Part shown: in pieces, positions 1-64,000 of the stretch
Layout: every line of letters begins with the position of its first letter
Numbering within the stretch: position 1 is the first letter of the stretch
NCBI GenBank assembly: GCA_020891255.1
Contig: BQFW01000004.1
Location: 2,108,001-2,172,000 of the forward strand
Length of the DNA: 64,000 bases
From: Entomortierella parvispora E1425
Lineage: Eukaryota; Fungi; Mortierellomycota
Direction: 5' to 3'
Program-made: the position numbers and the translations under genes
The notes under the pieces: generated by a model
Database searches by the model: none
The model's input: the letters and a program-made list of their open reading frames with translations, nothing else
Told to the model about the DNA's origin: nothing

Positions 1-188
1 GGCCTCGACTGCCATCTCATGCCAGGTAGCTTCCTGGTCTTTGCTTGTTCATGGAACAGACTGATTCTTGTTCTCTGCCGTGTTCACGAGAGGAGCAGAC
101 TTGTCGGACCCCCGAGGAACCAAGACACCCGATCCCCGCTAACAAACAAACTTCTTCCTCCCTCCTTTAGCTCTCGAACGCAACAAGA

Positions 189-911
189 ATGTCGATCCGA
201 TCCAAATACCCAACAGCAGCCCAGCGATCCTTCAACACCTCGAAACCTAGAGCCTATACATCACCATCGTCATCAACACAGCCACCACTGCGTTCCCAGG
301 CCAAAACAGAGGCGTCTGACTTCAGACGCAAGGTCAAGGCCAGGAACACTGATCTGCTCTACTACACAGCCTCGATTCTCATGGGCACTTTGGGATTGTC
401 TTATGCGGCTGTCCCCCTGTACCGCATGTTTTGTTCTGCCACAGGTCTCGGAGGTGCTCCCATGGTAGGCGTGACAAAGTTTGCGCCTGAGCGTTTGGTT
501 CCTCAAGAGAACCACCGTCGCATCAAGGTCAAGTTCAATGCCGACACATCCACCTCCTTGCAGTGGTCATTCCAACCTCAACAGCGGATGGTCCAGGTCC
601 TGCCTGGTGAGACTGCCTTGGCCTTCTATACGGCTCGCAACAAATCCGAGGAGGATGTGATTGGCATTGCGACCTACAACGTGACGCCGTCCAAGGTGGC
701 ACCTTACTTCAACAAGATCCAGTGCTTTTGTTTTGAGGAGCAAAAGCTGATGTCGGGCGAGGAGGTCGATATGCCCATCTTTTTCTTCTTGGACCCCGAG
801 TTTGCAAAGGATCCCGATATGTCGGATGTGGACACCGTGGTGTTGAGTTATACCTTCTTCAAGGCCAGAGGTATGCCTTTTGAGAAGCAGCCAGGCATTG
901 CGGAGCAATAA
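189..911 (+). CDS. COX11: Cytochrome c oxidase copper chaperone Cox11/CtaG
   Basis: Basic presequence, one TM segment (LLYYTASILMGTLGLSYAAVPLYRMFC) and the CFCF copper motif (NKIQCFCFEEQ). A possible short 3' intron at 871 (GTATGC) could change the last residues. Confidence 0.95.
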   Translation: MSIRSKYPTAAQRSFNTSKPRAYTSPSSSTQPPLRSQAKTEASDFRRKVKARNTDLLYYTASILMGTLGLSYAAVPLYRMFCSATGLGGAPMVGVTKFAPERLVPQENHRRIKVKFNADTSTSLQWSFQPQQRMVQVLPGETALAFYTARNKSEEDVIGIATYNVTPSKVAPYFNKIQCFCFEEQKLMSGEEVDMPIFFFLDPEFAKDPDMSDVDTVVLSYTFFKARGMPFEKQPGIAEQ

Positions 912-1746
912 AAAAAAAACAGGAGCGACAAAGCCCGCAATTTGTTCAAGACAAGCCCAAAGCAAGAAACAGCAAGTGGCAGCATCGCAACAGGGTCTGA
1001 GGAGGTCCATTTTGCATAGAGAAGAACATAGAACCATCCCCAAGACCACAGCCGTTGTTATAAACTTTATATGGTGTATTCTCAAAAACAAAAACAAAAT
1101 GACATGAGCCTGAAGAGATCTAGTGAAGGTAGCAGTTTGCGTTTGCGGTGTGGAGTCATTGGTGGGAGGAGAGGAAGGATATGGTAAACAATGATGAGAG
1201 CAGCAGGGGGACGGACGCCGAAAACCATGGGAAGCACGAGAAGGAACAAACAGCATTACGCCTGGGGCACAGACACCAACAGGTGACAGAAAGGAGTGGT
1301 GAGAAAAACGAAAAGAGTCGAGAACGAACGGTGTGGAGGAAAGAGAGCCAGGCAGGAAGAGAAGGGAAAGAACGAGGAAGGGGAGAAAAGGAGAAAAGGA
1401 GAACAGGACAATCGAATGTTGTTCCTCCACATCCACACACACCGCAAAGTCACCTCTGTCACTGGATTCCCTTTTACAGAAAGTCCCTCTGCCTGTTTCT
1501 ACATACGCACATGAATTCCTTCGTTTCACATCATTCGTTTCCATTGATTCTCTTCTCTTCTCTCTTTGCTCACACCCTTCCTGGCTACATTCTCATTGCC
1601 TCTCTCTCTTTGTCTCCCCCCTCCTCCTCTCTCTCCCCCTTTCCTTCATCTCTTCTCCTCCTCCTCCTCCTCCTCCACGCACGCCACCCTCATTTTGACC
1701 CCGACCATCTTCATCTCCGTCCTCCTTCTCCACATCCACTCCCGCG

Positions 1747-4649
1747 ATGACAAAGATCAAGCCTAGGCTGATTGCCCGCATCTCTTGTCAAGAGTGCCGT
1801 AGACGCAAGACCAGATGCAACTATGATGGACAGGGCGACAAGTGCTCGACCTGTGCCCGGATAGGCACAACCTGCATCTTTGCTCAAAAGAATGGAGTTG
1901 TGCTCGACATGGACAAAGTCATGGAGGAAAACAATCCTCACTTGGTCCATCAGCGGGAAAAGGAGCAGCGGGCCAAGGAGAGGGAGAGAGAGCGACTCCG
2001 TACTATCGCCAACGGCTCGTCATCCTCAGCCTCAGCCTTGACCCCTATTGACGACCTTTCCGTCTACTCCAGATCCACGCCTTCGTCCTCCTTCCTCCCC
2101 GGATACCCCAGCAATAGATTGAGCAGGAGCAACAGCACTTCAAACACATTCCCTTTCGGCGGCAGATCGTCGCCTACAGAGGATCTATCCCAGGTCATGG
2201 ACCGTCTCCAGATCGATGCCTTTGGCATTGCACCCCATACCCTCCGGTCCTTCAGTCAGGTCGCTGGCGACAATGACTCAACAGAGACCTCGTCTGAAGA
2301 GCTCTCTGCGACGGAATCGGATGGCCCGTCCTCCACAGGGATCCAAAAGATGGAGAGCTCAGAGACCAAGCCCAATATGGGCAAGAGAAACAGCGCTGGT
2401 TCCTCTGGACACCACCATCACCGCTCCGCCCGGGGCCGATCCGTGCCGCTGCTCGACATCCGTACAGATCTGATAGACCTGTACTTTCAGCATGTGCACC
2501 CCTATCTCTTGGTGCTTCACAAGCCCAGCTTTCTCCGACGCCTACACGACCCCAAGGACCCCGTGCCAGACTTTCTCCTTGCGGCCATGTATGCCGTCGC
2601 ATCGCACTATGCACCTGGACAGGAGCAGGAGGGCCGACGCTACTTTGAATTCTGGCTGAGCTGTCTCGACGATACGCTGGACAAGCCCCGCCTGTCGACA
2701 ATTCAAGCGCTGCTTCTAATCATCAAGTACCAGGAGCGGGTCAAGCACACGGGATTCTATTTCCGCACATACATGTACACGCAGATGGTCATTGTGCTCG
2801 CCAGGGTAAGACACAACCGTGACATCCGAGCGGATCTTCATGTGAGATCGCCCGCACAATAATTTGCCCCACAAGAGGGCGCAAATTAACGCAAATTGTC
2901 TGAAGAAGCCCTGCCAGATACAGCAGCTAGAGACACACGCACACAGGCTAGCTAACTGTTTACACATTTGTCTGTTTGTATTTCATCTTGGTAATCGCTG
3001 ATTCCGCGATACGCTAATAGGAGCTGCAATTGCACAAGACCACACCCGTGAATGTCAAGCTGGATCCTGAGAGCCATGAGGTGCGTCGAAGACTATTCTG
3101 GACCATCTTTTCGCTCGACCAGTTCATCTCGGTATCGCAGGGCAGGACAATGAGCTTCCGGGAAGTCGAACCGGAGGCCGACCTCCCCCGCGCCGACAAT
3201 GAGGATCCAAACGATACCCAGGAAATTGAAAACATCCTCAACATGGTCGAGTACGTCAAGCTGTCAAAGATCAATCACCAGGCCCTCATCCTCGTCCGCA
3301 AATTTCTCACCAAAGTCGTCCGCCCTGAGGAGACGATCCAGCAGGGCATTACCATTTACGAACTGATGAACAACTGGCGAAAGAACCTGCCTGCGCGCCT
3401 CCAGCTGGCCTCCAACATGTCGCCGCACACACCTTTTGTCGCCATGCTCCACACCGTCTACCATGCATGCTGTGTTATGTTCCAGCGGTGTTATGCTGAA
3501 GACCCCAGCATCAGCCATCTAGAGTTTGCATCCATTGCAAGGGAGTCTTGTACAACGTCCGCCATCACGATCACGGTAATCACGGACGATCTCTACACCA
3601 ACCACGGTATGACTCCCCTCACCTATCCCATCCGTGGATGTTATTTTGCCATCTACTGTCTGATTGCGGCTGCGACAATCCAGGTGAACGACATTCGCCG
3701 TGGCGGTAGTAGTCCTATCATGTTCAAGCGATCGCTTGCGCTCTTGAATTTGATTTTGCGGGAATCCACGGCAGTGGATGTTGGCAGGGAGGTAGAGCTT
3801 TTAAAGAGTTCTCTCGACACCAATATGGAGAGTTCTGGGAACAGTCATGAACATGCATCATTAAGCTCAGCCCATCACGACCAACGACCAGCACTAAAGC
3901 CTATCCTGCCAATGTCGCAAAAGTATGGTGCAAAGAACTTTGGCGGTCCTGGAGTAGCGCCGATCCGGATCCGGAAGATTTCACCAAAGGTCTCGGGACC
4001 ATCGTCCGCCGGAAGCAGCACGAGCACAGTCACTTCATCCCCTGCCCAGTCCTCTGCGAGGGTAGCTCAGCCATCCAGCTCAAGCGCAGGTGGTGGAGCC
4101 AAGAGTCAAAACACAACCGCACCATCAGGACTCAAGGGCTCGGCTGCAGGCAGTAGCTTGAATGGATTTGGTGGCAAATCGAACCAGTCGTTCGCAGGCA
4201 CATGTGAAACCCAGGGTCGAACTTTGCCAGTTTCAGGCGAGCCAGCTTCTTTTCTATCAACATTCACGCGCCATCTGGCGGAACCCGAGGAAAAGAAGGT
4301 TGCAATGGACGATGACGTGGAGCAGCAGTTCAAGACCTCACCCTCACCAGAGACGAGTTCGCGGCCAGGCATGCCTGCTCAAGCTGTGCCATCCTTTTTC
4401 GATCTGGGATCATCCGCCATCAACCTCGACAGCCAGAACTTTGTTGGCAGTGCTGTCAACTCTAGAACCTTGCTCTCACCAGCAGTTGGAGTGGGATCCC
4501 CTTCAGTTTTCCAGACGAATTTTGACGCGTTCGCACAGTCTCAAAGGCATCCCCTATCGACCGCTCCTGTAGGTCCAGGACCAGCCAATCCAGGACCAAT
4601 GATGTCTCTAGCTCAATTTTTGGCCTTCCAGGAGGATCAGCAGCGACAA

Positions 4650-4685
<36 letters not shown>

Positions 4686-5148
4686 CAACAGCAACAGGGA
4701 CACCAACGACAGTTCTCGGATTCTCCCTTGCCGCTGTCCTCTTTGCATCAGCTAACGGCCGCCCAAATCCAAGAGCAACATCGCCTGAATCAGCAACGCC
4801 AATTTGAGCAACTGCAGCAACAGCAACAGCAACAGCATCAGCAGCAGCAGCAACAACAGCAACAACGACAGCAACAACAGCAACAACGTCAGCAACAACA
4901 GCAACAGTTTCAGCCTCAGAACCAACAGTTTGGATCCACGCCAGAAACGTCCTTCTTGTCCAACTTTTCAAGTTTAAACAATTACCAGCAGTTGAACTCT
5001 GACCAGGATCAGAACGATCTCATGTCGATGCTCAGTTCGTCCGCAATGGCCTTTCAGGATGGTTTCAGTCAAGAGAATGCTCTCAATTTTGCTTCAGCTT
5101 ACTTGCATCAACAACAGCAACAACAACGACAGCAGCAACAGCAGCAGC

Positions 5149-5215
<67 letters not shown>

Positions 5216-5585
5216 GCAGCAGCAGCAGCAGCAGCAGCAATTACAGCAACAACAGCAACAACAGCAACAACAGCAACAACAGCAACAACAGCAACAACAG
5301 CAACAACAGCAGCAAAGAAACGTTTCTTCGTTGTCGCCGATTACGAATCGACCTCAAGACTACCAAGATCGCACGCGGGCCATTTCAGCGGATGACTCAC
5401 CCTCTCCAGAGTCCTTCCAATTGTTGGACATGACAACGTCCTTTAATAGCTACATGGACGACAGTAGTGGTATCCCTCTTGGTATTCGGCAGGCCCTTGG
5501 AGATGCGGATAAGCTCTTCAAGTTCCAACAACAACAGCAACAGCAGCAACAACCACAACAACAGTCGCACAATGGCGGCCTCTGA
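1747..5585 (+). CDS. Zn2Cys6 (GAL4-type) transcription factor with fungal-specific TF middle domain and polyQ C-terminus; intron 2806-3020
   Basis: CQECRRRKTRCNYDGQGDKCSTCARIGTTC zinc cluster; LIDLYFQHVHPY and EVRRRLFWTIFSLDQ middle-homology motifs; GTAAG...GCTAATAG intron joins the two ORFs in frame. Confidence 0.92.
5107..5313 (+). repeat. CAA/CAG trinucleotide tract encoding roughly 70 Gln
   Basis: Long pure (CAA)n run at about 5149-5213 inside a mixed CAA/CAG tract; more polyQ tracts at 4640-4910. Confidence 0.95.
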
Positions 5586-5803
5586 TGTATCTTGTACTAT
5601 AATAAACCTTTTGCCTGCACTTCACTCTGAAGAGATGTTTACAAATTGCACGATTGTGTTTTTTTTAATGGAGGATTGTCTTTAATAAATATTTACAATG
5701 AAATCCTACGTAGGAATGTCAAGAGAGGGTGTCGAGAGAGTGGGCAGCAATGACCCAAGCAGGACACTCTGATCTAGAACAGACGATGGTTGAAACTAGA
5801 TAT

Positions 5804-6169
5804 TTAGTTGCATCCAGACTTGCCAGAGCAGTTCTGGTCGTTCTTGTTGGAAGGACAGTTCTGACCGTGCTGGTTCTGGGACATGGCGCGACCCTGCTGA
5901 CCACCGTGCTGCTGGCTCTGGGAGTTCTGGCCGTGCTGGTTCTGGCCGTGCTGGTTGGACTGGGACATGGCTTGACCGTGCTGCTGGTTCTGCTGGTTAT
6001 GGCCAGAGTTCATCTGCTGGTTTCCGCCGAAGGACTGGTTGGCGGACTGGGCCTTGCCAGCGGCAGTGCGACCCATGTCGGCGACGCGACCGGTGGTCTC
6101 GGCGGTCTGCTTGGCGGTCTTGGAGGCCATGTTGGCGGCGTTGTTGGCGGCGTTGTTGTGGCGATCCAT
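5804..6169 (-). CDS. Small N/Q/G-rich hydrophilin (LEA/conidiation-protein-like), 121 aa
   Basis: ATG in AC-rich leader, TATAAAAA about 100 nt upstream (6265-6272, minus), QHGQ repeats, almost no hydrophobic or aromatic residues. Confidence 0.75.
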   Translation of the reverse strand: MDRHNNAANNAANMASKTAKQTAETTGRVADMGRTAAGKAQSANQSFGGNQQMNSGHNQQNQQHGQAMSQSNQHGQNQHGQNSQSQQHGGQQGRAMSQNQHGQNCPSNKNDQNCSGKSGCN

Positions 6170-6264
6170 GGTTGTTTAGTGCGTGTGTGTTAGTGTGGAA
6201 GGGCTTTGTTTGTTGAGTTTAGTTGAGTGATGATGTGAGGTTGACGAGAAATGGCGCCATCGGT

Positions 6265-6272
6265 TTTTATAC
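6265..6272 (-). promoter_or_regulatory. TATA box of left hydrophilin gene
   Basis: TTTTTATA on plus = TATAAAAA on minus, about 100 nt before the ATG. Confidence 0.55.
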
Positions 6273-6585
6273 CTTTTTGCATCTTCCTAGGAAAAACCAA
6301 AAAAAAAATTCTCATTGCGCCTGGAGGGAATTTTTTTTTTTCAAGATGTCTAGGATCCCCAAGACTTGGTCTTCCTTTCTGCAAGATGCGACCCGCAGAT
6401 TGCGTGAAAAGAGACAGCTTTTTGAGCTCAAGTTGGAATGTCCCTCAAATTGAGACGAGTCCAGTCCAAATGGGCAGGTTAGGGCGAAAAGGCCCTGTCC
6501 AGTCCAACACCCAACGGCAAGACGCGTTCCATGATTTATGTGGGCGACACAGACCAACGTGAAAAAAAAAAATTCGCCGTTGGAC

Positions 6586-6620
6586 CGCGTTTCGGATTCG
6601 CGTCTCGGATTCGCGTCTCG
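6586..6620. repeat. 13-bp tandem repeat CGCGT(T/C)TCGGATT x2.7 in the bidirectional promoter
   Basis: Units at 6586-6598, 6599-6611 and a partial unit at 6612-6620. Confidence 0.85.
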
Positions 6621-7093
6621 TCGTTGGTTTAGAAACAAAAAAAGCCACCAGTGACTGAAGAGTGCAATGAGAGGCAAGACAGGAGAACAGAGACTTGACG
6701 ACCCTCTCAGAGACAGCTATCTAGGCCAAACAGCGCCCAGTCCTGTCCACCCTGAGCGTCCACAGGTGTCCCCGGGCCAAACACGTACGCAACCCACCGA
6801 AAAAAAAACAAATTGAAACGTTCTCTGATCTTCGGTGACCTGCAACAACACGACCAAGCGTCGCGGCATTGTTGCACCTCCCTCTCGTGTTTGGCTGGTG
6901 AAGGATCTTGTCCACTAAAAAAATTTTGGCATGTCGCGAAAACTATACGTGAACGCGAGTAACTATGGCGTCTTTTCTGCCGTTTTTGCTGAAGACACAC
7001 GGCAGAAGGAGCACAGCAGAAGGAGACACACAGCGGCGACACGCAGCAAAGTTCGTTGCGTTTTTCAAGAGTCCTACCTCTGAGAAATTAGGA

Positions 7094-7100
7094 TATAAAA
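7094..7100 (+). promoter_or_regulatory. TATA box of right hydrophilin gene
   Basis: TATAAAA about 95 nt upstream of ATG 7189. Confidence 0.55.
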
Positions 7101-7188
7101 GTGACCTCAACCCCCCGTCAAATTTTTTCATTCCTCATAACACTAACACAAGTAAGCAACTCTCTCCAAACACACAAAACAAACCAAC

Positions 7189-7551
7189 ATGAACTCCTCC
7201 GCTCAGAACCGCCAGCAGCAGCAGTCTGCCTCCAAGGGCCAGAAGGTTCAGAAGAACTCTAACCAGTCTTCCGGAAACAACCAGCGTGGCCAACAATCCT
7301 CGTCCGCCCACGGTAACCAGTCCCACGCTTCCGCCCAGTCCAACCAGTCCAACCAGTCCGAGCTCGGCCAGGCCTCCGCGACCGGTCGCAACCAGCAAAG
7401 TCAGGCTTCGGCCCAGTCCCAGTCCCAGCTTCCCGCCGGTAAAACCCACGGTGCCCAGGGAGCCAACAAGCAATCGCAGCAGCAGCACCCCGGCCAGAAG
7501 ACCGGTAACCAGCAGCAGCAGCAGCGTGACTCCAACCAGCGCATCCAGTAA
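7189..7551 (+). CDS. Small Q/N/S-rich hydrophilin or prion-like disordered protein, 120 aa
   Basis: ATG in AC-rich leader with TATA; composition dominated by Q, S, N, G, A; no aromatic residues. Confidence 0.75.
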   Translation: MNSSAQNRQQQQSASKGQKVQKNSNQSSGNNQRGQQSSSAHGNQSHASAQSNQSNQSELGQASATGRNQQSQASAQSQSQLPAGKTHGAQGANKQSQQQHPGQKTGNQQQQQRDSNQRIQ

Positions 7552-8096
7552 ACAAGCATCTCTTGAACAAATCTTGGCCCTTGCCTGAAAAAAAAAAACT
7601 GCAGTGATGGCAAGAAGGCTAGGATTGTTTCTAGAGAATTTTGAGTTGGAATGACAGAACAAACTTCTGTACATAGCATCTTTTGTCTGTTCTTGTTTTC
7701 TTTCTCTCTGTTCAGTATGAATAAAAAAGTCATTTCTTTTTTCTTCAAAAACAAAGCATCTCGCTGTGTGGACAATTGTGAGGACGTACATGAGGTATAC
7801 AACTGCAAACCTATCTACCTATATATCCGGGAGTGTCACAAAGTTCTCATTGGCGACTTGCACTCACCCAAAACAACACGAGCAAGAAAAAAAAAAGCTG
7901 AGCAGAAAAACAAACGATGGATTGCTGCAAGAAAAAAAAAGCTGAGCAGATAGAAAGACAAGGGGAACTTTTTGCTATAAAATAGTCTGCCTGCCGAGGT
8001 CCCCCCCCCACTGCACTTCACTTTCACTCGTCTCTTCATATCTGTTCATCTTCAAAAATCCAAAATCCAAAATCCATTGGACCACCTCTGACAAGC

Positions 8097-9730
8097 ATGG
8101 CAAGCCCGCTGCTCACAGACAAAGACCCGGTAGCTTCCTCGGATGTTGTTGTGACTTTGTATCCCACGCAAGCCAAAGAGGATGCTCTAAACACCTTACA
8201 CGAGAGTGCTGTCGAGAAGGAGAAGGACAAGAAGGACGATGAAAGCACCATGTCGCTTTCAACCATTGATCAACGGGTGTGTGAAAACTGGGACCAAGAC
8301 TGGAAAGAGTTGAAGGGACAGCGCGACAGAGTCGTGACTGCCATGCAGTTCGACGCTGACAGAATCGTGGCTGGCTACGATGGCATGACCATCGAGGTGA
8401 CCGACATACGCTCCGGGAAGAAACTTCGCCAGCTGGAAGGACACGAAAGCAGCGTCTGGTGTCTTGAATTCGTTGGCAACACGCTTGTCAGTGGTGCAGT
8501 TGATCACACTGTGCGTGTTTGGGATCTGGAGGGGGGAGTCTGCACTCACGTCTTTCGACACCACCTTTCAACAGTTCGTTGTCTTCGAATCGTCATGCCT
8601 GTGAATGTCAACTCGGACCCAAAAGGAGTACCTCGATACGAACCCGAGTCCCCTGTGGTCATATCAGGGTCCAGAGATTCTACCCTGGACGTCTGGCGCC
8701 TTCCCGACCCGGAGCTAAACGGTCATCTCTCGCCCACAGACATGGACTCCTGGCTTTTGCATTCACTAACGGGACACACCCTCTCAGTGCGGGACGTAGT
8801 GGCTGAGGGAAGTACGGCCGTCTCAGCTTCATATGATAAAACCGTTGGCGTTTGGAATATCAGCACAGGCGCCCTTGTCCATCGTTTGCAAGGGCACACC
8901 CAAAAGGTTTACTCTGTGGCTCTGGATCGTGCGCGAAACATTTGTATGAGCGGAAGCATGGATGGCGATGTCCGTGTCTGGTCGCTCGACGATGGCACCT
9001 GCCTGCATGTACTGAAAGGTAAGAGAGTAAATGTATAGACGAGCCCATCTCCTTTCCCATTCTGAGCACACTCTGCCAAACCACTAGATGATTTTTCCTT
9101 TCTCCCTTCCATGCCGATCTCCTAGGCCACGAATCCCTGGTGGGGTTGCTGAGCTTGTGCCCTGGCCCTGGACTCTTGATTTCTGCAGCTGGTGATAGTA
9201 CCCTTCGAATCTGGGATCCAGTCCAAGGAATCTCTTTGCACACCCTGACTGGACACGATGCAGCCGTCACCAGCTTTCACCACGACGATTCAAAGATTAT
9301 CTCTGGAAGCGATGGAGCTATAATGTTATGGGATATCAAGTCTGGGAAATTTGTCCGAGACCTTATGACAGGCATCAATGCTGTCTGGCAAGTCAAACTT
9401 GACAAGAGACGGTGCATTGCTGCTGTGATGCGCGGCTACGATGGACACAGTTGCGGCCATATATACTTTGAGGTTCGACCAAGAAGCACACGAAAGAATG
9501 CTGTGTTGAACTCTCAAATCATGACTGATTTTTTATTTCCTTGGTGCTTTTCTTGGACATAGATACTGGACTATGGCGTCAACGAAACCTCCAGAAATGT
9601 ACATGACGCGTCTGTAGAACCTGGAGCCATCGATGGCAACTTGGGAGATGCCTTTGCTGACCCATCAAGAAAGAGGAAGACAGAGGATCAATTAGATGGT
9701 TTTTCAAAGCGACACGATAAAGTGGAGTAG
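8097..9730 (+). CDS. Cdc4/Fbw7-like WD40 repeat protein lacking the F-box; introns about 9020-9126 and 9473-9562
   Basis: VVTAMQFDADRIV, GHESSVWCL, STVRCLRIVMP and SGSRDSTLDVWRLP match the Cdc4 propeller; only a short acidic N-terminus precedes it; TATA-like CTATAAAA at about 7975. Confidence 0.85.
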
Positions 9731-10186
9731 GGGAGTTTTTTTTTTTTTTTTTTAATAAAAAGATGCCACAGATGCGAGAGGAAACACCCTGTTGAATCGT
9801 ATTGTCGCTCTCGACATTTATTGGCACCAATTCGTTTCTGTAGTTCTAAAATCCAACTACAGAAGCATCATAGACTTACAGCCGACCGCTGTCCTGCAGA
9901 GCAGACATCAAATGGAGAGGCTGGAAGCAAGGGGAGTTCGCAAAAGTAACCAGGGTTGAAGAACATGTGAATGTCTACGAATGTATTGACGCTGTGGAGG
10001 GTAGACAGGGGCCTCACATCTGTTTGTACCCCACAACGAACTCACTCAATGCCCGATGCACAATCTCTCTTTCAATGTTTTTTGTGCACCATAAAAAAGA
10101 AGCTCCCCTGACTTCCCTCTCGAATTTCTTCTCACACTTTTCCTTCACACCCTTCTTTTTTCCACATAAAAAAAAGCAAGACGACC

Positions 10187-10993
10187 ATGTCCAACAACAA
10201 GCCGACGGCCAAGGCCATTGCCAAGCTCAATGCCACGACATTGTTCCCCGAGATTCGAAAGGGTCAGCATGAAGAGCATTCATCGCGCATTCTTGTCCCA
10301 TCGCGCCCTTCGGAGTTTTACTCCGTGACAAAAATTCTTACCAGGGGTTCTGTTTTTCTGTAGAGATTGAAAAGAACCCATCCATGTTTGCCATCCGCGG
10401 CTTCTTTATCTTCAACATCACCAAGAGAGGCGCGCCTATGACAGAGTGGTAAGCAACCAAGCTTCATGGCTCTTGCCGTAAAAAGTCTATTGTGTGTGTA
10501 TGTTTTTCTCCGTCTTGAAAAAAGTACTTAATTGCCTCTTCCATCAGGTACCTGCTCTTCCAAGGGTTCGATGCTCCAGTCATTGTCTCTCAAAAGCGAC
10601 CAGAGATTCCTAAAGCCAAGAGGGACGAAACCCCTATTCCAGTGGCCATTCTTCAGGTGGAAGATTCTGACCTCATGAACTTTATGAGTGGTGGATTGAC
10701 GGTAAGGCATCTTCACGGGTCCTCCGAGGCGACTTGTTCCCGTCTCTGCTTTCATCCCGTATGACGTGTTTTTTTTTTCTGTAAATGAGAATAGACGATG
10801 AAACTAATTACCCTTTATCTTTGAACAATAGGGACCTCGAGGCATTGTCAGCGGAAAGATCAAAATCGCAGGAGCCATTGAACTCGCAGAACAACTGGAA
10901 CAGATCTTTTTGAAGGCCAAGGGTCAGGAAAAGACGCTTGCATATCTGGAACACAAGCGTGGAAAGGCTGAGAAGGCGAGGGCTCGTCTCTAA
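10187..10993 (+). CDS. SCP2 sterol-carrier-domain protein, peroxisomal (PTS1 -ARL), 4 exons
   Basis: Spliced reading: FFIFNITK...WYLLFQG...VEDSDLMNFMSGGLT...GIVSGKIKIAGAIELAEQL...KARARL-stop. Not shown in the ORF track because of introns. Confidence 0.8.
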
Positions 10994-11802
10994 GCGCCTG
11001 CCTGTCAGTCTGCGTGCGATAGAGAGTAAGAGAGAGCAGCAATCCTAATGCATGGTGCAGGAAAAATGAAGCGTCCAGAAAGATAGTGGGCTTTTGAATA
11101 ACATGTTTCTCTCTAAAGCACAATGGCAATGGAGACATGGAGACCAACGGAAGGAACCCTTTGGGCAGACTAAAGTGTATGCAAAACAAAAACCCTGTGG
11201 TGTTCTTTTTTTGTTGTTTGTTGTTTGCGTCTGTGTTTTTGTGCCCCAATCCCAAATGATAAAGGACCCATTCGGAAGAAGGGAAGGGTGCCTTGTGGAG
11301 AGCGAACCAAAAACGAAAGTGAGAGCAGCGCCATTTACAAAACAGAAGGGTCGGTGCGCGTTGTGCGCCCCCGTTCCCCCACTCCTTCAATTTGCGCCTG
11401 ATAGAAACGTAAGGATGGTCCCTCCTTACAAAAAAAATGGTGGGTAAGCCATTCTAGCTAGACTCCCTGGTAAGAAAAGCTCTCCAGCTTGCTTCTTTGT
11501 GCTTGAGCTGGAATGGGGAAGGCTGGTCCAATGCAAAAACGGGATGGTTTATGTCCTTTGCAGAACTTGATCACACGCACACGGAGCAAGGAGTGATCAA
11601 GGGTACTCGACCCAACCTCCCCAACCGCGTCACCCACCATCAAAGCAGCAAGGAGGAAAATATCCCTCTCCTCCTTCTGTGCCTCGCCCCTTTCTTACCT
11701 TTCTCGCACACGCACACTCGTTTGTGGGAATCCCTTCCCAGCGACTCCTCCTTTTCTTTTCTTTTTTTCTTTTCTTTTTCTTTCTTCTTTCTCAGGCCAT
11801 TC

Positions 11803-11838
11803 CATTCATTCATTCATTCATTCATTCATTCATTCATT
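11803..11838. repeat. (CATT)9 microsatellite
   Basis: Nine perfect units read directly. Confidence 0.95.
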
Positions 11839-11915
11839 CCATTAACCACAGCATTCCTCGGTGAACAAAAAAAAAAAGAAAACCATCCACATTCAACTCT
11901 TTCACAGCAATCACA

Positions 11916-12754
11916 ATGTAGGTTATGTTTTGTGCAAAGACGACGCATCAAAGTAGATGCCGTCAGGAATTGAGAGCCAGTTATTTTGCTTTCCCAGGAA
12001 CTGCGCCCACCCACTAACCACCCTCACCCACAACAAACAAAACGTCCAAAAAAAATGCAGGTCTTCATCGCAGTTTTCATCCTCGCCTCCAAGTTCAGCC
12101 TCGTTGCTGAGCGAGCACAAACCTATACCGGCGGCCCAGTCCAAGGTGCACGATCTTGCCCGCCGTTATTCAGCCATGGCGAAACAGTCTGGCGGTGGAG
12201 CCGAGACGTTGGTGCTTCCTCATGATACCAAAAACAGGGCCCGTGGAGGATCCTTTGGCAGGACAGAAGGTTCCAAGGTCTCCAGTTTGTTGGGCAAATA
12301 CAAAGAGTCCACTCAGGCTGCAGCTGCCGTCGGAGTATCTTCTGGACAGAGCCCCGTTGGCCGATTCGCTTCAAAGGAGAACGAAAGCCAGTGGATGAAG
12401 CAATTGGAGGAGCAGGCGGCTTGGGTGAAGGAAGAGGAGGAGGAAGCGGTGGAAGATCAGACTGCCCCTCATGGAGCTGCTGATGGTGTTGACTTTGAGA
12501 AGGAGATCGAGTCGACGCTGAAGGTCACCGATCTGGTTGACATCCCATTGAGCAACAATGCTGACGTTGCAGAGAATGAGGAAGTAACCGAGGACGTTAC
12601 AGAGTCCATTGAGGACGGTAACAGGATCGAGAACCATGAAGAGGTCGAAGGCCAAGATCTGGCCGACAAGAATGTAGTAGCCTTGGAGCAGGAAGAGCAC
12701 CAAGAGCAATTGGAACAGGCAACAGAAGCTGCTGACAGGGATCTTCAGGCATAG
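11916..12754 (+). CDS. Unknown disordered protein with an acidic C-terminal half; start codon split by intron 11918-12060
   Basis: AT|gtaggt...cactaac...tgcag|G TCT TCA joins to the 265-aa ORF frame; SKVHDLARRY and SKVSSLLGKY short repeated motifs; E/D-rich tail. Confidence 0.7.
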
Positions 12755-13315
12755 TACGAGGCTTGATACACACCAACTCGAACTTGATCTGACAGCCATG
12801 AGCAGCCAAGTCGACTATTCACTTCAATTGCAAATCAAATAAACGCACAAGCTATATAGTGCCTCAGCAACCAAAAAGCAATTGAGCAAGGGTTTCATTC
12901 ATAGACTTCTTCACTTATTTATTAAAGCTGGGTAACGAGATCCCGAGAAGTCAAGAAAAGAAAAAAAAAATCCAAAAAGATGCAAATGACTAATATACAC
13001 AGACCAAGAGGGATGCAAAGGTGAAAGATCCTCAAGATCATAGGGTGGTGTTGTCGACAATGTGCATCATTAGAAAGAAACGAAGAGGGAGTGAAAAGTA
13101 TGTAGGGGAACTACAATTCAACTCGAATTGAACCGCCATTGATGAGGCACAGTCGGAACAAAAGAGAGGGGCAAGAGTTGAATCAAAGAAATGAAAACAT
13201 AAAAGTAGGGTCTTCAGCACAGGTGAGAACTGCAATTGTTTTAAAGATGAAAATGGACAGAAAAAAGGGAAAACAGAATGAGAAAACGATGCTAAGGGAC
13301 AACCGTGTTGACAAC

Positions 13316-13866
13316 TTAGATCAAGAGCTTCTCGATCTGGAGCTTGATAGCCAAGATCTGGGCCTTGAGGTCAGAGCCCTCGTTGGAGGTGACGGAGGCA
13401 GCAATGACGGGGCGGGAGACACCGCAGGCACGGCCAAGAGCGGTCTTGGAGGGGACGAAAACGTAGGGGACGTTCTTGTCCTCGCAAAGAAGGGGCAAGT
13501 GCAAGAGAATCTCAATGGGCTCGGTATCGGCGGTCATGACGATGAACTCGGAGATACCACGGTTGAGGGTCTTGGTGGCCTCGTTAGCTCCCTTCTTGAG
13601 CTGCTTGTAGTGGGAAGCCTGCTGGACCAAATCCATGATGGAGTTGGTAAGAGCAGCATCGGCAAGAGGCCAGGCCTTGGGGTTGAGTTCAGCCTATGGA
13701 GAGAGAAAGAAACAAAGATTGATCAGGTTAGACAGATGTCCCATGATGAATGATCTGAACGCCACGATTCCAGGTTCTGTGGGATTCAATTCGGCTTGTC
13801 GTTCCGAAGGTAGGAACAACCACGAAGTTGATCAGCGGCGAGTGGCGGCGAAGAGATCCTTACCAT
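13316..13866 (-). CDS. SNU13: 15.5K/Snu13 U4 snRNP and box C/D snoRNP protein (L7Ae family); exon 1 is the ATG only, intron 13694-13863
   Basis: [12 protein letters not shown]...[50 protein letters not shown] is the canonical Snu13 sequence. Confidence 0.97.
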
Positions 13867-14164
13867 TTTAGTGATGTGTAGTTGGTGGATGGGAGGAGAG
13901 ATGAGTGAAGAAAAAAGAAATGCAAACAAGGCCCCAAGTATACGGAAAAAGTGAGACTGTGTTTTTTTTTTTTTTTTTTTGCATTGTTGTTCAGGCTAGC
14001 AGCACAGTCACAGTCACATGACCAATCGCGCGTCCGCGAACGGCGCGGTGGCGTGTCCAATCAATCAAACTTTTGCAGTACCGCCTTCGTCCTGTGAAGG
14101 TAGCTTCCTTCTTCAGTACGAACACCCACTGCAAAGCAACCCTACTAGTTTCATCTCTGGAGCC

Positions 14165-15506
14165 ATGCTTATCACCTATTTTCTCTTTCTGCCTCTGGTA
14201 GCCCTGACGTTCCGGACCACCATGACCTCAGGAAACTCGAAAAGGGCGGATACCGTCTATGGTAAGTTTCGTTGAGTGATTAGAACATGAGATATATTAG
14301 GCCGAACAGCTCAACTCGACTACTTTTTTTTACTTTAGTAACAATGACTGAATATCGATACATACCAGTTGCCGTGAATTTGCCAGCGATGATGTCGGGG
14401 TCAGCACCAATCCTTCAGGCGACTCAAGGTACTGTGCTTTATATGACTTAAGAAAAAGTGTGAAGTCGCCCCTACTGTTCTTAACAAATGGAGTGGATCC
14501 TCCTGATCATGTCCTAGGTACCGTCAACAATGTGAATCTGCTGTCCGCTTTCGCCCCGACAAAGGAGTCGATCGCAAACTCAATGCCTGTTCAGCCAGTC
14601 CTGTCGATGAACCGTGGTCCGTTGCCGATCTCACCGTATGAACCTGGATACCACGATGACGAGCAGGTGACACCTAGAGCACCCTATTCAGACTTGATTA
14701 TCTCTGCTAGTGTTGAGTCTGTAGTTCCAAGTCAGGTACCAATACTGATTCCCGCCTCGATAGCAAGTCTTGTTGTAGACAACCCTACTTCATCAGCCTC
14801 AGCCGCAAGTCCAATCCCAATCCAAGTACCAGCTCCTTCTCGAAATGCAAATTCCGCGTCAGAGTTGGTGCCCCCTTCGTTAGCTAATCCAGCTCCTGCA
14901 AATCCTACACAGGCAGCAAGTCCAGTTGCTAGCTCAGCACCAACAAGGCCCATTCAGGCAGCACCACAACCACCACAACCATCATCATCATTATTGCCCG
15001 CACCGATCACTGCATCTGCTACAATTTCAGTTCCCAGTGACACCTCTCTGGCTCCTGCGCTACCTGGACCTCCATCCGAGTACACGTCAACAAACATCCC
15101 GTTTTTGCTTCCCACCAGTCTTCTCTCGACGTGGCCTTCGTTCATGATTTCCTCAGAGGCACCAACAAGTTCTGTGGTTTCTCACACACAAAGTTCAATC
15201 GCCTCAACAACTCTCAGCTTGCACTCGTCTGACAAGACGAGCGTCACGTTGAGCGACACCAGAAAAAAATCTCCCACTACGGCCGAGCCTACGGGCCCTA
15301 CCTCTGCCTCGGAAGATATCACCGAAACATTCACCAGCACCGCGACCATCACGTCGACTGTGGCCGGCGAGGCAACAACGTCACCCACCACCACCTCCTC
15401 CTGCCTCTCAATCCGTGTCCACAAGCAGTTGTCTGCTTTGATATGGTTCCAGGCGTCGATATCCATGTTCCGGTTGATCTACGACTTGAGGATGGTTTTC
15501 GAGTAG
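14165..15506 (+). CDS. Secreted Ser/Thr/Pro-rich mucin-like protein, at least 3 exons
   Basis: Signal-peptide-like MLITYFLFLPLVALTF; GT-AG introns at about 14262-14339 and 14429-14518; long S/T/P-rich exon. The 3' end may be frameshifted (see findings). Confidence 0.65.
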
Positions 15507-15816
15507 ACGTACCTACAAGACCGTTTTGCAAAAGGCACCAGCAACAAATAAAAACATTCAAAGTTGCTGTAGTTCCCGATCCAAATATCACATGTTGTAG
15601 GCATTTCATCAGGGTTTTCTAATGCGGAATGGGGATATTTTATGACGAAAATGCATAGGGTGGGATATGATACAATGATGGGAAGGGGGCGCAAAGTAAC
15701 AGCGACAGCCAAGAGTCGAATAATGGTCGATCCAATTGATCCCAAGAGTTCCAGTTGTTTCTCCTGCAAGCAGGTCAATCGGGTGCGATGGGGTTCTCTC
15801 ATCCTCTTTCTGATCT

Positions 15817-16258
15817 TTAACGAGCCTTGAGGTTTCCGGCCTTCTTTCTCAATCTCTTGGCCTTGTTGGCAGACATCTTTGCAGCCAAAGCCTCGATTCT
15901 CTCCTTCTCCTCCTGAATCTTTTTCCGCTCTTCCGTGATCTCTCTCTTGCGCTATAGAATAAAACAAAAAAAAGGCATTTAGTTATCAAAGCAGTGTGGA
16001 AAAGGACATTAACCAAGCAGAGAACCTTGGAGGCAAAAGGGGAATACATACACGCTTCTCGTCAATCTTTTCCTGCTTCATGGCCTTGGCCATATCCCTG
16101 GCAATGTTGTGCTGCTTGGTCTTTGCGATACGGGCAGAGTATGTCTGCTTCAAGGCGGTGGGCATCTGGGATCGGCGAGTGGGGGTCTTTGCCATCTTCC
16201 AGTCCTTTCCTGAGACTCTGGTGGCAGGCTCCTGTGGGATGTTCTTCTTGGCGGTCAT
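15817..16258 (-). CDS. CGR1: Cgr1-family coiled-coil rRNA-processing protein; one intron at about 15953-16051
   Basis: RVSGKDWK motif, basic coiled coil, and a spliced exon RKREITEERKKIQEEKERIEALAAKMSANKAKRLRKK. Confidence 0.85.
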
Positions 16259-16973
16259 TGTGATGAGAGAGGACTGATGGAGGTATGATGGGGTGATGAG
16301 ATGCAATGAATGACCAGTCCTTCGATGGGTTCAGCCAGGCAGGGCTTGCAAAAAAAAAAAAAAAAAAAAAAAAATGAAGCTGCGATTTCCTTAAGGGTTC
16401 GCAGCCTTCACAACAAAGCAAATCAAGGGTGAGAAGTCACTTTTTTGCCACCAAGGAGTCCACGCCCCGCTGTCAGGGACTGAGAGCTTGCGGGGACGAC
16501 GACTCGAGGCATCCATGACGCAGTGAAGTAATCATGAGGTGAATGCAAAGAAAGAAGGGTTTTATTTGAGAGACTGTCCGAAGATGTAAGAGTTGCATGG
16601 TTTGTGTACCTGTAAAAAGGAAAAAAAGCAATGCCACGGATGGCAGAACTGGGCAAAGGAGGCAAGCGAGGAAAGGGAAGCGAGGAGGAAGAGGACGAGA
16701 GAGCAAGGACGAGAGGGTGAGACAAAGAGAGACAAAGAGAGAGAGAGAGAGAGGAAGATAGGGAAAGGGCAAGAGAAGAGCCGAGAAGAGCGGGGCGCAA
16801 GGAAGCAAGGAAGCAAAGAAGAGAAGGAGAGGAAGAGAGCACACAAGGAACAAAGAAGCACGCACGCACGCACACACGCGACCGTGGCCCACTCACACCG
16901 CACTGAGTTTATTCAGTTCACACACTCGTTCACCCACCCATTCACACTCGCCCCTTCGCCCAGTCCCAGTCCC

Positions 16974-19900
16974 ACAGTCCAGTCCAGTATCCAGAATTCA
17001 CATTTTTTGGGAACAAGCAATATTCACAGAAATTTATGGTCACGTGTATGTAATTAAGGGCGTACCATAAAGTCCAGGGGGCGGACTTCGAGGTACGATG
17101 AAGCAAATCCATTCTGAAAAAAAATGCAAATCCATTCTGGCCGTTCATCCTGCCAGCCCCCTTTTCTGATAAGACAACAGACCAAGAGTGTATTCAAACT
17201 AGCGCATGAACTTGAGAGACTGCAGTAGTTAAGTAGTCATTACAGAATTAAAGGGATAACAAGTAGAAAGCCAGAATGTTGTTTATTCAATCGCAGCTGC
17301 AGGTTTTTTTTTGATTACTTTTCTGTGGTAAGAACATATACCCCCGGCACGCTCAATTGGTTCCCGAAGACTTTCAAACGCCAATTGTTTTCGCACATCC
17401 AAGTCACGCTCAGCAGGCATCTCATGAATCATACCCAGAACGTGATAGATCACATCCTTGAAGTACTGGTAGTTTTTCCTATTGGAAACTCCAATATTGC
17501 CCCTGCGATATCGCCAATCTTTGCCAAAGGACACATCTAGTTGCCAGATAGGAGGGGTAGCTCCAGAACCTCTGAACCACCGTCGCCATATCTCATCCAA
17601 ATCGACGGGTACGGCGTCTTTTCTGTTCCCATCTCGCGCCAGCACAATATTATCAATATTTGGAGTTATCTGAGGTAGGGTCCATATTCGCTCAGAAAAG
17701 CTTGCTGCAAGCGCCGCAAGGTGACCTTCGAGATTTCCCTCCAATTGACGCTGCTGCTGCTGCTGATCGTGCTCTTGTAAAATTGGCGTTTGCTGTTGCT
17801 GTTGCTGTTGCGGTTGCGGTTGCGGTTGCGGCTGCGGTTGCGGTGGTGGTGGTGGTGGTGGTGTTGTTGTTGCTAGGTGTTGACTTTGTTGTTCTAGATC
17901 AAGATCTTCATCAAGTCTGATCTCGAGTCGCCGTTGCTTTGTTCGTTCCCTACGACGATCTATCAAAGTCTCGTCGTCGTCATCATCAACTTGTTCCTGT
18001 TCGTACTCTTCATCCATGATGGACAATGCATGTGGGGAAGGGGGTAGTGAGCGGATAGGAGGTGTTGACGATGGCACATCCACAACGTCTGGAGCAATAC
18101 GTGCATTTTGATGAGTTGTCTGGTTCCGCTGCGCTACGCGGGCCTCCTCCCGCCGATGTTTTCTTAAATTCTCTGCCATGACCATTCCCGAGACTTCTAA
18201 GCCGAGCTCCATGCTCTCCATGTTTTTTCGCGTTTGTCGAGGTTGAGTAGAGGTGGGATGGATCTGAGGTTCTTGCGGTGTTAAAGATGCAGGCCTTCGG
18301 ACTGCCTGTTGTATTTGCTGGACATGCTGAATGCATTCGATAGGCGCAAAGACTTGAGTGCGCAACGAATTCTCCAGCTCTGAAGCAGTTCTTGCAAGGC
18401 TTATATCATTTGATGCGGATATGCCAGTCATCTGCCTCATTTGTGCTCGAATCTGAAGATCCGCCGCTCGTAACATATCAGAGAGCATTGAGAAGATCCC
18501 CATTGTGGCGTGTTGGTTTAATTCTCGATGCTGCTTTGCAAGTGAATCCATGACGTTCACGTTCAATTCGCGAGATGTTGCTGCCTCGTCCCTTAGAATC
18601 TTGGGGAGACCTTCAGTGATCGCCTTTAGTTTGTCCAATTTCGACTCCACAACTTGATTGTGATGATGAAGACCCGGTAAATTGGCCTTGATACTATCTG
18701 ACAGAGGCGAGACAGATGTTTCCATGGATTCGATCAGGTTTTTCTGAAATTCTAGGAACTCGATTGATTTGAAAAGATCGATGTCGAAGATCTCATGTCG
18801 ATGGTAGGGGCGATCTGGGATTGAGAGAGACATCAAGGCGACTGCGTCCTGCAGCACAACTTTGCGGAGGTGGGCGAGAAGAAGAAGAAACCGTATGAGC
18901 CTAATGTCCCTCTTCTCTATAGGCATGCGACGATCGACTGGTCGATTCAAATACATATCTCGATCCATCATGACGTTTTCGACCCATACTGTCCAGTCGG
19001 GGTACGTGAAGCATGTCTCTATGAACGGAAAGACTTTTCGCTGCAAGTTGGCGTCTGGAGTAAGAGTGTTCCGAGCTAACCAAAGGCGTTCTCCAGGCAA
19101 AGTACAACCAGCCAGTTTCATAGGAACATCCTTAGGGAAACTGCTGAGGTAGTGAGTGACGACTCGCCTTCCTGTCTGCCAACGACCATGCTGAGAAATT
19201 GCTTCGATATCAGCTCCTGCTTCCTGTGCATGCCGTGCTCCTGATCCACGATGCCCGTGCAGTGGTTTGCTAGTTTTCACTCCAATGCTATCCAGCCCTG
19301 ACTTGCCGGCCGCGCGGTGGGTGGAATCATGCATCTGTTTTTCTTTCGTCATTTCCAACAAGCAGAAAAATGTCGACCCAGGAGTTATCTGCGGGGTCAA
19401 ACTTTTTAAGCTGAAGTGGAAAAAAAATGGGATAAAGTCACTCAGTTAATTGTATGGCCTTCAACATATCAACAAAAACATATGGCACCAATATTTAATG
19501 GCTATTACCAAGAAACGTTCGAGAAGATGAAGCGCCAGGCTGCCAACAGGACATATCTGAACATCCTTGTTCCTGACAACGCTTCCATAGGCCGCCTTTC
19601 CATCTCGATTCGTCTTTCCTCGCAACATTTGAAGGATAACTCCCAAAGTGAACTGGTGACCATCCTTCGGATGTTCATATGCATGAGAGAATATGTCAGA
19701 CAACCTGGCCATACGCAAGTTTTCGCCTCGAGACATCATGAAGTGCAGCCAGGATCCACTAAGACGACTTCGAAATCCGACGATCTTCTTTCTCTTTGTT
19801 CTTCCGTGGTATCTGTGTTGCCAGCCATCCCACATTAAGGCAGACAACTCTGGTATATCATATCCACTGTCAAAGTTGAGAGTCGCTGTGTCTTCTGAGG

Positions 19901-21803
19901 TGAGTTGGGCGGAATACTCCAGAACATATCCCTTCATGAGTGAAGACAGCTCTGGAGATCGTAAACTGATCGTAGGATGCCCAAACATAACCTTGTTGCT
20001 CGGATCTGCCTTTTGCATCTTAAAAAAGATCGAAGCAGGCTTTGACGTATTGCATGACTGTTTCTGGAGCCGGCAGTTGGCCGTCAGGATCATAGCCATC
20101 CTTTGTTTTGCTGACTCGTAGAGGGCGAATCCCTTTTGGCAGCTCAGGGTCGACAGGGTGTTTGGCGACGTTGTGGGTCATGTAAAGGAGGAAGCGACTG
20201 GGAAGTACATTGGGTTTGACATAGCCCATTCGTTTGCACCAGGCCTATTGTCATGGGAGGTAATGGATTACTCTGTTATGGTCAATAACGTTTGAAAATG
20301 ATGAGCCAGTCAACTGTAGCAGCAGCATTCTATTACCACCCAGTGCCTCTGATAGCGGCCATATGTTGCCTGGGTACTCTTGGCCTGTTGTTGTTTGCCT
20401 TGGCGAGCAGCTTGCTGCAGTGCGGAGATCTCCATGTCTGCGAGTTGTTGGTCGAAGTCTTGATCGTCTAAATAATCTCGACGAGCGGCAACGTCCTCTG
20501 TTCCTTGCATGAGTGGGTCATCACTAGCATCCAGCTCTTGATCGGCGATAAACTGAACAGGTCCATCATCAACCTCCAACTGGGCCCGCTCCTCGTCCTC
20601 CGCTCTTTCACGGTCAATTTCTTGCTGGGACCGCATGATTTCTTCTGGCAATGATTCTCGGGAGGACTGAGTCAGCTTGGCCACAGCCAAACGCTTTTTG
20701 GTCTCCATCTTCCTCAATTCCCTAGTCTGGTCATCTTCCTCGTCATATTCCGAGTCAGAGGATCCATCGCTCTCGTAGTCACTGCCATGGGCCTCGGATG
20801 TCCTCAAATCCAACTCCCCCTGTGAATACACAAGCTCTGCTCCACCAAAGATATCATCCATGCAGTCTCGGTGAGGTCTCTGCGTCATATGCGCTTTTGG
20901 TAACCGCGAGCTAGCTTCTCCTTCCGACAGATCGCTAGAGTCTTGTGGGATAGCACGCTCTTTCCCCTTGGAGGCGCTATATGACAGGTCTCTGTCATTA
21001 TTTTGCTGATTTCTGGGGCCACGTTTCTTGCCTTTGTCGCTCCTGGATTTTCTCTTTTGAGGAACAGCATTGCTTGCACTCGAACCAGCTTGCGCTCTTT
21101 CGTTTTGGTTCTCGTTCATTTCACCCTGTTCAGATAGTGGTAATGCATATGCTGATGAAGATGACCCTGAGGAGCTAGATCCCGAAGTCGCATGAACTTC
21201 ATTAGACACCAAAGAAAGCGAATGAACATCCAATCCTTCTTTCGCTATGCAGCCATGTTTTCCATGCTAAAGCAGACAGTGCGACAATGTGCAAACATAC
21301 CCAGCGCATGAAGAGCAGTTGTTGTCGCATTGAAGTCTACATTGGGTTGGGTTGTCCTTGCCGCCCAATGGCTCTGGGAACTGAACATGCAATCTTCCCT
21401 CGTTTGGAGATGAAACGTTGGCTAATGGTTGTCCAGCGTGGGAAAAAATAGTGAGCAGTCGGTAGGGATAGTTTGGCGAAGGAGGGGGAAGAAAGGAAAG
21501 AAACGAGGCGCTCTGGATCTTGAGAATTAGAGTGAGTAAGAAGGAAGGGTGTTAAGAATGGTTGAATGGTTCGCGGAAAGCATGCAGCGTGCAATGCAGT
21601 CGCGCCACCAACTCCAACATAAAAAGCCCAGCCCAAAACCCCTTAAAAGACTTAACTACCCTGTCCCTCGCCCCGATGCGATTTTCGCCTTCACGGTGTT
21701 CACGCACAGAGTGACTTTTCTTAGTTTTTTTTTACTTTAAGCCACCAATTGAATTGACCTTGTGAAACTGTGTTCACGTTAGACCAATACAGTCCAGTCC
21801 AGT
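16974..21803 (-). mobile_element. CryptonF-type tyrosine-recombinase DNA transposon (putative extent)
   Basis: Encodes a YR (Ndc10-II-like) domain plus a C-terminal GCR1_C-like domain; delimited by identical 15-bp direct repeats ACAGTCCAGTCCAGT. The boundaries are inferred. Confidence 0.75.
17283..21388 (-). pseudogene. Crypton tyrosine recombinase + GCR1_C gene with 3 introns and two +1 frameshifts (at about 20022-20027 and 19338-19342)
   Basis: SRGENLR (R), GKTN (K), HGHR (HxxR), GRW (W) and VVTHYL (Y) catalytic motifs; WVDIFLLVG motif; C-terminal DLDEIWRRWFRG...PPIWQLDVSFGKDWR; introns at about 21250-21300, 20247-20336 and 19411-19508. Confidence 0.85.
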
Positions 21804-22107
21804 CCAGCCCAGTCAGCCCGCCCTCACGCTCTCCATCTCAATTCCAGAATATAATATTGTCTGTCCTATTGCTATCGCATCGAATCGATCCCCAATCAAT
21901 CAAGCGTCCTCTGGATCCCCTCCTTTCTCCCCCGCCCCCTCGCTGTCATCTCTGATCCTTACATCGACTGACCGGATCCTGCCTCCGTCCATCATCACCT
22001 TTGCCTCCCTACTTCACTCTTTGCCGGCCAGGGAACGTTCTACCCGCCTGCTGCTGAAAGACACATCGACCGCACTGCATTCCTAGCTGCTGTGCATCTG
22101 GCCAATC

Positions 22108-25100
22108 ATGGATCCCAACGTGAAGATGCGCGTCAAGGTCTACAAGCTCAGTGCCGGCAATCAATGGATCGATCAGGGCACAGGACATTGTTCCTGCGAG
22201 TTCAACGCGGTAAGCACCTTCTTACTGCCACTGAAATCAACATCAGTTACCATGGAACGAAACTGCACATGCATGGACCCCGACCCTTTTGGCGCAGCCC
22301 TTGGAGCCGACGGCACGCAACAAATAAACGACCCGAGTGGCCAATCGGGACCTGGTGGGGTGCACATTCCCATGTTGTTGCATCCAATATCCGTCGAGCT
22401 TGGCTTCTCGTCGACTTTTTTCAACTAGGAAACAGGATGAATGACACGCGCGTCCAGGATATGTAGGCGCACACACCGTCAAACTTTCGGGAGACACGCG
22501 ACAACTGCCCGCCGATACCGCATATTGACTGTGGAAGTGGGTTATCAACCCGTCAACTGACCGCGGTACCCTTTCTTGCCTTCTAACAGGATAAATCAGA
22601 GGGGACATTGATTGTACGTTCTGAAGATGACGAGGATGTAGTTCTTCTCAGCTCCCGGATAAGAGTCGGTGAAGACCTCTACCAGCGACAGCAAGGTGCG
22701 CAACTATCAAATGAATTCATGAATGCCACGGGGGTTTTCCCCTTTCCAGCCACCATTGACATGATGACCTTTCCTCTGTACTTTACCTTTAGAAACGTTG
22801 ATCGTTTGGTCAGAGAACGAGGGAGTCGATCTTGCGCTGAGCTTCCAGGAGGCTGAAGGCTGTGGAGAAATCTGGTAGGATACTGGAGAAGTGACAGTTT
22901 GGCTAAGGGGCTAAGGATGCGGCGCATGTATTGCCTTGGGACTGACTAGATGCAAACATATTACTTTCATTGACATAGGGATAATATCAACGAAGTTCAA
23001 CAGCACTATGGTATGTCCTACCAGCTCAGTGCAGTAGAGAGCATGGATGTGTATATTCTAACGTTTACATTCTCAAATAGCTGAAGATCTATTCTCTGAC
23101 CCCTCAGACGCAAATGGCGCCGGAGGCGCAGAATATCTTTCTCTGCCGGATCCCGATATCTCCAACTTAGATGAGATCGAGATTATGGTCAGGGGAGCAC
23201 TTATCGGGATGAACGAAAAAGAGAAACTGGCAGGCTTTATCATCATGGATGTACGTTATTATCACGGAGTGGCGCGTGTGCAGGTGTTGAAGAGTCCGAG
23301 ACTGAGGAGCTAACACGTGTCATACAATTTCTTTTAGAACTACATTGACAAATTGTTGCCAGTGTTGGACACCTGTGAAGATCTTGAAAGCATTGCAGAC
23401 CTGCACCACTTGCATGGGATAATTACCGGAATTAGTATGTATTCACAACACAAGGTTATCCGAGACAGCGTTGATTTGATCCAAAGTACTCATCGGTCTT
23501 TTTTTTTTTTTTTTTTTTGCATAGTCATGTTGAACGATATTGCAGTTATTCAGCATATTCTCAAAGACGAGATCATTATTGGCTGCCTTGGGATGCTGGA
23601 ATGTATGACATACCGCGATGAAAGTTCTAGTGTCAAGGTGCCGTATTAATGACAATACAATTCTCTTGTAGATGATCCTGAGCTCGGGAACGAAAAAGAA
23701 GACTACAGGGATTTTATCTCAAAACGGTCTAAATTCAAGCAGATTGTCCCTATTAATGACCCTGAAGTCGAGCAAAAGATTCATCAGGCTTACCGACTTC
23801 AGTACCTACGGGATACTGTTCTTGTTCGAATCATGGACGAGGGTCTGTCGTCCATCCTGAGCTCCCTTATTTTCTTCCACAACATCGATATTGTTAATTA
23901 TATTCACCAAGATCGGGGATTTTTGAAACAACTCTTTGGGATACTGGAGGACGAAGCCGAAAGTATGGAGAGGAAGCGAGACGTTATCCGGTTTGTGCAG
24001 CAGTTCTGTACCATCGCAAAGACAACTCAAATGCCGGCACGAGTGGGCCTCTACCGGTATGAAGCTCATCCTGCTTTTCTGGTGTTACCTTGAGTCTGTT
24101 TACCAAGACTCACCTTTCCTACCGCTCTTCATTTCTGTTGTAGGACTTTGAGCCAAACCGGGCTTTTCAACGTGTTTGAGCTTGCATTGTCGGATTCAGA
24201 GCCAAGCATTAGGATGGCCGGAACAGAGATTTTTCTCTCTGCCATGGAGCATGACCCGAACCTTGTGCGATCCTACATTGTAAAGCAGTCGGAGGAGCAA
24301 ACACCAAAGCAGCTTATGAACATTATTTTGTACCAGTTTTTGATCGAGCAGGATATGGGCATCAAACTGCAGTACTCAGAGGTCATTCGCATGTTGCTGG
24401 ATACAAACACGAGCCAATGTGAGAACGGGATGCCTGCCGCGCTAGACGCTATACCACATCTAGACCCCGACGCGGACAAGTTCTTGGATTTGTTTTACGC
24501 CTCCCATATCAGCAAATTCGTCTCCCCGCTCTTGGAGCTCTCCAATGGTATATGACAGAACACTTGCATGACCGATGCCTTGAAATGTAGTCTGATGACT
24601 CACATCCCGCTTTTTCTATAATAGATATGACAACTCTTGAGCGGTCGCTGGCTTCAGTTTGTGAAAATGCTTGCCAGATTTTGTCTTTCATGGTCAGAAA
24701 CCACTCATTTCGGAGCAAATACTACGTGCTCTCCAGTGGTATTGTCGACAAGATCTCACTGTTGCTGAGGAACCGCGACCAGCATCTCCGACTATGTAAG
24801 CGCTTTCGACTGATTTGTGCCTTGAGAAAAAAAGAAGAGCCGACAGTAAAACCCATAGGCATCTATCCCACATCGAACCTATTTTGACTCTTTTTTTTTG
24901 ATGATAGCCGCCCTTCGCTTTTTCCGTACCTGTATTGGACTCAATGATGAGTTTTACCACCGATACCTGATAAAACATAATGTGGTGCAGCACATCGTTG
25001 ACGCATTGCTCTCTACTGGCAACAAGAACAATCTGCTGAACTCGGCCTGTATCGAATTCTTCGATTTCATCCGGAGTGTAAGTGACAAATAAGTGAGGAG

Positions 25101-26277
25101 TGATCTTCAGTTTTAAAGAATATTGGTCTGACTCTCTCTTCCTACATAGGAGAATATCAAATCACTTCTTACACACACGGTATCGCTTCATGGAGAGAAA
25201 CTAAAGCATATCGAATATGTTCAGACCTTCAAGGCGTTGATTCGGAAATATGAGCAGCAGCAGGACACCTCGATTGCTGATGCGGAGGCAGCTGAGGCGG
25301 CGGCTAGTGAATCTGGCTCTACTAAAAGAGGAGGTCCTGGAAAGGGCGCTGACGCTTGGGCATCTTCCACTGTGGACGACGACGAAGAGGCTTACTTTAA
25401 TAATTCGGACGAGGAAGATGCGGTTCCAGATGAAGGCAAGCGGGAGGACGATCCACCTACATCGGACCTCAGGAGAAGAGTCAAAGAGGATGATGAAAGT
25501 AACAGAGGCGAAGCTAGCTCGCAGGGTTTCATGGATACAGAGCCGGGACCAATTCTCGCCTCTCAAGCATCCCTAGCACCCCCGACTCTTTTACGCCGCA
25601 AGCTGGTGGATTATGGCGAGGATGACGACGGAGATGATGAAGATGGCGATGCCTTTGGCCGCCTTGCAAACACAAAGCCAAAAACCGGACCATCCTCGGA
25701 ACCTTCGCCACCCCCGGAAAAGAAGATCAGGTTAGAATCAGGGGAGGACTCCTCAGACGATGGGGGCACCATGTCTGACTCATCAGACAGGCAAAGATCA
25801 CCTGGGTCCAAATCTCCTCAAAAGGCATCTTCACCCTCAAACGATGGGGCTGGACAACCCATCAAGTTCAAGCTCAACAGTCTTCGAAACGGACGCGCAT
25901 CTTCACCATTATCAACCTCCAATGTGAAATCCAGGTCGGTATCATCTCTCCCCCCGGTTGCAACTCGGACAGGGATTGCGTTTGTGAAAGCCTCCACGGT
26001 AGATGGCGAAAACCAAACTCAAACGAGGACCAGCGAAGATTCATCTATGACAGAGGCCGCCATTCAACTGAAAAGCGAAATGGCGAGGGATTACAAGCGT
26101 CTCGATCCAGACATGGAGAACACCTCTAAGAGGGCTGGTGATGCGGCCTCGTCTCACGATTCAGTCATTTCCATGCAAGGAGCCATTGTGATCCCTGTAT
26201 CTCCACCGGAAGAAGAATCGCAGGTGCGGTCGACTTCTGAGGATCCTCCAACCCCGTCTGCTGTCCTGTCTGAATAA
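22108..26277 (+). CDS. PSY2: PP4 regulatory subunit 3 (Psy2/SMEK/PP4R3), multi-exon
   Basis: N-terminal EVH1-like RVKVYKL...WIDQGTGHC; [15 protein letters not shown]; TCEDLE; DDPE...FKQIVPI; [20 protein letters not shown]; low-complexity tail. Confidence 0.95.
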
Positions 26278-26989
26278 CTTGTCGCAGTCTTGCCTATCCG
26301 CCTTGCACCAGTCTTCACCGTCCACCACTACCACCACTACCGCTGCACGCCCACCCCTACCTTTGAATGATTTATTTTATTCACCCCGTCATCTCTTTTC
26401 TACAATTCCTCTCTTCTTGGCCTGTTCCATCTTCAGAGAAGCTCTGCTCTTGGCAATCGCTCGACGATGCGAAGAGGTTTAGAAAGCGGAGAGAAGAAAA
26501 GAGAGCGAAGGCATAGCCGCCATTGTATAATATGATCACAATTCATCCTTCATTATTTATCGCTGTGTTTTCTCTCATGTTCTCCATGAATGCAATGTCC
26601 AACCATCCACATAAAACTTGTAAAAATAGCGGCAAAGAAGACAAGAAAGAAAACAAGAAAAAAATGAAAAAAAAAGTCTGCAATTCTCCAGTTTAACGTC
26701 CATACAACACTGTCATTTGTGCAACACAAAAAGTTGAAGATACCCGGGAAACAACAGTGCGGCAGTGTTGACAGAGCAATCGATGTGGCAGCTGTTTTTT
26801 TATCTCCTTCCCCTGGATGGTCCTGCGGTCGTGGCCTAAAAGAAACCTAAGAACTGGGAACAAATCCATCAAGAAACAGGAAGGACAGGGCAACAAAAAA
26901 AACAAAAAAAAAAAAAAAAAAAAGTTGGCTCTCTGACAGTGCCACACCATGTAACTATTTGATACTCGAGGATTTTTTGAAGCTTTCTT

Positions 26990-28989
26990 ATGCAGGAGCT
27001 GCTCAGGTTCTGCATTCATATTGACCAGAGCGACCCTAAGACTTGGGAAGATCTGGACAAGAAGATCTTCATAGCCGATAGCCTCATCATAGGCAAGATT
27101 CCGAGACCCAACCCTGGCAAGCAAGAACTTGACGCCGACCTGTCCGTACAGCAATGGGAAAAACTGATGAAGCGCCTTGATCGAGTCACCGAAGCAATAG
27201 CTGCTGGCAGTAATTGCCGAGTCAAAGCATTGACCCTGTACACCGGCTCTATGTCGATAGATCATGCATGGCATTGGGCGTCATTCATTGCCACGCAAAT
27301 GACACGCCTGACCCTTACCATGCCATCTTTTCAGGAAGACAGGGGCTATATCGAGAAGCTACTGGATCAATGTCCGAGTTTGCTCTCTCTGTTTTTGCAA
27401 GGTTGCAGCCTCAAGTCGTTCTTCACTTTCACGGAAGAACCAAAGACCAAGGACTATGTAGGGATAAAACATAGAAACTACAGGCTCTCTTTCCAAGATT
27501 GAAGCAGTTGACAGTCATCACCTTGACAAGCTGTCGGCGCGATACAGCCGAGGACTCGTTCCAAAACCCGGGGGCAACCCAAACGTTTTGGCAAACGCTG
27601 GCCCAAAGCTGTTCACGGTTAAGAGCCATATCGTTTGGGACTCAAGATCAAACTATCGACAATGGAACCATGGGGCGCCACTTCCCAGTAGTAGTACTAT
27701 TTCCCCTCGTCGAGAGCTTTGGAATCGAAAATAGGTGCGTGATAGAGTACGACTCGACGTGGAGACAGCTATACAAAGTTCACCGAGTCGAGAATCGACT
27801 CACCACCTTGGAGATCGTTGGATTTGGCTCTTCACGGAGAGGCCAATATAGGCAGCGCGACACCGTCCTACGCCAATTCCTCTGTTCTTCGCCACTTCTT
27901 TTACATTTCAGGACCGCAGATGCAGAGTTCTCTCTCAATGTCTGGGTGGATGACGCGAACAGGAATGCAGTGAGACCCAGGAACGCGCCAAAAGTTTGCC
28001 TCGTCGAAACTTTGGGCTTGCCGTGGATTGCAGACTCTGTCCATCAATTTTCTTGGAGGGGAAGCGCAGACCGACTGGTCCCAAACATGACACTCTTTGG
28101 GTACCTCTGTCGAGTATGCCCTCAACTGCGCAAGTTGTCGTTGATGGTGCGCGATAGGACACGGGATTGGGGCATGGAACTCGTCCTTTTGACCCGGCTA
28201 CATGGTTTACAACGACTTGAATTTCGCATGCATGGCGGCCTCACCCAGATCGCAGACCTGGCACTCGAACGAGCCGAGCTTGCTTGGATTCAACAGTTTA
28301 ATCTGAAGATGACATCCTCTGCTTCGGCCTACAAGAACATCAAATTGCCCGAAAGGAGGAGCACATGTACTTTTTTTGGTCAGATCCGAGAAAAAGTCTC
28401 TGAGTGGTCCGAGTCTGTCCGCACAGCAGATCCTGACGCCGACTTTAGAAATTGCTCTTTGTTGGAGTACCGGCATGATAATTGTGACACGCAAAGAATA
28501 GAGGAATTGGTTGATGAGAAGAAGTACCGCAACAAGGAGGGGGCTTGGAGGAGCGAGCTTTCGAATGCTCGGCGCTGCCGCCGTTTGAAAATGTTGCAAC
28601 AACAAAAGGAGGCTGGCTATCGAACTGATTACGACCGGGACAACCCAATGGTGGATGGTCTCGAGGATTTTGAGTTTTGTGGATCCTTCTTGGATGTTGA
28701 GGCTTGCCTCCAGGCACGCGTCTGGCGACTTCAACAACAGCAATTCAAAGCAAGAGAGGGTGACATGGTGGCAGCCAAGTTTATGAGCCTTGGTGTGGAC
28801 GCAAGGGTATGGCCAAATATGGAGCAATTCATCTTTACCATTTCGCTCTCCTCATTCTCCAGCCTGCACAAGAATCAAGCCATGATCCCGGAGCGTCGTT
28901 GCAGACGAATGATAGAGGTCCTGAAACCAATGCGACAAGATATCGAGTTCCTGTTGCGCTTCAAGGAAGAAAAGTCTCCATACCAATAA
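26990..28989 (+). pseudogene. F-box/LRR-like family copy A1; F-box degenerate, internal deletion and frameshift at about 27493
   Basis: Two overlapping ORFs (26990-27502, 27499-28989) homologous to 29331-31493; about 17 codons missing at the junction; shared C-terminal motifs YRTDY, PMVDGL, DVEACLQAR, NMEQF, RQDIEF. Confidence 0.75.
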
Positions 28990-29330
28990 ACAGACATGTC
29001 CAAGCATTTTTTTTTTTTTTTGGTTTTTTTTGTTGTTTGTGTTTGTTTTTTTGGATGTTGGGCCTCAACACGAACGTTAGGAAATGATCTCGCCCTTTTG
29101 TCGAAGGCGGCGTCGTACAATCAGCCAACCTCCCCGAGAGAGTCGACTGGGGTGACACAGGTACTTGATGCAATTGGTCACGGGTGAACGTTCCTTCCTT
29201 TTCTTTTGCCTCCATCCATTCATCCCACGGTCTTTCCGTCTTCTCCATTTTCATGCACCCTCAGTTCTCTGCTTCCCTCCTGCCCTGTTCTCGCACTCGT
29301 TCCTTCCTCACACCATCCCTCCTCCTCGGC

Positions 29331-31493
29331 ATGCCGCTTGGGTTTCAAACTTTCAGAACAACGAAGAAGGGATCTATTGTACCCGTTCGTCCGTCGCCCA
29401 TCGAGATCAATGAAATCCTGCTTCGTATCCTTTCCTATCTTTCTCAGCCTAAACTCAGAACTGTCGCCTCCAGGGTATCACGTCGGTGGAATCTCGCTGC
29501 CAGAGAGCTGATCCAACGTAGAGTTCAATTTGATGTTGGTGACCCCGGTTCCTGGAGTCGTTTGATCAAAAGAGTGACCATGGCCACCAATCTCTCCGTT
29601 GGCAGGATCCTGGCACCCGAGCTGCGGACGCAAGATTATGATGTGGTTCGGTCTAAAGAGCAATGGGTCAAACTGATGGCTCTCTTGGATCAAGTAGATC
29701 CAGCAACAACAACTGTGGGAAGACCAGGAGTGCGCCAACAACTTCGTATCACAGAATTGATCATGTACGTCGAAAGCTGGTGGCTTGATGGCATCGCATC
29801 CCAGACCCTTTTCAACGCCGCACACTTGACATGTCTGACCATATACATGTCATGGTTCGAAATAGGCCAGGATTACATCGAGTGGATACTGGATCAGTGC
29901 CCAAATCTGTCTTCTCTTTCTTTGATCGGATGCAATCTTGGTCTCCCCGACTCTCATAATGGAAGGAAAAGAGTCAAGTTACCTGGATCGCGCAACAAGG
30001 ACCGCACAGAAGCCTGGCCCCTTCAGTCTCTCAGCATCAAGGACCTACATGTATCACTGAAGAAACTGCAGGATCTTGTTCCTAGACTCACAGAGTTGAC
30101 GAGCTTCTCCCTGGTCCAGGCTTTACACAAGTTCTGGTACCTTAGTGAGCTTGAGGATCCGATCACCAGTTTGCAATTTTGGACAACCCTAGCTCAACAT
30201 TGTGTGTATCTAAAAGCGATATCATGTACGGCCAGTCATTACCGGGTATGCTGCTTTCCAATGCAACTCTTTCCTTTGGCCGTCAGATTTGGGATCAATG
30301 GGAGATGTGTCTCGGACAGTAATCCGACCTGGACAGCTTTATTGAGTATCCACCGCATCGAGAATCGTATCACGGCGTTGGAAATCATCTATGGCAATGG
30401 AGAGCCAAGCTCCAACGGTAAAGTCCTACGCCGGTTTCTCTGTACCGCAATTCATCTTTTACACTTCAAGTTTGGAAAGATGCTCCCGGCCAACATTATA
30501 TTCAATCAATCAGGCGGAGACCACCTGCCTTGTCGCTGGGCTTGTCGAGGTTTAAAGTCACTGTCCATCAGTCATCTTGGACATTTGAGGATGAACGTAT
30601 GGTCATCGACCAGGGTTCTCTTTGGGTACCTTGGTCGAGTCTGTCCAGAGTTACAAGAGCTGTCGGTCGATGTCAACTATAACAACCGCTGCCTGCCCCT
30701 GTACCTCTCCTTGTTGACCCGTCTAGGCAATTTACGGCTGTTACAACTTCGCTCGGGGGTGTCCAGTTACCATCACCTTCGCGAGAATGAAATACTCCTC
30801 AGATCCGATTTTGCTTGGCTGCAGCTGAACAATCCAGAGACTAAGACTTGGCGAGCATTGAAAGGAGTGCCCCATAATCCTCTATTTTCCCTCTTCAATT
30901 CTCTCGCTCTGGTTGGGAATGAGAGGCCAGAGAAGAGTCTCATTGATTGCATTGATACCGCACAGGCAGCAACTGAAGCCCAGGACAAGATCAGAGTCTG
31001 TAGCTTGAAAAAGATGCCGCCATTACGGCCCTACGCCACCGACTGTGAACGACAAGTGTGGGAAAATTTGCGCAAAGAGCCAGAAAAACGTTCGAGAATG
31101 TTGCAGCAACAGAAGGAAAACAACTATCGGACGGACTACGGTCAAGACACCCCAATGGTGGATGGCCTAGTTGGATTTGACTTTTTGGGATCCAACTTGG
31201 ATGTGGAAGCCTGTCTTCAGGCGCGGCTTTGGCGACTCCAGCAGATGTACGAGAGGGAGAATAGAGCTGGACCCGAATTGATCCAATGTGCAGCGACAGA
31301 GACAAATAATATGGTAGAGTACACGCGAGCATGGCAAAATATGGAGCAACTCCTTTTTATCATTTCTGTCCACGGCGATTGCCCGAAAAAGTTGAAGTTG
31401 TTGGAGAATCGCATTAGAAGAACGTGCAGCAACCTTGGTCGAATGCGGCCTGATATCGAGTTTTTGTGCCAAGTCAGAAAAAACATAGAATAA
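29331..31493 (+). CDS. Intact intronless F-box + LRR/RNI-like protein (copy A2), 720 aa
   Basis: F-box-like EINEILLRILSYLSQPKLRTVASRVSRRWNLAARELI; LRR-like CPNLSSLSL, WACRGLKSLSI, CPELQELSV; uninterrupted ORF from ATG 29331. Confidence 0.85.
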   Translation: MPLGFQTFRTTKKGSIVPVRPSPIEINEILLRILSYLSQPKLRTVASRVSRRWNLAARELIQRRVQFDVGDPGSWSRLIKRVTMATNLSVGRILAPELRTQDYDVVRSKEQWVKLMALLDQVDPATTTVGRPGVRQQLRITELIMYVESWWLDGIASQTLFNAAHLTCLTIYMSWFEIGQDYIEWILDQCPNLSSLSLIGCNLGLPDSHNGRKRVKLPGSRNKDRTEAWPLQSLSIKDLHVSLKKLQDLVPRLTELTSFSLVQALHKFWYLSELEDPITSLQFWTTLAQHCVYLKAISCTASHYRVCCFPMQLFPLAVRFGINGRCVSDSNPTWTALLSIHRIENRITALEIIYGNGEPSSNGKVLRRFLCTAIHLLHFKFGKMLPANIIFNQSGGDHLPCRWACRGLKSLSISHLGHLRMNVWSSTRVLFGYLGRVCPELQELSVDVNYNNRCLPLYLSLLTRLGNLRLLQLRSGVSSYHHLRENEILLRSDFAWLQLNNPETKTWRALKGVPHNPLFSLFNSLALVGNERPEKSLIDCIDTAQAATEAQDKIRVCSLKKMPPLRPYATDCERQVWENLRKEPEKRSRMLQQQKENNYRTDYGQDTPMVDGLVGFDFLGSNLDVEACLQARLWRLQQMYERENRAGPELIQCAATETNNMVEYTRAWQNMEQLLFIISVHGDCPKKLKLLENRIRRTCSNLGRMRPDIEFLCQVRKNIE

Positions 31494-31779
31494 AGGATAC
31501 TGGTATCAAACCAATTCTCTGAGCCCAGGCAACGTCTTCATCTCAAAAAAAAAAAAAAAAAAAAGCTGAACTGATTGACATTGCTTCCCTCTATCTCTCT
31601 TCGAGAAGACGCCAAGCAATCTACCCACGCCAAAAAATCGAATCGGTTGGTCACAAGGATGCCACGAGTGTTGGGCCACAAATAAGAGCCCTCGATCCCA
31701 CCCATCCTCCACTCTTTGCTTCTCTTCGACCTTGCCACCCACCTTTTCCCTCTCTAATACCGCATTTTTTTTTGCCTCC

Positions 31780-33795
31780 ATGCCAACTGGGTTTTCATCT
31801 GCCAAAGCGATGAAGACGAGTCCTTCGCCATCGAGATCAACGAAATCCTGCTTCTATCCTATCCTACCTCTCTCAACCTAAACCCAGGGTCGTCGCTTTT
31901 AGGGTATCACGGCAGTGGAATGCTGTTACCCGGGAGTTGATGCAACATGATATCTGTTTCGATGTGGGAGGTCCTGGTAAATGGAGAAAAGTTGCCATGG
32001 CCATGGCCACCAGCCTCACCTTGGGCAAAATCCCTGCACACAAGCAGCGCTCCAAAAGCCCTGATCCAAAGAACAATGGCAACAACTGATGGCTCTCCTA
32101 GATCAAATAAGCCCAGCAACAGCGGTGGGCGAGCGCAATGCACGCCGTCCGATTCGGGTTATAGAGTTGACCATGTATGGTAAGGGCTGGTGGATCGATG
32201 CTATTGCTTCCCGAAGTTTTTTCAACGCCCCACTCTTGACACGTCTGACCATCTACATACCCAAACGAGCTCGGACTATATCGAATGGATATTGGATCAG
32301 TCCTCAAGCATGTCCTCTCTTTCCATTGGGTGTGAACTTGGCCCGATCAGCTATTGCAAGCCAGAGTCAGGCAACAACAAAACAACAATCAAACAAATTC
32401 TTGGCCCCTTCAGTCTCTATATCTGCATGTGTCACTGGGAAAGTTGACGACTCTTGTGCCAAGATTGGAGGAATTGACAAGCACCTCTTAATTGGCTTCC
32501 GACGACAGACCGCATTGAACTCGCCTCGGGATCTCACGACGCGTCGAGAATTTTGGACCCTCCGTCTCGACATTGTTTATACCTGAAAGCAATTTCATTC
32601 TCGACCGAGGAGGCCATAGATTCTTATTTTCCAGTGGAGCTCTTTCCTCATGTCGATAGCCTCGGGATCAATGCTTACTGTGGCTTTACGGCCATTACTG
32701 TCCAGGCTCCTGCGAATCGAGAATCGTCTGACGACATTGAAAATCATAGGATCGGGATCTTGTAACATCGATTACTGATATACCGATGGCACCGTTATAA
32801 GTCTGTTTCTACGCTCTTCGCCTCATCTTTTGCATTTAAAGCTCATGAGCGCGCGTGTTGATCTCGGGCTCCAGTTTGACGAATTAACGGACTGCAGGCC
32901 TCCTTGTCATTGGGCATGCCGAGGATTAAACACTCTTTCGATCGATTGTCGCGGACAGCAACTGCCCGGCAAATGGCCTTCCAGCAAGGCTCTCTTTGGC
33001 TATCTTGGTCGCGCCTGTCCTGAATTGCAGGAATTGTCGGTCGTGGTCCCCTACATGAAGCCTTACTTGCCCATGGATCTCTCTGCGTTGACTCGTCTGA
33101 AGGATTTAAGTCGACTAGAACTTCGTTTTCACGTAAACTGGGACGGTTACAATCGCAGTCGTGATACATTCCGAAGATCTGGCTTTGCGTGAATTCGAGC
33201 AAACAATCCGGTCGTTGAAACTAGACGCGCGCAAGGAATGAGGGGAACCCCCCCTATCATCCTTTCTCCATTTTCTCTCTACAATCCTAGACGAGAAACT
33301 AGACGAGGACCTCGGCGATTGCCTTTGGAGCCGCGCAGTCAAACTCTCTGGCACAAGATCAGGGATACCCTATTGGAAAAAAGATGCGCGATTCCATCAG
33401 GTGCCTTGCATGTCGAGTGGAAGGAGCAAAAGTCATTTCGCGACGTATGAAAGCCAACGTGGCGACTCTGGTCACACGAAAAGGAGCATGACGCAGGGTC
33501 TGAAGAGATCCAGACTGCAACAGCGACAGAGTCTGCTCTAGAAGATTGTTCGTGACCATGGAGACACTTGGAGCAATTCGTCTTTTCTATTCATATCCTC
33601 GGACCATACCCAGGGGAGGTAAAGATATTAGAGCGTCGTTTTAGAGAAGCATGCCACAGTCGAAGTCAAATGAGACCTGATATCGAGTTCCAATGTCCAG
33701 GTGAAAGACGCAGCTTTGGCCATGTTTTCATCGCGAACTTCGAAGAGAAAAAAAAATCACGTGCCTACTGGTCGCCGGTCACGTGCATATGTTAA
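31780..33795 (+). pseudogene. F-box/LRR-like family copy A3, heavily degraded
   Basis: Nucleotide similarity to A2 (ATCGAGATCAACGAAATCCTGCTT...); homologous fragments lie in several frames (32089, 32190, 32553, 32830, 33568) with stops and deletions. Confidence 0.85.
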
Positions 33796-34258
33796 AGAGG
33801 TTTATCTCATTTCTCAAATCTTCCATCAACGCGTTCCAGTCCTCTCCTCCCTTCACATCCCTCAACGACATTAGGACTTACTGGTAAATGGTTCTCCCCT
33901 GGTGCTCATTTGGGGTCTTTATACTGGCCGAGGGATCATTCTGGAATTCAAGGCGAGGCGAGCAATTGGCTATGGGCATCAGGATCATGCTCTCTAAACC
34001 TCCTTTCCTTGTCCTCTTTTTTGCAGTTCTTCTTTATACCCCTTTCCCCTGTCAACATTCCGCCTCACTTCGTCCTGCATTAAAGTATGGCCATCGTTGC
34101 TGTTGAGTTTCCTGAGCTTTTCAATTCCATTATCATTACTACTGCCGTCATCACCATCACCGCCACTTGTAACAGAAATGAGGAGAGTGCAAGGTTTTTA
34201 ATCGCTTCAGAGTTTGTCTTTTTTATTTAGAATTCCATTTCAGCAACAAACAGTCAAC

Positions 34259-35602
34259 ATGCCAAAGGTCACCTCGTTTGCATTGTACGATCCCGAGGTT
34301 TCACTGTACACCGTACTCAATGTGAACAATGATGCCGATCAAGCGGCCATTAAGAAAGCGTATTACAAATTGGCGCTCGCCTTCCACCCTGACAAACAAA
34401 GTCCAACCAGCACAGACTCGGAACGCGATCAGGCCACAGCCAAGTTTCAGCGACTGGGATTTGCGTATGCAGTTCTGGGCGATCAGCAGAGACGCAAGGT
34501 GTATGACCAGACGGGCGATGTCTCTGAGGACGGTATCGCTGGATTTGGAGCACAAGGACAGGCTGCTGGAGGTTGGGATGCATACTTTCGCGAACTCTGG
34601 ACCGGAATCGTGTCAGAGGCAACGATCCGCGAGTTTGAACGCACCTATCGATTCTCGGATGAGGAGAAGCGGGATGTTATTCACGCCTACGTGACGTATC
34701 GAGGAGACATGGATGGAATTTTGTCGGCCGTACCAGTCTGCACCTACGCGGATGAGGGCCGATTCCGGGAGATGATTCAGAGTGCGATTGATGCGAAGGT
34801 CGCGCGCAAGTACAAGGCCTTTGGAGGACCTGTAGTGGACCCAAAAGCGGCAGCGAGACGCAAGCGGGAGGCTGAGGCTGAGGCAATCGAAGCCGAAAAG
34901 CTTTGGAAAGAGTTGGGACTGGAGCGGCTCAAGAAGCAATCGTCGACCAAACGAAAGCTGAACAGCACAGAACCAGAGGAGGTCGTGGAACCGGGATCCG
35001 AGAGGGAACTGCAGCTCATGATGATGCAGAATGGCAAGCAGCGTCAGGGCGCTATGGATGCCCTCTTGGAGCGCTACTCGACCAAGAAGCCAAAAAAAGA
35101 GAGGAAAAAGAAGAACGCCAAGGAAGATGAATCAGGGCCGTCTGTGTCATCCTCATCGAACCAGCAGAACCAGAACCATCAACAACAACAGCAACAGCAA
35201 CAATACCAGCAGCAACAGCAACATCAGCAGCAGCAGCAACAGCAACAGCAACGATATGGATACAAGCCACCGTCCGAAGAAGAGTTTTTGGCAACGCAGG
35301 CTAGGCTCCTCGGTCGCAATCCCGCTGCAACAGCAGCATCCGTGGGTATTCATCCTTCGTTGACAACCAACAATCCCGCACACCTCTACCATGCCACCAA
35401 CAGTATGAACACAGCCATGGGCCACAACAACGCCTATGGAGCGAGCTCACAAAGGCAACAACAGCACCATATGCAACAGCAGCAGCAAATGCATCAGCAG
35501 CAGCAACAACAACACAACCAGCAGCAGCAACAACAACAACAACAGCACACCATGATCGGGGGCGGATCTGGCAGCCGCGGACGAATGGCAGGAAATCGAT
35601 GA
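34259..35602 (+). CDS. DNAJC9: DnaJ (J-domain) protein, DNAJC9-like histone H3-H4 co-chaperone, with a polyQ tail
   Basis: J-domain with HPD (IKKAYYKLALAFHPDK); EAEAIEAEKLWKELGL...QRQGAMDALLERY resembles the DNAJC9 histone-binding region; intronless. Confidence 0.8.
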   Translation: MPKVTSFALYDPEVSLYTVLNVNNDADQAAIKKAYYKLALAFHPDKQSPTSTDSERDQATAKFQRLGFAYAVLGDQQRRKVYDQTGDVSEDGIAGFGAQGQAAGGWDAYFRELWTGIVSEATIREFERTYRFSDEEKRDVIHAYVTYRGDMDGILSAVPVCTYADEGRFREMIQSAIDAKVARKYKAFGGPVVDPKAAARRKREAEAEAIEAEKLWKELGLERLKKQSSTKRKLNSTEPEEVVEPGSERELQLMMMQNGKQRQGAMDALLERYSTKKPKKERKKKNAKEDESGPSVSSSSNQQNQNHQQQQQQQQYQQQQQHQQQQQQQQQRYGYKPPSEEEFLATQARLLGRNPAATAASVGIHPSLTTNNPAHLYHATNSMNTAMGHNNAYGASSQRQQQHHMQQQQQMHQQQQQQHNQQQQQQQQQHTMIGGGSGSRGRMAGNR

Positions 35603-36508
35603 TGGTGGTTGCAACCAGCATGCTCACCATTCACCATGTATCTCGCCTTTTCTCTCTTGTGCAGACACTACTTTTTTTTTTTTGCTCCTGGACAGAAGAT
35701 AATAATAAACCAAGATGAGTGCAAAATAAAAAATCTTACTAAAAACTTGACATAAAATGAAACAGGGTGTAAAAAAAAAAAAAAAAGGGCAGATCCAAGT
35801 GGACGATCTGGCTCCATTTTGTGGGCTGTAGGACCCTGCAGGCTGCAGCATGCCCGCGTGTCCCGTGTCCTCGAAGGGGCAGCAGGCGGTTGGTTGGTTT
35901 CTCACTGTTTTCATCGTGTGTTCTTTTTTTTTTTTTTTTTTTTTTTTTCCTTTCTTTTCTTTCTGTCTGTGGTGTTCTGTCTTCTGTGGTCTTTTCTGTG
36001 TGTCTGTCTGCATATTTGTCCAGCGGTGCTCTCACCCAACCTTCTTCTCTGTCCGACATTCTAACGTCCATCCTCCATCCATCCATCCATCACATCTTGC
36101 TTTTTCCATTCCTCCTTCCTTCTTGCCTTCTTTTCTTCCTTCTATTTCCCCCTTCCGTTCTTGTTTTGTCATAAACAAACACACCTGGACAGCTCTCATT
36201 CTCCCTTACATCATCCATCATCCGTGCACTGCTGCCGTTTGTTGTTGTCCTTCGTTACTTGTTTTTCATCCCATCCCTCGGTTTTCATCTCCAAAAGCGC
36301 CATCGTGCTACACAAACAAAGATCCGACCGGTTCTCTTTCCTCTTTCTCCCTCTCTTTCTCTTCCTCTCTTTTTCGGACTAGTCTTTTCTTGTCTCGTCC
36401 TTTTTCTTCTCCAGCACCTCGACTTCTTGTCGGATTCAGCTCAGACTTTTCATGAGCCAGGCCTGACATGCATTCGCTCATTGCCCCTCCAACCCCTCTT
36501 CTGAATCA

Positions 36509-39500
36509 ATGCCCTCTCTTTCCCATGGCCACGGTTACACCGTAGCCGAGTCCTCTTCGTCTGCCACCACCCGCCGTCGAGGATCGTCCTCTTCTTTTTC
36601 TGACGAGAACGTACCGCACCCCCCTTCTTCCGCTCATACCCATACCCACCACACCATCGATACCGGCAACGCTAATGATAGCGGCAACAGCAGTAGCGAC
36701 AAGAACCACAATGGCAGCATTACTAGTAACAGCAACAGCACCAGAAGCATCAACCGGAGCAACAGCGACAACGGTCAGGGTGAAAGGGAAAAGAACTCCT
36801 CTCTTCCCCTTGATCCACAGCGACCATCGCTTTCGACAATTGCTCGGATAAAGTTTTTCTTCCAAGGTCTTCGCAGAAGCTTCCTTGGCCATGACGGCTC
36901 AGGACAAGTGGTGAATGGACATCGTGTGGATCCTTCCTTGCTCCTCGAGTCAAACTACCGTGTCTTGCCTTTGCTCATCGGGTGCATCATTCCCGTAGGT
37001 TTATTTTAGTGCTCTCTTGCTTTATGGCACCAATGAGGTCCAGCGAAGGTCTTTCATTTATCATTTATCATCTTTGCTACTCTGCTTTTGTATGAAGTGC
37101 GAGTGCGCAACTGAAAACGATGACTGATATAACCGCACCTTGTTGCCTTGTCACTCATTAATCCCCCTATCCCCCCTCACGCGCGCCATCTTTTCTCCGA
37201 GTAGGTATCCATCCTCATCAATGTGCCGTCGATTACCTCGCCGTGGGTCGGAATCCCTGTGTAAGAACTTTTTTCATTTTTTTCATTTTTCTATTTTTGC
37301 TGTCTTTAAAGCTGCTCTCCTGCTGCTGTTTGATTTGCTTGGATCTTCTGTCGCTTTAATTGCCTCTCGGCAAGGCGCAAAGGCGGATAAACATCGCAAG
37401 GGGTTTCTGCGGAACTACAAATCAGCACGCCTCTTTGTCACACAAGATAACCAGTCCTGGGACTTTCAAATTGTTCCAATCTGACCACGACCTCACCCTT
37501 ACCATTTATTATCCCTGTGTTTAGAAATGGAACTGGCCAGGACTATGATGACGACGATCCCAAAGTGGTTCCTATTCCTCATTGGCTCGACTGCATGATT
37601 ATCCTTGCGCTGGTCATGGCCATTATTTGTAATATCTGTGTGCTCTTTCGCTTCCTGGAGCGTCATGTGTGGCACAGCGTCATTCTTAGTCTCATCACCG
37701 CTACGCTGCAAGATATTCTCTGTATCGGTTCGATCGTCCCTTTCTGTATCCTCTATCCGCCCTCCAAGGGCTATGTCTACCTAGAAGGATTTTGGACAAT
37801 GATCGCGTCCATGGTGTTTTCTCTTACGGCGACGGTGCTCATGTCTATAGACTTTCATCGGACGCCTCAGTTTCGATTACAGGGCTCTGGAGTGACCCAC
37901 AAGCAGCGGATCCTGATTGCGGAAGCCATGTCGCTCTGCTTCTATCTCGCCATTGGAGCGCTGATCTTCATCTACCTTGAACACTGGAGTTTTCTAGACG
38001 CGCTGTAAGTATTTTTCTGATCCAATTCTCTCGCCTTTGAAATAGCACCGAGTCATTGTACTCATGACTGTCATCACCCATGGTTAGGTTTTTTGTCATG
38101 GTTACCATCACGACCATTGGCTTTGGTGATAGAGTGCCTGAAACCACAGGCGGACGCGTCTTTGTTATCTTTTACGGCGCAGGAGGCATCGTTCTGCTCG
38201 CAATGGCCGTGAATGCCATCCGTTATGTGATTTTAGAGGATCTCCATCGTCGATTCGCCATTCGAGCTAAAGAACGAAAGGCTAAACGGGATGCGAGACG
38301 TCAAGAGAGAAGGGAGCAACGCGCTATCCAGGAAGAACGGAGACAGCGCTTGTTAGAAGTCTTGGAACGCTTTCAGCAGTTGGAGTCGACCCCTATCACC
38401 AACAGCCCCAACGAGTCGCACGGCGGCTCCCACTATTTTACCCATACTCCTCGACAGTTCACCTTTCCTCATGGACAGCCGTCAAAACTACTGTCAATGT
38501 TCTCTCGAACCCAGACCAAAGATATTGCCGACTCTGGACATGGTGTAGGGTCTGATCTAACTCTTGAAGGTGGTCAACAACCCGCGACTTTCCAAAGGAC
38601 CAACTCAGGCACAAATAACCTCCAAAAGGCACTTGAAGAGCTTCAGCTATCCAGGAATGGCATCACAGCCGACGATTACCAACGCGCGCTGGAGGGCGTT
38701 GGTGGCGAAGACTCGACGAGTCTGGAACTATTGCGCCTCGCGACGATGGAACCACACCAATTTCAGGCTCTAGGCAAACCCTCGCTATTCAAGCGCCTGA
38801 TGGCCTATCGAAGAGGGTCCGATGTTGAACCACCCATCCAGAATCCTACAGCGGAAGAACAGCGCGAAGCCGACAAGAGGCAGGCCTATGTGGAGAGTAT
38901 GCAGGAATACCGGCGACGGCTCCGTTTCAGTGCAGCCATGTTTTTGACTTTCTGGCTTGCTGGGGCAGTCATTTTTACGTTTGTGGAAAGCTGGAACTTT
39001 GGGGACTCAGTCTACTTTGTGTTTATTGCCTTTTCGACAATCGGCTATGGAGATTTTGTACCACGGACCATGGCTGGAAAAGCCATCTTTTTGGCATACT
39101 GTTTGGTCGGAGTCGTTGCGTTGACCTCCCTCGCTTCACTTATCTCTGAGGTCCTCAGCAAGACTATGAGGAAACACGTGGTTGAGACACAACTTCGGCG
39201 AACAGAGCGCATCGAGGCATTGGAGGGAGACCATGAACTAGGAGAAAACAATGACGGGGACCAAGATCTCGAGCAAGGAGCAACGGTGGACTCCTTTACC
39301 GAAGATGGGGGTATTCGAGAAGGATCAGAGGAACTGGACAACGCTGCTAGGACTCAGAGTGACGGCAATGAGACGCCACCGACGCCGAATACCTGCCAGG
39401 GCAGTCTTGAGAATCTGGTTAAAATCTCCAAGGATTTTGATCAACTGTTGCAAAAAGTCCTCGGGCTTGACTCTAATGAAGATGAGAATCAGTCATCAGC

Positions 39501-40902
39501 TGCAGATACAACAACACCTCCACCACTCTCAACCCCTGGAGCCATCGTGGAGTACTTGGAAAAGGAAGAAGATGATGAGATGATGCCGTCTTTTTTGAGT
39601 CCATCCATCTCGCGAGATATCAACTCTACGAGTACGATCCATCAACATACTGCTCGACCTTCACTTCCTGGACATGGCCGCAGACATTCAGTGGACCCGC
39701 GTGGGGGAACTTTCCACAACTTTGGATCTTCCTCACCTAATGATAGCACTCAGATCCAGATCAAGGCATGGCCTACCTCTATCTCTTCGCACGTTAACCT
39801 GGGATCAGAGAGAAACTCGGCAAGTCCCTCACCAGTTCCGTCACTGCCAGCCGCAAGTACTGGCTCTGCTCGTCGACAGAATAAGGACGGGTCCATAACG
39901 ATTGCGGCTCTCCACTGGCAAAATTTGATTTCGTACGCCAAACAACTCAAGGCCTTGACAGCGGCATGTGAAGACGCCATGGAGCGCGTTGCGGCCTGGG
40001 AGGTGTCGGAAAGTAAGCTCCGCCAGAAACGGCGTCAAGCTCGAATGAGGCAGAAGCGACTCTTGAATGAACGACGACGGAGATTGAATGAACTCGGAAC
40101 CCGTGGAACGGCGGATGTTGAGATCGACCAGGAGGACGAGCTGGAGGAACTGGATGAATGGGATGAGGAAGGAAGCGATGCAGATGAGGATGATGAAATT
40201 CTGGATAGACATCGTGTCAAGATTACAGCGGCTTTGTTGGGATCTAAAAGCCCAAAGAAGAGTCGTAGTCGACATTCGAGTCGGCATCCAAGTCGGAATA
40301 CAAGCCGTCGGACAAGCCTCCAGGGAGGTATGGATCCCAACTTTTTACAGCCGCCCCCACCACCAATGGCATTGTCGCTCCACCTGCGTGCCAGGAACCC
40401 GAGTTTAGATGACAGATCGGGACACCTGGGCCAACCAACAAGCCGAGCAAGAGAGCGCAATCGTCCTTCGCATCACCAACACTCACGCCGTGATAGTCAT
40501 CCTCATCAACACACCGTGGTGCATCATTCTGCACACGTTGGCCATTCTACAAGAGGTCACCGCCCAGTCAACCATAGTCGTCACGATCATGGACAACATA
40601 CTGATGCATTGAGCGATCATACAGATAAGATGGGGCTGATTCGACCATTCCAATTATCGCCTTTGCAGACCAATATGAGCGGCCTCCCACCTTCGTCTTC
40701 ATCTCCGGAACAGCCAACAGAACCTAGGATAACTTTCATGGCTGCATCACCCCACCCTCTGGATCGCGATGAACCATCCTTCAGCTTAGGTTCGGGCGTC
40801 GGCCCCTCAAAGACCACGCGGTCACCACTTGGCCACCTCTTCTTTCCTGTCCCGGACGCGGCACTCCATGTCTCCACGCCAGGGTCCACTTCAGAAGGAT
40901 AG
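36509..40902 (+). CDS. TOK1: Outward-rectifying two-pore K+ channel TOK1; exons about 36509-36996, 37205-37260, 37525-38004, 38089-40902
   Basis: Two pore loops, TITTIGFGDRVP and AFSTIGYGDFVP, preceded by four extra N-terminal TM segments; splice phases reconcile. Confidence 0.95.
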
Positions 40903-41116
40903 CCTTTGTATACTATTCCAACTTTTTTAGTCCACATTTGTAAAAACATCAGTAAATTTTCAGCCACACTGGCCCCCGCCCACAGAAGCCCTGTCCCTCA
41001 ATCGCGTCTGCTGTGCTCACATCGCTTTTCCAGACTTTTCTTCACCCTCCATTCATCACCCCGGTCCCCTTTTCTCCTTCTCTCTCCTCCCCCCTTCGCC
41101 CCTCCAATCTCATCTA

Positions 41117-43296
41117 ATGTCATCTCACGCAGCAGAGAACGCCTCTAATGAGGCCAGGGATCCCGCCTACTTTGGCTACTACGCCATGCTGCAACATCAG
41201 GTACATTTACTATCCGGACCAGATCTCAGCATGCTCGCCGAGGAATGACCTCCATGCGACCCAAGTGGATCACGACCTTCCCCATAATTGCCATCCAAAG
41301 CACAACCTTCCAAGACTCAACCCCCTAGTCCTTCATCTCTCTTTTTTCCACGCTGTACGCTCTGGGACCTTTGTGTCCTTCAGAAAGAAGGGAGAAAAGA
41401 GAGATAACAGGATCAAGAAATCGTAGTTATTATTTGTGTCTGAAGAAATCCTAACCTACCCCTTCTTTTTTTTTTTTTGTGTGTGTATGTGTGTGTGTGT
41501 GTTTTTCTTTGATAATCGATGAATAGCAAAACATGCTCCAGGACACGGTCAGGACGTCAACATATCGATCTGCCATCTTGTTGAACACGGAATGTTTTGA
41601 GGACAAGCTCGTCATGGATGTCGGCGCTGGTAAAAGAAAACCTCCGTTCAATGAAGAAATGAGAACAAGCTCAGTCCGAGGAGATCTGGAAATGAGACTA
41701 AAAGGAATCGATATCCTATCTGCTTTATCTTTCTTATACAGGTTCGGGCATTCTCTCTTATTTCGCTGTGCAGGCTGGAGCAAAGAAGGTCTACGCTGTC
41801 GAGGCCTCTGAGATGGCTACCAAGATGAAGAAGCTGGTCCAGGCTGCGTCCTTGCCCGATGGCAGAGCCAAGAACGAGTTCTTGAAGGATAAGGTCGAAG
41901 TTATTCAGTGTAAGCAGAGATCCTGGTCTTGTTTCTTTTTTTTACGGTAATAACTTGTGGGATGGATGACTGACCCTTTGCTGCCATGCTGTTAGCCAAG
42001 ATTGAGGACCCCAGTGTCAAGGCGCCCATGGTGGACACGATCATTTCAGAGCCAATTGGTAAGGGCGACGATTCTTGGTCAGGACTTATGGATAGACCGA
42101 TGTAGTGATACAGGATACTAATCCAACATTGGAACCAACTTATGTAACATCCCCGTAGGTGTCTTGCTTGTTCATGAGAGAATGGTATGGACAGGACAGA
42201 GATAATTTCAATGACACAGAGTTGGGACGATGGACCGTTGAAACCTGGAAAACGACACCAACCATCTTGCTGTGTACTCATTCTTCAATTTATGTGTGAC
42301 ACTAGATTGAGAGCTTTATCTATGCCCGCGACAAGTTTTTGAAGCCCGGTGGACACCTCTTCCCCAACAAAGGAACCATGTTCTTGGCTCCTTTCACTGA
42401 TGCTTTGCTCTTCACTGAGACGATGGGCAAGGCTCGATTCTGGGAACAAGACTCGTTCCACGGTGTCGACCTCACCCCTCTTTATCCCGACGCAAAGACC
42501 GAGATGTTTGGTACGTGCCGTTGACCTCTGTCGAAAAATATCCTCAGTCTCGTCACCAAAAAAAAAACAAGGGAACTGCATTGACCGATTGAGTTCTGCG
42601 CTCTTTATTTTTTTTATAGGCATGCCCGTGGTAGGACACTTTGATCCCAAGTCACTCTTGGCGACTCCCACGGCCGATATTGATGGATATGAAATGGACT
42701 TCAACACCATCACAATGAAGGCGCTCAGGGATTTCGTGGTCCCAATCACATGGAAGGCTCAGTACACTGGATTGATGCATGGAGTTGCAGGATGGTTCGA
42801 TTTGACCTTCTCTGGTAACCCCGAGTCTGAGGCCAGTCAGCCTATTGAGATGTCGACAGGACCCAGTGCGGAAAAGACACATTGGCAGCAAGTTCGCTTC
42901 CTGTTCCGCGAGCCCTTGGCAGTGAATGCAGGACAGAATATCCGCGGTTGGATGCACTGTGTTGTGAACGACATGCGGTCCTACACTGTCGATATTGAGG
43001 TCATTGTTGGAAACTACGGAGAGCTCTCGGATCCCAGCGAGCCCTTTGAGCCTCTGTTGGAGAAGCAAGCCAGCGCTCAATCAACTCGGAGAGGAGATCA
43101 AGATGAGGAGACTTTGGAAGACGAGGAGGATGATTTACAATTCTTGAGACGGAGAGGTCGCTGGGAGTTGCATGAGCAAAGCTACAACTACTCTTACACG
43201 GGAACGAACGATTTGTTGACCAAACCTGAGCACTTGTGCATGTATGAACCCGAGAATGTGGACGACGCCTACGGAGGCATCGCTTATACCAATTAA
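41117..43296 (+). CDS. CARM1: Protein arginine methyltransferase, CARM1/PRMT4-like, 7 exons
   Basis: [56 protein letters not shown]...[16 protein letters not shown] and the THWQQVRFL loop parallel metazoan CARM1. Confidence 0.88.
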
Positions 43297-43553
43297 GAGA
43301 GTTGTTTTTTTCCCCTCGATTTGTTTTTTCCCCCTGTCCTTTTCATCGCTTTCTCATGAAACTTTTTGTCTTTGTGCGTTGCCCTTTTGACTTCTTTTAT
43401 TTTCCTACTTCATTTATCTTTCTTCATGGGTCAACCAACCCATCCTCCTCTATTTGCATTCATTAAAATGACCATTGGACTGCAGAAATGGAGAAGAACT
43501 TGCGAGAAATGACTCTATGGCTAGAAAACGTTGGCTCACGACTGGTCCCTGCT

Positions 43554-45462
43554 CTACTTTTTTCCAGTGTTGGAATATTGGAGGAGAGTATCGCGGGTGC
43601 GGACTGCGTCTTCCATTAAGATTGTAAAAAACTGTCCTAGGGTCAATCCAGACGACTTCAGAATCTAGAGCGGTTGGGCAACACACAAAAAAGGTAATAT
43701 CAGGGTCTGGAGAGTCAAATGATATCAAAAGCCCTATTTCCTCGGGGTCTATCTTACCTTTCCCATGGCACAGTCATCGTCATCGTCAATTGAACAATTG
43801 GCTAAGTAAAAACAAATATAGGAAACAAGGTGTCAGCTGTTGGAATCTCATCCATCTCCAAAAGAAAAATACGCCATGATCCTCTTACTATAGCTTTTTT
43901 TTTAGGACTTACCATTGACATCCACGACGTACACCTTTCCCGTCCGATGATCCTCTCTCAAATCCATCCGACAATATCCGTTTCCACCAAAGGAAGAGTA
44001 GATTGCCTCTGCCTGAGCCTGCAATCTCGTCTGATCCTCGTCGGAGCATACTTGCATCCACCATGAAGCAGTCGCCACCGTGGCATCCGATCCGTAATTG
44101 TTATCGCCCCATTTCATATCATGAGTCAACATGCGCTCACGCTCGGGGATCTTGTCTCGGAACACGCGTTCCAACACTTTGTATACACGAATACCTGTGG
44201 CCTCTGAACCCGAGACCAGAGCTGTGAACTCGCGACCTAAAAAATAAAAAATAAAAATATGAGCCCAAGAACTGGAACTTTGAGATAGGGATAAGTTGTC
44301 TCTGGGCGTCATAGGAAAACTTTTTCACCTGTGATGTATTCTTCAACATAGACAGGACCCCACACTCTCTTCGTCTCCATGGCCTGAATGTACGCCTCTT
44401 CTGGGGTATCGACGACCGATTTTGACGTGATTCCACGACTTGAGCTTGAATTTGCTGGCTTGACCAATAACGGGAAGGTCAACTTGGCCAGCTGTTCCAT
44501 GACCACTGCCCTATGTGCCATCTCCTGCTCCTCGTCCTCTTCTTCTTCCTCGTCTGCATCCTTCGACTTTGGTGGATCGTCCTCCTCTGGGTTGGCGGAC
44601 ATGTCTGTCAAGGGCTTTGCTCTCGCCTCGTCCTCTTCATGAGAATAGACTTCACAGTAACCTGGGGTCAAGGAATGAGACGCCACAAGATGGCGTTTAA
44701 TCCTGGCCTTGTCGCTGTCCAGGTAATACAACTTGGAGTCTGCTCCTGTAAAGGCCAGGTGACGACGCTCTAATCCTCGAATGACTGTGATCCCGGGCCA
44801 ACCATCCGTTTCCATTCCGTCCGTGAAATTGAGTACCACAGTTCGAACGTACTGCGTCGCAGGGTCGGCGAGGAGGGCTTGAGAGGACTTTTGAACGCTA
44901 TTGAGAACCCTCTCGGCAGAATCCAGAGTGATGTAGTGCCAGGTGTATTGAAGAACGTTGGGGATGCTGTCTACAGCACATTTGATACTCTACGCAGGGA
45001 AATAAGGAATAGAAAAAAAAAAGAATGAGTCAAAGCTTGTCTGTTTCGTTTAGCATCTGCGAACACACACATTCCTGCTGTTTCTGTCAACAAAGACAAA
45101 AAAGGAAGAGTTCTTTTTTTCAGCTTTTACCAAACGCGCTTCCGGGGTCCATTCGGTCGCCATCCTTTGTCCGTCATCCAAGGTCCCAATAAAGTAAGAG
45201 TCGTCATGCTCGATATCGTCCTTTTCTACGTCTATGTCCTTGACTAAAGCGCACGGCGCAAAGACTAAAGAGAGAGAGAGAGGAGGTAGACATGACATAC
45301 GTTAGCGACTGAAAATCCTCCTCCGCGAAAGGCAAAGCCTGCGGGTTGGTGGACAACGTCATTGCTCTTTGGTCCTTTTGAGATTTTTTTACCATGGATA
45401 CTCCAGGTCGAACCCTGACCTCCCGTTGTCGCGTGAGGCTCTTTCTCCGCGCTAGGCGTCAT
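43554..45462 (-). CDS. ATP-grasp ligase, D-Ala-D-Ala ligase-like, multi-exon
   Basis: Spliced reading WSIHVFAP...NFTDGMETDGWPG...FTGAD...DSDKA...LLVKPANSSSSRGI...VYVEEYITGREFT...GYCRMDLR...YVVDVNANCS...MGKILKSSGLTLGQFF; five GT-AG introns inferred. Confidence 0.85.
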
Positions 45463-46260
45463 GCCTTCTGCTCTCTATCCTTTATTCCTTTATTCTTTCG
45501 GAGGCAAGGGGAAGGCTGGAAGTGCGCTGCAGTCGCTTCCAATGCTAACGAGTCGAGATGAATGTAATGTCAATGAGCAAGCTGAATGAAGAGGGATGTG
45601 AATGGGCTTCAGGAGGAATGGGGGACAAACGAGAAAGAAGAGAAAAAGAGGCCGTGAGGCCTTTTCCCTCATTTTCTGGCCCTTTTGTCACCTCGCTGCC
45701 CCATCCGCGTGTGCGTTTGTCTGTCTGTCCAATTACACGAAATTCTGGGCAGCCACATAAATGGGGATTCCCACTTGACCTGGTCCGGTCCACAGCTGCT
45801 GAGGCAGCGCACGCGCACATTCGCGCTTGTTCGAACCTCAAACTTGCGTTTTTGTTCTCTTTTTCTTTGGAGCCACGTTGCTGAGAGAGAACCACCAGGG
45901 AAGTAACACGATGCAGGGTCCTTTTCCTTCCTGCATTCATTCTTCTTTTACTCAAGACACCACCTCTTCTGTCCCGAATTCAGCTTTTTTTTTTTTTTTT
46001 TTTTGTTACAAACAACCATTGACAAGTGTTTTTATTCGTTTTTTCATGTCGTTGTTTTCTTATTTTCAGGGAGCAAACGAAAGTACAATTATTGTAAGAA
46101 AGAGGGTGAAGGGGGGGGAATAGATAACAGTGCTTTTTTTGGTCCCAAGCGTTTCGTGTATATTCAAGGATAGATACAATCTCGCAGACCTAGGATTACA
46201 ATGTACTTTTTTTTTAAAATTGGAATCTGCGAGTTGGAGAAACTGAAGGGTCTCCCCGCT

Positions 46261-46602
46261 TTACAAGAACTGGGCAAGGGCGACAGCACCACCTCCGAGA
46301 GCCAAGATGGCCTTTGCGGGGGCGTTCATGTTTCCGGCGTTGGGCTTGCTGGTAGGCGAGGGAGAAGTGCCGGCGGTGGTGGTCGAGGGAATGCTGACGA
46401 TGGTGGTGGTCGCTGGGATGGTAGTCGCGGGGATGGTGGTCGCAGGGATGGTGGTTGCGGGGATTGGGATCGGGATCGTCACGGTGGCAGTGGAAGAGGC
46501 AGAGGCAGAGGCGGAACCACCGGCAGCAGAGGAAGAGGGCTTGGCAGCAGAGGTAACGGCCATGATGGCAGCGATGACAATGGAGGTAGCAGTGAACTTC
46601 AT
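46261..46602 (-). CDS. Small secreted S/T/A-rich, probably GPI-anchored protein, 113 aa
   Basis: Signal peptide MKFTATSIVIAAIMAVTSA, (IPATT)x4, hydrophobic C-terminus; TATAAAAG on minus at about 46708-46715. Confidence 0.8.
   Translation of the reverse strand: MKFTATSIVIAAIMAVTSAAKPSSSAAGGSASASASSTATVTIPIPIPATTIPATTIPATTIPATTTIVSIPSTTTAGTSPSPTSKPNAGNMNAPAKAILALGGGAVALAQFL
46405..46464 (-). repeat. 15-bp coding tandem repeat x4 (IPATT)
   Basis: Plus-strand units GGTGGTCGCTGGGAT, GGTAGTCGCGGGGAT, GGTGGTCGCAGGGAT, GGTGGTTGCGGGGAT. Confidence 0.9.
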
Positions 46603-48239
46603 GTTTAGAAAAAGGTGTTTTGTGGGGGGTGGTTGAGCGAGTGTGTGAGTGAGAGAACGAGAAGCTGAGAGTGATAATGAAGAAAGAAATGGAGGGAGGC
46701 AGAGTATCTTTTATAGCGATGAGGACGGATGATGAAAGACAAGGCAAAGGCAGGGGGTGCCTGAGATATTATTACCATTACACCATGATCGCATGGGATT
46801 GCTTAACAGGCACTAGGCCCCCTGTTCGTGTATGCCTCCTATCAGGGATGAAGGCGATGACCGCGTTGTGATGGCAAAAAGTCGCGTAAACGGGTCTAGT
46901 TTAGAAGCACCCGGACCAAACAGAGATCAGGAACCCTGTCTGTGAGATGCAAGAAAAGGGAAAATGGCTCTCTGCGCCAATGACCGAAACGGACGCTGAA
47001 AGCACGCTAGCCTTGGTCTAAGCCAGTGTGGGGGAAAGGAATAGAAATATTATAATGATGACCGTGTCATCCACCGATCAAAGAGCCACCAAATGGGTGT
47101 CCAGGGGGTCAATGTTACAAACAAAAGTGACCTCACGATTCCGTCACTCACAACGTTTACTCCTCTGTCTGATGCAAAAAAGGTGTGCTTGCAGCTAGAG
47201 GTCCCCAGGGAGACACACAAAACAAAATGCAGAGAATCATTGTCAAGAAGGCTTGGCCCGAACAGTAGAAGAAAGAGGAACACCCCACGGCCGGACCAAC
47301 CATGACGGCAATCCCTCGCGCGCGCTCTCTGTCCTCAATCGGGCAAGAGAGACAGAGTCTCTTGTCCCAGGGACAATTATGACCAACCGTTGCTTTCCAC
47401 TTTTAGTCGCATGAGGTCAATGCATTAACGGCAGGAAAGATCTATTTTTATTGCCTTGGCTGTTGTCGTCGTGTCAGAATAGTCAGCAATCAACAACCAG
47501 AGGTAAAAAGGAAAGATACACCTCTAGTCTACAGCTTCAAAAGTGCCGTTTTGGACCTTCGTAGGTCTCGCGAGAGACAAAGCGCAAGCAATGGCACTGG
47601 AAAAGGCGACTAGCTTGTTGAGGACTCGGATGTTTTGCATGCTATGCTTGTAGTACACTTGCACGGTTGGAACTGCCAAGACAATCAAAAATGATGGTGT
47701 CAGCAATGAAAAGAACAGGAACTCACTCCGATGCCCTCTCTAGAACGACTGAACCTTCTGGGAGCGCCGCAAGCATGGCGCCCTGTTCATAGACCAACTT
47801 GGTAAAATGGTCGTTGAAGAAAGTCTTCGTTTGAGTGTCTTCGTAAGAAAGGTCCGTAGTCATTGAACGCCTCCTATGGACGTGGATGAGGTCAAGGTTA
47901 TTCAAGGAACACAGCAAGAAGGCTGTACCCAGCGGAGGCCAAAAACGACACGACATGATAGTGCACGCATGATAGAGATGGCAATGAATGCTTTAGTCTG
48001 AAGCTTCAACTCTGCAGTGAATCGAGCTACCTGAACGTCCTTGATTGAATTACCATCCATGGCTTGGTCGCCAAATCGGATGGCTCTTGTCGGGGTCAAA
48101 CAACGCCGAAGAAGTCGAGGGGGTGCACTTTGATCGAGGAAAGAGGGAAAGAGCATGCTGCACGGCGCGTTTCCTGCTCAGAAGATTTAACGGTCGCAGT
48201 TGCTGCGCGACCATGGCACCAATCAGTCTGTGCTGGGAG

Positions 48240-48259
48240 CCATGGTAACGTTACCATGG
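48240..48259. promoter_or_regulatory. Perfect 20-bp palindrome CCATGGTAACGTTACCATGG, forming two abutting RFX X-box-like sites
   Basis: The palindrome is read directly. GGAGCCATGGTAAC and GTTACCATGGGAGC each match GTTRCCATGGYAAC at 12/14 positions. Function is inferred. Confidence 0.45.
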
Positions 48260-49157
48260 GAGCTCGGGAGCATGGGAGTTTTTTTTTTTTTTTGTTTTTT
48301 TTTCTGCTCGGCTCACCAGGTCGTGGAACGGTTTTTTGTCTCTTTCTCCCCCATGCTAACTTGCTGACAAACAGATCTCGGAGTGCATCGTGCCCTCCAC
48401 ATGAAGTGGCAAGGCTATTCATAAACGCACACAAACAATCAGATACCCAAGAGAGGAGACACTTGGTCTTTGATGGGAACAAAAGCAAGGCTGATCTAGC
48501 CAGGGGACCTTTCACCTCCTCCCTTCCTTTGTCAGCACTTCCCTTGAACAGTTGCTCTGTCTTGAGGCGTCGTACCACTTTTCAGCTCCACTGTCCCCAC
48601 TGCGACGCAAGCATCAGATAGCACCCACGAGTGTTTCTAACGGCTGCAGACTCAGTAGATAACAGGTGAGGATCACTTGAAAGCACGAGGGAAATATTGC
48701 AGAGAACGGGGGATGGTACAAAGGTACCTCGAGCGGGTGGCACAAAAGAGGCGAGATGGGAAGGAGGAACCTTCTTTTTCGCCAGTCAGGCGGGGTGTAG
48801 TGAAAGAGAGAGAGGAAAAGAGACAGAAGCCGATCTTTCTGTGTTCAGGAAGGAGAAGATCGATCCCCGCGCCACATGGAGAGGAAGAGGAGAAGGGGAA
48901 CATCGTTTTCGAGGTGTTGTGATCCCATCTTGGGGACACAAGGATGGGCACAAACAAGAAAAGAGATAAAAAAAAAGAAAGAGTTTTGATCCAGTCCACA
49001 GGTGCAGCACAGAGACCATGGAGGGCACTGAAAGAGAAAAAAAGAGGGCGCCAGTCTGGCCTGACCTTGACTGACTGACTGTGGGCTGTTTCCCTTTTCT
49101 CTCTGTCCTTCTTGGGTCCAGGACGGCGAGAGAATTGCTTCCCTTCACTCCTTCACT

Positions 49158-49206
49158 CCTTCCTTCCTTCCCTCCTTCCTTCCTTCCTTACTTCCTTCCT
49201 TCCTTC
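49158..49206. repeat. (CCTT)n imperfect microsatellite; nearby (CGACT)n at about 49599-49617 and (CTCTT)n at about 49650-49687
   Basis: Read directly in the pyrimidine-rich leader upstream of 50081. Confidence 0.85.
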
Positions 49207-50080
49207 TTTGCCTTCACTCCATTTTTTTTCTTCCTGTCTCTCTCTCTCTAGCTTCTTGTCATCATACCCATCCTCCCATACCCACCTTCTGTCTGATCCC
49301 ACCCATGGACCGCCCCTCCATCCGCCCCATCGCCACCACCTCAGGAACAACTTCTCGGGACTTGCATTCATGTCCCGTACGTCTACTGCTCTCTTGCTCT
49401 CTTTCTCTCGTTCTCTCGTTCTCCCCTTTCCTTCCTCTTGCTCCATTCTCTTTCTCGCTAACCTGTTGAAGAGTCGTTACTTCTCGGTGGTTGTCACTGT
49501 GCTGTACTGTACTGCTGCCACACACAACTAAACACACGCGCGTGATCTGTCGACACATGACCCCTCCACTTCAACTGTCATTACTCTGTGGCCCAACCCG
49601 ACTCGACTCGACTCGACCCCCGTTCGACATTCCATCTCCTTCTCTTCCTCCTCTTCTCTTCTCTTCTCTTCTCTTCTCTTCTCTTCTCGTGCCCATACTT
49701 CGTGCTTGTCCCTTGCCCTCTTCATTTTCGATCGACTCTGTCTTTCTCTCTCTCCCTCCTCTTTCTATCCACCCCTATATCACAGTTAAGACCGCCTGTT
49801 CCTGCCCCTGTACCTGCCCCTGTTCCTGTTCATGCCCCCTATGTCACTGGATTCGTTCTACCGAATGATTCTTGAGGATCTTCCTCTTGGACGCTCTCTA
49901 GGCTCTGAAAATGTGGGGAGAAGCAACACATGCACCGTTAGCACGATTTTTCTTGGTTCTTTGGGAGCAACGGGTGATCTACCTCGTGTACCTGGCAATC
50001 TGATTGAACTAACAGATCTCCTCTTTTTTTCACCCCCTTCTTTTCCATAGGAGATCGCCACTCACATAGATAAGGCCTCG

Positions 50081-51632
50081 ATGGCCCCCGGTCTACCCTC
50101 ACCGCCACTCTCTCCACAGCAAGATCTTGGAGTAAGCAAATATGGAAAACGACACTTTCGGTCGTCTTTACAGTTCAGCTCAGTAGCGCACGATCACGAG
50201 CCATCGGTCGACGAGCAAGAGTCTCTTACATTTGGCCAAGGAATCTCTGACCTTGAAGAAGTCGATCCCTCTATTCCAATGCTGCCCAGCCAACTGAGGA
50301 AACGACATGAAAGTATCAAGCTTGCTTCCAAAGCCCAGCAATTACAACAACAACAACAAGACCAGCTGCGAGAACAACAGGAACGCGAACATCAGGAGCA
50401 ACAAATGGACAGGGAGCAAGGTTTAGATGACCCAAATTATATCGAATCGCAGGTGCCATCAGAGACGGACCTGGACCCTTCAATCGCTGGAGAAGATGAC
50501 GACGATGACATCGAGTTGATCCACGGGTCTTACCATTCTGGTGGCGCATTGGTTCGCGCAAAGTCTTTCAGCATGTTCGAGTCCAGAGGTCACGATGGCC
50601 ATCATGGATCTACAGCACTATTGAGCCCCAGCCAACGACTCTTGGCAACTCAGGGATTGCTTTCGCCTTCCGCTCAGTCCCTCCCTTCAACTCGGTCTAC
50701 AGAGATGCCTACTCGAGATTGGGTCAAGATGCAGTCCAAAATTCAGGCTTTGGAGATGGAAGTTTCGCATGTGTCCCGGACCAACTTGCTACTGAACCAG
50801 GAACTGGACAAGGTCAATGCTCATCTGGCCAGAGTGACGGCTGGTGACGAGGATGGTCCAGGACAAGGAGGCGAAAGCTGGAGACGTGAATACGAGTTTT
50901 TGGTGCAGCAAATCGATGTAATGCATCGACAGCTCCAAATAGCGCATTCCGAACAGCATGCGCGAGCAAGCAGGGCCATGACAACGGACTTGGACATGAA
51001 CGCAGCACCGGGTCAACAGGCAGAGATGACGAGACAGCTCTATGCCGAAGTAAAAGATCTGACCGCTTCTTTGCGTCTATGGCAGTCCGCCTTTCAACAA
51101 GCTGAGCAGAAGTATCGCCAAAAGTGCGGTAAGTTGTTTTTTTTTCTTTTTTTTTGAAACATGCTTTGGTACGTAATCATGGCGAGACCCAATTTCACTC
51201 ATCGCCTGTTATCATATCTTTCTTTTCCATGAACGCTTCGATCAACCAGACGGCGAACGAGCTCTCAAGCAGACCCTGAGAGAGCGTGAAACCCAACTGT
51301 CAAGCTTGGTGGACAAGTTGTCGGGATACGAAAGCGAGTTTCGAAAGTCAATTTCGAATTACGAGGAGTGGATGCGACTCTCCACAGAACTTCAAGGTCT
51401 TGAAGGCGCCTCTGGTCAAGCTTTTCCACGACGACGACTAAGCATTGAGGGAGGATCGACTTCGGACTCTCATGACACATCCAAGAATGAACTCGATCTG
51501 GTGGGCATGCCAGGGACGTTCCCCGGCGGTAGTCGTGAAAAAGAACCGATCGGCGAGAACGCATCCATTGATCAACTCTCTGTGTCGATCTTATCCTGGG
51601 CTGCTCTCTTGGCAACTTACATGCTCTCTTAA
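50081..51632 (+). CDS. Unknown coiled-coil protein with a C-terminal hydrophobic (tail-anchor-like) end; intron about 51129-51249
   Basis: 358-aa ORF spliced (QKC|DGERALKQ) into the 108-aa ORF; heptad-like segments; ends SVSILSWAALLATYMLS. Confidence 0.75.
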
Positions 51633-51941
51633 TGGAGAAGACCTCACTGCTCTTATAGTCCTCTGCACACCGACACTTGGGACCCATTGTATATCTTCCC
51701 TCACTCCCAACTGTCCAAACATATTCCTGCTGATGCTATCCTCCCAGCGATTCTTTCTTTGCCTCCAAAAGCACTTTCTTTCAACCCTTGTACAATAATC
51801 CAAAACAGCTATTCATACAATAAACTATTCCCTCTGGATTCGCTCTAGCATCTCTTTGTGAGGTGGTCTTTGGACATGACCTTTCTTGTTTATTTATTAT
51901 TAAATGCTGTCCAAACGTTTCAAAACCTTTTTTTTTTTTTT

Positions 51942-52379
51942 TTACAAGAACACCATGGTGTTGATGATGGCGGCTGCGACGCCGACGGCAGTAAAGGTCA
52001 GGGCACTCAAGGAAGCCGAGGCCTCATTCTTGCTGCTGGACACAGAGAAGCCAGCACAGTAAGTGTTCTTGGCATCGGCGAATTCTTGGGTCAATTCAGT
52101 GAGCATATCTTGAGGGCAGGAGGTGGGGGAGACACAGCCGGTGACCCAGCTGGTGCTCGAGACCATAGAGCAGTAACAGTCCTTGTCGTTACCAGTCAAT
52201 TGAGAGGGATCGGTGGCGGTGATGGTGGGGTCCGAGGCGATGCTGCTACACACTGGGAAGGAGGACTTGGCCGCGTTCACGAGACAGGTTTCACACGCTA
52301 GCACTGTCGTGTTGGTCTGGGCAGAAGCGGAAGTGGCGAGGGCGATAGCGGCCAGGACAAGGATGGCTTGGGAACGCAT
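51942..52379 (-). CDS. Small secreted 8-Cys (CFEM-like) GPI-type protein, 145 aa
   Basis: Signal peptide MRSQAILVLAAIALATSASA; 8 Cys including CETC and CYC; hydrophobic C-terminus; TATAAAG on minus at about 52522-52528. Confidence 0.8.
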   Translation of the reverse strand: MRSQAILVLAAIALATSASAQTNTTVLACETCLVNAAKSSFPVCSSIASDPTITATDPSQLTGNDKDCYCSMVSSTSWVTGCVSPTSCPQDMLTELTQEFADAKNTYCAGFSVSSSKNEASASLSALTFTAVGVAAAIINTMVFL

Positions 52380-53305
52380 GCTGTTTACAGTGAGTTGTGG
52401 AGATGGGAGGAAATTGAAAAAGACACGCGCGAAATGTGCAAGACGTGAGTATTGAGGAAGAAAAGGGAGGGATGGGTGAAGAAAGAAAAAAAAAAAAGAG
52501 AGAGGTTTGCGGCGTGGTCGCTTTATACTTAACGGAAATGGAGACCGAAAAATGGCATGTGGACAAGGGTTTTTGAGAGAACTTAACCTTTCATCGCCTC
52601 TTTGTTGATGTTGAGGAAGGTGCGTGCTCAGAACAAACTGCCGGCGTGAGAGTCGATGCTCTGGATGGCTTTCTGAGTAAAAAAAAATAAAAACAGTGGT
52701 GGCAAAATGCTCAACAACAAACTGCTCTGAAAAGACGATAGTTCTGCCGAATGGCGGCGTCCTGGCTCTCACAGCCTCTGGAAGCCAAGATCAAACTCGC
52801 AACCATGTTTTGAGAGAGGTCAGGGGGAGGAGGATGGGAGTTAAGGTTGGACAGAGGAACGCTCTGCCTTCTGCTGCCGATTTGTGCTCAGCCCCCATGG
52901 GCCTGTCTTCAACAGGCTGTTGAGGCACCTACTCAGGATATCGTCTGTGGGTCCAAGCTCGGTTCACCGACTCTGTCTCTCAGCATCCTGGGAACCCTTT
53001 TTACCGTCTCCAAACCCTGGCCCAGCTCTTAGACACTGGGAAGTGGATCATGACCCGGAAAATTGCCAAGGAGCCCTTGTTTGCCTGGTTCAAAAGTCAA
53101 CCCCAGCCCAGATACATCATCTCCCGTCACTTTTTATTTCCTACTTTACATTGAATTCCAGCGGATGCACTGGGGATACACTGGAAGCGCACATTGCGGT
53201 GGCGTTGCGACCAAGATCAATACCAGTTTCCCTTTCTTTATTAAATCACCCCTCAGTCCTCCACGGTCAAAAATCCAATACAGACACTTGGCGCCTTTGC
53301 CACAA

Positions 53306-55482
53306 TCAGATAATCGCTTGCCACCAGTGATCTCTATGCCAAAAACGCGCCTTCTCAGCTTTGTTGACGCAGCACAGATACTCGATGTCTGGTCGCATTT
53401 GACTTAGAGTATCGCATACTTCTCTTAGGCGACGCTCCAATATCCAGAGCTCTTTTGGACAATAGCCAAAGATAGAAATGGCAAAGATGAATTGCTCCAT
53501 GTTTCTCCAGGGTCGCGTGCAATCAGAATCTGTTGTTGTTGCACCTTGGGACAATTCGGATCTATCGTTATCCCCTCTTTCGCGCCACTGTTGAAGTCGC
53601 CACATCCGTGCCCGGAGACACGCTTCTACATCAAAGTTGGATCCAAAAAACTCAAAATCCACCAGACCATCCACCACCTGGACGGCTTGATCATAGTCCG
53701 TTCTGTAGCTGTTTTCTTTCTGCTGCTGCAACATTCTTTGACGCTGAGATTCCTGTCCCTCGATAAATTTCTCCCAGCCGACTTCAGTGAGGCCCGTTGG
53801 AACGCGGCTGGATTTCAAATCTCGCGCTCTAAGCTTGGTTTGCGCCTGAGTGTTTGCCTCGGCGGCTTTGAGGCAATCGCCAAGATCCTTGTCTGGCTTT
53901 CGATCTCCAATTGGAGGAAGAGAATGAATAAAGGAATGTAGGCGATTGTGAGGGACCTCCATGTCCTTCGCCAGTTGTGGCTCCGTCATTAGATCGTTCT
54001 GCTGAATCCATGCGAAATTGGGACTTTTGAGTGTGTCTCGGATTTCATTGTCACTGGGAACCGGGAAGCAAATTTCCAACCGTCTTAAATCGCGTAGACG
54101 GGTCAACAGCGACAGTTCCAAAGACAAATTGGGACCCCTGTAGAGGAGGACGACCGACAACTCTTGTAGTCTTGGACAGACCCGACCCAGGTAACTAAAG
54201 AGCATCCTGTTGGGCGAATACCATTCGTCTATCGGTGAATTTCCACGAAGGTCGATGGACAGAGTTTGTAACCCTCGGCATGCCCAACGACAAGGCGGGC
54301 TGAGATTGCCAGGTTGATCAAACATGATTTCGCGTGTGACCCAAGTTTTCGCTGCTTTCAGATGCAAAAGCTGGGGGGAGGCGCATAGAAACCTGCGGAG
54401 GACATCACATCGACCCCTGAGGCGTTCAGAAACGCAGCTATCAAAGCCCGATCCTTCGACTGAGAGCGTCGTCAGATGATTTTTGGTCCGATGAATGCCG
54501 CACAACGTTTTCCAAGTCGGGTCCGCAATCGAGACAGCGATCCCAAAGTTCTTGACCAAAGGAAAGAGATCTACTGGGAAGTGAGAATCCACGTCCTCTA
54601 CCGTTGGGAATGTGATTGACTTCAGAGACAAACACTGTTGAGCCAGGGTCGCCCAAAATTCTCGAGCCACTCTTTGATTACGAAATGAGTCCGTCAAGCC
54701 AGTGTATTCCATACGTTGCAGCCGATACAAGGAGATGCTTTTCAGGTTCTTCAATCGCGGAACAAGATCCTGCAGTGTCTTTGGTGACACATGGAGACAT
54801 GTGATGCTGAGAGACTGTAGAGGCCATGAAGGTCCGGTGAGATTCTGTTGAAGTATCTGGGGCTTTTTTAAGTCTTGACGAGAAATGGCCTGGCCGAGTT
54901 GGCGGCCAATCATTGAAAGAGAGGACAGGTTCAAACAACTGTCCAGCATCCACTCGATAAAGTCCGAGGCCGTTTCAAACCAGGACATGTATATGGTCAC
55001 TCGCGTCAAGTGTATCGCGTTGAAAAGAGTCTGAGACGGAGTACCATAAAAGTTCAACTCGGTGACTCGAAGCCGAAAGCCCATGTCGTGTTCTCCACTG
55101 TTGTTGTAGCGGTTACTTGATCCAGGAGAGTCATCAGCTGCCTCCATTGCCTCCTGCTCCAGATGGGGCCATACCCCTGTGGATGAGTTTTCCTGAACTC
55201 GGGGATCCTGCCAAGGGTGAGAGTGGTGGCCATGGGCACACCAGAGGCCAAACTCTTCCAGGTACCACAGTGGTCGATATCGAAACAGACCTCTCGCTGG
55301 ATCAATTCTTTGGCAACAAGATTCCATCGTCGTGAAACTCTGGAAGCGACGGCTCTGAGCTTGGGCTGAGACACATACGAGAAGATACGGAGCAGGATTT
55401 CATTGATCTCGACAGGTGAAGGAGGCTTCAGGGTGACAGGTCCCCTGTCTATCGACTTGGACGTCTGGAATCGAAGCGGCAT
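53306..55482 (-). pseudogene. F-box/LRR-like family copy B1; full length except for one frameshift at about 55095
   Basis: ORF 55054-55482 carries the F-box (EINEILLRIFSYVSQPKLRAVASRVSRRWNL) and ORF 53306-55327 carries the rest; adding one G (GTG GAG to GTG GGA G) restores a single frame. May be an intact gene with a sequencing error. Confidence 0.7.
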
Positions 55483-55751
55483 TGAAAGGGAACGTGCAGG
55501 GTGATTAAAAAAAAAGAGGGATTTCCCTCGGTAGAAATGTCGTCTGCTCTCGGCTGGCGCAGCATGTGTGTCACCAGCAGAGTCGACTCCTTCGCCTCAT
55601 CACTCAAGCCCATTTTCTCATCTCGTCATAAGGCCTGACAGCGACATGGGATGTCTGTTCTGTCCAGCCAGAACAACCACCTCCCAAGGTCAACTATCGC
55701 GGCCAACCAATTGATGCGCACCATGGCACCAGTTACGTCTTTTTTTATTTT

Positions 55752-56430
55752 TCAGCATGGTGCTTCATCGCCCCATTTGACTGCACACCGAAACTCGATA
55801 TCAGGTCGCAACTGACTTAGACTGTTGCATGCTTTTCTACAACTTTTCTGTAGTTGCATGGCCTCTCTTTCAGGGTGGAAACCGGATAGATAATCGTAGG
55901 GATAAATGGAGAAAAGGAATTGCCGCATTCCTTTCCATGGTCGACTGTACTCCATCAGAGTGGTTGTGGCTTCTGTTTTCTGGATCAGGTTGACGTCCCC
56001 TCCTTGGCACTGCTGTTGAGATCTCCATATCCGTGCCTGGAGACACGTTTCGACATCCAAATTGGACCCCAAAAAGTCAAAATCCATCAGACCGTCCACC
56101 ATTGAGGTCTCTGGACTGTAATCTGTTCTGCACTTGTTTTCTTCCTGCTAGCTGCAACATTCTTTGGCGTTGATTTTTTTGTTCATGGAGAAAACTCCTC
56201 CGGTCTTTGTGGCCTATCGAAACGCAGCTATTTCTCAAATCACACGCTCTGCGTTTGTCTTGCTTCAGGGTGTTTGCCCTGGGCGGTTTCAAGGCAATCG
56301 CGGATATCTTTGCTTGGCTTTTGATCTAGAATCGTGGAGAGAGGGTAAAGAAATGGCCATAGACAACTGCGGGAAGCTCTCTTCTCCTTCTCGATCATCC
56401 ACGCGAACTCGATCGTCCCTAGCACGTGGC
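55752..56430 (-). pseudogene. F-box/LRR-like family copy B2, 3' fragment only
   Basis: FAW, KPSKDIRDCLETA, MVDGLMDFDFLGSNLDVETCLQARIW and RPDIEF motifs in broken frames; no F-box or LRR part upstream. Confidence 0.8.
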
Positions 56431-56761
56431 ACTTTCCTTGCAGATCTGCTTGGAACAACTGAAAAAACGCGCTCACCGACACAAATGACTGGATTTGTTG
56501 TTGTTGTTGTGTGTGCAATGACAATCACCTCTCTTTGAGCAGAACTTTGACTCATGTTGCACATCCTGAGCTGTTTTTGGACAAAGGATAGCAAGGGGTC
56601 GGCGCGAGATATTAACAGGGTTTTTTTTTCTTTTACGGAAGCACAGATTATAAAAGGTGGAAAGTTTGCACTAACCCTCTCTCTCGTCTTTCTTCTGACA
56701 ATTTCCAAGACATCAACGAACTACAAATCCAGCACGCAGTCCTACATCTTCTCCTCCTCCG

Positions 56762-58570
56762 ATGAGATTTGGTACATCAGACTTCAAAGTTCCTACACCG
56801 TCGTTTGCTGTGAAAAGTGAACTGACAGGGGGGGTTTTTTTTTTGTTAATTGCTGAAATAGAGCGCCGTTCCGACCAACCTGAGAATCCATTCTCCCGCC
56901 TGGCCCCCGATCAAACGATCGCCATCGTCCCAGAGTTTACTTTCGAGTCGGGTGCAAAGATCCATGACGTGCCGGTGGCCTACAAGACTTGGGGCGTATT
57001 GAATGCAGAGGGAGACAATTGCATGCTAATTTGCCACCCCTTGACGCGAAGCGTTGATGTCGAAGACTGGTAAGAGAGACAGACAACCCTGAAAAGAAGA
57101 AAACCGAATGGTGTGGAAACTTACTTGAACGTATTCGAAACACTGCATGGGGCATGTACTAGGTGGGGCAATTGTTGGGGCTCTTGTCCTATTGAGGGGA
57201 AAGGCAAGGTGATTGACGAGTCCAAGTTCTTCATCGTTTGCCTGAATGTGATGGGATCTCCTTATGGATCAGCCTCTCCGCTTACGGTAAATCTAAAGAC
57301 TGGGGCCCGCTATGGTCCCGAGTTTCCTTTGGCGACCATTCGAGACGATTGCAGGTACGCAACAAAATACAGAATAGTGCCAAAAAGATGGACTGTGCGC
57401 GACTGACCGATCCTTTCTCCAGGTTGCACAAGATGGTGCTTGATGACCTGGGCGTCAAGTCTGTGGCCATCTGTTTGGGCGGATCCATGGCGGGTATGCA
57501 CGTCTACGAGTGGGCTCTATATGGATCCGATTACATAAAGCTGATCGTGCCCATCTCGGCCCCCGCCAAGAGCTCTGCATGGAGTATGAGCTGGACTGAA
57601 TCACAGCGTCAGTCCATCTTCACAGATCCAAAATACAAGGACGGGTATTACTCTTTGGAAGAGGTACATATAAAAAAACTGAATGACCGGGAGATATTGC
57701 ATCCTTCCCTGTCATGTTTATTCAAAAGATCTATTACTCCTTTCCAATAGCCCCCTAAGCAAGGCATGACGGCTGCAAGAATGAACGCCATGCTCACTTA
57801 TCGCACGCGCGCATCCTATGAACGCCGCTTCGGTCGTGCCGTCATGGACAACTCTGAACCAGAAGCAGCAGGCATCCTGTCCAAGGACGAGGCTGACTCC
57901 TCGGATGTGCACCGGCGCATTCACAACGAGGGTCACCGTCATATGAACACGTCGTCCTCCTTTTCAACTGGCCTTCAGACCCCAAAGGGCTGCGACAGCC
58001 CTGCCATCAACAGCACCAAATCGCTCGATGCTGGGAGTAAGGATACCGAGGATTACAAGCCCCCCGTTTACTCTGCGCACAGCTACCTGCGCTACCAAGC
58101 TGACAAGTTCAATGAGCGATTCGATGCCAATTGCTACATTCATCTGAGCCGAAAAATGGACTCGCACGATGTCTCGTTCCGCCGCGGACCCTATAAAGAG
58201 ATTATCAAAAGCATCACCCAGCCTGTCCTCGTTGTTGGTAAGAAACCTCCCTTTCTCGGTAAACCATTTCATTCACCTAGGCTGACTTTACCTTCTCTTT
58301 TTTTTTTTGCCTCTCTTAGCCATTGAGTCCGATGTGCTCTATCCCCTGTACGAGATCCGTGCTTTGAGCAAACTCCTCCCGGCTTCGGAATTCATTCCTG
58401 TGAAATCGGATGAGGGTCACGATGGTCTATTGCTCGAGTGGGAACAGATCAACGAGGCTATTGTCGCTTTTATGCAAAAACACGAGCCAACCCGGTCTCT
58501 GATCGCAAGAGAAGGTGTTGCTGTAGCACCCAAGACTGCAACCCGTGGCAGCCTGTTCGCCAGCTGGTAA
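56762..58570 (+). CDS. MET2: Homoserine O-acetyltransferase family (MetX/Met2-like), divergent; 5 introns
   Basis: MRFERRSDQPENPF (after intron 56772-56860), VAYKTWG, GSPYGSASP, GGSMAG nucleophile elbow, YLRYQADKF..RFDANCY, IESDVL, GHDGLLLE. Confidence 0.85.
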
Positions 58571-58772
58571 TCAAAAACTATTGTGATAACAACCTGGGTT
58601 GCAGAGAGACGGAAAGAGGGCAGATGTTCCAGTGCATTCATATACCAAGTACCAAGTTTGAGAATAACACACGAATGTGGAGATGTAGATTCAAAGTAGA
58701 TGGGTTCAATGATATATTTCTTTATTTGAAAAATGCAAAAGATGAGAATTGAGAAGAGACATCCAGCTAGAC

Positions 58773-60944
58773 TCAGACAGTTCCGAACATCTTGCGGTAC
58801 TTGGCGGGTCCATCCCATGTGCCCTTGAGCATATACTTCCAGTAGATATCAGGGATGATCTATACGATGAAAGGAAAGGAAGAAAGGGAGCCTATTAGCA
58901 CTCTGCGAAGGAGGCACCTGTGTTTGTTGTTCCAGTCCAGACACTCTACCTCCTTGGTCAAAAGATAGGTCGACAAACGCTCCTTGGACTGGTCAAAAGG
59001 GAAGGTCTCCTGGGGCTTTCCGGTGTATCCACTGAACTCGGCCAAGATGAGCTTGTCAGAGCCAGTGATCAGCTATTTTGTAAAAGAAAGAAAGAAAAAG
59101 TCAGTGGGGCATTCTATGAGAAGAGAGGAACCTACTTTCAAGAAATCCCTCTTACTGGGCAACTGGTGTATCCGTCGTATGTGATCTTCTCGTTCTCTCC
59201 AAAGATATCCCCGAGCAAGTTGTTCTTGACGACTGCGCTTTGGGCCGTGATGGCAGCTGCGGTCTTGGAAGTGGGCAAACTTGAGCAATCACCAAGACTA
59301 TAGATGTTGGAGAACTTGTTGTGACGGAGCGTATCCTTGTCAACATCGACCCATCCGTCAGCGTTAGAGATAGGGGAGGCCTTAATAAAGTCGGGTGCGC
59401 TCATGGGTGGGGTGACGTGCAAGAAATCATAGGGCAAAGTCAACGTTGAGCCCTTGGCCTCGCCTCCAATGACGTTGAAGACGGCCTCCTTGGAGTCGGG
59501 TCGGATCTCTGCCAAGTCTATGAAATAGTTGATATTGAGATCGCGTTCCTTGCAGATCTTGAGCAGTTGGTTCGCGTACTTGTCGATCGCAAAGATCTTG
59601 CCCAATCCAGTAAAATAGTTGATCTTTGTCTTGGGTCGGAGTCCAGCCTTGCGCCATTGCTCCTCAGCCAAGTACATGATCTTTTGAGGTGCACCCGCGC
59701 ACTTGATGGGGGTCGAGGGCATGGTGAAAAGAGCGTTACCGCCCTTGAAGGCCTTGATAAACTCATCCGTCTTTTGCACAGACTGAGCAGAGTAGTTGGA
59801 TGTGACGCCGTTCTTTCCCAGAGTTTCGGGCAAGTTCTTGATCTTTCCCCAATTGGTTTGGATCTAATGTCACGTAAGAGCCAAATTTAAAAAAAAAAAA
59901 GCATCAGTACCTTCCTCCCTGTCAACTCTTGCATCATACCCCAAACCAACTGCAACTCCAATGTATTGCAATTTGCACCCAGTCAACAACAACTTACACC
60001 AGCAGCGACAACCAGGTAGTCGTACGAGATCTAATATACGAGAAATCATGAAGTTGGCATGAAAAGTAAAAAGAAAACAATCGTTTTAGTACGTGGGTCC
60101 TGCCATGCCATGCATTTGAACCGTCATTTCCCGTTCACTCCGCAATCAATTCGAGAGAGACAAGGTTCGACTGTCCAAGAGGGGGAGTGAGTTTCCCTCC
60201 CTAAATCGGAAAGGGCGCCGATCCCGTCCATCATTGCTCAGTTGATTCCGTACTCCTCCCTCCTCATATGTTCGATATAATGCAGAGTCCTGTTTACTTT
60301 ACCGATTCTCCATTGCCGAGAACAACCGTGTTCTTTCCGGGGTTGAAAGAAGCAACAGACTCCTTGATCCACTGAGCCTTCTCGGGCATGACTTCGCTCA
60401 TCGCCATCTTGGACTCGTCAAAGGTCTTGAGACCACTGCCAACAAATGTCCACAGCGGCTGGTACTATTTGCTCCCGAGATTACAACAAAAAAGACGAAA
60501 AAACACGACCGTTAGTTCAAATCACGGTAGAGGAAATTAAAAACCATCGACGCGCTATCCTGATGTCTCTGCAGTTGAAGATCGTCAGACGAGGCAGGAG
60601 GGGAGACTAAAAAACTCTGGGTCCTTACGTAGTGCACATCAGCGGGCTCGACAACAGCGACGGCATTGTTTCCCAGGGTATTAGCAAGAGTCGAGGCAAC
60701 AGAAAGTCCAGCAGAGCCACCACCTACATAACATGAATAAAAAGAGTCGGGTCAGTCAGTTATCGCGAGAAAAGACGATGCAGACAAGTTCCACTTCAAA
60801 GGCATTCTTCGTACCAACGACGACGACCTTGTAGCTTGAGGCACGAGGGGTCGTAGCAGCAACCTGGGCCAAGAAGCGCTTGGACTGGAAGGTGGAACTC
60901 TTTGTTCCGACGCGAGCAACGGAGGAGAGGGTAGAGAACGACAT
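58773..60944 (-). CDS. SQOR: Mitochondrial sulfide:quinone oxidoreductase (Hmt2/SQOR), multi-exon
   Basis: Presequence; VVVVGGGSAG FAD motif; YQPLWTFVG; PIKCAGAPQK; LGDCSSLPTSKTAAA; YDGYTSCPL; IYWKYMLKG. Confidence 0.95.
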
Positions 60945-61522
60945 GTCAAAAAAGGAATGAGCGAGTGAAGAATGAATGAATGCGAAAATGAGTCAGGAGA
61001 GAGAGGGAATGAATGAAAGAAGAGGAAAAGAAGAGAAGCAAAGAAAGAAGGAGGGTGGGAAGAAAAGAAGAAAGAAGAGAGAAGACTGCGACCTGTGCCC
61101 GTTGGACAAAGGGACAAACCAAAGGCAGTGATGGGCGATGTCGCCACTTTTGGACTCTGACTGCGCTTGATGCCCTCTGATCGGAAATCGATATGTGATT
61201 GCGTGCTTGCAGAGATCTCTCTTTTGTTGGACTTGTTTCTTTTGCTTCTTTGCTTCCTTTCATTCGTGTGGAGACCACCTGTATCAATTGAGCGGCCTTC
61301 TTTTCTTTGTTTCTTCTTCTCTTCAATCGCATCGCATTCCTTGACAAAGGACATCCACACATAAACACACTTCAGTTCACCAGATGTAAAGAGAAAAAAA
61401 AAAACTCATTCTATTGCAAAACTTTGATACACGCTGGATGGGTAGAAATACAGGGGAAGGGTGGGGCAGAGTGGAGGGGAATATTATCTGTACAAACAAG
61501 GGGAAGGAGAGAAAGCTACTTT

Positions 61523-63528
61523 CTAACGGTAACGATAGATCTCGCAACCGTTCTTCTCTTGGAAGAGGTATTTTTGGTACTTGATCTCCTGGACACGGCA
61601 AAGCCAGTCGCATAGCATCAGTGTCGCCTGTGCATCGCCCAGTGAAGACGTGCAAGGGGTCAGGAAAGGGTGGGTCTCGAGCAAAGTCTGGGCAGACTGA
61701 CGGTCCTTGGGGTTCTCCTGGAGCATACCGCACAACAGATCGGCGGCCTGAATCAACACCAAGGGGTACTGGGATCCCTGGGCAATAAATTCGTTCAAGT
61801 AGGCCACAGTCTGGTTGGTGTTCTCGACCGAAAGGTACTTGGATCCAAAGTAATGAAGATCACAATCAGGAATGTAAGGCTCCAACATCTGGCCGAGAAC
61901 CACTCCCAGAGAGTAAAGATCTGCCGAAGTGGGATCGTGTGACTCGTAGAAGTGAGGCTGCAAGATCTCGGGCGCGATGTAACCGGTGGTACCGCAGGCT
62001 GGCACCTGAGGCTTGGCACTGGTACAGGAGCGATCCACAGTCATGGAAAGACCAAAGTCAATGATGACCACATCCTTCTTGGTATGGGTGACCATGAGGT
62101 TGGAAGGGTTGATATCGAGATGCACAATGTTCTTGGCATGGACCGCGGCAAGGCCAGTGAGGACCTGGCGGACCGTTTTGCGGACCTGGCACAGGCTGTT
62201 GTTCATGGCCTGGATATCAAACTTCTTGAGCATGGGCAAGACCAGGACGGTATCACCATTGTCATTGACAAACGAGTCTTGAAGCTGGATGACATTGGGC
62301 AAGTCGCCAAGGTCATGCAGAAGCTGGAGCTCCTTCTCGGCTAGACCGGCCACGGGCACAGTCTTGAAGGCCAGAGGCATGAAGTCCGCGATGCGGATTC
62401 CAAACTCGATAGTAGAGAGATCGTGCTAAAAAAGAAGAAAAGGGCTGTGCGTTAGTATGATGTGGATGATATGTGGGGGAGGCAGAAATGAAATGAAATG
62501 AACGGTGGCTGGTAACAACAAGGGGGAAGGATGACAAACAACGAGGATGGCTGGTGCGCAAGTGCAGGCTGGCTGTCAACAAACACAGAAAATGACTGGC
62601 AGAAAAAGCATGTGCAAAAAAAAAAAAAAAAAAAAAGAGCCGCGAAGTGGGAACAACCCCTTAAAGATATAAAGTCGCTGAGTTCCCTATCTAAACATCT
62701 GTCTCCGATCATGACACACGGCGATTGACACCAAACAAACAACCCAACCAGCCCACACGAGCCTCCCGCTCGCTCTCCCCGCACAACTCATTTGGCCCGT
62801 TTAGGGAAGAGCACTAGGCCATTGGAGCTGGCTTTGATTCTATTTCTTCTGACTCTTCTTGGGGTGGCCCGTATCCCCTCTGACTCGATCAATGAATGCA
62901 TGGGGGCAAAGGAAGAACTCGGATTCAAAACACAAAAAAATAAAAAACTTACTGTCAGCTTGGGAAACATGTCGTTGACGAGGTAGTCGGTCTGGCCCTT
63001 GGAGGGGTGGTGCTCGCACGGGGCAGTGTACACATAGTCCGTAGGACTTGATGGGGTCGAGGAAGGCGCTGTAATCGATCCCGATCGCTGACCCTGGTTA
63101 CTGCTGCGGTTGGGCTGCTGGGTGGGGACGATCAACAGTGGGCTCGACATCATATCTTCGAGCTTCCCCGCAAGCTGTGTCGAGTGGGTCTTCCTGTGGG
63201 AGAAGTGAGTCTGGATCTCATGAAGAAACGGGTGGTGAGGACGGTGGTGGACAGAGGCGCGCTGAGGTGGACCCATATGGAGCTTTTGATGAAGGATAGC
63301 TTTCCGAAGCGAGTTGGCAGCGGGTCCCTGGAAGGTGCTGTAGGACGAATGGTTGTAGTTGTGTTTGGAGTTTGAGGAATGGGTGCTAAAGAGGCTATCG
63401 GGGCTGTTGGGTGTGCTATGGGTGGCGAGCGGGGCTGAACGAGGAGGAGACGAAGGCGACAGAATGAGGTCGTACTTGTACTCGAGCTCTGAGCTATATA
63501 AGGGGATCGCTATAGACATGGTGGCCAT
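61523..63528 (-). CDS. Atypical non-RD Ser/Thr protein kinase with a disordered N-terminus; intron about 62426-62952
   Basis: LAFK, AEKEL, HLDINPSN, IIDFGLS, GTTGYIAPE, DLYSLG; exon 1 (MATMSIAIP...FPKLT) splices in phase 0 to HDLSTIEFG. Confidence 0.8.
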
Positions 63529-64000
63529 TGGGATATGGGCTGGAGGGGCTTGTGTGGGGAAGGTGCAGAAAGAGATCAGATCTTGTGAACGACGGTCGAG
63601 CAAAAAGATGGACAGGATATAGAGAATGATGGCAGAAACAGGTGTTTGCTGAGAGTGTGGATCAAAAAGTGCATAGAGAAAGTGGACGATGTGCGAAGGG
63701 GCGGTATTTGCGCAAAAGGGGAAGGAGAAGAAGGACAAGTGCAAAGGAAAGAGATGTTGGCAAGCGTGTGTTTAGGAAAGCAAAGCAAGGCAGGGTTGGG
63801 TGGCAATGCAAGGATGTGTGCAGGATGTGGATGGGTTATGACGAGATATGGCACAAGCAGTAATAGGCGAGAGAACAGCAAGAGCAATGCAATTGAGCAG
63901 GCGATAGAAGGCAGAGACGAGTGGCAATTATGAAGTTATTGCAGAAAAACGTTGAAAAAGGGATGAAAAGATGGTAAGGAAGAAAGAGGAAGGTGGATCC

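Follow-up and report, generated by a model that had tools for sequence, protein, structure and literature searches.

The 64,000-nucleotide stretch of DNA analysed here (the window) carries, between the host genes CGR1 and PSY2 (also PP4R3), a 4.8-kb element whose single gene encodes a predicted tyrosine recombinase and runs in the same direction as CGR1 (Table 1). The CGR1 product is 91–94% identical to Mortierellaceae CGR1 proteins, and PP4R3 domains follow downstream of PSY2 exon 1 (E = 1e-28 and 6e-23). In the window, the two start codons lie 5,849 bp apart. The same gene pair occurs head to head and free of the element in two Mortierellaceae-like metagenome contigs (L012 and L013, in both of which the PSY2 N-terminus of the window recurs), with spacings of 392 and 458 bp; these empty sites are contigs of other species, not of a sister strain, and so do not date the insertion. 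Given this difference in spacing, we conclude that the element was inserted into the CGR1–PSY2 spacer, and the two contigs supply the empty-site comparison that the first-pass annotation had proposed. The same annotation had described a GA-rich block on the CGR1 side and a C-rich leader on the PSY2 side as two halves of one bidirectional promoter. Base composition agrees with that description, the plus strand being purine-rich over 16250–16999 (AT skew up to +0.49) and C-rich over 21500–22249 (GC skew approximately −0.27). The insertion would thereby have pushed PSY2 4.8 kb away from its promoter.

Table 1. Features of the CGR1–PSY2 locus in window coordinates, ordered along the plus strand; residue numbers are those of the exon product in which the residue lies.
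Feature	Position	Strand	Evidence and remarks
CGR1 exon 1 (host gene)	16052..16258	-	Pfam Cgr1, 38.4 bits; ATG at 16258, 726 bp from the element, all retained as native upstream DNA
Host CCAGT/CCCAGT-like tract, left target half	16959..16984		Runs seamlessly into 21794–21819 with the element removed
Whole Crypton element, 4,809 bp including both CAGT	16985..21793	-	Boundaries common to seven full-length copies with unrelated flanks
Left terminal CAGT, putative crossover core or short direct repeat	16985..16988		Left end in 7/7 full-length copies
Exon 4 including stop: second recombinase half, linker, GCR1_C-like domain	17283..19410	-	NDC10_II profile positions 131–314, E = 7.6e-8
GCR1_C-like DNA-binding domain (predicted)	17448..17597	-	Pfam GCR1_C, 18.9 bits, below the cut-off of 23
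Y87	19151-19149	-	Exon 4; at least 90% conserved, 10 sequences
W77	19181-19179	-	Exon 4; invariant, 10 sequences
H51-x-x-R54	19259-19248	-	Exon 4; H51 and R54 at least 90% conserved, 10 sequences
A5 run (sense), +1 frameshift in the window copy	19338..19342	-	A4 in L003, L004, L006 and L008
Intron 2, 98 nt, GTAATAG...CTTCAG	19411..19508	-	Read from sequence; NDC10_II coverage resumes from 113 to 131 across the intron
Exon 2/3: N-terminal core-binding-like region and first half of the recombinase domain	19509..20244	-	NDC10_II profile positions 38-113/116
Lys, K of GKTN (K210)	19616-19614	-	Exon 2/3; at least 90% conserved, 20 relatives
Arg-I, R of SRGEN (R172)	19730-19728	-	Exon 2/3; at least 90% conserved, 20 relatives
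T6 run (sense), +1 frameshift in the window copy	20022..20027	-	T5 in L002, L004, L005 and L008; relative P0028 uninterrupted here
Intron 1, 92 nt, GTAATAG...CAATAG	20245..20336	-	Read from sequence; P0008 supports the frame and an uninterrupted protein
Exon 1 from the first in-frame ATG (start inferred), 261 codons	20337..21119	-	Open in 8/8 copies
Right terminal CAGT	21790..21793		Right end in 8/8 copies
Host CCAGT-like tract, right target half	21794..21819		Rejoins the left half
PSY2/PP4R3 exon 1 (host gene)	22108..22203	+	EVH1_PP4R3, E = 4e-4; ATG 314 bp from the element, all retained as native upstream DNA

The first-pass annotation had left the copy number to be determined. The genome holds eight near-identical copies on seven contigs (99.2–100% identity), seven of them full-length and one truncated at an end. 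The flanks of the copies are mutually unrelated, all full-length copies stop at the same bases, and the end patterns occur genome-wide exactly seven times (left) and exactly eight times (right), with no deletion derivatives. The true ends, 16985 and 21793, lie about 10 bp further in on each side than the 16974 and 21803 originally annotated; the surplus bases belong to the host CCAGT-like repeat, whose likeness to the CAGT ends is fortuitous. Neither terminal inverted repeats nor split direct repeats were found at the element termini, and no inverted-repeat recombination site of the loxP kind is evident around CAGT. Short identical direct repeats are present at both ends and long direct repeats are not, as in CryptonF elements. 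TTCAC motifs cluster at both ends, six falling within 124 nt of them versus 0.49 expected. For the truncated copy (L008), a nested insertion was considered and rejected, as its unique left flank shows a plain deletion. No aminotransferase domain is present in the long ORFs scanned in the flanks of the copies. Separately, the same genome contains many further Crypton-like recombinase families.

The gene occupies approximately 3.84 of the 4.81 kb, leaving approximately 0.97 kb as non-coding ends, and the summed exon lengths predict a product of roughly 1,214 codons. The exon 1 product is acidic and Ser-rich, ends in ...YGRYQRHWV, and matches no Pfam family above threshold; its junction with exon 2 agrees with the uninterrupted ...YQRYQRHWMEWCIRKGY of relative P0008. 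Exon 2/3 forms a single open frame of 245 codons in copies L002, L004, L005, and L008. Intron 2 divides the recombinase domain between the catalytic Lys and HxxR, and the recombinase half encoded by exon 4 is followed by an extended linker of low complexity that includes a poly-Pro/Gln run. The locus had been annotated as a spliced gene, which holds insofar as both introns are true introns; splicing alone, however, does not restore continuity in the window copy, owing to +1 frameshifts in a T6 and an A5 run. With these two one-base homopolymer frameshifts, the window copy, as assembled, is not an intact gene. Programmed frameshifting at both homopolymers was rejected, as the run lengths vary between DNA copies.

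Both halves of the recombinase domain exceed the Pfam NDC10_II cut-off of 26.3 bits, scoring 31.9 and 26.9 bits for the window pieces and 29.6 and 32.2 bits for the frameshift-free copy, and the same family is found by Pfam in 18 of 20 relatives. The motifs named in the first-pass annotation all lie on the minus strand of the window, SRGENLR and GKTN in an open reading frame at 19461–20099 and HGHR, GRW, and THY in another at 17283–19400. The full catalytic set of R, K, HxxR, W, and Y is thus present, and it is conserved in relatives. In the window copy, the catalytic residues are present but spread across frames broken by the two frameshifts. A profile built from the relatives matches yeast Ndc10 structures (E = 7.7e-11), while searching the Protein Data Bank (PDB) directly with the sequences of the two exon pieces returned nothing relevant. 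For the first 230 residues of exon 4, AlphaFold (10-sequence alignment) gave pLDDT values below 50 over residues 15–113, the catalytic half, likely because intron 2 cuts the domain. A Foldseek search of this half-domain model against the PDB produced no match at E ≤ 0.001.

The C-terminal end had been called GCR1_C-like, and its direct Pfam score is sub-threshold (Table 1). Support comes through relatives: the region aligns to residues 409–528 of relative P0001 (E = 2e-12), whose own GCR1_C (residues 426–482) reaches 29.1 bits, above threshold, and GCR1_C is present in 5 of 20 relatives, the best at 5.7e-25. Via these relatives, a C-terminal GCR1_C, which characterizes CryptonF, is found in the same protein as the recombinase.

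With NDC10_II on both halves, the catalytic set, multiple copies, and CAGT ends, the original call of a Crypton tyrosine-recombinase element stands. We put the probability at roughly 90% that 16985–21793 represents one copy of a CryptonF DNA transposon, young and of the autonomous type, whose host is a Mortierellaceae fungus. The element is an insertion of a known transposon type, neither a domesticated gene nor a new kind of element.

How far the family is still alive is a separate matter. In the assembly, L004 alone among the seven full-length copies has every exon open, and the remaining six carry at least one frameshift each. All copies might on this account be inactive relics of an extinct family, the open-looking L004 having survived by chance or reflecting an assembly artefact. 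Neither a circle junction nor a tandem copy was found in the assembly and no excision or integration event was seen, so that present-day activity is inferred from copy identity only. That identity nevertheless makes extinction unlikely, as copies differ by at most five substitutions per 4.8 kb. The frameshifts, moreover, are confined to 5–6-nt homopolymers. Within each of the two sub-lineages they are distributed in a way that violates the four-gamete test, a pattern more readily explained by base-calling noise than by inherited mutations; the frameshifts may thus be assembly noise.

In their homopolymer and SNP states the copies form a mosaic, a pattern that could reflect gene conversion. Segmental duplication or conversion of a 4.8-kb block, instead of transposition, would also agree with the high identity of the copies. 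We consider this very improbable, since the copies share identical end bases with CAGT on both sides, sit in wholly unrelated flanks on seven contigs, and encode a recombinase that belongs to an established family of transposons. Still less credence attaches to a domesticated, Crypton-derived host gene of the Ndc10, Gcr1, Msn1, or Hot1 type lying by chance between CGR1 and PSY2, an option left standing in the first-pass annotation. Domain homology to Ndc10 and GCR1_C and the host-like introns would suit such a gene, whereas eight near-identical copies at unrelated loci, the absence of the element from the CGR1–PSY2 spacer in two relatives, and the frameshifted state of the window copy would not. 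Because the element is multi-copy, is non-syntenic, and shares identical non-coding transposon ends (the approximately 0.97 kb included) among its copies, domestication is rejected. Equally implausible are a DIRS/Ngaro-type retroelement, which would also encode a tyrosine recombinase, and a DDE transposon with a fixed 4-bp target duplication, which the 4-bp repeat at both ends can resemble: the element ORFs match neither reverse transcriptase nor RNase H nor a DDE domain, the termini lack the inverted or split direct repeats of such elements, and CAGT is the flanking repeat in every case, which suits a recombination core rather than staggered cuts at varied sites. Every copy still has both introns, and the space left beside the gene is too small for a reverse transcriptase; the element is therefore DNA-based and not a retroelement.

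For the CryptonF transposon, the accepted Crypton model offers a route by analogy. The recombinase would excise the element as a circle, its ends meeting at the 4-bp CAGT core, and crossover with a genomic CAGT would then re-integrate this circle. Such a crossover would leave CAGT at both ends, without inverted repeats or a variable target duplication. The window copy would have integrated at a CAGT in the CCAGT-like tract of the short head-to-head CGR1–PSY2 spacer. To move again, it would need recombinase from another copy, such as L004; alternatively, its frameshifts may be assembly errors. The intact product is predicted to have three parts, namely a disordered N-terminal region, an Ndc10/Crypton-type tyrosine recombinase (R-K-HxxR-W-Y), and a C-terminal GCR1_C.

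Among eukaryotic DNA transposons, Cryptons form a small class whose mechanism has received too little study, and the circle-and-crossover model for them rests largely on sequence inference. A family of seven near-identical full-length copies, precisely bounded, sharing an invariant 4-bp core, and including one or more open copies, makes good test material for the Crypton mechanism. Insertion into a conserved head-to-head promoter likewise provides a clean natural case for the effect on neighboring genes. We raise, tentatively and with more doubt than conviction, the possibility that the family is still transposing with an L004-type recombinase. As a strain-specific polymorphism, the CGR1–PSY2 insertion would then split a conserved bidirectional promoter and alter how CGR1, PSY2, or both are expressed, and the CAGT core and TTCAC motifs would mark the recombination site. 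If so, the family would be a tractable system for demonstrating Crypton transposition by experiment, in a fungus that can be cultured; apart from these points, the locus holds an ordinary transposon insertion.

Among known tyrosine recombinases, Cre has a motif order and spacing that we take to match those of the element, with HxxR, W 26 residues after H, and Y 9–10 residues after W. Profile matches to Cre (288–330, E = 0.56) and to IntI4 (239–313, E = 0.11) fall on the HxxR-W-Y region and are not significant. The element differs from Cre, lambda integrase, and integron integrases in showing no loxP-like site around its CAGT.

Closer by homology is Ndc10/Cbf2, the yeast CBF3 kinetochore subunit (PDB 4aco, 6gyp, and others), which shares the recombinase-fold domain (Pfam NDC10_II) and, weakly, a C-terminal GCR1_C-like stretch. 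[quoted passage not shown]

The closest likeness is to CryptonF itself, which is defined by a tyrosine recombinase joined to GCR1_C and by direct repeats of 4 or 6 bp at the termini (PMC3212892; PMC13465315). Like those elements, the one described here is a few kilobases long and multi-copy, carries one gene for a tyrosine recombinase with a C-terminal GCR1_C, and has short identical end repeats without inverted or long terminal repeats. Its repeat is 4 bp (CAGT), in contrast to the 6 bp of most fungal CryptonF (Kojima and Jurka, PMC3212892). Fungal and oomycete Cryptons, including Crypton-Cn1 of Cryptococcus neoformans, go back to Goodwin et al. (2003), cited in and extended by Kojima and Jurka (2011; PMC3212892), and that Crypton survey lists Rhizopus oryzae ('Zygomycota'). 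Our literature search for Cryptons in Mortierella and Mortierellomycota returned no Crypton report for Mortierellaceae. The best public protein matches, at 70% for exon 2/3 and 57% for the recombinase part of exon 4, set the element apart as a separate family; where the exon 4 matches name a source, it is always a Mortierellomycota fungus.

The Crypton between CGR1 and PSY2 is multi-copy. Searching the host genome (38.9 Mb in 20 contigs) at the DNA level with the interval called by the first-pass annotation recovered eight copies on seven contigs at 99.2-100% identity. When the copies were aligned with their flanks, similarity began and ended at identical bases in every one, from CAGTATCCAGAATTC... 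on the left to ...GACCAATACAGT on the right, and the flanks proved wholly unrelated to each other. These near-identical copies in unrelated surroundings settle in favor of a recent mobile copy what the annotation had posed as a choice between mobility and domestication; a domesticated gene is rejected. The element lies where it had been placed, but the proposed ends (16974 and 21803) fall about 10 bp too far outside because the host target tract is CCAGT/CCCAGT-like and mimics the CAGT ends (repeat family D6).

Features of the element, its gene and the flanking genes, in window positions (L002-L008 are the other genomic copies)
Feature	Position	Strand	Details
Element	16985-21793		4,809 bp including both CAGTs; boundaries shared by the copies
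Exon 1	21119-20337	minus	261 codons from first in-frame ATG; start codon inferred
Intron 1	20336-20245	minus	begins GTAATAG
Exon 2/3	20244-19509	minus	single open frame, 245 codons in L004
Intron 2	19508-19411	minus	begins GTAATAG
Exon 4	19410-17283	minus	includes stop codon; single open frame, 708 codons in L004
T6 run	20027-20022		T5 in L002, L004, L005, L008; shifts frame in window copy
A5 run	19342-19338		A4 in L003, L004, L006, L008; shifts frame in window copy
CGR1 start	16258	minus	Pfam Cgr1, 38.4 bits
PSY2/PP4R3 start	22108	plus	EVH1_PP4R3 and PP4R3 domains

Genome-wide searches for the end patterns returned exactly seven left and eight right ends, and the family is therefore without deletion derivatives; the eighth copy, L008, is short of its left end by 232 bp through a plain deletion. 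Neither a circle junction nor a tandem copy of the element was found in the assembly. In 8/8 copies the right CAGT is followed by A/C and then C/T, but eight are too few to speak of a preference. With both strands counted, six occurrences of the pentamer TTCAC lie no more than 124 nt from the element ends (16989-17108 and 21674-21789), versus 0.49 expected from the remainder of the element. Although the motif was chosen post hoc, these terminal pentamers may be candidate recombinase-binding sites.

The gene occupies four long open pieces on the minus strand, at about 17.3-21.1 kb. Its exon 1/2 junction corresponds to ...YQRYQRHWMEWCIRKGY..., which is uninterrupted in P0008, a relative from Dissophora ornata, and the predicted product is about 1,214 residues, a figure that sums exon lengths rather than a joined sequence. 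Relative to other copies, two homopolymers of the window copy are each longer by a single base; both breaks are frameshifts rather than introns, since relatives are continuous across both points. Among full-length copies only L004 has all three exons open as assembled, as does the truncated L008. A SNP at 20833 and the length of a proline-run microsatellite split the copies into two sub-lineages, and all four combinations of the two indels occur inside each. Noise from base-calling or polishing at homopolymers would account for this pattern better than inherited mutations would, and so would gene conversion. Copies also differ in how long their poly-Pro/Gln-coding trinucleotide run is (17786-17845, exon 4, minus strand): L005, L006, L007 and L008 have 21-33 extra bases, and the reading frame is kept in every case.

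The CGR1 and PSY2 start codons are 5,849 bp apart, a distance that would shrink to 1,044 bp if the element were absent; of the native spacer, 726 bp lie between CGR1 and the element and 314 bp between the element and PSY2. In two related metagenome contigs, where CGR1 is 84% and 78% identical, PSY2 lies head to head with CGR1 and has the same 26-letter protein start. This marks the head-to-head order as ancestral and the element as an insertion into a shared spacer, which in these relatives is element-free and short (458 bp in L012, 392 bp in L013), in line with the insertion originally proposed. The strand-biased composition attributed to both flanks is likewise as described. Some 90 bp upstream of the CGR1 start codon, the plus strand has about 25 consecutive A (16349-16373; T on the CGR1 sense strand), adjoining a long CT-rich tract at 16.6-16.9 kb. 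Downstream of CGR1, a 348-codon open frame (14460-15506, plus strand) is very Ser/Thr/Pro-rich and gave no Pfam match; it could be an exon of a mucin-like or cell-wall protein, or non-coding low-complexity DNA.

The neighboring CGR1 exon shares 94% identity with a Logan-assembly protein and 91% with a Gryganskiella cystojenkinii protein, and the remaining matches with a named source are all from Mortierellaceae. For exon 4, every named source among the best recombinase matches belongs to Mortierellomycota (43-57% identity). At E <= 0.001, exon 2/3 matched 403 representatives, among which the best match (70% identity) belongs to a single-member cluster; with many relatives and a best match of only 70%, the kind is common and the element's own family is absent from the public protein sets searched. 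The element is a new family of a known kind. Its genome (G000) also holds at least 30 further and far more distant Crypton-like matches to the recombinase half-domain (28-50% identity; C1:1931737, C10:676642, C13:2315469, C8:2274653, C8:2278802, C12:209544, C7:882218 and others), some of which seem to form a distinct family of four copies. Judged from sequence, the genome carries several Crypton families. A 242-bp stretch (L009, G000:C15:271286-271527) shares 73% DNA identity with the GCR1_C-coding part of the element and is probably a related older family or fragment. The L003 copy adjoins, on its right flank in G000:C6, an open frame for a piggyBac-like transposase that is 500 codons or longer (L003:6310-7809; Pfam DDE_Tnp_1_7, E 5e-57). 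Across the reconstructed empty site this frame stays open for 17 codons, and the gene of another transposon may thus contain the L003 copy or begin directly after it. Long flank ORFs scanned at six of the eight copies contained no aminotransferase domain.

NDC10_II is the tyrosine-recombinase-fold domain of Ndc10 and Cryptons. As anticipated, it scored above the Pfam cut-off on two of the four open pieces of the window copy, and the motifs SRGENLR, GKTN, HGHR, GRW and THY were all present. In L004, exon 2/3 covers profile positions 38-113 (E 4.7e-7) and exon 4 positions 131-314 (E 7.6e-8): one complete domain, divided by intron 2. An alignment of exon 2/3 with 19 relatives showed R172, R177, G209 and K210 to be at least 90% conserved, and the derived profile matched yeast Ndc10 structures (E 7.7e-11). 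With nine relatives, W77 of exon 4 was invariant and H51, R54 and Y87 were at least 90% conserved. Modeling the exon 4 half-domain by itself gave a structure whose catalytic part was unreliable, and a Foldseek search with it returned no match.

The GCR1_C-like terminus fell short in the direct Pfam search of the last open piece, exon 4 (18.9 bits versus a cut-off of 23), but the final 129 residues could be aligned (E 2e-12) with positions 409-528 of the relative P0001, whose own GCR1_C match spans residues 426-482 (29.1 bits). Among 20 relatives, NDC10_II occurs in 18 and GCR1_C in five (best E 5.7e-25). CryptonF proteins combine a tyrosine recombinase with GCR1_C (Kojima and Jurka, PMC3212892; see also PMC13465315); by that definition the NDC10_II recombinase and GCR1_C-like C-terminus give the element the CryptonF architecture, as first called. 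In Cryptons, the direct repeats at the termini measure 4 or 6 bp and are presumed to be recombination substrates, and there are no inverted or long repeats (PMC3212892; PMC13465315). Here we observe a recombinase gene with its catalytic set, a constant CAGT at both ends, unrelated flanks and introns that all copies retain; the element was found to lack a reverse transcriptase, a DDE domain and inverted repeats. According to the model for this family (Goodwin et al. 2003, cited in PMC3212892), it would excise as a circle joined at a single CAGT, and the circle would integrate by crossover with a genomic CAGT. Interest in the element lies chiefly in its possible use in tests of Crypton transposition.

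Matches of the exon 4 profile to Cre (E 0.56) and IntI4 (E 0.11) were not significant; both fell on the HxxR...W...Y region. In Cre, W comes 26 residues after H, and Y nine after W. The H-to-W spacing of the element is equal, at 26 residues, whereas its W-to-Y spacing is 10, compared with nine in Cre and in most relatives.

What the first reader, a model, noticed from the sequence alone, without database searches (positions are those of the whole stretch)
43554..45462. Bacterial-type D-Ala-D-Ala-ligase-like ATP-grasp enzyme in a fungus
The ATP-binding motifs of the Ddl fold are present (DK, VKP..SSS.GI, EEYITGREFT, RxD), but the D-Ala-binding HGxxGEDG motif is replaced by NFTDGMETDGWPG and the metal-binding ExN reads DVN. 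Fungi lack peptidoglycan, so this is probably a ligase for another substrate (small peptide, D-amino acid or protein modification). Five introns show long residence in the nuclear genome. An origin by ancient horizontal transfer is a hypothesis.
Basis: partly seen in the sequence, partly recalled or inferred. Interest (0 to 1): 0.7.

Follow-up and report, generated by a model that had tools for sequence, protein, structure and literature searches.

The report
Fungal Ddl-like ATP-grasp ligase gene
A soil fungus of the Mortierella group carries an intact, conserved six-exon gene for an enzyme shaped like the bacterial cell-wall enzyme D-Ala-D-Ala ligase; it belongs to an unstudied, eukaryote-only branch of that enzyme family found in early-diverging fungi, and its substrate is unknown.

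Summary
A minus-strand gene at 45462..43554 has six exons and five GT..AG introns and encodes 447 aa.

- **Fold:** profile and structure comparisons put the protein closest to D-Ala-D-Ala ligases (profile E 3e-34; VIA-align Z 24-28 over the whole three-domain fold).
- **Not a true Ddl:** it scores 48-75 bits against NCBIfam cut-offs of 243 or more. By alignment to E. coli DdlB, H63 becomes D, Y216 becomes W, S281 becomes C and E270 becomes D. The ATP, Mg and phosphoryl-transfer residues are kept.
- **Not "bacterial-type" by descent:** it sits in a strongly supported clade (A). Every member whose source could be identified is eukaryotic or from a giant virus: all Mortierellomycotina, a chytrid, Olpidium, an aphelid and protist contigs.
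- **Paralogue and bacterial kin:** a second clade (B1) spans Mortierellomycotina, chytrids, Blastocladiomycota and the aphelid. Bacterial relatives (25-33% identity) form a separate clade (B2).
- **Long residence:** synteny and intron positions are conserved across Mortierellomycotina, and selection is purifying.

An ancient transfer from bacteria is neither shown nor excluded. A recent one is not supported.

The function is unknown. It is most likely an active ATP-dependent amide-bond ligase acting on a substrate other than D-Ala-D-Ala.

An unchecked note from this scan (s1-201138) reports another Ddl-like gene elsewhere in this genome. The joined protein was never searched.

The parts
43554..45462 (-). 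Whole gene: six exons, five introns, 447-codon CDS for a Ddl-like ATP-grasp protein.
   Evidence: Collinear with orthologue P0171. tblastn of orthologues hits exons 2-6.
45393..45462 (-). Exon 1 (MTPS...WSIH, ending in phase 1). The poorly conserved N-terminus and the start of the first beta-strand.
   Evidence: The donor GTAAAA at 45392 restores ...WSIH-V-FAPCALVKD, as in orthologue P0002 (WSVHVFASYALVKD). L. zychae has an intron at the same position.
45131..45264 (-). Exon 2. N-terminal domain with the invariant clade motif ATEW (45160-45149). Its Glu is the likely counterpart of DdlB Glu15.
   Evidence: E and W are invariant in clade A. MAFFT aligns this Glu with DdlB E15. In the model the Glu sits between a strand and a helix, as E15 does in Ddl as I recall it (inference).
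44329..44989 (-). Exon 3. Rest of the N-domain (WHY; DGMETDGWPG at 44821-44792 in place of the Ddl HGxxGEDG loop), DSDK, an acidic low-complexity insert, then LLVKP/SSSSRG and VEEYI of the ATP-grasp core.
   Evidence: Pfam PF07478, 23 bits, residues 154-218. Alignment to DdlB. Motif coordinates.
43913..44236 (-). Exon 4. REFT; omega-loop region with DMKW (K215 kept, Y216 becomes W; 44120-44109); CRMD (R255, D257; 43973-43962); VDVN (E270 becomes D, N272 kept; 43925-43914).
   Evidence: Purifying selection on this exon.
43758..43801 (-). Exon 5 (A)NCSIDDDDDCAMGK. The family-specific NANC(S/G) signature replaces Ddl NTxPG. Cys stands at the position aligned with DdlB Ser281.
43554..43664 (-). 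Exon 6. C-terminal helix ILKSSGLTLGQFF...GKK plus the TAG stop.
42349..43296 (+). Last exon of a neighbouring, convergent protein arginine methyltransferase gene (PRMT_C). Context only; the adjacency is conserved in Mortierellomycotina.
   Evidence: Pfam PF22528, 65 bits. The same neighbour is present in L. zychae and A. wolfii.

Best explanation
**What it is.** An intact, expressed-looking nuclear gene for a cytosolic ATP-grasp carboxylate-amine ligase. The window's exons themselves were placed in clade A and in the alignments. The fold and full-length family scores come from annotated orthologues used as proxies.

**Where it belongs.** It is a member of a previously undescribed clade of the D-Ala-D-Ala-ligase lineage that contains only eukaryotes and giant viruses ("clade A"; signature W.VHV..P, TEW, WH, DGxETDGWPG, MKW, DVNANCS). 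The clade has been inherited vertically within Mortierellomycotina. It is also present in a chytrid, Olpidium and an aphelid, so it probably dates to early fungi or earlier.

**How it probably works (inferred).**
1. The enzyme binds Mg-ATP through the conserved Lys, Glu, Asp and Asn residues.
2. It phosphorylates the carboxylate of a small amino-acid-like substrate to an acyl phosphate, held by the Glu of TEW together with the Ser, Lys and Arg counterparts of DdlB S150, K215 and R255.
3. A second, amine nucleophile attacks and forms an amide bond.

The changed N-domain loop (H63 to D, plus a four-residue WPG insertion), Y216 to W and S281 to C mean the two substrates are not D-Ala + D-Ala. Their identity is unknown.
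For: **Gene integrity and constraint.**

**Ddl lineage.**
- The family profile matches Ddl chains at E 3e-34; the next family is PurD-type at about 1e-10.
- The Foldseek top 50 are all Ddl or VanA.
- The AF2 model of the closest orthologue has pLDDT 92.3.
- VIA-align against 48,161 chains gives Ddl Z 24-28 over model residues 11-435, then LysX/ArgX 20.6 and RimK 19.0.

**Catalytic residues.** Counterparts of DdlB K97, K144, S150/S151, E180, E187, K215, R255, D257 and N272 are kept. E270 becomes D, which is conservative.

**Eukaryotic clade.**
- Clade A has support 100* (SH-aLRT, quick tree) and 100/99* (careful tree). Mortierellomycotina are monophyletic at 100/100*, and the window is sister to Gryganskiella at 100/98*.
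- Members named or placed as eukaryotic or viral.
- Only 205 of 1.84 billion representatives match exon 3 at E <= 1e-3.

**Vertical descent.** Shared introns and PRMT/K+-channel synteny.
Against:
- The substrate inference rests on alignment to DdlB and on textbook roles of its residues. The model coordinates could not be inspected, so the Glu15 equivalence is an inference.
- Several clade A members come from metagenomes or transcriptomes of unknown organisms.
- The order of clades A, B1 and B2 is unresolved (polytomy; AU p 0.16), so the ultimate source, bacterial or eukaryotic, is open.
- Related bacterial genes are fused to SET domains or sit beside peptide exporters. This hints at peptide or protein substrates rather than free amino acids.
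Confidence: 0.6

Rival explanations
1. It ligates an amino acid onto a protein or ribosomal peptide, as RimK, LysX/ArgX or TTL enzymes do, rather than making a free small molecule. It might act together with the neighbouring arginine methyltransferase.
For: - Wider-family members are fused to SET protein-methyltransferase domains (P0139, P0084, L006 8876-10294).
- A cyanobacterial locus pairs two family genes with a C39-peptidase ABC exporter typical of leader-peptide products.
- LysX/ArgX and RimK are the next-best structural matches (Z 19-20.6).
- The PRMT adjacency is conserved in three Mortierellomycotina genera.
Against: - The SET fusions and exporter loci lie in the bacterial clade B2 or beyond, not in clade A.
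- Clade A proteins are single-domain.
- PRMT is not a neighbour in the chytrid, the aphelid or the two protist contigs, so the adjacency may be plain synteny.
- Ddl matches are clearly better than LysX or RimK (Z 24-28 against 19-20.6).
Confidence: 0.2
2. It is a genuine D-alanine-D-alanine (or D-Ala-D-X) ligase kept by fungi for some non-peptidoglycan use of D-amino-acid dipeptides.
For: - Ddl is the closest family by sequence profile and by structure.
- K215, R255, S150 and a plausible Glu15 counterpart are retained.
- Automatic annotations call relatives D-alanine-D-alanine ligase.
Against: - Scores of 48-75 bits fall far below the NCBIfam Ddl cut-offs of 243-245 bits.
- Pfam Dala_Dala_lig_N does not match.
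- H63 becomes D with a loop insertion, Y216 becomes W and S281 becomes C.
- The clade is separated from DdlB by long, well-supported branches.
Confidence: 0.07
3. It was acquired by horizontal transfer, either from bacteria into an early fungal or opisthokont ancestor, or between giant viruses and their hosts. On this reading the eukaryotic distribution reflects transfer rather than ancient eukaryotic ancestry.
For: - The family is patchy in eukaryotes: no Dikarya or Mucorales names appear among the hits.
- Giant-virus members nest inside clade A (P0192 Fadolivirus, P0016).
- Bacteria (Akkermansiaceae L071) and canonical Ddl lie at the base of the rooted tree.
- The bacterial clade B2 groups with the fungal paralogue B1 (98*).
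- B1 also occurs in tardigrades and a bdelloid rotifer.
Against: - No bacterial sequence falls in clade A, and the best prokaryotic identity is 33%.
- The branching inside clade A is unresolved and so does not contradict the species tree.
- Introns, synteny and saturated synonymous sites show that any transfer predates Mortierellomycotina.
- A single eukaryotic clade A+B1 is not rejected (p-AU 0.16).
Confidence: 0.3
4. It is a MysD-like enzyme of mycosporine-type sunscreen biosynthesis; MysD is a Ddl homologue that adds an amino acid to mycosporine-glycine.
For: Only the general kinship with Ddl, plus the presence of cyanobacterial relatives. The link to MysD comes from my own knowledge, not from a tool result.
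Against: - No dehydroquinate-synthase-like, O-methyltransferase or second ATP-grasp gene lies beside it in the window.
- None lies beside the cyanobacterial relatives examined. Their loci hold other ATP-grasp genes, PanD, exporters and chemotaxis genes.
- No MysD sequence was available to compare.
Confidence: 0.03

Closest known systems
D-alanine-D-alanine ligase (Ddl; E. coli DdlB, P. aeruginosa DdlA/DdlB, VanA-type ligases)
   Same: - Same three-domain ATP-grasp fold over the whole length (Z 24-28, about 280-306 aligned residues, rmsd about 3 A).
- Best sequence-profile match (E 3e-34).
- Counterparts of K97, K144, S150/S151, E180, E187, K215, R255, D257 and N272 are conserved.
   Different: - 14-20% identity.
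- Below every curated Ddl cut-off.
- An extra N-terminal beta-hairpin.
- HGxxGEDG is replaced by DGxETDGWPG.
- Y216 becomes W, E270 becomes D, NTxPG becomes NANCS and S281 becomes C.
- Mortierellomycotina carry a 40-50 residue acidic insert.
- The hosts are eukaryotes, and fungi have no peptidoglycan (own knowledge).
Paralogous fungal clade B1 (e.g. Benniella KAK3828579.1, Batrachochytrium BATDEDRAFT_33473, Gonapodya, Allomyces AMAG_07945)
   Same: - Same family signature: DGxExDG(Y/W)PG ... (E/D)VNANC(G/S).
- Same hosts: Mortierellomycotina, chytrids and the aphelid.
- Also uncharacterised.
   Different: - A separate clade supported at 98-99*.
- Keeps Glu in EVN.
- Has Tyr or Phe instead of the K215 counterpart.
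- Distributed more widely: Blastocladiomycota, tardigrades and a bdelloid rotifer.
Bacterial clade B2 (filamentous cyanobacteria, Saprospiraceae/Lewinellaceae, Acidobacteriota, some Proteobacteria)
   Same: 25-33% identity from the DGxExDG loop to the C-terminus, with the same EVNANC signature.
   Different: - Usually occurs as two or three tandem paralogues.
- Sits next to further ATP-grasp genes, SET fusions, an M20 peptidase, PanD or exporters.
- Forms a distinct clade (100*).
LysX/ArgX and RimK (amino-acid-to-protein C-terminus ligases)
   Same: Next-best structural neighbours after Ddl (Z 19-20.6). Same acyl-phosphate chemistry (established for ATP-grasp enzymes).
   Different: Clearly lower structural scores. 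No significant sequence match in the PDB profile search. No carrier-protein gene is nearby.

Membership tests
ATP-grasp superfamily | ATP-grasp fold with two ATP-binding lysines and an Asp/Glu/Asn Mg-binding set. | tested here: met
   The fold search is filled with ATP-grasp enzymes. K of DSDK, K of VKP, D of RMD and D/N of DVN align with DdlB K97, K144, D257 and E270/N272.
Pfam PF07478 Dala_Dala_lig_C | Score at or above the gathering cut-off of 24 bits. | tested here: met
   The window's exons score 23.0 and 18.8 bits separately, on consecutive parts of the profile. Full-length orthologues score 57.6-68.1 bits. The joined window protein was not scanned.
D-alanine-D-alanine ligase proper (EC 6.3.2.4; TIGR01205 / PRK01372) | Score above the curated NCBIfam cut-offs. 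| tested here: not met
   Orthologues score 47.7-75.3 bits against cut-offs of 243-245.65. The window's exons score 20.5 bits or less.
D-alanine-D-alanine ligase proper | N-terminal domain recognised as Dala_Dala_lig_N (PF01820), with the GGxSxE and HGxxGEDG motifs. | tested here: not met
   No clade A protein matches PF01820. HGxxGEDG reads DGMETDGWPG. GGxSxE is absent, and only a candidate Glu (in ATEW) remains.
D-alanine-D-alanine ligase proper | Substrate triad and second-site residues (DdlB E15, S150, Y216; S281). | tested here: not met
   The S150 counterpart is kept. Y216 is Trp and S281 is Cys. The E15 equivalence is only inferred.
D-alanine-D-alanine ligase proper | Catalytic activity on D-Ala. 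| not testable with these tools
   Needs an enzyme assay.
Ddl-like structural group | Best structural neighbours are Ddl chains over all three domains. | tested here: met
   Z 23.8-27.9 for seven Ddl/VanA representatives, spanning model residues 10-437. The next family scores Z 20.6. The Foldseek top 50 are all Ddl or VanA. Both models are of orthologues (P0002, P0171), not of the window's joined protein.
Clade A (eukaryotic/NCLDV Ddl-like ligases, defined here) | Signature TEW, WH, DGxETDGWPG, MKW and DVNANCS, plus placement inside the clade. | tested here: met
   The motifs are in the window and in clade members. Exon 3 is placed inside the clade at 100/99*.
MysD-type mycosporine ligases | Clustered with DDGS/EEVS and O-methyltransferase genes. 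| tested here: not met
   The neighbours are a PRMT, a two-pore K+ channel and a Ser/Thr-rich protein. Sequence kinship to MysD was not tested.

The most novel reading that the evidence does not exclude
Clade A and its paralogue B1, which co-occur in Mortierellomycotina and the aphelid, would be the two steps of an undescribed ATP-grasp pathway of early-diverging fungi. The pathway would build a small peptide-like metabolite or a peptide tag on proteins. It would echo the tandem ligase operons of their bacterial relatives and would have been lost in Dikarya and Mucorales.
Probability: 0.15. Interest if true: 0.7.

Novelty: new variant of a known kind. Interest (0 to 1): 0.45.

Why it matters
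Fungi have no peptidoglycan, yet a whole subphylum, together with zoosporic fungi and an aphelid, keeps two conserved relatives of the peptidoglycan enzyme Ddl under purifying selection. That points to an unknown amide-bond product, either a metabolite or a protein modification, in early-diverging fungi.

Mortierellomycotina are common soil and root-associated fungi, and some are used industrially (own knowledge). The clade is small, has a clear sequence signature and is easy to express, so the function is directly testable.

The finding also gives a cleaner picture of how the Ddl lineage spread beyond bacteria. It corrects the tempting reading of "bacterial gene in a fungus".

Tried and rejected
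1. **Single exons against PDB sequences.** These gave only marginal Ddl hits (E 0.2-0.9). A family profile was needed.
2. **Profile word search with clade A alignment A3.** It returned only three proteins, all already known, and added nothing.
3. **AU test on the 94-row mixture-model tree.** It stalled after four runs. I replaced it with a 43-row LG+G4 test, whose limits are stated.
4. **MysD idea.** I checked neighbourhoods in the window and in three cyanobacterial loci and found no support.
5. **Literature.** Six searches found nothing on this family in fungi, giant viruses, tardigrades or rotifers. The 2009 survey of amidoligases (PMC3268129) is not held.
6. **ESM Atlas feature search.** It gave only unnamed bacterial Ddl_C clusters.
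7. **P0002 as a structural proxy.** Its annotation skips a conserved segment (IK..V....WHY), which lowers the model's N-domain confidence. I replaced it with P0171.
9. **Joined six-exon protein.** It was never sent to any search, fold or family tool. The exons were searched one by one by reference, and annotated orthologues served as full-length proxies.
Full report
**The gene.** Reading the minus strand of 43400-45600 in three frames and checking the splice sites gives a six-exon gene:

| Exon | Window coordinates |
|---|---|
| E1 | 45462-45393 |
| E2 | 45264-45131 |
| E3 | 44989-44329 |
| E4 | 44236-43913 |
| E5 | 43801-43758 |
| E6 | 43664-43554 (includes the TAG stop) |

- The CDS is 1344 nt, or 447 codons plus stop.
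- All five introns (128, 141, 92, 111 and 93 nt) begin with GT and end with AG.
- The three split codons read GTC, GGT and GCC.
- The annotated orthologue of Gryganskiella cystojenkinii (P0171, 437 aa) is collinear with the model across the junctions E2/E3 to E5/E6, at 84, 78, 84, 93 and 70% identity for exons 2-6.
- tblastn of 15 relatives hits exons 2-6.
- The exon 1/2 junction rests on matching the L. zychae gene.
- Exons were used by reference, and annotated orthologues served as full-length proxies.

**Is it real and constrained?**
- Pfam Dala_Dala_lig_C matches the two large exons on consecutive parts of the profile (23.0 bits at profile positions 19-80; 18.8 bits at positions 129-173).
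- Full-length orthologues score 57.6-68.1 bits against a cut-off of 24.
- For exon 4, compared between the window, Linnemannia zychae and Actinomortierella wolfii, non-synonymous differences are 0.15-0.18 per site and synonymous differences 0.75-0.85, which is saturated. This is an old gene under strong purifying selection.

**What kind of protein?**
- A profile of 56 family members matches Ddl chains in the PDB at E 3e-34. The next family (PurD-type) appears at about 1e-10.
- An AlphaFold2 model of the L. zychae orthologue (pLDDT 84) gives only Ddl or VanA among the 50 best Foldseek hits.
- That annotation skips a conserved N-domain segment. I therefore modelled the closest complete orthologue, P0171 (pLDDT 92.3, pTM 0.89).
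- VIA-align of that model against 48,161 representative chains puts seven Ddl/VanA entries first: Z 23.8-27.9, 275-306 aligned residues, rmsd 2.8-4.1 A, spanning model residues 10-437. LysX/ArgX follow at 20.6, RimK at 19.0, PylC at 18.3 and DcsG at 17.9.
- The whole three-domain Ddl architecture is therefore present, with an added N-terminal hairpin.

**Residues.** The table comes from the alignment with E. coli DdlB, taken from the annotated K-12 record. The roles of the DdlB residues are textbook knowledge, not tested here.

| DdlB residue(s) | Window / clade A |
|---|---|
| K97, K144, S150/S151, E180, E187, K215, R255, D257, N272 | conserved |
| E270 | Asp |
| Y216 | Trp (invariant in clade A) |
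| H63 | Asp, within DGMETDGWPG, which also carries a four-residue insertion |
| NTSPG | NANCS |
| S281 | Cys |
| E15 | possibly the invariant Glu of ATEW |

- MAFFT aligns the ATEW Glu with E15, and in the model it lies between a strand and a helix, as E15 does in Ddl as I recall it. This equivalence is an inference.
- The chemistry (ATP, Mg, acyl phosphate) is probably intact, while the substrate sites are different.
- Curated Ddl models are missed by a wide margin: 48-75 bits against cut-offs of 243-245.

**Relatives and descent.**
- An exhaustive HMMER search of 1.84 billion representatives with exon 3 finds only 205 proteins at E <= 1e-3.
- A word search with the orthologue finds the gene in every sampled genus of Mortierellomycotina: Linnemannia, Mortierella, Podila, Haplosporangium, Dissophora, Entomortierella, Gryganskiella, Benniella, Lunasporangiospora, Actinomortierella and Lobosporangium. 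Beyond these it finds only Olpidium, a giant virus (Fadolivirus) and cyanobacteria at about 30% identity.
- Name look-ups add Amoeboaphelidium, a EukProt transcriptome and the chytrid Gaertneriomyces.
- Two unnamed members lie on contigs with plainly eukaryotic neighbours: Rrp6, radial-spoke proteins and Vps54 on one; SNF5 and mTOR on the other.

**Trees.** The 94-row maximum-likelihood tree rooted on canonical Ddl and the careful 37-row tree agree on these groups:

| Clade | Members | Support |
|---|---|---|
| A | Mortierellomycotina, Gaertneriomyces, Olpidium, Amoeboaphelidium, giant viruses, eukaryotic contigs and several unnamed metagenome or transcriptome proteins; no bacterial sequence | 100* and 100/99* |
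| B1 | a paralogue in fungi | 98* |
| B2 | bacterial sequences plus unnamed metagenome proteins | 100* |

- Mortierellomycotina are monophyletic within clade A (100/100*), and the window is sister to Gryganskiella (100/98*).
- A search with the Benniella B1 protein shows B1 in all Mortierellomycotina, many Chytridiomycota, Blastocladiomycota, the aphelid and Caulochytrium. It also appears in tardigrades and a bdelloid rotifer.
- No Dikarya or Mucorales names appear in either list.
- A motif scan of one genome for each of 185,579 prokaryotic species found 84 relatives, none above 33% identity. All those sampled fall in B2 or at the base of the tree.
- B1 groups with B2 (98*), but a tree that forces all eukaryotic sequences (A+B1) together is not rejected (p-AU 0.16; 43 rows, LG+G4).
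- The deep history is therefore open. An ultimately bacterial source is plausible, because Ddl and one Akkermansiaceae sequence lie at the base, but it is not shown.

**Long residence.**
- Intron positions 1-5 are shared with L. zychae and positions 2-4 with A. wolfii. The chytrid has two introns elsewhere, and the aphelid gene is intronless.
- The order ATP-grasp / PRMT / two-pore K+ channel is the same in the window and in L. zychae. A PRMT fragment also follows the gene in A. wolfii.
- Contamination and recent transfer are excluded.

**Function.** Nothing in the library of papers bears on this family.
- The bacterial relatives occur as two or three tandem paralogues.
- They sit beside further large ATP-grasp genes and aspartate decarboxylase, beside a C39-peptidase ABC exporter, or beside an ATP-grasp-SET fusion and an M20 peptidase. 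ATP-grasp-SET fusions recur among distant hits.
- This suggests that the wider family builds or decorates peptides, but none of these contexts belongs to clade A.
- My best reading is an active ATP-dependent amide-bond ligase with two small, non-D-Ala/D-Ala substrates. A protein or peptide acceptor is the main rival.

**Verdict.** It is wrong to call the gene bacterial-type by descent. The gene is a member of an uncharacterised, eukaryote-centred branch of the Ddl lineage, so it is a new variant of a known kind and of moderate interest.

An unchecked note of this scan (s1-201138) reports another intron-containing Ddl-like gene elsewhere in this genome. That fits the B1 paralogue found in all Mortierellomycotina, but I could not read that locus.

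Noticed in passing
window 42349-43296 (+) and 38080-40902 (+): The gene lies tail to tail with a protein arginine methyltransferase (PRMT_C, 65 bits). Beyond that is a two-pore-type K+ channel (Ion_trans_2). The same order is kept in Linnemannia zychae, and a PRMT fragment also follows the gene in Actinomortierella wolfii.
   Followed up: partly
window 46261-46602 (-): A 113-aa ORF with a signal-like N-terminus, Ser/Ala/Thr/Pro-rich TIPAT repeats and a hydrophobic C-terminus. It looks like a small GPI-anchored or cell-wall mucin-like protein. It has no Pfam match.
   Followed up: no
L090 5001-6227 (Amoeboaphelidium protococcarum): The aphelid orthologue is intronless. It contains 10 in-frame TAA and 8 in-frame TAG codons that the deposited protein reads as Gln, and it ends in TGA. 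This suggests a variant nuclear code.
   Followed up: partly
L087 7001-9414 (Linnemannia zychae, KAF9903391.1 = P0002): The deposited gene model seems to use a wrong acceptor for exon 3. It lacks the conserved segment (IK.AVD.IPNV...WHY) that is present in the window and in other orthologues. This lowers the confidence of a structure model built on it.
   Followed up: partly
L005 7764-10071; L006 7629-10294; L001 and L003 10001-13553: Bacterial relatives sit in tandem arrays of Ddl-like ATP-grasp genes. Beside them are a C39-peptidase ABC exporter (Calothrix), an ATP-grasp-SET fusion with an M20 peptidase (Saprospirales), or two 770-860 aa ATP-grasp_4 proteins, a sigma factor and aspartate decarboxylase (Floridaenema, Coleofasciculus). 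These look like uncharacterised peptide-building clusters.
   Followed up: partly
proteins P0018, P0029, P0277, P0286: The paralogous clade B1 also has members annotated in tardigrades (Ramazzottius, Paramacrobiotus) and in the bdelloid rotifer Adineta steineri, at 34-43% identity to the Benniella protein. These could be transfers into animals or contamination.
   Followed up: no
protein P0027 (JGI metagenome, 1067 aa): A relative with the canonical-like EVNSLPG motif is fused, or mis-joined by gene calling, to an RRM domain, and is named nuclear cap-binding protein subunit 2. P0028 carries a 4HBT thioesterase domain in front of the ligase.
   Followed up: no
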